Of a stretch of 25,027 nucleotides of DNA, positions 1-25,027 are shown one piece after another (position 1 is the stretch's first letter; the number at the start of each line of letters is the position of its first letter). The notes under the pieces were generated by a model. It did no database searches. It saw nothing but the letters and a program-made list of their open reading frames with translations, and was not told the origin of the DNA. This DNA comes from an uncultured Methanosarcinales archaeon. Its GTDB lineage: Archaea > Nanobdellota > Nanobdellia > Woesearchaeales > GW2011-AR9. The stretch covers positions 1 through 25,027 of the forward strand of contig CAZIMI010000001.1 of assembly GCA_964540325.1 (NCBI GenBank), given 5' to 3'. Made by a program: the position numbers and the translations under genes.

Positions 1-37
1 AGTACCAACCTAAAAATTCTGCAATTTCATCATTCAT
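1..37 (-). CDS. 5' end of a gene running off the window edge (MNDEIAEFLGWY...)
   Basis: ATG at 37-35, preceded 5 nt upstream by GAGGTGA (plus strand 43-49 tcacctc). Only 12 codons are visible, so no product can be assigned. Confidence 0.6.
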   Translation of the reverse strand, partial: MNDEIAEFLGWY

Positions 38-303
38 TTAAATCACCTCTTTGTTTCCACTCATTAAAATAAAGAGTTTTTCGAAAAAGAGTAAGTTTAG
101 CAGAGCTCATTAAATTTCTTCTTGGTTCCAGACAAAAAGACAAAGTTCTTTTTGGCGTCCTAAAAATGTTTTTTATGCATTTTTATGATACCAAAATAAT
201 TTTATTTAGAGTTTTGCGTCAGCTCCTTTTCATTATTATTACAGAACTAATCATTAATAAACTTTGCCCGCACCTGTCCAGTTGACCAGTGGCTTTTAGA
301 ATT

Positions 304-765
304 CTATTTCTTCTTCATCTCTTTCAACAAACGAATAATCTTATTGAAATCTTTCTGCAACTGTTGATTTTCTCTCTCAGCCTTACGATTAATCGCATGA
401 TCATATTTAGCGTCAATTCTATCTCTTTCGGCTTGCCTGTTCTGACTCATTAAAATAACTGGTGCTTGAATCGCTGCTAAACAAGACAAAACTAAGTTCA
501 AAAGAATAAATGGATATGGATCAAACGGTTTTTTTAATAATACCCAACTATTAAGTCCCATCCAAATAAGTAACAATCCAAAAAAGAGAATAATAAATGT
601 CCAACTACCACCAAACTGAGCAATTGCATCTGCAGCTCTCTGTCCCAGTTTCAATTCTTCTCTAAAAATAGGATGGTGTTCGTGCTTTGTAGGATGATGA
701 TGTTTAGAACTATCTTTCTTATGTAATTTTTTATGTACCTTCTTATGTGGCCTCTTTTTTTGCAT
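304..765 (-). CDS. DUF1003-family membrane protein with a basic/His-rich N-terminus
   Basis: Motifs ADAIAQFGGSWTFI, FDPYPFILLNLVLSCLAAIQAPVILMSQNRQ match my recollection of DUF1003; two hydrophobic segments. Confidence 0.85.
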   Translation of the reverse strand: MQKKRPHKKVHKKLHKKDSSKHHHPTKHEHHPIFREELKLGQRAADAIAQFGGSWTFIILFFGLLLIWMGLNSWVLLKKPFDPYPFILLNLVLSCLAAIQAPVILMSQNRQAERDRIDAKYDHAINRKAERENQQLQKDFNKIIRLLKEMKKK

Positions 766-852
766 GATAATAGAAAATATGTTATCGTTTATATAATTTT
801 TGATTCAAATAAAACAGAATAATTTATAAGTAAAAAAGTAATAATCAATAAA

Positions 853-969
853 ATGAAAGTAGCATTATTAATAATCTTAATAGTAATTGCCAATTTAACA
901 CTGTATTGGGTATTCTATGGTAAGAAGAAATTTGAAGAAAAACTAGAGGTAAAAAGTAATGGCAGATAG
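853..969 (+). CDS. 38-aa single-pass membrane protein (not in the ORF track)
   Basis: Translates to MKVALLIILIVIANLTLYWVFYGKKKFEEKLEVKSNGR*: one hydrophobic stretch followed by KKK. TATA-like TTTATAAG about 25 nt upstream; overlaps the next start at 959. Confidence 0.6.
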   Translation: MKVALLIILIVIANLTLYWVFYGKKKFEEKLEVKSNGR

Positions 970-1471
970 AACTATTGTTTTGGACCACCTCAAATTCAGT
1001 TATGAAGGATTATTTAATGCTACAGAACTTTATGGCTTAGTTCCGGAATTCTTTTACAACAGAAATTGGGACTGGCACGAAAAGATGAATGAAGAACTGG
1101 TCACTCCAGAAGGCAAACAAGTCAAGATGGTTTTTGAACCCTGGAAAAATATAAGTGATTATTATAAAATAAAAATCAGAATGAAAATGAACTTTGTTGA
1201 TATTAAAGATGTTGAAGTTGAACATCAGGGAGAAAATCTTAAACTTAACCAGGGCGTAGTCAGAATTACATTCGATGCATATGTAATTAACGACCGAAAG
1301 AATCTCTGGTCAGAAAAGCCTTTTTACTGGTTTTTAACAGTAATCTTTGACAAATACTTTTTTAAGAAAAATTACCAAAAAAGTGAATATTGGGTCAAAC
1401 ATGATGTTGACGAACTATTATACAAAATAAAATCTTACCTTAATACCTATAAATATATGCACCAGATCTAA
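959..1471 (+). CDS. Hypothetical protein, paralog of the next gene
   Basis: 170-aa ORF with GAGGT at 946-950. Shares blocks with 1477-2085: YEGLF/YKGIF, EEL.T..G, FDAYV..D/FDAWV..D, W..KP. Confidence 0.8.
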   Translation: MADRTIVLDHLKFSYEGLFNATELYGLVPEFFYNRNWDWHEKMNEELVTPEGKQVKMVFEPWKNISDYYKIKIRMKMNFVDIKDVEVEHQGENLKLNQGVVRITFDAYVINDRKNLWSEKPFYWFLTVIFDKYFFKKNYQKSEYWVKHDVDELLYKIKSYLNTYKYMHQI

Positions 1472-1476
1472 GAAAA

Positions 1477-2085
1477 ATGATTAGCGAAATAAATTTTGAA
1501 AAATTACTGCTGATTAACAATCGGCAGTTAAATTATAAAGGTATTTTCCGAGTGGATGAGTTGTTTAGTACAATCAATAGGGCTTTAGAAGAACGTAATT
1601 ATGAAAAAAGGGAAAAGAAAAGTGAAGAATTGATTACAGAAGCTGGTAGAAAAACTTATTTAGAACTTAGACCATTTAAAGAAGCAAGTAACTTTATTAC
1701 CTTAATGATTAAGATTAAAATTAATTTGGATAATGTTACTGAAGTTCTGGAAGAAATTAAAGGTGAAAGAAAAACTTTTCAGCAAGGAAATGTTAATTTT
1801 GTGTTTGATGCCTGGGTCCTTACCGATTATAATAACCGATGGGGAATGAAGCCCTGGTTTTATTTTCTGAAAGGTTTAGTTAATAAATTTCTTCTAAAAA
1901 ACAAGATTGAAGAACAAGCACCAGGAACTTTAGCAGCCGATACTGCTTATATCTATGCCCGGATTAAAAAACTGCTCAACTCTTATCATGGAGAAGAAAG
2001 TAAACAAGTTATAGAAGAAGATGTCCGGAAACAAGTGGAAGAAGAGTTGAAAGAAGAAATTGGGAAAGAACTGAAAGGAAAATAA
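1477..2085 (+). CDS. Hypothetical protein, paralog of the preceding gene, with a charged C-terminal tail
   Basis: 202-aa ORF starting 5 nt after the previous stop; collinear similarity to 959-1471. Confidence 0.8.
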   Translation: MISEINFEKLLLINNRQLNYKGIFRVDELFSTINRALEERNYEKREKKSEELITEAGRKTYLELRPFKEASNFITLMIKIKINLDNVTEVLEEIKGERKTFQQGNVNFVFDAWVLTDYNNRWGMKPWFYFLKGLVNKFLLKNKIEEQAPGTLAADTAYIYARIKKLLNSYHGEESKQVIEEDVRKQVEEELKEEIGKELKGK

Positions 2086-2091
2086 GCTTCA

Positions 2092-3222
2092 TCACCATCT
2101 CAAATATCTATTAACTTCCTTTGTTGAAATTTCCTCTACAAACTTACTTTCCATTTGTTTTAACATCTTTTCCCTAAGTTTGTAAGTGTTAGCATTCCTA
2201 GCATAAGCACACCAACCTTCCAGAAAGTCGTAGATTTGGTCGTATTCAGTTAATTTTAATTCATATTCAAACAACAATTCTTTCAGTTTTCGCTCAAATT
2301 TCCCTAAATTTTTCTTTTTGAGAAGTTTGTGGTAGGGAAATATTCTTAACCCTAAGAATTCAACTCCTTTTTGAAGTAAAATTACTCTTGATTTTTCTGG
2401 ATGTGCTTGTAAAGATAATCTTTCTTGTAGAAATTGATCAATTATTGATTTGTATTTTTCTAGTTTTTTCTTTGAATTATCTAGAATTACAAAATCATCA
2501 ACGTATCTAATGTAATACTTGGCTTTTAGTTTGTGTTTCACAAACTGATCTAGTTCATTAAGATAGACATTCGCAAAGAACTGAGAAGTTAAGTTACCTA
2601 ATGGCATACCTTTGCCTTTTACTTTGGTTTTGTAGTTTGTTAAAATAGTTTTTATTAACCAAAATATTCTTTCATCTTTGATCTTCTTTTTAAGAATTGA
2701 AATTAGAACGTTATGATTAACATCTTCAAAATAATGTTTAATGTCTACTTTTAGAGCATAAGTAATCTTTGTATGATTCTTTGAAACTTTTCTCGCAAAG
2801 TAATCAAATCTTTCTATCGCTTTGAAAGTTCCTTTACCAATTCTGTTAGCGTAAGAATCGTAAATAAACTCTTTTTCCAGAATTGGAGCGATTATGTTAC
2901 ATAAAGCATGATGAACAATCCTGTCTCTAAAAGCAGACTTGCTGATTTTTCTTGTTTTTGGATCACGAAGAATAAAGTTTTCTAAAGGTTTTGGTTTGTA
3001 GATATGGAAAATTAGTTCGTTTCTTAACTTTGATAAGTTTTCTTCCAGCTTTTCTTCAAATTCAATAACATAATCTTTAAGTGTTTTCTTTTTCCTTGCT
3101 TTCTTGAAAGCAAGTTTAAGATTCTGATCAGCACAAAGCTTTGAATAAAGATTATCCACTAAAAAGGTGCAAGCACTTTTTTGGGATCCTAAAAATGATG
3201 GGGGTTGAAAAGTATTCTTCAT
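2092..3222 (-). CDS. DGR reverse transcriptase (RNA-directed DNA polymerase)
   Basis: Motifs FRDRIVHHAL, DIKHYF, GMPLGNLTSQFFANVYL (DGR-type GxxxSQ) and YIRYVDD (YVDD at 2494-2505); no endonuclease domain. The true start may be GTG at 3159 (VDNLYSKL...). Confidence 0.95.
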   Translation of the reverse strand: MKNTFQPPSFLGSQKSACTFLVDNLYSKLCADQNLKLAFKKARKKKTLKDYVIEFEEKLEENLSKLRNELIFHIYKPKPLENFILRDPKTRKISKSAFRDRIVHHALCNIIAPILEKEFIYDSYANRIGKGTFKAIERFDYFARKVSKNHTKITYALKVDIKHYFEDVNHNVLISILKKKIKDERIFWLIKTILTNYKTKVKGKGMPLGNLTSQFFANVYLNELDQFVKHKLKAKYYIRYVDDFVILDNSKKKLEKYKSIIDQFLQERLSLQAHPEKSRVILLQKGVEFLGLRIFPYHKLLKKKNLGKFERKLKELLFEYELKLTEYDQIYDFLEGWCAYARNANTYKLREKMLKQMESKFVEEISTKEVNRYLRW

Positions 3223-3390
3223 ATTTTAAAGTAAAATACTTTTACCTCATTTTTATGATTTCCCATAAAAACTCGCCCTCCAAACAATAATGAGCTACTG
3301 ATAGAATAAGCATAAAAACCTTGCGTAGTGCAAAAAGGGAATTTCATGCCCTTTTGCACGTAAATGCTTCGCATTTCCTGTGCTTGGATT
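3223..3390 (-). ncRNA. Structured TR-RT spacer (Sp) of the DGR RNA
   Basis: Inverted repeats at 3250-3271 (8 bp), 3328-3359 (11 bp with one bulge) and 3362-3376 (6 bp, GAA loop on the minus strand). Position matches the spacer 3' of TR in characterised DGRs. Confidence 0.65.
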
Positions 3391-3476
3391 ATTTGGAGAA
3401 AAGACCCGTTATTGTTTAGGTTATTGTTACCATTAGCATTTGAATTGTTATCTAGATTATTAACGAACAACGCCCT
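3391..3476 (-). repeat. DGR template repeat (TR)
   Basis: Minus strand reads AGG GCG TTG TTC GTT AAT AAT CTA GAT AAC AAT TCA AAT GCT AAT GGT AAC AAT AAC CTA AAC AAT AAC GGG TCT TTT CTC CAA AT, with 12 AAY codons. Aligns without gaps to 4747-4832 (offset 1356). Confidence 0.96.
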
Positions 3477-3730
3477 CCTCAGTAGCCCTCTCGCCTAATA
3501 ATCGCACAAAAAATACGAAAACTTTTGTATTTTTGTGTAGAAATGAAGTATTCTCTTCATTTCATGCACCACCATTTCAGATGCTCAAAGGAACATTGTT
3601 CCTTTGGCACCCCCATGAAAACGCTGTTTCATGGTGGGCAATAGCTGTCGTGATTGAATTTTATGACAAACAAGTATTAGTTCGCCGTAGCGAAAGGACG
3701 TGTAGCCCAAGCACTTCCTATTACCTCTTC
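3477..3730 (-). ncRNA. Hairpin-rich non-coding leader 5' of TR (putative 5' part of the DGR RNA)
   Basis: Stems at 3505-3537, 3540-3563 (9 bp), 3586-3606 (9 bp), 3613-3634 (8 bp) and 3681-3694 (5 bp closing a cUACGg tetraloop on the minus strand). No minus-strand ORF of 60 aa or more. The 5' end is a guess. Confidence 0.55.
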
Positions 3731-3796
3731 AAAAAAGAAGCAACGCAAGGCTCATTTAAAAGAAATATTAACAAGAATAAAAAGCTTTCTAAATTC

Positions 3797-3811
3797 AGAA
3801 ACTTATTTAAA
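3797..3811 (+). promoter_or_regulatory. Putative BRE/TATA promoter of the BRO-N gene
   Basis: AGAAAC-TTATTTAAA, with TTTAAA at 3806-3811, about 26 nt before the ATG at 3837 (leaderless geometry). Confidence 0.4.
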
Positions 3812-3836
3812 CAAATAGTGTCCTAATGCTTAAAGA

Positions 3837-4706
3837 ATGGTAAATGAAAAATCCAGTAAAAGTTTGGTTATTTTTCAGGGAAAAGGAATGAGAAGACTCT
3901 GGTATAATAATCAATGGTGGTTTTCTGTAGTTGACGTTGTTGCTGTCTTAACAGACCAGAAAGATTACTTAAAAGCCAGAAAATATTGGAATAAGCTTAG
4001 CCAAAGGCTAAGAGAGGAAGGAAGTGAGGTGGTGACAAATTGTCACCAACTGAAATTGCCTGCTGCTGATGGGAAATATTATGCTACGGATTGTGCAAAT
4101 ACAGAAACATTGCTAAGGATCGTACAATCAATCCCTTCTAAAAACGCAGAACCTTTCAAAAGATGGCTGGCAAAAGTAGGCTACGAACGTGTCCAAGAGA
4201 TTGAAAATCCTGAATTGGCTCAGAGACGAATGAAAGAACTTTATCGTAAGAAAGGTTATTCTGATGACTGGATTGAAAAACGGGTTCGTGGAATTGCTAT
4301 TCGTGATGAATTAACTGATGAATGGGATAAAAGAGGAGTCCAAACAAAGAAAGAGTATGCAATCCTCACTGCGGAAATTTCCAAAGCCACGTTTGGGTTG
4401 ACACCAGCAGAATATAAAGAATTAAAAGGGTTGGAGAGGGAAAATCTCAGAGATCACATGAATGATTTGGAACTGATTTTTACAATGCTAGGAGAAGCAT
4501 CAACAACAAAAATTGCGCGAAAAAAGAATGCTAAAGGCTTTATAGAAAATAAAGGTGCGGCACAGGAGGGAGGAATTGTTGCTGGTGTTGCACGAAAAGA
4601 ACTTGAGAAAAGAAGTGGTGAAAAAGTAGTTTCTGATGAAAATTATTTGCACTTGTCTGAGAAAAAGAAAAGGAAATTGATTAAGAAGAAAGAACTAAAC
4701 ATCTAA
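3837..4706 (+). CDS. BRO-N domain protein (phage antirepressor-like DNA-binding protein)
   Basis: RRLWYNNQWWFSVVDVVAVLT...YWNKLSQRL...QLKLPAADGKYYATDCAN...IVQSIPSKNAEPFKRWLA is the typical Bro-N family pattern. Confidence 0.85.
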   Translation: MVNEKSSKSLVIFQGKGMRRLWYNNQWWFSVVDVVAVLTDQKDYLKARKYWNKLSQRLREEGSEVVTNCHQLKLPAADGKYYATDCANTETLLRIVQSIPSKNAEPFKRWLAKVGYERVQEIENPELAQRRMKELYRKKGYSDDWIEKRVRGIAIRDELTDEWDKRGVQTKKEYAILTAEISKATFGLTPAEYKELKGLERENLRDHMNDLELIFTMLGEASTTKIARKKNAKGFIENKGAAQEGGIVAGVARKELEKRSGEKVVSDENYLHLSEKKKRKLIKKKELNI

Positions 4707-4721
4707 ATTTTTCAGCGCGAC

Positions 4722-4732
4722 CGCCTACGGCG
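4722..4732 (-). promoter_or_regulatory. GC stem / GTA triloop hairpin just downstream of VR (candidate DGR target-recognition hairpin)
   Basis: Minus strand CGCC-GTA-GGCG, about 15 nt past the VR end and overlapping the target stop codon. The stem is only 4 bp. Confidence 0.5.
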
Positions 4733-5458
4733 TTTTCGGTTGGGCTACTTGGAGAAAAGACCCGCTATAGTCTAGGTTATCGTTACCATAAGCAACTGAA
4801 TCGTAATCTAGATTACCAACGAACAACGCCCTTAGTTGATCTTGAGCAGTATTCTCCAATACGTAAAAGCCCATTGCTTTTTCTGGTTGAGTTCCATCAG
4901 AATCTTTCAAAGCTTCAAAAACGATATCACGATGTTCTTTCAACAAAGCTAAATCATCTTCAAGAGCAGTTCTCCAACCAGAATGGTTTTCAATTTCCTG
5001 TTTAGTTAATAGTTCATTATATTTTCCACTATTACTATCTAACTTAACGCCAGACAAACTGTTATAGTTAACGGATAAAAAGTTTTCATCAAAATCAGAA
5101 TCAATAGTAATATTGAACGTTTTTCTCCATTTTCAGCAACAGAAGTATTAAAATCATCAACTCTTGCCCTAATAATTTCTTTAAAGGTTAAAGGGCGGTA
5201 AATATCGCTTCCATCATCTTTAATAAAAGTTGGGTGGGGAGAATCTGAAACATCAATACAAGCTTCTCTCAATGCTTTTACAGCAAGACCATAAGTATCT
5301 TGAACAGGTAAATGAACATATTTGCCATCAATTAATTGTGAAGAACTTGGCTGAGTTTGAGGCATAGGACTTGGTTCAGGCTTTGCACTAGGCAAATCAT
5401 CTTCCGGCTTCCACATCAAGTGTTCAAGCTGTTCTCTTGGAATATATTTGTCTGACAT
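4725..5458 (-). pseudogene. DGR target gene, split by a frameshift into ORFs 5039-5458 and 4725-5057
   Basis: The upstream frame is open 5458-5039 and the VR-bearing frame is open from 5132 to 4725. The second frame has no ATG upstream of the region they share and reads naturally from ITIDSDFDENFLSVNY, while the first frame degrades after NGEKRS. Total span is 734 nt, not a multiple of 3. Confidence 0.7.
4747..4832 (-). repeat. DGR variable repeat (VR) at the 3' end of the target gene
   Basis: 12 mismatches to TR in 86 nt, all at TR adenines (8 A>G, 4 A>T, 0 A>C). Encodes RALFVGNLDYDSVAYGNDNLDYSGSFLQV versus TR-frame RALFVNNLDNNSNANGNNNLNNNGSFLQI. Confidence 0.96.
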
Positions 5459-5560
5459 TTTAATGAATTTTGTTCGTTAGTTATAACTTTATTATAGAAA
5501 AATAGCAAGTTCTTTATAAACTTTTAGTTATTTAGAAGTAGTAACTTCAACAAAAGCGAA

Positions 5561-6832
5561 TCAACCAACCTCTCCCCTTAAATCCCAATCTGCTGCTTTA
5601 ACAACTTTAATTTTTATAACTTGACCCAACTTAAAATCTCCCCGTACAATAACCGGTTTATAAGAACTATTTCTACCAATCCACTGGCCGGCTTCTTTAC
5701 CTTTTTCGTCAACAATAATTTCGCCTTCCCAGTTTAGCCAACGTTCATTTTTTATCCGTGAAATGTTCTTACAAATGTCAGAAATTATTTTAGAACGATG
5801 TTTAACCACTTCCGTAGGTAATGGTTTCATTTCTGCTGCTTTTGTTTTCGGTCTTGGCCAATACTTAGAAAGGTTAACCACTTCCGGAGACAATCCTCTC
5901 AGTAAATTAAGAGTGTCCCAGTGCTGTTCATCAGTCTCCCCTGGAAAGCCAATAATAACATCAGTAGCAACAGTTACTCTTGGAAAATTATCTTTAATTT
6001 CTTGGACTAAAGATTTAAACTGTTTTACTTTATACTTACGGTTCATAAACTTAAGAACTTCATCGCTTCCAGACTGAACTGGCAAATGAACAAATTTAAA
6101 AATTTTGTTTGAAGAAAACACTTCTAAAAACTCTTCTTTAAATTTAATTAAATGATTAGGATTCATCATTCCAATCCTTATTTTAAATTGTCCGGGAAGA
6201 TTAACTAACACTTTCAGTAATTTAGCTAAATTTGTATCAATATCAAAACCATAACAGCCAGTATCCTGAGAAGTTAACCAAATTTCTTTAATATCGTCTC
6301 TTAAAGAAAGAAGTACTTCATTTCTAATATCTTCTATTGGATAAGATACCAGATTTCCTCTGGCAGCTTTTGTTTTACAGAAAGAACAAGCACCTAAACA
6401 GCCTCGAGAGATAGGAATAATACTAACTACTGGATTCTTTCTCACTCTAGGAAGATTCAAAGGTGGCATATCTCCAGTCTCTAAAGCATGAACAATATTA
6501 TCGTTTAAAGCTTCTTCAACGACTTCAACAATGTTGTGAATCTGTTTTGTTCCAACAAGAGAATATTCTTTCAGTTTCTTTCTATTAGTTTGCGGGATAC
6601 AACCCGCAATAATAATGATTTTATAAGGATATTTTTCTTTTACTTCCTCCAATCTTTTATAGAAAGCGTTCTCTGTAGGAGTTTTGACCAGACAAGTGTT
6701 AAAAATAACAACGTCTGCGTCTTCTATTTCTTTTATAATTTGAAACTTGGCTTCTTTTAACAACCCAGCCATCTGTTCTGAGTCTGCAAAGTTATGGCTG
6801 CAACCCGCAGTTTCAATGTAAATCCTAGTCAT
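5561..6832 (-). CDS. mtaB: tRNA methylthiotransferase, MiaB-like (archaeal e-MtaB/CDKAL1 type): UPF0004 + radical SAM + TRAM
   Basis: N-terminal ETAGCSHN...FNTC...AGC, radical SAM motif CLGACSFC, HLPVQSGSD, DVIIGFPGE and a C-terminal TRAM-like domain. Confidence 0.88.
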   Translation of the reverse strand: MTRIYIETAGCSHNFADSEQMAGLLKEAKFQIIKEIEDADVVIFNTCLVKTPTENAFYKRLEEVKEKYPYKIIIIAGCIPQTNRKKLKEYSLVGTKQIHNIVEVVEEALNDNIVHALETGDMPPLNLPRVRKNPVVSIIPISRGCLGACSFCKTKAARGNLVSYPIEDIRNEVLLSLRDDIKEIWLTSQDTGCYGFDIDTNLAKLLKVLVNLPGQFKIRIGMMNPNHLIKFKEEFLEVFSSNKIFKFVHLPVQSGSDEVLKFMNRKYKVKQFKSLVQEIKDNFPRVTVATDVIIGFPGETDEQHWDTLNLLRGLSPEVVNLSKYWPRPKTKAAEMKPLPTEVVKHRSKIISDICKNISRIKNERWLNWEGEIIVDEKGKEAGQWIGRNSSYKPVIVRGDFKLGQVIKIKVVKAADWDLRGEVG

Positions 6833-6929
6833 AAAAATGTTCAGAAAGAATTGGATTTAAAAAGTTTTGGGATTTTAGGTACAAGAAATCAGAAACATTT
6901 TAAATAAAAACATTTTTCCAACATAAAAT

Positions 6930-7808
6930 ATGGCAACTAAAATTGATTTACACTTGCACACAACCGCATCAGACGGTAAGGACAGTCCAGAAGTTATCGT
7001 TAAAAAAGCTAAAGAGTTAGGTTTAAAAATGATTTCAGTTACAGACCACGATAATATTGATGCTTTAGAATCAACGGAAGAACTTTGTAATAAAGTGGGA
7101 ATTAAGTTTGTAAATGGGGTAGAATTAAGTGTGATGTTTGAAACTAAATATTACAAAGGAAAAAAGCTTTTTGAGTTGCATATCTTAGGATATGGTTTTA
7201 ATAGAAACGACCAAAAACTTAACCAAGAATTAAAGATAAATGAAGAATTCAGATTAAAAAGAATCTTAAAAATGGTAGAAAGAGTTAATTCCGCTTTGAA
7301 AGAAAATAACCAACCATTAATAACTGAAAATGAAAAACAAGAAATGATTGATAATGTTAAAGGTTCTATTGGCAGACCGCATTTAGCACAATTGTTAATC
7401 AAGAAAGAAATTATAAGTAGTGTTGAAGAAGCTTTTGACAAATATTTAGTTGATTTAAACGTTTCCAAGAGAATAATAACTCTGCAGGAAGGTTCAAAGC
7501 TAATCAAAGAAGCAGGAGGGAAAGTAATTCTTGCCCATCCTGGAAATGGAGGAAGCCACTCTTTATCAGACATTACCACAGATTTAAACATTCAAAAAGA
7601 AATAATAGTTTCAATGTTAGAATACATTGACGGGATTGAATGTTATTATTGGAATCACACTAAGGAGCAGACAGAATTTTATATCAATTTAGCAAAGAAA
7701 CATAACTTGATGATTACAGGTGGAACAGACCATCATAGCGGAGAAAGGGAACGTATCGGAAAATTAGAGATTGATGATTCTGTAATGGAGGAATTGAAAA
7801 ATGGATGA
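6930..7808 (+). CDS. PHP-domain metal-dependent phosphoesterase (TrpH-like)
   Basis: DLHLHTTASDG, VTDHD, GVELS, LHILGY, GRPHLA, LAHPG and GGTDHH motifs. Confidence 0.9.
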   Translation: MATKIDLHLHTTASDGKDSPEVIVKKAKELGLKMISVTDHDNIDALESTEELCNKVGIKFVNGVELSVMFETKYYKGKKLFELHILGYGFNRNDQKLNQELKINEEFRLKRILKMVERVNSALKENNQPLITENEKQEMIDNVKGSIGRPHLAQLLIKKEIISSVEEAFDKYLVDLNVSKRIITLQEGSKLIKEAGGKVILAHPGNGGSHSLSDITTDLNIQKEIIVSMLEYIDGIECYYWNHTKEQTEFYINLAKKHNLMITGGTDHHSGERERIGKLEIDDSVMEELKNG

Positions 7809-8145
7809 ATTAATTTTAAGAAATGGAATAGATGAACAATTAATTGTTTATAAAACTGGTTTGCCTTATGAAGGAGAAAGAGTAGGAGAAACAATTGGCA
7901 GAGCAGAGAACAAATGGCATGAACATCACGCTGAAGAAGCGGCAGTAGAAGATGCCTTAGCAAGTTTGGAAGCAAGAAGCTTGGATTTTGATGCTTACCG
8001 AGTAAAAGAAAATGAAACCACAGACCGTAATCAATCAGAAAAAATAACTCTTAATTCAAGACGGCCCGGTTGGCAAAACAAATTTGATTCAGATATGACT
8101 AATTGGACTGCCAGAGTTGTTTTAGAATTATATAAGAAAAATTAA
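7801..8145 (+). CDS. Hypothetical protein
   Basis: 114-aa ORF overlapping the PHP stop by 8 nt and followed by a T-rich tract; no motif recognised. Confidence 0.6.
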   Translation: MDELILRNGIDEQLIVYKTGLPYEGERVGETIGRAENKWHEHHAEEAAVEDALASLEARSLDFDAYRVKENETTDRNQSEKITLNSRRPGWQNKFDSDMTNWTARVVLELYKKN

Positions 8146-8206
8146 ACTCTTTTGTTTTCTTTTCAAAACCCTAATCTTTCTAAAATCATCCGAAATTATG
8201 GCGAAA

Positions 8207-8241
8207 AGTTTATAAACTACCAGCCTTATACGTATGTATAA
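8207..8241 (+). promoter_or_regulatory. TATA box plus inverted repeat upstream of the AbiE pair (candidate operator)
   Basis: 12-bp palindrome AGTTTATAAACT (8207-8218) containing TTTATAAA, then TTATAC-gtat-GTATAA (8226-8241) before the ATG at 8257. Confidence 0.5.
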
Positions 8242-8247
8242 GGACGG

Positions 8248-8886
8248 TTGATTACTATGAAACTGCCATTAAACTTAAAATTAAAGAAAAAAGTACACCA
8301 GGATATTGCTTATTCCCAAGATTTAATAGTTGAAGAACTTTACAATTTTTTCCCAAAAGCAGTATTTCATGGCGGCACAGCCATCTGGAGATGCTATAAT
8401 GGAAATCGCTTTTCAGAAGATATTGATGTTTATTTGCCAGACAAAAATGATATTGGTGAGTTTTTTTCAAGCTTAGAAAAGAAAGGGTTTAGAATAATTA
8501 AAAAAAGAGTAAAAGAAAATTCTCTTTATTCTTTATTAGAATATATGCGTGTGCAAGTAAGGTTTGAAGCTGTTTTTAAAAAAGTAAAGAATTTTGTTCT
8601 CAAAGAATATGAAACTGCAGATGGAAATTTACTTAATGTTTACACACTTTCTTCTAAAAATTTACTTCAAGAAAAAGTTGCTGCTTTTTCAAAAAGAAGA
8701 AAAATTCGTGACTTGTATGATGTTTTTTTTCTTCTCAGACATATAAAAGAAAAGAAAGAATTAAACTTAAAAAATTTAGATAAAATTAAGATTGAAGATG
8801 AAGATAACCTTAAAGTTCTGATAATTTCCGGACCGATTCCTTCTTCCAAAGAAATGTTAAGGTACATCCAAGAATGGGAAAAATAA
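8248..8886 (+). CDS. AbiEii/AbiGii-family nucleotidyltransferase toxin (type IV TA)
   Basis: VFHGGTAIWRCYNGNRFSEDID and EKVAAF..R.KIRDLYD motifs. The likely start is ATG at 8257. Confidence 0.85.
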   Translation: MITMKLPLNLKLKKKVHQDIAYSQDLIVEELYNFFPKAVFHGGTAIWRCYNGNRFSEDIDVYLPDKNDIGEFFSSLEKKGFRIIKKRVKENSLYSLLEYMRVQVRFEAVFKKVKNFVLKEYETADGNLLNVYTLSSKNLLQEKVAAFSKRRKIRDLYDVFFLLRHIKEKKELNLKNLDKIKIEDEDNLKVLIISGPIPSSKEMLRYIQEWEK

Positions 8887-9455
8887 AACATTTAACTAAA
8901 ATCAAAGAATATTTGAAAAAAACCCCTGTGTTTAGTTTAAAGTCTTTACAAAAAATTATCGGCAAAAAAGGCAACTATGTTTATTTGTTAGTTAAGAATC
9001 TCGTGGGAAAAGGAGAAATTAACCGAATTGTCCCAGGGTTTTATTCTCTTTATGATGATCCCATTTTAACAGTTTTTTGTTTCAAGCCAGCTTACCTTGG
9101 GCTGCAAGAAGCTTTAAGTGTACATAATCTTTGGGAGCAGGAAACTAATGTTCTCATTTTAACTTCTAGAAAAGTTAGGCCAGGAGTTAGAGAAGTGTTT
9201 GGCAACAATGTTTTAATCAGAAAGATTAATCCAAGATATTTCTTTGGTTTTGAATATAAGAGATATGGAGATTTTCATGTTCCTGTTTCTGACATAGAAA
9301 AAACTTTTATTGATTTGATTTATTATAATCAACCAATAGACAAAGAAGTATTAAAGAATTTTAGGAAAAGAATTGATCTGGGGAAGCTGAATGATTATTT
9401 AACAGTTTACCCAAAGAAGATTGTTAAGAAAGTTGAGAAGAAGTTAGAATCCTAA
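8874..9455 (+). CDS. AbiEi-like antitoxin (winged HTH plus AbiEi C-terminal domain)
   Basis: LVGKGEINRIVPGFY (wHTH), AYLGLQEALSVHNL and VSDIEKTFIDLI; overlaps the toxin gene. Confidence 0.75.
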   Translation: MGKIKHLTKIKEYLKKTPVFSLKSLQKIIGKKGNYVYLLVKNLVGKGEINRIVPGFYSLYDDPILTVFCFKPAYLGLQEALSVHNLWEQETNVLILTSRKVRPGVREVFGNNVLIRKINPRYFFGFEYKRYGDFHVPVSDIEKTFIDLIYYNQPIDKEVLKNFRKRIDLGKLNDYLTVYPKKIVKKVEKKLES

Positions 9456-11165
9456 TCTTCCCAAAATAATCTCTTTATCAAATTCTTCCAGATCTTTATA
9501 TTCCTGCCCCATCCCCAAGAATAAGATTGGCTTTTTGATTGTATAGGCAATTGAAAGTGGAGCACCGCCTTTCTCATCAACATCTGCTTTAGTAAGAATA
9601 GCACCATCCATCTCAACTAATTCATTAAACTTTTTAGCCTGTTCAATACAATCATTTCCAGTGATTGATTCGCCAACAAAAATCTTTAAATCTGGATCAG
9701 TTATCCTGATTATCTTTTCCAATTCCTGCATTAAATTTGTATTACTATGTAAACGTCCAGCAGTATCAATCAAAACAACATTAACATTATTCTTTTCTGC
9801 GTATTTAACAGCATCAAAAGCAACTGCTGCTGCATCTGAACCATAATCATGTTTGATCATCTTTACTTCTAATTTGTTTGCATGCTCTTCCAACTGTTGA
9901 ATAGCTGCAGCTCTGAATGTATCACAAGCTGCCAAAACCACAGATAAATTATTTTCTTTAAAGTAATTAGCAAGCTTAGCAATAGAAGTTGTTTTTCCGC
10001 TTCCGTTAATTCCAAAGAAAGCAATAATTAATGGTTTTTTCTCTTTAGCTTTTCCTAAAATATCAATTTTGTCAAAAGTAAGAATTTCATTTAAAGTATT
10101 TTTTAATGTTTCTTCAATCTTTTTAGGAACATCTCTCGGAAGAGGTTTCTCAACCAACTCTTCTTTCAGATCTTCTTTAATTTTCTCAATAACTTCTACA
10201 GAAACATTGTTCTCTAATAAGGCCATCTCTAATTCCCAGAATAAAGTTTCGAATTTATCTGCAGAAATTGTTTTTGTTGTTAAAGATTGTTTAACTTTAC
10301 CAAAGAACCCTTTTTTCTCTTCTTCTTTAGGTTTTTCTTTTGTTTCTTCTTCTTTAATTTCTTTTTTTTCTATAACTTTTTCCTCAATTACTGGTTCTTT
10401 TTCTTCTGGAACCTCTTCTTTTTTTTCTTTTCTCTTAAATAATCCGAATAACTTTTTTTCTTTAGGTTCTTCAGCAACTTCTTCCAATAACTCTGCGGCA
10501 GTTGGCTGTCTCTCAGCTTCTTTGATTTTTTCTTGTTCTTCTTGAGGCAATTCTTCAACTGCGAACTTTTCTTTGGTTTCTTCGATTAATGATTCAGCCG
10601 AAGGGATTTCTCTCGGTTCTGGATCTTCAGGTATAGGAACAAATTTTTCATCTTCCTCTTTAGGTTCTTCTTTATTTTCTTTATTAGTTTCTTCAATAAG
10701 TTGGTCTGCTCTTTCCAACTCTTCTTCAGAAATGTCTTCTTCTTTATCTTCTATAGGTTCCGCTTCAGCAGGAGTTTCTTCGGTTGATTCTTTTACTTCT
10801 TCCTGGGTGGGTTGGGCCGGCTCATTAACCTCAGCAGGTTTACTGCTTTCTTCAGAAGCGACCGGGGTTTCTTCTTCAGCTTCAGGTTCTTCAGAAACTT
10901 CTTCAACCACTTCTTCCTTTTCTTCAACCTGCTCAGGTTCTTCAACTTCTTCTTTAGATTCTTTTACTTCTTCAGAAACTTCTTCAACGGCCTGTTCCTC
11001 TGAAACTTCTTTTACTTCCTGCTCTACTTCTTTTTCTTCTGCTTCCGGCAGAGGCGTAGCCTCTGTGGCCGAAAAGGAGTTTTCATCTCCTTTTACGACC
11101 TCTTCAGCTTTCTTAGAAAAAACATTCAAAGCCCCTTTCAGTTTATCTTTAAGTTTACCAAACAT
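9444..11165 (-). CDS. ftsY: Signal recognition particle receptor FtsY with a long acidic N-terminal region
   Basis: GINGSGKTTSIAKLA, DTFRAAAIQQL, DTAGR, TKADVD.KGG and GMGQ.Y.DL SRP-GTPase motifs. Confidence 0.96.
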   Translation of the reverse strand: MFGKLKDKLKGALNVFSKKAEEVVKGDENSFSATEATPLPEAEEKEVEQEVKEVSEEQAVEEVSEEVKESKEEVEEPEQVEEKEEVVEEVSEEPEAEEETPVASEESSKPAEVNEPAQPTQEEVKESTEETPAEAEPIEDKEEDISEEELERADQLIEETNKENKEEPKEEDEKFVPIPEDPEPREIPSAESLIEETKEKFAVEELPQEEQEKIKEAERQPTAAELLEEVAEEPKEKKLFGLFKRKEKKEEVPEEKEPVIEEKVIEKKEIKEEETKEKPKEEEKKGFFGKVKQSLTTKTISADKFETLFWELEMALLENNVSVEVIEKIKEDLKEELVEKPLPRDVPKKIEETLKNTLNEILTFDKIDILGKAKEKKPLIIAFFGINGSGKTTSIAKLANYFKENNLSVVLAACDTFRAAAIQQLEEHANKLEVKMIKHDYGSDAAAVAFDAVKYAEKNNVNVVLIDTAGRLHSNTNLMQELEKIIRITDPDLKIFVGESITGNDCIEQAKKFNELVEMDGAILTKADVDEKGGAPLSIAYTIKKPILFLGMGQEYKDLEEFDKEIILGRLGF

Positions 11166-11575
11166 TATTTCGCTGCCTCTTCAACTTCTTGATATAATTG
11201 CATTGCCTGTTGGCTAAACTCCTGCATCATTGCATCGGCTTCAACCATCTTCTTAGAAATATCTTCTTTTTGTTTCTTCAATAAATCAACTACTTCCGGA
11301 ACTGATTTTTCTACAGTTGTATTTGAACCAACGTTAACAACTAATTTTTGGTTGTCTTTTAGTTCTCCTTTCAAGAAAATTCCGTCTGCGATTGGAGCAA
11401 GAAGTTCATTATCAACTTTTGTTTCACCTAATTCTTTAACAGCATTAATAGAAATATCTAATTCCGCATTCTGTTGATTTAACAATTCTAAATGCTGTGA
11501 TATCTGTTCTAATTGCTGTTGCAGCATCTGAAACTGCATGTACTTCTGCTGTATTTGTTCTTCGTTCGTTGCCAT
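11165..11575 (-). CDS. pfdA: Prefoldin alpha subunit
   Basis: Coiled coils flanking LLAPIADGIF...LVVNVGSNTTVEKS beta-hairpins; sits directly upstream of ftsY, as in the conserved archaeal cluster. Confidence 0.92.
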   Translation of the reverse strand: MATNEEQIQQKYMQFQMLQQQLEQISQHLELLNQQNAELDISINAVKELGETKVDNELLAPIADGIFLKGELKDNQKLVVNVGSNTTVEKSVPEVVDLLKKQKEDISKKMVEADAMMQEFSQQAMQLYQEVEEAAK

Positions 11576-11576
11576 T

Positions 11577-11783
11577 TTACAATCTATTTAGTAAGTCATC
11601 TAAAAACTTACGATAAGCTTCAGTTGTGGAAAGAAAAGGCAAATCATTGGATGCCGTTCTAGAAACAGAACTAAGGAATGGAGAGTTTACGATTAATACT
11701 TTCTCGCCTTCTTCTTTAAGATTTCCTATTTCTTTCTCTACCAAAGTTTTCAGTACAATCTTATCTTCGTTTGTTAAGGTCAT
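11577..11783 (-). CDS. Small hypothetical protein
   Basis: 68-aa ORF with GGTG upstream, abutting the pfdA start. Confidence 0.6.
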   Translation of the reverse strand: MTLTNEDKIVLKTLVEKEIGNLKEEGEKVLIVNSPFLSSVSRTASNDLPFLSTTEAYRKFLDDLLNRL

Positions 11784-11828
11784 GTTATGGTTAATTACAC
11801 CTTTCTTTTATAAAGTTTTTTAAGCTAA

Positions 11829-11960
11829 TTTATCCAGAATAATCTGCTCTTATTATACTAGCGCCGTGCCCCGGCATGATACCTTTTTGACACGAATCCC
11901 CCAATTCTTAGACATCTTTCCGGATGTGTGCCAAAACTGTGCAGTAGCGGCCCGTGGCGT
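11829..11960. repeat. Left copy of a diverged non-coding repeat flanking 12061-13113
   Basis: Shares GCCGTGCCCC (11863-11872 = 13200-13209), CCTTwTTGAC and CCAAAAsTGTGCAG with the right flank in direct orientation. Shares TTTRTCCRGAATA-N11/12-TATACTRG in inverted orientation. Confidence 0.55.
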
Positions 11961-12060
11961 AAGACACTTTTGACGCATGTCCTGAATTTCGGATGTGGGT
12001 CAAAGTTTTTCTTTTTGATTACAGAAAAGTATTTAATTGATTAATGATTTCTTATAATTT

Positions 12061-13113
12061 ATGTCCGAAAACTCAGAACTATTAATCTTAAAAGAAGTAT
12101 TTCATTTTCTTAAAATATTAGAAGAATGTTTGATAGCTTTAGAAGATGATTCGATTAGTAGAGATAAGGAAAAGAGTGCAGCGATTTACACAGAGATATA
12201 TGGAGCAATGTATAAAGTAAAAACCTATACCGGAGAAGAATTAGCTTTATTCAAGCAACATAAAGCATCTCGGCATTGTGTTCAACTTCTTCAGGAAGTA
12301 AGGGCAATTTTCACGGATGAATTTGTAGAAGAAATCCATTCTGGCAAATTAAGAAATGAACCTAAAAAAACTAAGAAAGAAAAATTATCTCGTTACGTTA
12401 AAGAAATCAGAAAAGCTGAAAAAAAGTTGATTTCTTTACAAAGTGATGTTGAGTTCTTAAAGCGACAAAAAAAGAAAGCTAGAAGGTTAGCTAAACCACA
12501 AATACTTCTTACTGAAAAAGGCTGTTTTCATACCACACCAGCAAGTCTTACTCAAGTAATGGCTAATGGTTTATTATCTCCAGAAAAAATGGCTGCCAAG
12601 TTTGGTTCGAAAAGCTTAGGAGGACATAAAAAAATTTGTGTTTATGATGTTTACTCTTATTTTAGGTTAGGCAAGGTAATATTTTCTCAAAAAAAATATA
12701 ATGCCAAAGAAGAAATAACTTTGAGAGAAATCTCAGAAGCAATTAAAAGAAACCCAAATTTGAATCTAGCAAATAATCATAAAGAAAATATGAACTTTCT
12801 TAAAATGCACCCCTTTGCTCTAGAAACTATTGATCGTAGCTTAAAGATAGCCCCTTTTCTCGAAGGTAAGAAAAGGGACATTTTTGAAAGACTTAAAGAA
12901 TTTAGTTCGAGTATACTAATAATAAACGAAACAATGGAATTCTTTCCGGGACATGACAATCATTATCTGTTTGAAGGACATATTGTGGGCGAAATTAGTC
13001 CAAAGAAAATAATGGGAATTGTTTTTGCAAAAGAAACTGAATCCCTAATTGAATGTAAGATCTTAGGGCTGCCAGCGTATAATAGATCTGGAAAACTGAT
13101 TTGGCCGTTGTAA
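12061..13113 (+). CDS. Hypothetical protein with an N-terminal helical region and a candidate ADP-ribosyltransferase-fold C-terminal domain
   Basis: CFHTTPASLTQVMANGLLSP (H-x-T...GLLS) and FEGHIVGEISPKKIMGIV (E..I...I.P..I..I) resemble the first and last catalytic strands of DarT/PARP-like ART domains. The middle part aligns poorly by eye. Confidence 0.45.
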   Translation: MSENSELLILKEVFHFLKILEECLIALEDDSISRDKEKSAAIYTEIYGAMYKVKTYTGEELALFKQHKASRHCVQLLQEVRAIFTDEFVEEIHSGKLRNEPKKTKKEKLSRYVKEIRKAEKKLISLQSDVEFLKRQKKKARRLAKPQILLTEKGCFHTTPASLTQVMANGLLSPEKMAAKFGSKSLGGHKKICVYDVYSYFRLGKVIFSQKKYNAKEEITLREISEAIKRNPNLNLANNHKENMNFLKMHPFALETIDRSLKIAPFLEGKKRDIFERLKEFSSSILIINETMEFFPGHDNHYLFEGHIVGEISPKKIMGIVFAKETESLIECKILGLPAYNRSGKLIWPL

Positions 13114-13142
13114 TTGTTTTTGCCTCCTTTTTAGTTTTAATT

Positions 13143-13239
13143 CTCATAACCTTATTGACCAACATCCCAACTTCACGATATAAACCAAAAGTGTGCAGAG
13201 CCGTGCCCCAGTATACAAGTTTATTCTATTCCGGACAAA
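13143..13239. repeat. Right copy of the diverged non-coding repeat flanking 12061-13113
   Basis: See the left copy. 13227-13239 tattccggacaaa is the reverse complement of 11829-11841 at 11/13 positions; 13208-13215 matches 11854-11861 at 7/8. Confidence 0.55.
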
Positions 13240-13286
13240 CATTTCTAAGCAAAATCCTTATAAAATAGGAGCCAAAATTTAGTACT

Positions 13287-14222
13287 ATGCTCACAGAACA
13301 ACAAAAAGAACGTCTTTACAAGCAGCAGTACAGATTAGTAGAAAATCACTCAGCCGTAAAAGTATGTTTCTGGACCAAAGAATGTGTACGAGAAAAAAAT
13401 AAAGTCTGCTATAAAGAACATTTTTATGATGTTCATTGCGGAAATTGTTTGGAAATGTCTCCAGCAATTACTTGCAACCAAAGATGCCTACATTGCTGGC
13501 GAGACACTTCAGTTTTTTCAAAAGATTGGCAAGGAGAAGTAGATGAGCCCAAAGAGATTATTCAGGGCTGTATTGAAGCAAGAAGGAAATTAATGATTGG
13601 TTTTAAAGGCAACGAGAATGTTGATCTAAAGAAATTTGACAATTATCTGATTCCAGATCATGCAGCTATTTCTCTTACTGGAGAACCCTGTTTGTACCCA
13701 AAGTTACATCTATTAGTTGATTCGTTCTTTGATGATTTTGATTTCCGGACAGTTTTCTTGGTTACAAACGGAACCGTTCCAGAAATGTTAAAGAAGTTTG
13801 GTAAAGAGAGCAAACACTTTCCCACCAATATTTATTTGTCGTTAGAAGCTTTTGATTTAGATTCGTATAAGAAATTTAACAATCCGGTTTCTTTAGACAC
13901 TTGGAACAATATCCAAGAAAGTATGAAATATTTATCAACCATAAAAAATAAAACAAGAACAATTCTAAGAATAACTGCTGTTAAGAATTTCAATATGGAT
14001 AAAGCAAAGGAATTCGTGAAATTCTTCGAACTAATGAAACCAACCCATATCGAAGTAAAAGGTTATGGTTTCCTTGGCTACTCCCGTAAGAGATTAAAAG
14101 AAGAAAATGTTCCGGAATGGGACGAAGTAAAAGCATTCTCAAAAGAACTGGCTGAATTAACTAATTACAAGATTACTGAAGAACATGAACCAAGTACAGT
14201 TGTTCAGTTAAGTAAAAATTAA
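13287..14222 (+). CDS. taw1: 4-demethylwyosine synthase (archaeal TYW1/Taw1), radical SAM
   Basis: KQQYRLVENHSAVKVCFW...CYKEHFY, CNQRCLHCWR, HAAISLTGEPCLYP, TNG and IEVKGY motifs. Confidence 0.93.
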   Translation: MLTEQQKERLYKQQYRLVENHSAVKVCFWTKECVREKNKVCYKEHFYDVHCGNCLEMSPAITCNQRCLHCWRDTSVFSKDWQGEVDEPKEIIQGCIEARRKLMIGFKGNENVDLKKFDNYLIPDHAAISLTGEPCLYPKLHLLVDSFFDDFDFRTVFLVTNGTVPEMLKKFGKESKHFPTNIYLSLEAFDLDSYKKFNNPVSLDTWNNIQESMKYLSTIKNKTRTILRITAVKNFNMDKAKEFVKFFELMKPTHIEVKGYGFLGYSRKRLKEENVPEWDEVKAFSKELAELTNYKITEEHEPSTVVQLSKN

Positions 14223-14224
14223 CC

Positions 14225-14265
14225 AAAACATTTATAAGTGTTTTAATTTTATAAACAAATGTTTT
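14225..14265 (+). promoter_or_regulatory. Inverted repeat bracketing TATA-like boxes upstream of HTH-MNT (candidate operator)
   Basis: AAAACATTT (14225-14233) and AAATGTTTT (14257-14265) enclose TTTATAAG and TTTTATAAA. The AT-rich background weakens this call. Confidence 0.4.
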
Positions 14266-14269
14266 AAAA

Positions 14270-14863
14270 ATGCAAACAATATTAAAACCAGCAATGTACA
14301 AAATATTAAAATTGTTTTACCAGAATAAAAACCAACAATTACATCTTAGAGAGATTGCTAGAAGAACAAACCTAAATGAAAGTGCAATTACTAGACACCT
14401 TAACAATTTATCAAATGAAAAAATCCTCAAAACAGAAAAAGAAGCTAACTTAAAGAAATTCTCCATTAGAAACAAACAAATTCCAAAAATATTTCTTTTT
14501 TTTGACAATGAAAAATTAGATCACTTACCATTATTAAGAAGAAATGCAATCAAAGAATACATCAATCATTTAGAAAAAAAACCAGTTCTAATGATTACAT
14601 TTGGTTCAACTGCAAAAGGAACATTCAAAGATGATTCTGATTTAGATATACTTGAAGTTTACAATAACAAACAAGACAATAAAAAAGCAGAAAAGGAGGC
14701 AGAGAAATTAACTGGAATAAAAATACAAGTAAAACAATTAACAGAAAAACATTTTTATAAAGAATTAATAGAAAAAAAAGACCAAGTAATCCAATCAGCC
14801 TTAAACACTGGCTTTCCTATATTCAATAAGGAATATTATTATGGGGTAATTTATCATGAATGA
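14270..14863 (+). CDS. HTH + minimal nucleotidyltransferase (MNT) antitoxin
   Basis: N-terminal wHTH (LHLREIARRTNLNESAITRHL) and FGSTAKG...DSDLDIL (GS...DxD). Confidence 0.88.
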   Translation: MQTILKPAMYKILKLFYQNKNQQLHLREIARRTNLNESAITRHLNNLSNEKILKTEKEANLKKFSIRNKQIPKIFLFFDNEKLDHLPLLRRNAIKEYINHLEKKPVLMITFGSTAKGTFKDDSDLDILEVYNNKQDNKKAEKEAEKLTGIKIQVKQLTEKHFYKELIEKKDQVIQSALNTGFPIFNKEYYYGVIYHE

Positions 14864-15377
14864 ATATCAACTAAAAGAACTATTATCTAATTCAGAAAAA
14901 GTTGAAGATAAAATTAATTCTTTCTTAACAACAAAACAATTGGTAAAACAAGAGGTTGATAAAGCAGAAATCAAAGGCCACATTCAAAAAGCTAAACACA
15001 ATATAAGATTTGTAGATGACACATTAAAACAAGGTTACTCTGATTGGGCTTTAGTTGGTTGTTATTACACAGCTTATCATATGGCTCTTGCTTTAATAAT
15101 GAAGTTTGGTTTTTCTTCAAAAAGTCATGATGCTACTCTTGCAGTAATAATCAAACATTACTATCAAAAAGAATTAGACCAAAATGACATTGATTTTGTT
15201 AATGATACTTTTCTTAATTCACAAGACATTATGTTTTATGCACAATCAAAGTTTGAAAGAGAAAAAGCATCTTATTCTTCACAAACATCATTTAACCATA
15301 AATTAATAAACGAAATTAAATTAAAGACAACACTATTTTTAAACAAAACTATTGAGATTATTGAAAATGGCTCATAA
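14856..15377 (+). CDS. HEPN-domain protein (UPF0332/COG1895-like), partner of MNT
   Basis: DWALVGCYYTAYHMALAL...SKSHDAT...REKASY; overlaps the MNT stop by 8 nt. Confidence 0.82.
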   Translation: MNEYQLKELLSNSEKVEDKINSFLTTKQLVKQEVDKAEIKGHIQKAKHNIRFVDDTLKQGYSDWALVGCYYTAYHMALALIMKFGFSSKSHDATLAVIIKHYYQKELDQNDIDFVNDTFLNSQDIMFYAQSKFEREKASYSSQTSFNHKLINEIKLKTTLFLNKTIEIIENGS

Positions 15378-15822
15378 ATCAGAAGATAGACATGCCCTGT
15401 ACTACGAAGCAATACTTCAACTTAGAGATGTTTCTCAAGAAGTAGTAGATTATGTTGAGGATGAGATTGAAAGAGTTAAGTTAACTGTAGCGAAAACTGT
15501 GCCATTAAAAAACGGTATAGATTATTATCTATCAAATAATTCTTTAACCAGAGCTTTAGGAAAGAGATTAAGAGAAAAGTTTGGCGGCAATATAAAAGAA
15601 ACTGCCAGTTTATGGGGAGTAAAGAAAGACCGGGAAGTTTACCGAGTTACAGTTCTCTTCAGAGGAGTTCCTTTCAAAAAAAACGATTTAGTCATTTATG
15701 AAGGGGACGAATATAAAATTGTTTCTTTAGGAAAAGATATTTTCATGCAAGAAGTTAAGACAGGTAAAAAAGTTCATTTGAAGTATGATGATATGAACAG
15801 AATTAAATTAAAAGAACAATAG
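15367..15822 (+). CDS. NMD3-family protein, short form without the N-terminal zinc ribbons
   Basis: YEAILQLR, GIDYYL, FGG..KETASLWG and YRVTVLFR match the NMD3 core; no cysteines. ATG at 15367 is preferred over TTG at 15352. Confidence 0.72.
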   Translation: MAHKSEDRHALYYEAILQLRDVSQEVVDYVEDEIERVKLTVAKTVPLKNGIDYYLSNNSLTRALGKRLREKFGGNIKETASLWGVKKDREVYRVTVLFRGVPFKKNDLVIYEGDEYKIVSLGKDIFMQEVKTGKKVHLKYDDMNRIKLKEQ

Positions 15823-16806
15823 TCACTTCTTTCCCAAACTTCTTTTCAATCTGTCCATCTTCATCTCCATTGCATCTTCACCAACTTTCACAAATTCCTC
15901 TACTTTCTGCAAATCTGCCCAACCTAACCCTCTAAACGAAGGGATTACTTTGACATCAACTTTAGCATAAATCATTTTCTCTTTAGCCAGATTACTGATC
16001 AAAACATCCATGGTTTCGTTCATAACTTTTACTATCGGAAACATTTCCTTACCGGCTAGCATCTTTAAAACTTTTGCAGGGTAAAATATCTTGTCAAAAA
16101 GCCAGTGCAAAGTTTTGTAAATAAATTTCGGCCATCTTGTAGGGAACAGATAATTCTTAATATTCAATAATTCTTGAAAAATAAATTTCTCTTTCAATTC
16201 AGAGATAAATGTACTCTCTTTAGCTATGGGGCCTTCGATTTTCTGCCTTTTTTGAGAAAAAAGGTCAACAGCAATCACTACATCTGCACCCATCTCTTTA
16301 ACTACTTGGTAAGGAGTTGGATCAATTACACCACCGTCAATATAGTTATATTTACCAATCTTAGTGGGAGCGAAAACTCCAGGTATAGATATGGAAGCGC
16401 GAATTGCTTTAGAAACACTTCCTTCTGAAAAGATTGCTTTCTCATGTTTAGTCATATTATAAGCAACAACATTTAATGGAATACTTAAATCGGAGAAATC
16501 TTTATTAACAATTAATTTCTTTATTTTCCTTTCTACCAAATCCCCTTCAATCAAACCGGCTTTTGGTATTTTAAAATCAACAATCTTTTTCCAGTTAGTA
16601 GTCTTAGCAATCTCCTCAATTTTCTTAGGAGAATGATCAGCACAATATAAAGCTCCAATGACAGCACCCATTGATGTTCCAGCGATATAATCAGGATAAA
16701 TTTTATGTTTATGTAAAACTTTTAGAACACCAATGTGAGATAATCCTCTTGCGGAACCGCCGCCTAAAGCCAGTCCTAGTTTTTTCCCCCTTTTTATTTT
16801 TTTCAT
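15823..16806 (-). CDS. Patatin-like phospholipase (RssA/NTE family)
   Basis: LALGGGSARGLSHIGV, AGTSMGA (GxSxG), ASISIPGVF and DGG motifs. Confidence 0.93.
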   Translation of the reverse strand: MKKIKRGKKLGLALGGGSARGLSHIGVLKVLHKHKIYPDYIAGTSMGAVIGALYCADHSPKKIEEIAKTTNWKKIVDFKIPKAGLIEGDLVERKIKKLIVNKDFSDLSIPLNVVAYNMTKHEKAIFSEGSVSKAIRASISIPGVFAPTKIGKYNYIDGGVIDPTPYQVVKEMGADVVIAVDLFSQKRQKIEGPIAKESTFISELKEKFIFQELLNIKNYLFPTRWPKFIYKTLHWLFDKIFYPAKVLKMLAGKEMFPIVKVMNETMDVLISNLAKEKMIYAKVDVKVIPSFRGLGWADLQKVEEFVKVGEDAMEMKMDRLKRSLGKK

Positions 16807-17972
16807 CTTCTCTCTTTTCTGTAATTGGTAATCAATCCTTCTATAAAATCTTTCTGGTTTATCTTTTTTTCTAAAATATTAACATCAATCAAAGCAAAAT
16901 GATTATTTTCGGAAGAGATTTCATCTTTATCTAATGTTGTAGTAAGAAAGTTATTCTTAATAGTTTTACCCGGTTTAACAAAAGAAACAACCACAATACT
17001 TTTCCCAGCCAATTCATTTATAACAAATTCCGAGTAAGTGTTAGGATTATTAACAAAAAGAAGATCATTCTCTTTGATTTGTAAGATTTTATTTTTTTTC
17101 AAAAATTCTTTTTTACTCAAACTACCTAGTTTTTTTAATAATTGATAATCTGGAATCTTAGCCATGAACCTGTACATTTCATCTTTCTCTCCAACAAAAT
17201 TAACAATTATTTCTTTTTGCTTTTCAATCTCTTTACTTTGCAACTTCATACGTTGTTCTTTAAAGCCAAGTAAATTATCAACCCGTTTATCAAAGTTTGA
17301 AGACTTTTTATCCAAAGATTTATTCATTTTTTTGAAAAGATTAGTCCTAGCTTTCAATTCTCTATTAATTTTTATCAACTGCTTTTTTTCATTTTCCAAA
17401 TAAGATAATTTTTCATAAAGTTTTAAGAAATCTTTTTTTGTTATCTTTTCTTCTTTTATTACGGACTCAATTATCTTCTTTTCCTCTTCCGGTTTAGTTA
17501 AAATATCTTTAATTAAAGAGAAATGTAAATTTTCTTTGATAGCAATCTTGACAAACTCTGTTTCCTTTTCTTCCAAATCATTATTTTCTAAGAAACGGTT
17601 AATCTTTTTTAGTTTATGAGAATATTTCTTGTAAGCAAACAAAGCAGCCGCTAAAGCGTCTGATTCATGGTCATTATTAAATTCATTCTTAAAATCAAAG
17701 GCAAACAATCTCTTTTCTTCTTTTTTCATATCTTCTTCCGGCCAAACTAGTTCTGTTCCCAACTTCCGAGAAAATTCTTCAACTAAAGAAGGCACTTTAC
17801 CTTTATCTGTAGCGGTGATTAACGGCTGCGAAACTTCAATTACTTTATTGATAATGTCTGATAAAGAATAATTCTTGCCAGAGAAAATCTTGATAATCTT
17901 CCCATCTAAATCTAAAACCGCACAACCGATGGTAGTGCCGGGATCAAGACCGATGATGGAGAGTGGTTTCAT
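16803..17972 (-). CDS. DUF460-family protein (RNase H-like N-domain plus coiled coil)
   Basis: IIGLDPGTTIGCAVLDLDG, ATDK and NDHESDALAAA motifs; long coiled-coil middle region. Confidence 0.85.
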   Translation of the reverse strand: MKPLSIIGLDPGTTIGCAVLDLDGKIIKIFSGKNYSLSDIINKVIEVSQPLITATDKGKVPSLVEEFSRKLGTELVWPEEDMKKEEKRLFAFDFKNEFNNDHESDALAAALFAYKKYSHKLKKINRFLENNDLEEKETEFVKIAIKENLHFSLIKDILTKPEEEKKIIESVIKEEKITKKDFLKLYEKLSYLENEKKQLIKINRELKARTNLFKKMNKSLDKKSSNFDKRVDNLLGFKEQRMKLQSKEIEKQKEIIVNFVGEKDEMYRFMAKIPDYQLLKKLGSLSKKEFLKKNKILQIKENDLLFVNNPNTYSEFVINELAGKSIVVVSFVKPGKTIKNNFLTTTLDKDEISSENNHFALIDVNILEKKINQKDFIEGLITNYRKERR

Positions 17973-18075
17973 TTAGAGATGGAATGATGTTTTAGTATTA
18001 ATAATTTGTTAAAAATCTATTCTCCACACTAGATATATTAATAAATTCCTTCTCAGTTACTTAAAATATATTCAC

Positions 18076-18396
18076 TTGGGGGTAAATAAAATGAGAATTG
18101 AATACAGACCTGCTGATGCAGAAGAAGAATTAAAACCTATTGCAAATGCTTTTTTTGAACTTTATGAACTAAAAGGCCCATCAAAAGTAAGAGTTGAACC
18201 ATCTATCAACAAATTAATGCCGGGAATAATGTTATGCCCCGAGAAAGGATCAGTTATTGAAGAGATGTGTACACGGGAAACTCCTGCAACAGGTCGATTA
18301 GTTAGATTCGGAGAAGGTTATGTAACAATTGATATTAGCACTGGACAACATTGTGCGGTCTTTTCTGAGTATAAAGAACCTTGGACCAGAGAATAA
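18076..18396 (+). CDS. Hypothetical protein
   Basis: About 100 aa. The likely start is ATG at 18091, with GGGGGT upstream; no motif recognised. Confidence 0.55.
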   Translation: MGVNKMRIEYRPADAEEELKPIANAFFELYELKGPSKVRVEPSINKLMPGIMLCPEKGSVIEEMCTRETPATGRLVRFGEGYVTIDISTGQHCAVFSEYKEPWTRE

Positions 18397-18534
18397 TTTC
18401 TTCCAAAACAAAAAAAATTGCTGGATAACTAAAATCATAGCAATTTTTAGGTTGCAAATAAAGCATGATTAATTCTTTTATACTTTATTTACAACAACAA
18501 ACTTTAATAATAACCTCTTCTCTCTGATTAAAAC

Positions 18535-20367
18535 ATGAAAAAAGCGGTAATCTATCTATTAACATTAATAATCTTAACAGCAACAACTTCAATAACAGCT
18601 CTAGCCATCAACACAGAACCTTACCATATGAAACTTTTAGCAGTTCAAGAAAATGGTGAATCTTATACTGGCAGTGATGCTGATTTATTTTTAGAACTAA
18701 AAGAAGGTTCAGGGAGAGTTTTTTTAGAAACATTTCCGTTAACAAAAATGGACACACAAATTTCTACAAGATTTGCCAAAGAGATTGCCTGCAAACATTT
18801 TAAGTTAGATTGCAACAAATATGATTTCATTTTTACAATTAAAGCCAAATCAAACATTATTGGCGGTCCAAGTGCAGGAGCAGCTATTGCTGCTTTAACT
18901 ACAATCGCTGTTCTCGATTTAGATTATGATAAAGAGATTACAATTACGGCAACAATTAACTCTGGCGGAATTATCGGTCCGGTTGGAGGAGTTAAAGAGA
19001 AACTAGAAGCCGCAAAAGAAGCTCAACTTAAAAAAGTTTTAATTGCCAAAGGAACCGGACAACAAGAAACTATTGAAGAGAACGCTGAAGAAAATTCTAA
19101 CGTGACAGTAAAGTTAAATCTGATAGATTATGGAAAAGACAATTTAAACTTAAAAGTTGAAGAAGTGATAGACATTGATCAAGTTATGTTTCATCTAACT
19201 GGAGTCAATCTTAACAATAAGAAAGTTCAAGTACATGAAGATACCGAATATAAAGAGATAATGCAATCTTTGCAAAACCTTCTTTGTGAGAGAACTAAGA
19301 AAATTGAAGAAGAAATTTTACAAGATAATGTTGTATTTGATGAAGATTTAAAAAATGAAATCATTTCTAGAAAAGGAAAAGCAGAAAACGCAACTAAGGA
19401 GGAAGACCATTATTCGGCAGCAAGTTTCTGTTTTGGCAACAATATTTTCTTAAAGAACCACTATTACCAAGAAAAGATTCTCACCAGAGCAATGTTAATC
19501 AATCTTTTCCATGTTTTAGAAAAAAAAACAAATTCGTTAGAAAAAAAATTGAATGAACAGGAAATCAATACAATCTCAGATTTGCAAACAATGATGGTTG
19601 TTAAAGAAAGGTTAAGCGATGTTAAAGATCAGATTAAGAAGTTTGATTCTGAGAAAAGTCAACTTTTGTTAGCCGATATGTATTATTTGTTAGCCTATGG
19701 AGAGGAAAGGTTTTTTTCTGCTTTATCTTGGATGCAATTCTTTTCCATGGAAGGAAAAAAGTTTGTTGTTGACAATGATAATTTAAGAGATTCCTGTATC
19801 CAGAAAATATCTGAAGCAGAACAACGCCATCAATATGCCAGTTTATTTATCGGTCAGTTCAATGTGCTTAACATTATCGATAAGATCGAAGCTGCCAGAA
19901 AAGCTCAGACCGATGGAGAACCAGAATTATGTTTGATTAAAGCTGCTCAAGCAAAAGCAGAATCCAACGCAATTCTAAGTTCGATGGGTTTAACTGATGA
20001 CAACATTGACGAATTTATTGAAAGCAAAATTAAAGCTGTGGAGAGAGTCATCTCAGAAAATTCTGCGGAAGGGATATTTCCAATTCTGGGTTATTCATAT
20101 TACCAGTATGCTAACACTTTGAAAGAAACTGAAAAATATACAGTAATGATTTATTTAGAATACGCTTTAGAGATGAGTGAGTTAAGTATTTATTTCCCAG
20201 CAGAAGATGAAGTTCTGGGAAAAGTAAGCGAGTTCCAATTGAAAAGAGATTACCTTTTACTATTGATTGGTTTCTTAGTAGGAGTTCTGGTTACAGTAAT
20301 AATCTTCATTATCGAAAGAGGCTGGTTTAAGAGAGCTCCGAAGTTGAAGTTTGTTAGGAAGAAGTGA
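18535..20367 (+). CDS. Exported, membrane-anchored Lon-like (S16) serine protease, archaeal COG1750 type
   Basis: Signal peptide, GSGRVF, IGGPSAGAAIA (catalytic Ser), ITATINSGG.IGPVGGVKEK (catalytic Lys) and a C-terminal TM helix; no AAA+ module. Confidence 0.88.
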   Translation: MKKAVIYLLTLIILTATTSITALAINTEPYHMKLLAVQENGESYTGSDADLFLELKEGSGRVFLETFPLTKMDTQISTRFAKEIACKHFKLDCNKYDFIFTIKAKSNIIGGPSAGAAIAALTTIAVLDLDYDKEITITATINSGGIIGPVGGVKEKLEAAKEAQLKKVLIAKGTGQQETIEENAEENSNVTVKLNLIDYGKDNLNLKVEEVIDIDQVMFHLTGVNLNNKKVQVHEDTEYKEIMQSLQNLLCERTKKIEEEILQDNVVFDEDLKNEIISRKGKAENATKEEDHYSAASFCFGNNIFLKNHYYQEKILTRAMLINLFHVLEKKTNSLEKKLNEQEINTISDLQTMMVVKERLSDVKDQIKKFDSEKSQLLLADMYYLLAYGEERFFSALSWMQFFSMEGKKFVVDNDNLRDSCIQKISEAEQRHQYASLFIGQFNVLNIIDKIEAARKAQTDGEPELCLIKAAQAKAESNAILSSMGLTDDNIDEFIESKIKAVERVISENSAEGIFPILGYSYYQYANTLKETEKYTVMIYLEYALEMSELSIYFPAEDEVLGKVSEFQLKRDYLLLLIGFLVGVLVTVIIFIIERGWFKRAPKLKFVRKK

Positions 20368-20376
20368 AAAACCAGT

Positions 20377-21003
20377 CTAGGGTCTATGATAAACTATATT
20401 CTCATAATCTTCAGGCCCCACATAACCTTTAACTAAAGGAATACAGGCAGGAATTTTTTCTTTAATTAAAAATTGACAAATATTATCGGCTTCAATTGCT
20501 ATTGCTCTGGCCCAATGAATATCTTCGTTATGGCCTTCCTCTTCAGCAAACTTTCTTAAACGACTTGCTCTCTCAAGTGCACCTTCTTCTGGAATATTTC
20601 CTTTTGTTAATCTCCTTATAAAAAAATAAGCTGAGTCTCTGGCATAATCAATAACTTTATGGCTGGGATGAAACATGATTGTCATATTATAATCAATTTT
20701 TTGTCTTTGTTGCTCTTCTTCGTCTCCAGTACAGTAAGGGGCAATCCAATCAAAGATTTGCAATCCTACTGTTTTACGTTTGTTCTTAAACAAATGATTT
20801 ATACCGGTTCCACCCATCTCATTCTCGTCCTGGCCCTGGTAGTTATACAAATTAGACTCTTTAAAATGTTCAACAACACTTTCAAAATCTCCATTTAAGA
20901 AAATAGGCCAATTATCATTGATTCCAAACTCTTTTTCTATCTGGTTATCAGGACAATTCTTCAAACGATTTAAATATTCTTCTAATTTCATCTCATTAGC
21001 CAC
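20377..21003 (-). CDS. Hypothetical protein
   Basis: 208-aa ORF with normal composition; no motif recognised. Confidence 0.65.
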   Translation of the reverse strand: MANEMKLEEYLNRLKNCPDNQIEKEFGINDNWPIFLNGDFESVVEHFKESNLYNYQGQDENEMGGTGINHLFKNKRKTVGLQIFDWIAPYCTGDEEEQQRQKIDYNMTIMFHPSHKVIDYARDSAYFFIRRLTKGNIPEEGALERASRLRKFAEEEGHNEDIHWARAIAIEADNICQFLIKEKIPACIPLVKGYVGPEDYENIVYHRP

Positions 21004-21034
21004 AAAATAATCTGTAAGTAATTATAAACCCCTG

Positions 21035-21056
21035 GCAAACCTCCGGAGAGGTTTGC
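21035..21056. other. Perfect 9-bp GC-rich hairpin in a divergent intergenic region
   Basis: GCAAACCTC-CGGA-GAGGTTTGC. Confidence 0.6.
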
Positions 21057-21239
21057 TCGGGGAAAAAGAGGTGATAGATGTTTACTACTTGAGAATAGGC
21101 ATTCATATTTAAATGTTTCGGTTATTTTAGTATTTTAGAGTAGTGAATAAAGTAATTGTTTTTCATAAGATTTAAAAGCCGGTATTTGAATCAAAAACTT
21201 TAATAACTGAACTATATTTTCTATTATATAATTCGATTA

Positions 21240-22184
21240 GTGAGGTATCATAAAATGAAGAAAATTATTTTTGGAATCATGTTTTTAATATTAGTCAATT
21301 CAGTTTTTGCTGCTGAGATGGATTTAGATACATTAAACAAAGAATTGGCCGGGAAAACTATTCCCAAACCAGTAGATAAATTGTTTGGAGATGAAAGGAT
21401 TAATATCCATTTTGGTTTAGAAAATGGAGAAAAAGCAATTCTGGGATTGATCACTGAAAATGGTAAATTTAAGTCACTAACTGTTGGGAAACTGAAAAAA
21501 GTTTCATTAAACGTTTATACCTCAGAAAAAGTTGTTAAAGAGATTGAATCTGCCGAAGATTCTGCAAAAGCGTTAAAAGAAGCTTTCGATAAAAAAGAAA
21601 TTAGATATAAAGCGGTAGGAATTTTTAATAAAATAAAATTTTCAGTTCTGTCAATGATTATTAAGATAGGTGGCGGTTTCAGTGAAGAAGTAGCTATTGA
21701 AGAAACAGAGAAGGAAGATGTTGCTGAAGAGAAAGAAGAAATAAAAGAAGAAGCCGATGAAGAAGAAACTACCGAGAATAAAGAAACAACAGAAGATACA
21801 GAATCAAGTGAAGAAAAAGAAGAAACTAATGATGAAGATGTTACTGATACTGAAGAAGAAGAAACAGAAGGAAATGCTCTTACCGGAGCAGTAACAGCTG
21901 AACCTACTGGGCCAGTAACCCATATTGTAGAACTCATTGACGGTGGTTTCGATAGGGACTCAATTACTATCAAAGTTGGTGATACGGTTGAATGGCATAA
22001 TATGCGTGCAGGTTTTAGAATGGAAAAGGCAATGCTTGTTGGTGCACAATTATGTAACAAACTAAAAAGTACAATTTACATGCCTGGAGACCTTTACTCC
22101 TGGACATTCGATGAAGCGAGAACCTGTGTAATTGTTGACGCTATCTTTTCAACACAAACAATGAAAGTTATTGTTGAAGAATAG
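21240..22184 (+). CDS. Secreted protein: SCP2-like N-domain, acidic linker, degenerate cupredoxin-like C-domain
   Basis: Signal peptide from ATG at 21255 (MKKIIFGIMFLILVNSVFA), an E/T/D-rich linker, and F...SITIKVGDTVEWHN...PGDLYSWTF...MKVIVE (plastocyanin-like). The SCP2-like call is a weaker resemblance. Confidence 0.6.
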   Translation: MRYHKMKKIIFGIMFLILVNSVFAAEMDLDTLNKELAGKTIPKPVDKLFGDERINIHFGLENGEKAILGLITENGKFKSLTVGKLKKVSLNVYTSEKVVKEIESAEDSAKALKEAFDKKEIRYKAVGIFNKIKFSVLSMIIKIGGGFSEEVAIEETEKEDVAEEKEEIKEEADEEETTENKETTEDTESSEEKEETNDEDVTDTEEEETEGNALTGAVTAEPTGPVTHIVELIDGGFDRDSITIKVGDTVEWHNMRAGFRMEKAMLVGAQLCNKLKSTIYMPGDLYSWTFDEARTCVIVDAIFSTQTMKVIVEE

Positions 22185-22200
22185 AAATTATTGGTGATAG

Positions 22201-23205
22201 ATGTTGAAAATAGGATTTTTTGAGTTAGAACTTTGGGAAGAGAAAGTAATCAAAGAAGCTTTTCCTAAAGACAAATTGTTTTTCTCTAAAAAAAAACTCA
22301 CTTTGCAATCTGCCAAGAAACATAAGAACTTAGAAGCGATAGCCGTATTTGTTCACTCAGTTGTTAACAAAGAAATTATTAGAAAATTACCGAAATTAAA
22401 ATTAGTTACTACGATGAGCACTGGTTTTGATCATATTGATTTAGAAGAATGCAAGAAAAGAAAGATTGCTGTTTGTAATGTTCCAGTATATGGGGAAAAT
22501 ACTGTCGCCGAACATGCTTTTGCATTAATTCTTGCTTTAAGTAGAAAAATTGTTGACTGTGTAGAAAGAACTAAACATGGAAGTTTTGAATTGAAAGGAC
22601 TAAGAGGATTTGATTTAATGGGAAAAACCATAGGGGTAATTGGTGGTGGGAATATTGGCCAACATGTTATTCGTATGGCTAAAGGCTTTGAGATGAATGT
22701 TTTAGTTTTTGATTTGTATAAAGATTCAAAGTTAGCCAAAAAAATGGGTTTCCAGTATGCAAGTATGGAAAAATTGCTTAAAGAATCTGAGATAGTAACT
22801 TTACATGTTCCTTACAATAAACATACTCATCATTTAATTAACAAAGAGAAATTAGCTTTAATGAAAAAGAACGCTTTCTTGATCAATACTTCCCGCGGCG
22901 GGATTATTGACACTGATGCTTTAGTAAATGCTTTGAAAAAGAAAAAGATTGCCGGAGCAGGATTAGATGTTCTGGAAGAAGAAACTGAACTGATTGAAGA
23001 AACCCAGCTTTTGAAAAAAGAGTTCACAAAAAATTACGACTTAAAGACAGTTGTTGAAAATCACATTCTCTTAGAAATGCCAAATGTAATCATCACACCG
23101 CATAACGCTTTCAATACGAATGAAGCTTTGATGCGAATTTTGGATACAACTATAAAAAATATTAAAATGTATAAAAGTGGAAGAAAGATTAATTTAGTGA
23201 AGTGA
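22201..23205 (+). CDS. NAD-dependent D-2-hydroxyacid dehydrogenase (D-lactate dehydrogenase-like)
   Basis: STGFDHID, VAEHAFAL, IGGGNIG, LHVP, INTSRGG, DVLEEE and ITPHNA motifs. Confidence 0.93.
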   Translation: MLKIGFFELELWEEKVIKEAFPKDKLFFSKKKLTLQSAKKHKNLEAIAVFVHSVVNKEIIRKLPKLKLVTTMSTGFDHIDLEECKKRKIAVCNVPVYGENTVAEHAFALILALSRKIVDCVERTKHGSFELKGLRGFDLMGKTIGVIGGGNIGQHVIRMAKGFEMNVLVFDLYKDSKLAKKMGFQYASMEKLLKESEIVTLHVPYNKHTHHLINKEKLALMKKNAFLINTSRGGIIDTDALVNALKKKKIAGAGLDVLEEETELIEETQLLKKEFTKNYDLKTVVENHILLEMPNVIITPHNAFNTNEALMRILDTTIKNIKMYKSGRKINLVK

Positions 23206-23207
23206 AT

Positions 23208-23600
23208 TTATTCTGGGATTGAAGCTAAGCGGTAAAAACTAAGTGTTAATGCTGGTAAACCATCTTTCGCAGGCAATTGAACTGTCGAATCTTTAATTAC
23301 CTGGTCGTCTAAAGGAACTTTTTTAGAAAAGTACTCAGACAATCTTCCTGCATTATCATAGCTTGAATCAGGCAGATATTTTTGAGGTAAATCAGCAAAG
23401 GTTTTACCTACTTCTGATAATTGTTCTAGATAAGAAGACAAGGAAAGATAAAGAATCCCTTCAAAATTTTCCTTTGCTTCTGAAACTGTATAGCCCTGTC
23501 CCCCATTTGAGTATGGTCCTATTTTTAACATTGGGTGAGCAAGAAGATTTTCAGGAACAGCCCCATAAAAAATCAATACTGGTACAACAACTTTTTCCAT
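23208..23600 (-). CDS. Hypothetical protein with a HicB-like N-terminal motif
   Basis: GQGYTVSEAKENFEGILYLSL resembles the HicB/UPF0150 consensus xQGxTxEEAxxNxxEAIxLYL. Confidence 0.4.
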   Translation of the reverse strand: MEKVVVPVLIFYGAVPENLLAHPMLKIGPYSNGGQGYTVSEAKENFEGILYLSLSSYLEQLSEVGKTFADLPQKYLPDSSYDNAGRLSEYFSKKVPLDDQVIKDSTVQLPAKDGLPALTLSFYRLASIPE

Positions 23601-23875
23601 AACGGCTAGTAATAAGTTATTGTTTAAATCTTTTTTGGTGTTAAGATTCCAGTAAACTTTATATATGATGAATGCGTTATATATAATAGTGAGTATAAAT
23701 GAATAATAAACATTTGGAAAGGGATTGTATTCCTTGTTTGTAAAACCAATTTTTTCTTAGTCATTACGATAATAAAATGTGGTGATTATTTTCCTTGGCC
23801 ACAAACTCACAGCCAAATATATTAATTCTATAACCAAGCACGACGCGATGAAGCAATTCCTAGGGGGTGAACTTC

Positions 23876-24088
23876 ATGGCAATAGAAAATAAAATGTTAG
23901 AAATCTTTGGAGTAAGAAAAGTAGAGATGTACCGAACAGGAATTGTTCTGGAATTAGAAAATGGACAGAGACTAAATAGAAAAGAAATTAGGGATTACAA
24001 ACAAAATGGATTGTTTAAAAAAAACAACAATTCAGCCATTTTCTATGATGCTCTTCTAGGAACAATCAAAGTTTATTACTCAAAATAG
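23876..24088 (+). CDS. Small hypothetical protein (70 aa)
   Basis: GGGGGTGA at 23863-23870, 5 nt before the ATG at 23876; followed by an oligo-T tract. Confidence 0.6.
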   Translation: MAIENKMLEIFGVRKVEMYRTGIVLELENGQRLNRKEIRDYKQNGLFKKNNNSAIFYDALLGTIKVYYSK

Positions 24089-24109
24089 TTTTTTTATTTT
24101 CTTTTTTTT
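24089..24109 (+). terminator. Archaeal oligo-T terminator candidate
   Basis: TTTTTTTATTTTCTTTTTTTT immediately after the stop codon. Confidence 0.5.
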
Positions 24110-24149
24110 CAATCAACAATTATATAAATAATAAAAGATTAATAGATAA

Positions 24150-24191
24150 AAAAGAGGTAAGCAAAGGAACAAGTTCCTTTTTACCTTTTTT
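24150..24191. repeat. Long hairpin upstream of the SDR gene; core shared with 3586-3606
   Basis: AGGTAA-gc-AAAGGAAC-aa-GTTCCTTT-TTACCT, extended by A/T arms. Confidence 0.6.
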
Positions 24192-24198
24192 GTAATCC

Positions 24199-24972
24199 AT
24201 GTTACAAAAAGAGGTGTATATTATGAGATTAAAAAATAAAGTTGCGATTATTACTGGCAGTAGAAGGGGAATTGGCTTTGGAATTGCTGAAGAGATGGCT
24301 AAAGAAGGAGCGAAAGTTGTTATTTCTGATATTAACCAAAGAGATTGCGAGAAAGCCTGCCAGAAACTGAAGAAGTATAAAACAAAAACATTGGCAGTTA
24401 AGTGTGATGTTTCTAAAAAAGAAGAAGTTGATAACCTAATTCAGCAGACAATTAAAAAATTTAAACGAATTGATATTCTTGTCAACAATGCAGGGATTGT
24501 TAAATTCGCTCCCCTGCTAAAGAAAACAGAAGAAGACTGGGATCAAACAATTGATATTAATCTAAAAGGTGTTTTTCTTTGTACAAAAGCTGCTGCTCCC
24601 TACATGGTAAAACAGAAGTCAGGGAAGATTATTTCCATTGCTTCCATTGCCGGGTTTATTGGTTTTGATACTATCTCTGATTATTGTGCATCTAAAGGCG
24701 GGATAGTTACAATGACAAAAGAGTTTGCTTTAGAGTTAGCCAAATATAATATTAATGTTAATGCAATTGGTCCTGGTGTGATAAAAACGAAAATGACTGC
24801 AGGAATGTTAGCAAACAAGAAACAGAAAGCAGGTTTGTTAGCCCAAACACCATTAGGAAGATTTGGAATGCCCAAAGATATTGGTAAAGCTGCAGTCTAC
24901 TTGGCTTCAGACGACGCTAACTTTGTTACCGGACATACTTTAGTAGTTGACGGCGGTTGGTTAAGCAGATAG
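24199..24972 (+). CDS. Short-chain dehydrogenase/reductase (FabG/glucose-1-dehydrogenase-like)
   Basis: TGSRRGIG, DILVNNAG, YCASK and PLGRFG motifs. The likely start is ATG at 24223. Confidence 0.94.
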   Translation: MLQKEVYIMRLKNKVAIITGSRRGIGFGIAEEMAKEGAKVVISDINQRDCEKACQKLKKYKTKTLAVKCDVSKKEEVDNLIQQTIKKFKRIDILVNNAGIVKFAPLLKKTEEDWDQTIDINLKGVFLCTKAAAPYMVKQKSGKIISIASIAGFIGFDTISDYCASKGGIVTMTKEFALELAKYNINVNAIGPGVIKTKMTAGMLANKKQKAGLLAQTPLGRFGMPKDIGKAAVYLASDDANFVTGHTLVVDGGWLSR

Positions 24973-25027
24973 AATTACTGACAAGAATTGTTTTGGATTA
25001 ATCCTCTTTTTAGATTTTTTATTTGTT

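Follow-up and report, generated by a model that had tools for sequence, protein, structure and literature searches.

A diversity-generating retroelement of a marine DPANN archaeon with an RT-16 RNA in front of its template, no linked avd and a broken target gene

Diversity-generating retroelements (DGRs) are already known from DPANN archaea, so the element class considered here is not new. An avd gene adjoins the template repeat (TR) in 74% of catalogued DGRs and is not universal, between about a quarter and a third of them lacking Avd. Mechanistically, only the DGR of the Bordetella phage BPP-1 has been studied: its order is mtd-avd-TR-Sp-brt, and positions 50–56 of its spacer RNA (Sp) form a duplex with TR positions 118–124 (PMC6182149). 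Architecture A DGRs, which consist of a TR-RT core with no accessory gene, make up 29% of the survey by Wu et al. 2018 (PMC5758913), in which avd was also absent elsewhere in the genomes and Avd-independent homing was proposed. DGRs of Nanoarchaeota/DPANN with the target protein AvpA were described by Paul et al. 2015, as cited in PMC5006420, and AvpA itself by Handa et al. 2016 (PMC5006420, PDB 5IOO). For the Rfam family RT-16 (RF03019), the motif paper (Weinberg et al. 2017, PMC5737381) offers no function beyond speculation, and it connects a DGR with RT-10 alone; our literature search returned no paper describing RT-16 together with DGRs or a link between RT-16 and a TR.

The window analyzed here, a whole stretch of 25,027 nt whose coordinates are used throughout, comes from a tiny marine DPANN archaeon of the Woesearchaeota/Nanoarchaeota type. 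The archaeal origin proposed in an earlier note on this DNA agrees with the Wyosine_form and DUF460 genes of the window and with the closest homologues of its reverse transcriptase (RT), which are labelled Woesearchaeota or Nanoarchaeota. The DGR reading of that note is likewise supported, since all the testable features are found: an RT of the DGR clade, a TR and variable repeat (VR) that differ at adenines only, a gene with a C-type-lectin fold that holds the VR at its 3' end, IMH/IMH* asymmetry and a GC-rich element after the VR. We read the locus as a genuine DGR of a clade-wide class without Avd, active in the past, with a target that is now a pseudogene and probably in early decay, and give this reading a probability of about 0.85. 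The assembly searched has 1.35 Mb and is 81% complete; the window is compared with, among others, the corresponding locus of a sister genome that has four VRs. The RT has the following features.

2092–3222, minus strand: DGR RT gene, intact, 376 aa
2581–2601, minus strand: RT motif LGNLTSQ
2494–2505, minus strand: RT motif YVDD

The RT reading frame is full length and carries every catalytic motif, including the LGxxxSQ motif of DGRs, and its homologues begin about 22 codons downstream of the annotated start, near a GTG at ~3159. It matches RVT_1 at 2.3e-25 and aligns with the BPP-1 RT (bRT) end to end at 33% identity (E 1e-56). The top PDB match is bRT 8ub7 (1.3e-45), the group II intron and retron-type chains lying at ~1e-25 (8.5e-25) or weaker, and the top matches among phage and plasmid RTs include the DGR RTs of VP585, which has Avd annotated beside it, of ANMV-1, for which a DGR target is annotated, and a Fischerella RT, with group II intron RTs at far lower scores. 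In a tree built without retron RTs, a 100/100 branch splits the window RT from the group II intron RTs; the grouping with group II intron or retron RTs that the earlier note had named as contrary evidence did not occur. The two other RT types were also tried and rejected by profile: the group II intron model (TIGR04416, NCBIfam) gives 166.6 bits where its cut-off is 300, with no intron RNA family in the window, and the retron model (NF038233) gives 66.3 bits where its cut-off is 235, with no match to a retron RNA family.

3384–3476, minus strand: TR, 93 nt with 36 A and 12 AAY codons
3384–3396, minus strand: 3' end of TR, IMH*-like boundary
4740–4832, minus strand: VR, with an IMH-like 3' end at 4740–4752
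4715–4739, minus strand: GC-rich element just 3' of VR, hairpin core at 4722–4732

TR and VR align without gaps, as had been claimed, at an offset of 1356 between 3384–3476 and 4740–4832. Over the 86 nt originally compared (3391–3476 against 4747–4832), the count of 12 differing adenines out of 32, with none among the 54 other positions, stands; on the coding (minus) strand they are eight A>G and four A>T, and the chance that all 12 fall on A is ~1.5e-6 (hypergeometric). The homology extends 7 nt further, to 93 nt, which adds one A>G and one T>C, so that 13 of 14 differences are on A (P 9e-6). Not every one of the 12 can be counted as mutagenesis. The A>G at 4748 (ATA>GTA) and the two extra differences are identical in the window VR and all four sister VRs, and these three are therefore assigned to the fixed IMH/IMH* boundary rather than to random mutagenesis. 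There remain 11 substitutions in nine AAY codons, which record past activity of the element. Nine of the 12 AAY codons are indeed changed, to G, Y, D, V, Y, D, D, Y and S exactly as read before, and all 12 are in frame with the target ORF. In the VR core, all 43 positions other than A are unchanged, which indicates a recent last homing event. A search of the assembly with TR for remote copies returned only this one VR and no further TR.

An ordinary diverged duplication lying beside an unrelated RT of group II intron or retron kind has nothing in its favor beyond the generic RVT_1 match. The restriction of the differences to adenines, the profile scores far below both cut-offs, the lack of an intron or retron RNA family and the split in the RT tree refute this explanation, to which we give next to no weight.

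The boundary differs between the two repeats in the manner of a DGR: in all five VRs the 3' end is fixed and distinct from the TR end, and clade-wide the TR reads GGAATA where the VR reads GGGGTA, followed by covarying GC hairpins, which occupy the equivalent place in ~30 other loci. The GC-rich element is present after each VR and never after TR, and is near-identical behind the four VRs of the sister genome. Folded alone, the hairpin flanking the window VR is not significant (z = +0.75), its support coming from the comparison with the other loci. The SQ motif, the adenine-only differences, the IMH/IMH* asymmetry and the GC element after VR are all common to BPP-1 and the window.

The window differs from BPP-1 in having no avd, none of its ORFs matching PF05635. 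The one PF05635 (Avd-like) gene of the genome is free-standing on contig C55, between permease genes. Among 151 genomes of the phylum, such a gene occurs in 9 of the 35 with RT-16, never on the RT-16 contig, and in 25 of the 116 without, and is associated with neither RT-16 nor DGR genomes; the C55 gene was for this reason rejected as a part of the system, although it may conceivably help in trans. The class would thus be one without Avd, and presumably Avd-independent in vivo. In place of avd, at the position that it occupies in BPP-1, a structured RNA lies 5' of TR and not 3' of it.

3477–3750, minus strand: RT-16 RNA (Rfam RF03019), directly abutting the 5' end of TR
3500–3560 and 3581–3637, minus strand: two lineage-specific hairpin insertions inside RT-16
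3703–3714, minus strand: RT-16 strand of a long-range helix, just 5' of the conserved CUACACG junction (3699–3705)
3380–3391, minus strand: strand of the same helix at the TR 3' end, pairing with 3703–3714

The window RNA matches the full RT-16 model (positions 1–158) with a cmscan score of 53.2 bits, only just above the gathering score of 50 because of the two insertions; under the stricter filters of the genome search it scores 40.9 bits, and the RT-16 of the sister locus 80.4 bits. RT-16 abuts TR in the sister locus too. Downstream of RT-16, 254 nt separate its 3' end from the annotated RT start codon (ATG at 3222) and 309 nt from the beginning of the RT HMM match, which is on the same strand. 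What differs from the published account of the Rfam family is its 3' neighbor. In addition to the window, 34 of 40 RT-16 loci from other species have an A-mismatched VR, and in most of them a TR begins a few nt from the RT-16 3' end; in 29 of the 40 an RT lies on the same strand 98–182 nt downstream of the RT-16 end, TR included, and most clade members, unlike BPP-1, have the RT start codon almost directly after TR. Among the 151 genomes, 40 have the RT, 35 have RT-16 and 33 have both. Architecture A shares the absence of an accessory gene with the window; its survey reports no RNA element, whereas the present class has a covariance-model family and a covarying helix. The AvpA papers report proteins with 'similar physical properties to Avd', while in the window there is no linked Avd and RT-16 fills that space.

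The helix joins an internal strand of RT-16 to the 3' end of TR, with a predicted duplex energy of -15.1 kcal/mol in the window. Across 35 loci, cognate strands pair with a mean of -11.85 against -6.38 for non-cognate ones, and in 5000 permutations the observed mean was never reached. The RT-16 strand overlaps the 3' strand of the Rfam P1 hairpin, so that the two pairings are mutually exclusive. BPP-1 and the window have in common a short duplex of a structured non-coding RNA with the TR 3' end, beside conserved unpaired bases. Retrons (msr-msd-RT) show the same transcript order of structured RNA, template and RT, and a helix that returns the template 3' end to the structured part; the window differs from them in that its RT is not retron-type, in that its product rewrites a gene, as the adenine-only VR indicates, and in that there is no msr or msd match.

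These features suggest a mode of working in which a single transcript, starting ~25–35 nt after a TATA-like box, would carry the RT-16 RNA, the 93-nt TR and the RT mRNA. The internal RT-16 strand beside the invariant CUACACG would pair with the TR 3' end and, RT-16 abutting the TR 5' end, both template ends would therefore meet at one junction, where by analogy with the BPP-1 Sp-TR duplex the RT may begin cDNA synthesis with RT-16 in a priming role. The RT would make a cDNA copy of TR that has errors at adenines, and this copy would then replace the VR, which is marked by the GC-rich element and by a 3' boundary sequence of its own. We tentatively propose, at somewhat less than even odds, that the co-factor missing from Avd-less archaeal DGRs is RT-16, a self-contained RNA scaffold 5' of the template. 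As such it would do the work of both Avd and the 3' spacer RNA of BPP-1: it would bind the RT, loop the template through the covarying helix and prime cDNA synthesis from a nucleotide of the invariant CUA|CACG junction. Its second helix and a GCUAC motif at the 5' end of TR would together serve as a boundary of the template.

RT-16 could instead be a mere 5' leader for expression or stability of the RT mRNA, with priming by a host primer, by the target or through an Avd-like protein in trans. Weinberg et al. 2017 (PMC5737381) only speculate on RT-16, the helix competes with P1 as a regulatory switch would, and there is an Avd-like gene elsewhere in the genome. A leader, however, would not call for TR to stand between RT-16 and RT in nearly all loci, starting a few nt from the RT-16 3' end, nor for the covarying partner of RT-16 to be the TR 3' boundary itself; a parallel exists in the Sp-TR duplex of BPP-1, which sets the position of the primer (PMC6182149), and PF05635 genes are not associated with RT-16 genomes. 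We consider a leader role unlikely.

3223–3383, minus strand: TR-to-RT spacer, unusually long for the clade
3332–3383, minus strand: 52-nt insertion in the spacer, absent from the sister locus, folding into two hairpins
3775–3785, minus strand: TATA-box-like element, ~25–35 nt upstream of RT-16
3801–4703, plus strand: ~900-nt insertion between the VR-flanking element and RT-16, carrying a Bro-N/DinD-like gene
3837–4706, plus strand: Bro-N/DinD-like ORF, 289 aa, on the strand opposite to the DGR

The TR-to-RT spacer owes its length to the 52-nt insertion, which is unique in the genome. The hairpin insertions of RT-16 and the spacer, three in all, were considered as a mobile family and rejected as such, not being repeated in this genome. 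A pairing termed 'helix 1', of the RT-16 3' end (3479–3488) with the spacer (3292–3301), was rejected as a general feature, most clade members having no spacer that long. By itself, 'helix 1' can form in the window and, paired by hand, also in the sister locus, with G-U changes. The TATA-like element is likely the promoter of the DGR RNA, TTTATA- or TTTAAA-like boxes lying at equal distance in many of the 40 RT-16 loci. The inserted ORF matches Bro-N at 2.2e-10 and DinD weakly, and has a paralogue on contig C38; the insertion is absent from the sister locus, where its flanks align on both sides.

4725–5120, minus strand: C-terminal fragment of the target, in the VR frame; tblastn match to residues 165–292 of the intact homologue P0121, 73% identity
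5111–5458, minus strand: N-terminal fragment of the target, in another frame; tblastn match to P0121 residues 34–129, the ORF continuing to a stop at 5039
~5112–5114, minus strand: junction of a 106-nt deletion (106 missing columns in the DNA alignment)

The VR lies in the 3' part of the target gene, and a fold search matches the target family to the C-type-lectin fold of AvpA over most of the domain. The family has no sequence match to any PDB chain, none in Pfam or NCBIfam, and no ESM Atlas model. Several differences set this target apart from AvpA: sequence identity is only 12–15%, the VR lies near the very C terminus where AvpA has 46 residues after it, and the window copy is broken. In contrast to the BPP-1 system, the window DGR has a cellular archaeon as its host and acts on a cytoplasmic-looking protein rather than on a phage tail fibre. 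The deletion removes 35 conserved codons, P0121 residues 130–164, which contain the central strands of the fold, and shifts the frame. As read from its sequence, the single known target is a pseudogene and no working protein is being diversified, which bears on present function and not on the kind of element. The figure of 15^12 variants advanced earlier is correct as a potential and is not realized here, the only target gene of the assembly being this pseudogene. No other target paralogue was found in the assembly; at 81% completeness, an intact target elsewhere in the genome is possible.

The split could also be only apparent, an assembly error, a minority allele or a break bypassed by frameshifting, in a fully working element that acts on an expressed protein. 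The break does adjoin an A5 run, the VR core is free of non-A damage, and RT, RT-16, TR, IMH-like end and GC element look intact. A 106-nt deletion, however, is not a 1-nt slip, independently built contigs of four runs (X1–X4) cross the junction with 0 differences, and there is no slippery heptamer; a read-through protein would in any case still miss the core. We regard a fully working element as very improbable.

The contigs give no direct hint that the element is active: the window VR is identical in the Logan contigs of four sequencing runs (~4x depth), and the VRs of the sister population are identical across four samples, both as contigs; since contigs drop minority variants, this lack of VR variation cannot show inactivity. 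The target pseudogene and the Bro-N insertion between VR and RT-16 indicate that the element is probably in early decay, in which RT, RT-16, TR and the target-site signals appear still intact. Decay may have gone further, so that the whole element is a dead relic whose RT or RNA is also inactive and whose footprint is mere history. The dead target, the foreign gene in the cassette, the three extra hairpin insertions, the absence of visible VR variation and the frequency of broken RTs in the clade would all fit a relic. Against it stand the full-length RT with its complete motifs, the position of the insertions at sites where RT-16 length varies naturally (132–245 nt in other genomes), the retained helix and the VR core free of non-A changes, hence a recent last homing. 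We hold a dead relic to be a real but minority possibility, and early decay of an otherwise intact element remains the preferred reading.

The window copy is a clean natural case in which the DGR machinery is seemingly intact and the sole target is dead, and a perfect adenine footprint does not prove present function. Together with the 34 of 40 loci, it places the orphan Rfam family RT-16 in a context and assigns it a role that can be tested, which bears on how cDNA synthesis is primed and controlled in Avd-less DGRs. With an RT of ~360 aa, an RNA of ~250 nt and a defined helix, the system is small enough for in vitro reconstitution, and the RT and RT-16 pair could serve as a compact tool for targeted mutagenesis. 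If RT-16 is indeed the co-factor, there would be two layouts of DGR RNA, circularly permuted with respect to each other, and an RNA would have taken the place of a protein helper, or the reverse.

The diversity-generating retroelement (DGR) lies on the minus strand, the strand that also encodes the two genes flanking its repeat pair, and comprises the following parts:

2092-3222, minus strand, reverse transcriptase (RT) gene, encoding an RVT_1 protein
3384-3476, minus strand, template repeat (TR), one copy of a 93-nt direct repeat at an ungapped offset of 1356 to the VR
3477-3750, minus strand, RT-16 RNA motif (Rfam RF03019), a full-length match of 53.2 bits (gathering score, 50)
3703-3714 with 3380-3391, minus strand, strands of a candidate long-range helix, -15.1 kcal/mol
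4740-4832, minus strand, variable repeat (VR), the second copy of the 93-nt direct repeat

Over an ungapped TR/VR stretch of 86 nt, 12 of the 32 TR adenines differ in the VR (eight A>G and four A>T) and none of the 54 other bases does, as the earlier note had reported; the probability that 12 random differences would all fall at adenines in this stretch is 1.5e-6. All 12 AAY codons of the TR are in frame with the VR-bearing ORF, and the nine changes reported for them, to G, Y, D, V, Y, D, D, Y, and S, were recovered. The homology extends 7 nt beyond this stretch, with two extra differences, one A>G and one T>C. The nearest relative of the element is found in a sister genome (loci L009-L013), as an intact element at L009 5640-7100, where the RT is 89% identical to that of the window and a single TR serves four paralogous target genes, each with one VR that departs from the TR at its own set of adenines. 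The window VR and all four sister VRs have one common 3' end sequence, set apart from the TR end by two A>G changes and, in the window, by one T>C as well. Since this end is the same in the window and sister VRs, the last adenine difference and the two just past the 86 nt represent the asymmetry between IMH and IMH*, the 3' boundary sequences of VR and TR. The 12 differences are thus all at adenines, as counted, but the last one is fixed; on the sequence comparison, the mutagenic substitutions of the window VR are 11, in nine codons, and the rest are fixed boundary differences. The same GC-rich element follows the window VR and every sister VR and is absent after the TR, and in 33 loci of other species GGAATA at the TR end is replaced by GGGGTA in the VR, 3' of which lies a GC hairpin with a covarying stem. 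In the sister cassette (L009 1-5616 and L013 6001-12879), the four AvpA-like targets are interleaved with proteins of 467 and 599 residues, neither matching any family, and a 372-residue protein follows the RT.

The RT carries LGNLTSQ in motif 4 and a YVDD motif. Its closest solved structure is 8ub7_A (1.3e-45), a chain confirmed as the BPP-1 DGR RT (bRT), to which it is 33% identical over 333 residues (E 1e-56), while group II intron and retron-type PDB chains match at 1e-25 or weaker and group II RTs show at most 31% identity over about two-thirds of the length. The phylogenetic placement proposed earlier was carried out as a small maximum-likelihood tree containing the window RT with ten homologues from archaea, three group II RTs, and four references, of which three belong to known DGRs and the fourth is the Fischerella RT, the top plasmid match: a 100/100 branch separates the group II RTs from the window RT, the archaeal homologues, and all four references. 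NCBIfam models of group II and retron RTs both score far under their cut-offs. Top phage matches include Vibrio phage VP585, where an Avd gene is annotated beside the RT, and the archaeal virus ANMV-1, with an annotated DGR target. Among more than 7,600 RT homologues, those named are from Woesearchaeota and Nanoarchaeota. By every sequence-level criterion, the window element is a DGR, in agreement with its initial identification.

Some RTs of other species are split in two frames (L047, L050, L054, L064, L069, and L080), just upstream of the GMPLGN...SQ motif in five of the six loci and later in the gene in L069. The break point falls on a stretch of 7-12 G residues or on CT dinucleotide repeats, a tract that looks like a slippage-prone on/off site; no such tract was found in the window RT. 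In L083, L058, and L085, the RT is on the strand opposite to RT-16 and TR, either convergent directly after the TR or 2.3-2.6 kb upstream, with an adenine-mismatched VR at the usual place.

The minus-strand ORFs 5039-5458 and 4725-5057 are two pieces of a single target gene. Its sixteen homologues (236-326 residues) are mostly unbroken, and the closest intact one, P0121, aligns with the window target over residues 34-129 and, in a different frame, over residues 165-292; in the DNA alignment these two parts are separated by a single gap of 106 nt, at about window position 5113, which amounts to 35 codons and one further base. Contigs assembled independently from four runs span the deletion junction with no difference, so the break is not an error of this assembly. 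A profile search gathered 753 clusters at 50% identity, and no sequence match of the family was found in Pfam, NCBIfam, or PDB. AlphaFold2 modeling of P0121 with 111 family members gave a confident structure (pLDDT 90.5, pTM 0.81), with the predicted fold of AvpA, a C-type-lectin-fold variable protein (PDB 5IOO). In this model, the missing residues 130-164 would form two central strands, and the VR would encode the last two strands and the intervening loop. An N-terminal Ser/Thr protein kinase is fused to the variable C-type-lectin-like domain in seven long members (P0163, P0194, P0201, P0202, P0206, P0209, and P0262), an arrangement compatible with ligand sensing by the variable domain.

The window is the entire contig C1 of a 1.35-Mb, 81%-complete assembly, in which neither a second target-gene copy nor, in the whole-genome TR search suggested earlier for remote VRs, a second VR was found. 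A Bro-N/DinD-like gene (3837-4706, opposite strand) occupies an insertion of about 900 nt (3801-4703) between the VR-flanking element and RT-16, absent from the sister locus. A paralogue of this gene, 79% identical over 383 nt, is located on another contig, C38, and the middle of the inserted gene (4299-4419) has a summed contig depth of 120-230x in metagenomes, against about 4x in the flanks, indicating a segment common to many other organisms in those metagenomes. The insertion and the deleted target together point to an element in decay, and the decay would be recent since the RT is intact, the helix is kept, and the VR core has no non-adenine change. In assembled contigs, which drop minority variants, the VR is identical across four runs; the sister-population VRs are likewise identical among four samples.

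No Avd-like ORF is present in the 354 nt upstream of the TR. This place is taken by RT-16, whose 3' end directly adjoins the TR start (3477/3476), a junction of identical layout in the sister locus, where RT-16 scores 80.4 bits. Relative to the sister, the window carries double-hairpin insertions at 3500-3560 and 3581-3637 in RT-16 and at 3332-3383 in the TR-RT spacer; these are 52-61 nt long, with two hairpins apiece, have no further copies in the genome, and coincide with places where RT-16 length varies naturally (132-245 nt among genomes). RT-16 has been given no function, only RT-10 having been linked to a DGR (Weinberg et al. 2017, PMC5737381). Of 151 genomes surveyed in the phylum, 35 carry RT-16, 40 carry the RT, and 33 carry both; all 14 control genomes lack RT-16. 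In other species, an RT of the same clade starts 98-182 nt downstream on the same strand in 29 of 40 RT-16 loci, and a TR with an adenine-mismatched VR follows RT-16 in 34 of 40, loci without one being mostly at contig ends. In most surveyed loci, the TR start lies a few nt at most from the 3' end of RT-16, and the VR is usually 200-570 nt upstream.

Avd-like (PF05635) genes occur in 9 of 35 genomes with RT-16 versus 25 of 116 without it, and none was found on an RT-16 contig among the 35. The 23S_rRNA_IVP/Avd-family genes of 34 of the 151 genomes have no DGR link; that of the window's own genome (C55:2033-2341; L014 1477-1824; 124 bits) encodes a free-standing four-helix-bundle protein with FtsX/MacB-like permease genes on both sides. 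Accessory genes are lacking in 29% of DGRs, and Avd-independent homing has been proposed (Wu et al. 2018, PMC5758913).

For 35 loci, pairing was tested between the TR 3' end and the strand of RT-16 immediately preceding the invariant CUACACG. Cognate duplexes have a mean energy of -11.85 kcal/mol, a value reached by 0 of 5000 permutations, versus -6.38 kcal/mol for strands from different loci, and many compensatory changes were seen by eye. As the second long helix of RT-16 ends in GCUAC right before the TR, the two ends of the template would meet at one junction. The RT-16 strand overlaps the 3' strand of the Rfam P1 hairpin, so two RNA conformations are possible. Many loci have a TATA-like box 25-35 nt upstream of RT-16, which suggests that RT-16 may form the 5' end of the transcript. 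We found no published description of the RT-16/TR link or of this helix.

Archaeal marker genes (Wyosine_form and DUF460) are present in the window, and the sequencing runs containing the contig are marine. At 8248-8886, some 3 kb away from the DGR, the window encodes an AbiEii-type nucleotidyltransferase toxin of the type IV toxin-antitoxin family. The element belongs to the DPANN DGR clade described since 2015, with a target of AvpA fold as modeled, and differs from the studied prototype, BPP-1, in having no Avd and a structured RNA 5' of the TR. In BPP-1, Sp A56, whose 2'-OH primes cDNA synthesis, is positioned by a duplex of 7 bp that the spacer RNA forms with the 3' end of the TR (PMC6182149). 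The geometry of the archaeal helix is alike, with the structured RNA on the other side of the template, and by analogy we infer that RT-16 RNA may have a role in priming.

Follow-up and report, generated by a model that had tools for sequence, protein, structure and literature searches.

The window, by which we mean the whole 25,027-nucleotide stretch of DNA that was analysed, carries a DGR on its minus strand. The stretch around its template repeat (TR) is probably the non-coding RNA of a DPANN (Woesearchaeota-like) DGR without avd at the locus, consisting of the RT-16 RNA, the TR and a short post-TR tail. The main parts of the locus are:

2092-3222, minus strand: DGR reverse transcriptase (RT) gene, 376 aa (Pfam RVT_1, E 2.3e-25)
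3384-3476, minus strand: TR, 93 nt, 85% identical to the variable repeat (VR)
3477-3750, minus strand: RT-16 RNA (Rfam RF03019), abutting the TR 5' end and holding two window-specific hairpin insertions
4740-4832, minus strand: VR at the 3' end of the target ORF, within ORF 4725-5057 (minus strand)

The motif [I/L]GxxxSQ is the defining mark of DGR RTs, and the RT translation contains LGNLTSQ together with an RVT_1 domain. Compared with RTs from 80 DPANN loci, the window RT shows 47-72% identity. Because these relatives come from Woesearchaeota, Nanoarchaeota, Pacearchaeota, Micrarchaeota and Aenigmarchaeota MAGs, all of the DPANN group, the assignment to DPANN in the original prediction holds. 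The repeat pair is also typical of a DGR. All of the first 13 differences between TR and VR (up to 3389) fall on TR adenines; position 3388, where the TR has T and the VR has C, is the first that does not. The TR-adenine mismatch pattern was also seen in 27 plus 47 homologous loci. The target gene (4725-5458, minus strand) consists of two overlapping ORFs, 5458-5039 and 5057-4725, and a frameshift may separate its VR-bearing part from the N-terminus. Contigs from four DNA sequencing runs were either identical to the window or equal to the VR copy, with no variants and no joints. L033 is a close relative with 86% DNA identity in the RT and 97% in the TR. L120, a metagenome contig of the L033 type, carries VR copies at 1433-1519, 2359-2445 and 5074-5160 in paralogous target genes and a single TR. 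The L033-type lineage thus diversifies several targets.

No avd ORF was found between VR and RT in the window. The genome to which the window belongs, 81% complete, does contain one Avd-family gene (PF05635, 115 aa) on contig C55 (2033-2341; L122 1477-1824, minus strand). There is no RT within 1.5 kb of that gene, and the window RT is the only DGR-type RT found in the genome. Avd may act in trans from contig C55. In five other near-complete genomes with RT-16, a search for PF05635 gave no match. Accessory genes are absent in about 29% of DGRs (75/372) (PMC5758913).

The hairpin-rich leader at 3750-3477 of the minus strand was identified as RT-16. The cmscan match scores 53.2 bits over the full model (positions 1-158) against a gathering score of 50; a whole-genome search with stricter filters gave 40.9 bits over a shorter alignment. 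The features of RT-16 are present in the window, namely the closing stem, the CUACAC linker, the AUAAAAUNCA core and the 3' GGGCUAC. In the closing stem, GUCCUUUCGC pairs with GCGAGAGGGC over 10 bp, flanked by the CUACAC linker and the 3' GGGCUAC. The RT gene lies 255 nt downstream of RT-16 in the window and about 100-200 nt downstream in homologs. The whole 614-nt stretch folds far better than its shuffles (z = -9.6). RT-16 belongs to the RT-associated motifs described by Weinberg et al. 2017 (PMC5737381), where the link to DGRs was made only for RT-10, as the BPP-1 spacer, and where it was speculated that other RT motifs act in DGRs or retrons. The literature that we searched discusses no function for RT-16, and Paul & Eren 2022 and Wu 2017 describe no RNA upstream of the TR. 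The Rfam model ends at the 5' edge of the TR, gives no function and does not include the two long-range pairings, here called the inner and the outer helix, that are described below.

Within the phylum, 35 of 151 sampled genomes contain RT-16. In the 27 loci that were fetched, a repeat whose mismatches to an upstream copy fall only or mostly on adenines begins right at the RT-16 3' end, so that the order VR, RT-16, TR, RT is conserved. A further 80 loci were gathered via the RT protein. Across both sets, those with a TR/VR pair and the RT-16 linker amounted to 71 non-redundant loci, and 70 loci were aligned with MAFFT (alignment A2). In this alignment the closing stem, our positive control, is paired in 97.6% of cells and shows strong covariation, with both-side changes at all 10 pairs. 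In every locus the TR ends AAUR (VR: GGUR) and is followed by bases without a VR counterpart. The distance from AAUR to the RT ATG has a median of 26 nt in the homologs, while the 167 nt of the window are the longest of all.

Two further observations concern the TR end. At the AAUR motif (window 3393-3390, VR 4749-4746), the VR almost always has GG where the TR has AA, the exceptions being AG in the window and GA in L097. Such uniformity far exceeds random adenine mutagenesis, and points either to strong selection or to a fixed difference between TR and VR, marking the boundary of what is copied. Eight loci (L003, L004, L007, L009, L076, L089, L100 and L118) contain an extra 16-45-nt TR hairpin (CUCG...CGAG) just upstream of the GGAAUA end. 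It is missing from the VR, and TR/VR homology resumes beyond it, so the cDNA or the RNA must somehow skip the hairpin.

The original prediction proposed that two long-range helices, helix 1 and helix 2, cross each other and clamp the TR. Helix 2 corresponds to our inner helix. The strands under discussion are:

3743-3753, minus strand: outer helix, 5' strand, GAGCCUUGCGU, at the RT-16 5' end; 11-bp stem
3703-3714, minus strand: inner helix, 5' strand, GUGCUUGGG plus CUA of the linker CUACAC; pairs in a fixed register
3689-3699, minus strand: RT-16 closing stem, 5' strand, from the Rfam alignment
3485-3495, minus strand: RT-16 closing stem, 3' strand, ending 8 nt before the TR; overlaps the GGGC of helix 1
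3479-3488, minus strand: helix 1, 5' arm, GGGCUACUGA; its GGGC also lies in the closing stem
3380-3391, minus strand: inner helix, 3' strand, TR end UAA plus TR-specific UCCAAGCAC; fixed register in 70 loci
3316-3326, minus strand: outer helix, 3' strand, ACGCAAGGUUU, post-TR segment B; retained in L033
3292-3301, minus strand: helix 1, 3' arm, UCAGUAGCUC, in a lineage-specific spacer; no equivalent found in loci other than L033

Helix 2 is as predicted, pairing GUGCUUGGGCUA (3714-3703) with UAAUCCAAGCAC (3391-3380) on the minus strand. It comprises 8 Watson-Crick pairs, G3706.U3388, a C3705.A3389 mismatch and then 2 more pairs. Its G.U does fall on the first non-adenine TR/VR difference. The Rfam alignment assigns GUGCUUGG of helix 2 to the P1 hairpin of the RT-16 model, as its 3' arm, and GCUA opens the conserved linker CUACAC. 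Two linker adenosines, A3703 and A3701, are invariant in the 70 loci (columns A25 and A27 of A2).

Covariation across homologous loci had been named as a check on the prediction, and for helix 2 it was positive. The homologs use a single register, in which the strand before the linker and the CUA of the linker pair with UAR and the TR-specific bases. Over the 11 bp of the inner helix, 79.9% of cells in A2 are paired compared with 62.8% after shuffling (0/500), and the covariation score is 0.531 compared with 0.244 (0/500); the sampled loci are kin, and such shuffle statistics overstate their independence. Sliding the partner strand by 1-3 columns reduces the paired cells to 30-45%. Compensatory changes on both sides are found at nine of the eleven pairs across the 70 loci. 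The clearest case is linker position 2 with TR-end position 4 (columns 24:567), which is U:A in 53 loci, C:G in 17 and unpaired in none, CUAC going with AAUA and CCAC with AAUG. Duplex energies behave likewise. Cognate strands of the 27 loci average -14.0 kcal/mol and non-cognate strands -8.2 (0/10000 permutations), the variable part alone gives -7.3 versus -4.0 kcal/mol (0/10000), and in the larger set the values are -9.4 and -5.2 kcal/mol (0/5000). G.U combinations outnumber A.C by 72 to 32, which indicates an RNA of the minus (sense) strand. When single sequences are folded without constraints, the MFE structure has the inner helix in its register in 39 of 71 loci and shows pairing between the 5' region and the post-TR region in 65 of 71. 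As the covariation spans 70 loci, helix 2 is far beyond chance. It is real and conserved, ties the TR 3' end to the RT-16 RNA upstream and uses bases that the VR lacks.

The original prediction overlooked a second conserved pairing, the outer helix, as it did the identity of the leader as RT-16. The outer helix covaries across the family as well. Its energy is cognate-specific over 71 loci (-16.3 versus -11.7 kcal/mol for non-cognate strands, 0/5000 permutations). In the window it has 11 bp, is present in the MFE fold and reaches a pair probability of 0.91 in the unconstrained ensemble; in L033 its 3' strand comes straight after the inner helix. We considered an origin of the post-TR segments A and B as a duplicated palindromic hairpin and rejected it, because A and B do not pair specifically (-5.35 versus -5.62). 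The basal part of the P1 hairpin of the Rfam model, which the inner and outer helices partly replace here, competes with both and is weakly cognate-specific (-9.15 versus -7.45). P1 and the two helices may constitute a conformational switch that could operate, for instance, while the RNA is being transcribed.

Segment B often ends in RGGAC or RAGAC a few bases before the RT ATG (for example in L013, L017, L020 and L031), and the RT-16 5' end starts with UCC, UCU or CCU in homologs. The outer helix may therefore also hide the ribosome-binding region of the RT. This raises the alternative that the long-range helices mainly control the expression or stability of the RT mRNA, for instance by hiding that region, and do not position the template. 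We regard it as unlikely. The RGGAC/RAGAC-like end does lie a few nucleotides before the ATG in most homologs, the median TR-ATG distance is short, and the competing P1-like pairing has the weak cognate specificity that a switch would have. However, the last bases with TR/VR homology are themselves involved in the pairing with the invariant linker and in the U:A/C:G covariation, so that the inner helix is bound to the end of the template and not to the start of the RT, and in the window and L033 segment B is 70-95 nt away from the RT start. Control of RT expression and positioning of the template are not mutually exclusive.

In a pairwise alignment with L033 (A1), the window appears as an insertion-laden copy. 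Two features bear on its fold:

3504-3520, minus strand: 17-bp helix found only in the window, 5' strand; its partner is 3383-3367, and L033 lacks the insertions that hold the two strands
3328-3379, minus strand: 52-nt two-hairpin insertion between strands A and B, flanked by GCAC repeats; absent from L033

The RT-16 core of the window has two hairpin insertions that L033 lacks. In all, four self-folding hairpin insertions on the minus strand (about 3637-3583, 3560-3504, 3379-3328 and about 3256-3150) are absent from L033, and two of the four are flanked by short direct repeats (GCAC, AAUC). These may be insertion scars, tiny mobile elements or small introns; by eye, no archaeal bulge-helix-bulge geometry was seen at the window-specific insertions. 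About 100 nt are extra at the RT N-terminus relative to L033, and the last of the four insertions displaces the RT start. The ancestral AUG (3266-3264) has become the first codon of an upstream ORF of 15 codons, and the stop of this ORF overlaps the new ATG of the RT at 3222. A Bro-N domain gene (289 aa, 3837-4706, plus strand) lies between the hairpin downstream of the VR and RT-16, on the strand opposite to the DGR. L033 has only about 50 nt at this site, so that roughly 900 nt have been inserted into the DGR cassette of the window. Because one core insertion and the post-TR insertion pair with each other over 17 bp, the MFE fold of the window does not contain helix 2. In the ensemble of the window, the inner helix has a probability of about 0.0003. 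Only 5.1 kcal/mol separate the conserved fold from the MFE in the window, and the MFE fold of L033 contains the conserved helices.

Helix 1 fared differently. The pairing itself is there as predicted, GGGCUACUGA (3488-3479) with UCAGUAGCUC (3301-3292) in 10 contiguous pairs including one G.U, and the four arms of helices 1 and 2 do cross. A free search for stems proves little in this RNA, because dinucleotide shuffles of the 546-nt RNA already yield about nine contiguous stems of at least 10 bp (mean 9.4, Watson-Crick plus G.U; 21 in the real sequence). At -17.1 kcal/mol, helix 1 is the best of 70 cognate pairs of arm and downstream region, and it also beats the window arm just 5' of the TR paired with the 160-nt downstream regions of all 69 other loci. 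These energies speak for the remaining part of the original prediction, namely that helices 1 and 2 form a pseudoknot or alternative conformers that clamp the TR, with helix 1 resembling the upstream:spacer stop duplex of BPP-1. So does its position directly 5' of the TR, which is that of the BPP-1 avd:Sp duplex. In L033 the 3' arm reads AUAGUGGCUU and has 4 substitutions, of which 3 keep pairing through sense-strand G.U and 1 breaks a pair, so that the L033 version has four wobbles; the duplex energy drops to -10.3, and this one comparison gives weak support.

The homologs argue otherwise. The 12 nt before the TR, paired with the 160 nt after the inner helix in 70 loci, give -7.73 for cognate and -7.49 for non-cognate combinations (1211/10000), thus no family signal, and for the UACNNNN tail between closing stem and TR no family-wide partner was found in the 5' region, the RT-16 core or the TR plus post-TR region. 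The 3' arm lies in a spacer that the other loci lack, the median distance from TR to ATG being 26 nt in the homologs against 167 nt here. Only the window and L033 carry the 3' arm. A DNA search with the spacer through 401 genomes of the order returned one real relative, L033, and a pattern scan of metagenomes returned two contigs, both identical to L033, so the arm is known in two distinct sequences; a scan of viral contigs with the 5'-arm pattern found nothing. Seven of the ten helix 1 pairs consist of the conserved GGGCUAC opposite a GUAGCYC element that is nearly identical to the VR end (AGUAGCCCA), and the 3' arm may therefore be a relic copy. There is also a structural conflict. According to the Rfam alignment, the RT-16 closing stem ends with the GGGC of helix 1, so that these four bases of the 5' arm lie in a stem paired in nearly all cells of A2. 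As a pseudoknot, helix 1 costs four closing-stem pairs or shrinks to 6 bp, and forcing it in a nested fold of the window costs 12.6 kcal/mol. The pseudoknot or two-conformer reading consequently seems improbable to us. Helix 1 is probably a lineage-specific complementarity and not part of the core of the mechanism. It is best treated as unproven, while helix 2 is kept and the outer helix and closing stem are added. That all of these complementarities are chance, or DNA-level features such as inverted repeats and insertion scars with no RNA role, is hardly credible: long stems are indeed common in shuffles of this AU-rich RNA and the window has several recent insertions with short-repeat flanks, but the compensatory changes of the inner helix, the strong cognate specificity and the G.U excess all run against it. 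This reading is disfavoured for helix 2 and the outer helix and possible for helix 1.

Since helix 1 has no counterpart in the family and helix 2, the outer helix and the closing stem are conserved, the family-conserved fold is nested and not crossing. In this fold, segment B pairs with the 5' end of RT-16 to form the outer helix (3753-3743 with 3326-3316), and the inner helix links the strand before CUACAC to the TR end (3714-3703 with 3391-3380). The closing stem follows 3 nt further on (3699-3689 with 3495-3485), with its 3' strand ending 8 nt before the TR. With the inner helix adjoining the closing stem, the TR forms a loop between two neighbouring duplexes. By analogy with BPP-1 and with retrons, the inner helix may be a duplex of the template:primer type through which the TR 3' end is brought to the RT active site, and one of the invariant adenosines of the linker, A3703 or A3701, would be the candidate primer. 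As the stop for reverse transcription, the closing stem is a better candidate than helix 1, and the RT-16 RNA might provide the scaffolding that in BPP-1 comes from Avd and the downstream spacer. Of the original clamp, the tie between the TR 3' end and upstream RNA is supported and helix 1 as a general clamp is not. Likewise, the proposal that the helices set the start and stop of reverse transcription is plausible for helix 2, which sits at the position of a start-defining duplex, and is not supported for helix 1 as a stop. Taken together, we consider this explanation as a whole, from the nature of the RNA and its three nested helices to the priming and stop roles suggested by analogy and the exclusion of helix 1 from the core, to be probable, though well short of secure.

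To our knowledge, BPP-1 is the only DGR for which the mechanism of reverse transcription is understood, and there it requires Avd and a downstream spacer RNA. The clamping of a TR by long-range duplexes is already known from that system. What is new relative to the papers that we searched is the assignment of this role to RT-16, the upstream placement and the covariation across the TR. An orphan Rfam motif thereby gains a testable role in abundant DPANN DGRs, with predicted template-holding helices, candidate priming adenosines and cDNA start and stop sites. If true, a small RT and one RNA, with no second protein, would offer a compact start for targeted-mutagenesis tools.

With its TR-RT core and no accessory gene, the window resembles Architecture A of Wu et al. 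2017 (PMC5758913), the accessory-gene-free DGRs for which an Avd-independent mechanism was proposed. It differs in that this survey describes no RNA element replacing Avd. Retrons offer a second comparison. In retron msr-msd RNA the template is followed by a strand (a2) that base-pairs with a 5' strand (a1). Immediately 3' of a1 come the priming nucleotide and then structured RNA, and reading of the template begins at the end adjoining the stem. The inner helix, the linker adenosines and the RT-16 core show the same layout. Priming from a 2'-OH in retrons has been summarised (PMC8867640). Retrons differ in priming from a guanosine and in producing msDNA, which serves in defence, whereas the window has a DGR-type RT, an adenine-mutagenised TR/VR pair and a target gene.

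The comparison with BPP-1 is the closest. In its DGR RNA (10.1101/2023.10.23.563531, a cryo-EM preprint), TR117-129 forms a duplex with Sp47-56 and Sp A56 primes; 2 nt further on, Sp59-70 pairs with avd369-379 just upstream of the TR as a stop element. Duplexes between upstream and downstream regions have also been predicted in 207 Avd-bearing DGRs. In the RNA predicted for the window, the TR likewise forms a loop flanked by neighbouring duplexes, of which one holds the TR 3' end and the other the bases just 5' of the TR. A single RNA segment supplies both partner strands, and it does so in the 5'-to-3' order of BPP-1, with a gap of 3 nt (CAC) in the window and 2 nt in BPP-1; an adenosine stands at the end of the primer-type strand. 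The differences are in arrangement and in parts. BPP-1 (Rfam RT-10) has the order avd 3' end, TR, spacer; the window locus lacks avd and gave no RT-10 match at E<=1. A downstream primer-supplying spacer of the BPP-1 type does not fit the window family, where the covarying partner of the TR end is upstream and the homologs have a median of 26 nt between TR and ATG. The partner segment lies upstream of the TR, inside RT-16, and not in a downstream spacer, and the layout is thus a circular permutation of that of BPP-1. It is possible, and we put this forward tentatively, that RT-16 does in DPANN DGRs what the spacer RNA does in BPP-1, in a circularly permuted and retron-like form. These DGRs would then work without Avd, prime from the 2'-OH of a linker adenosine and stop at the closing stem, at the 5' edge of the TR. 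On such a retron-like reading only the TR could be the donor, because the pairing uses bases that have no counterpart in the VR.
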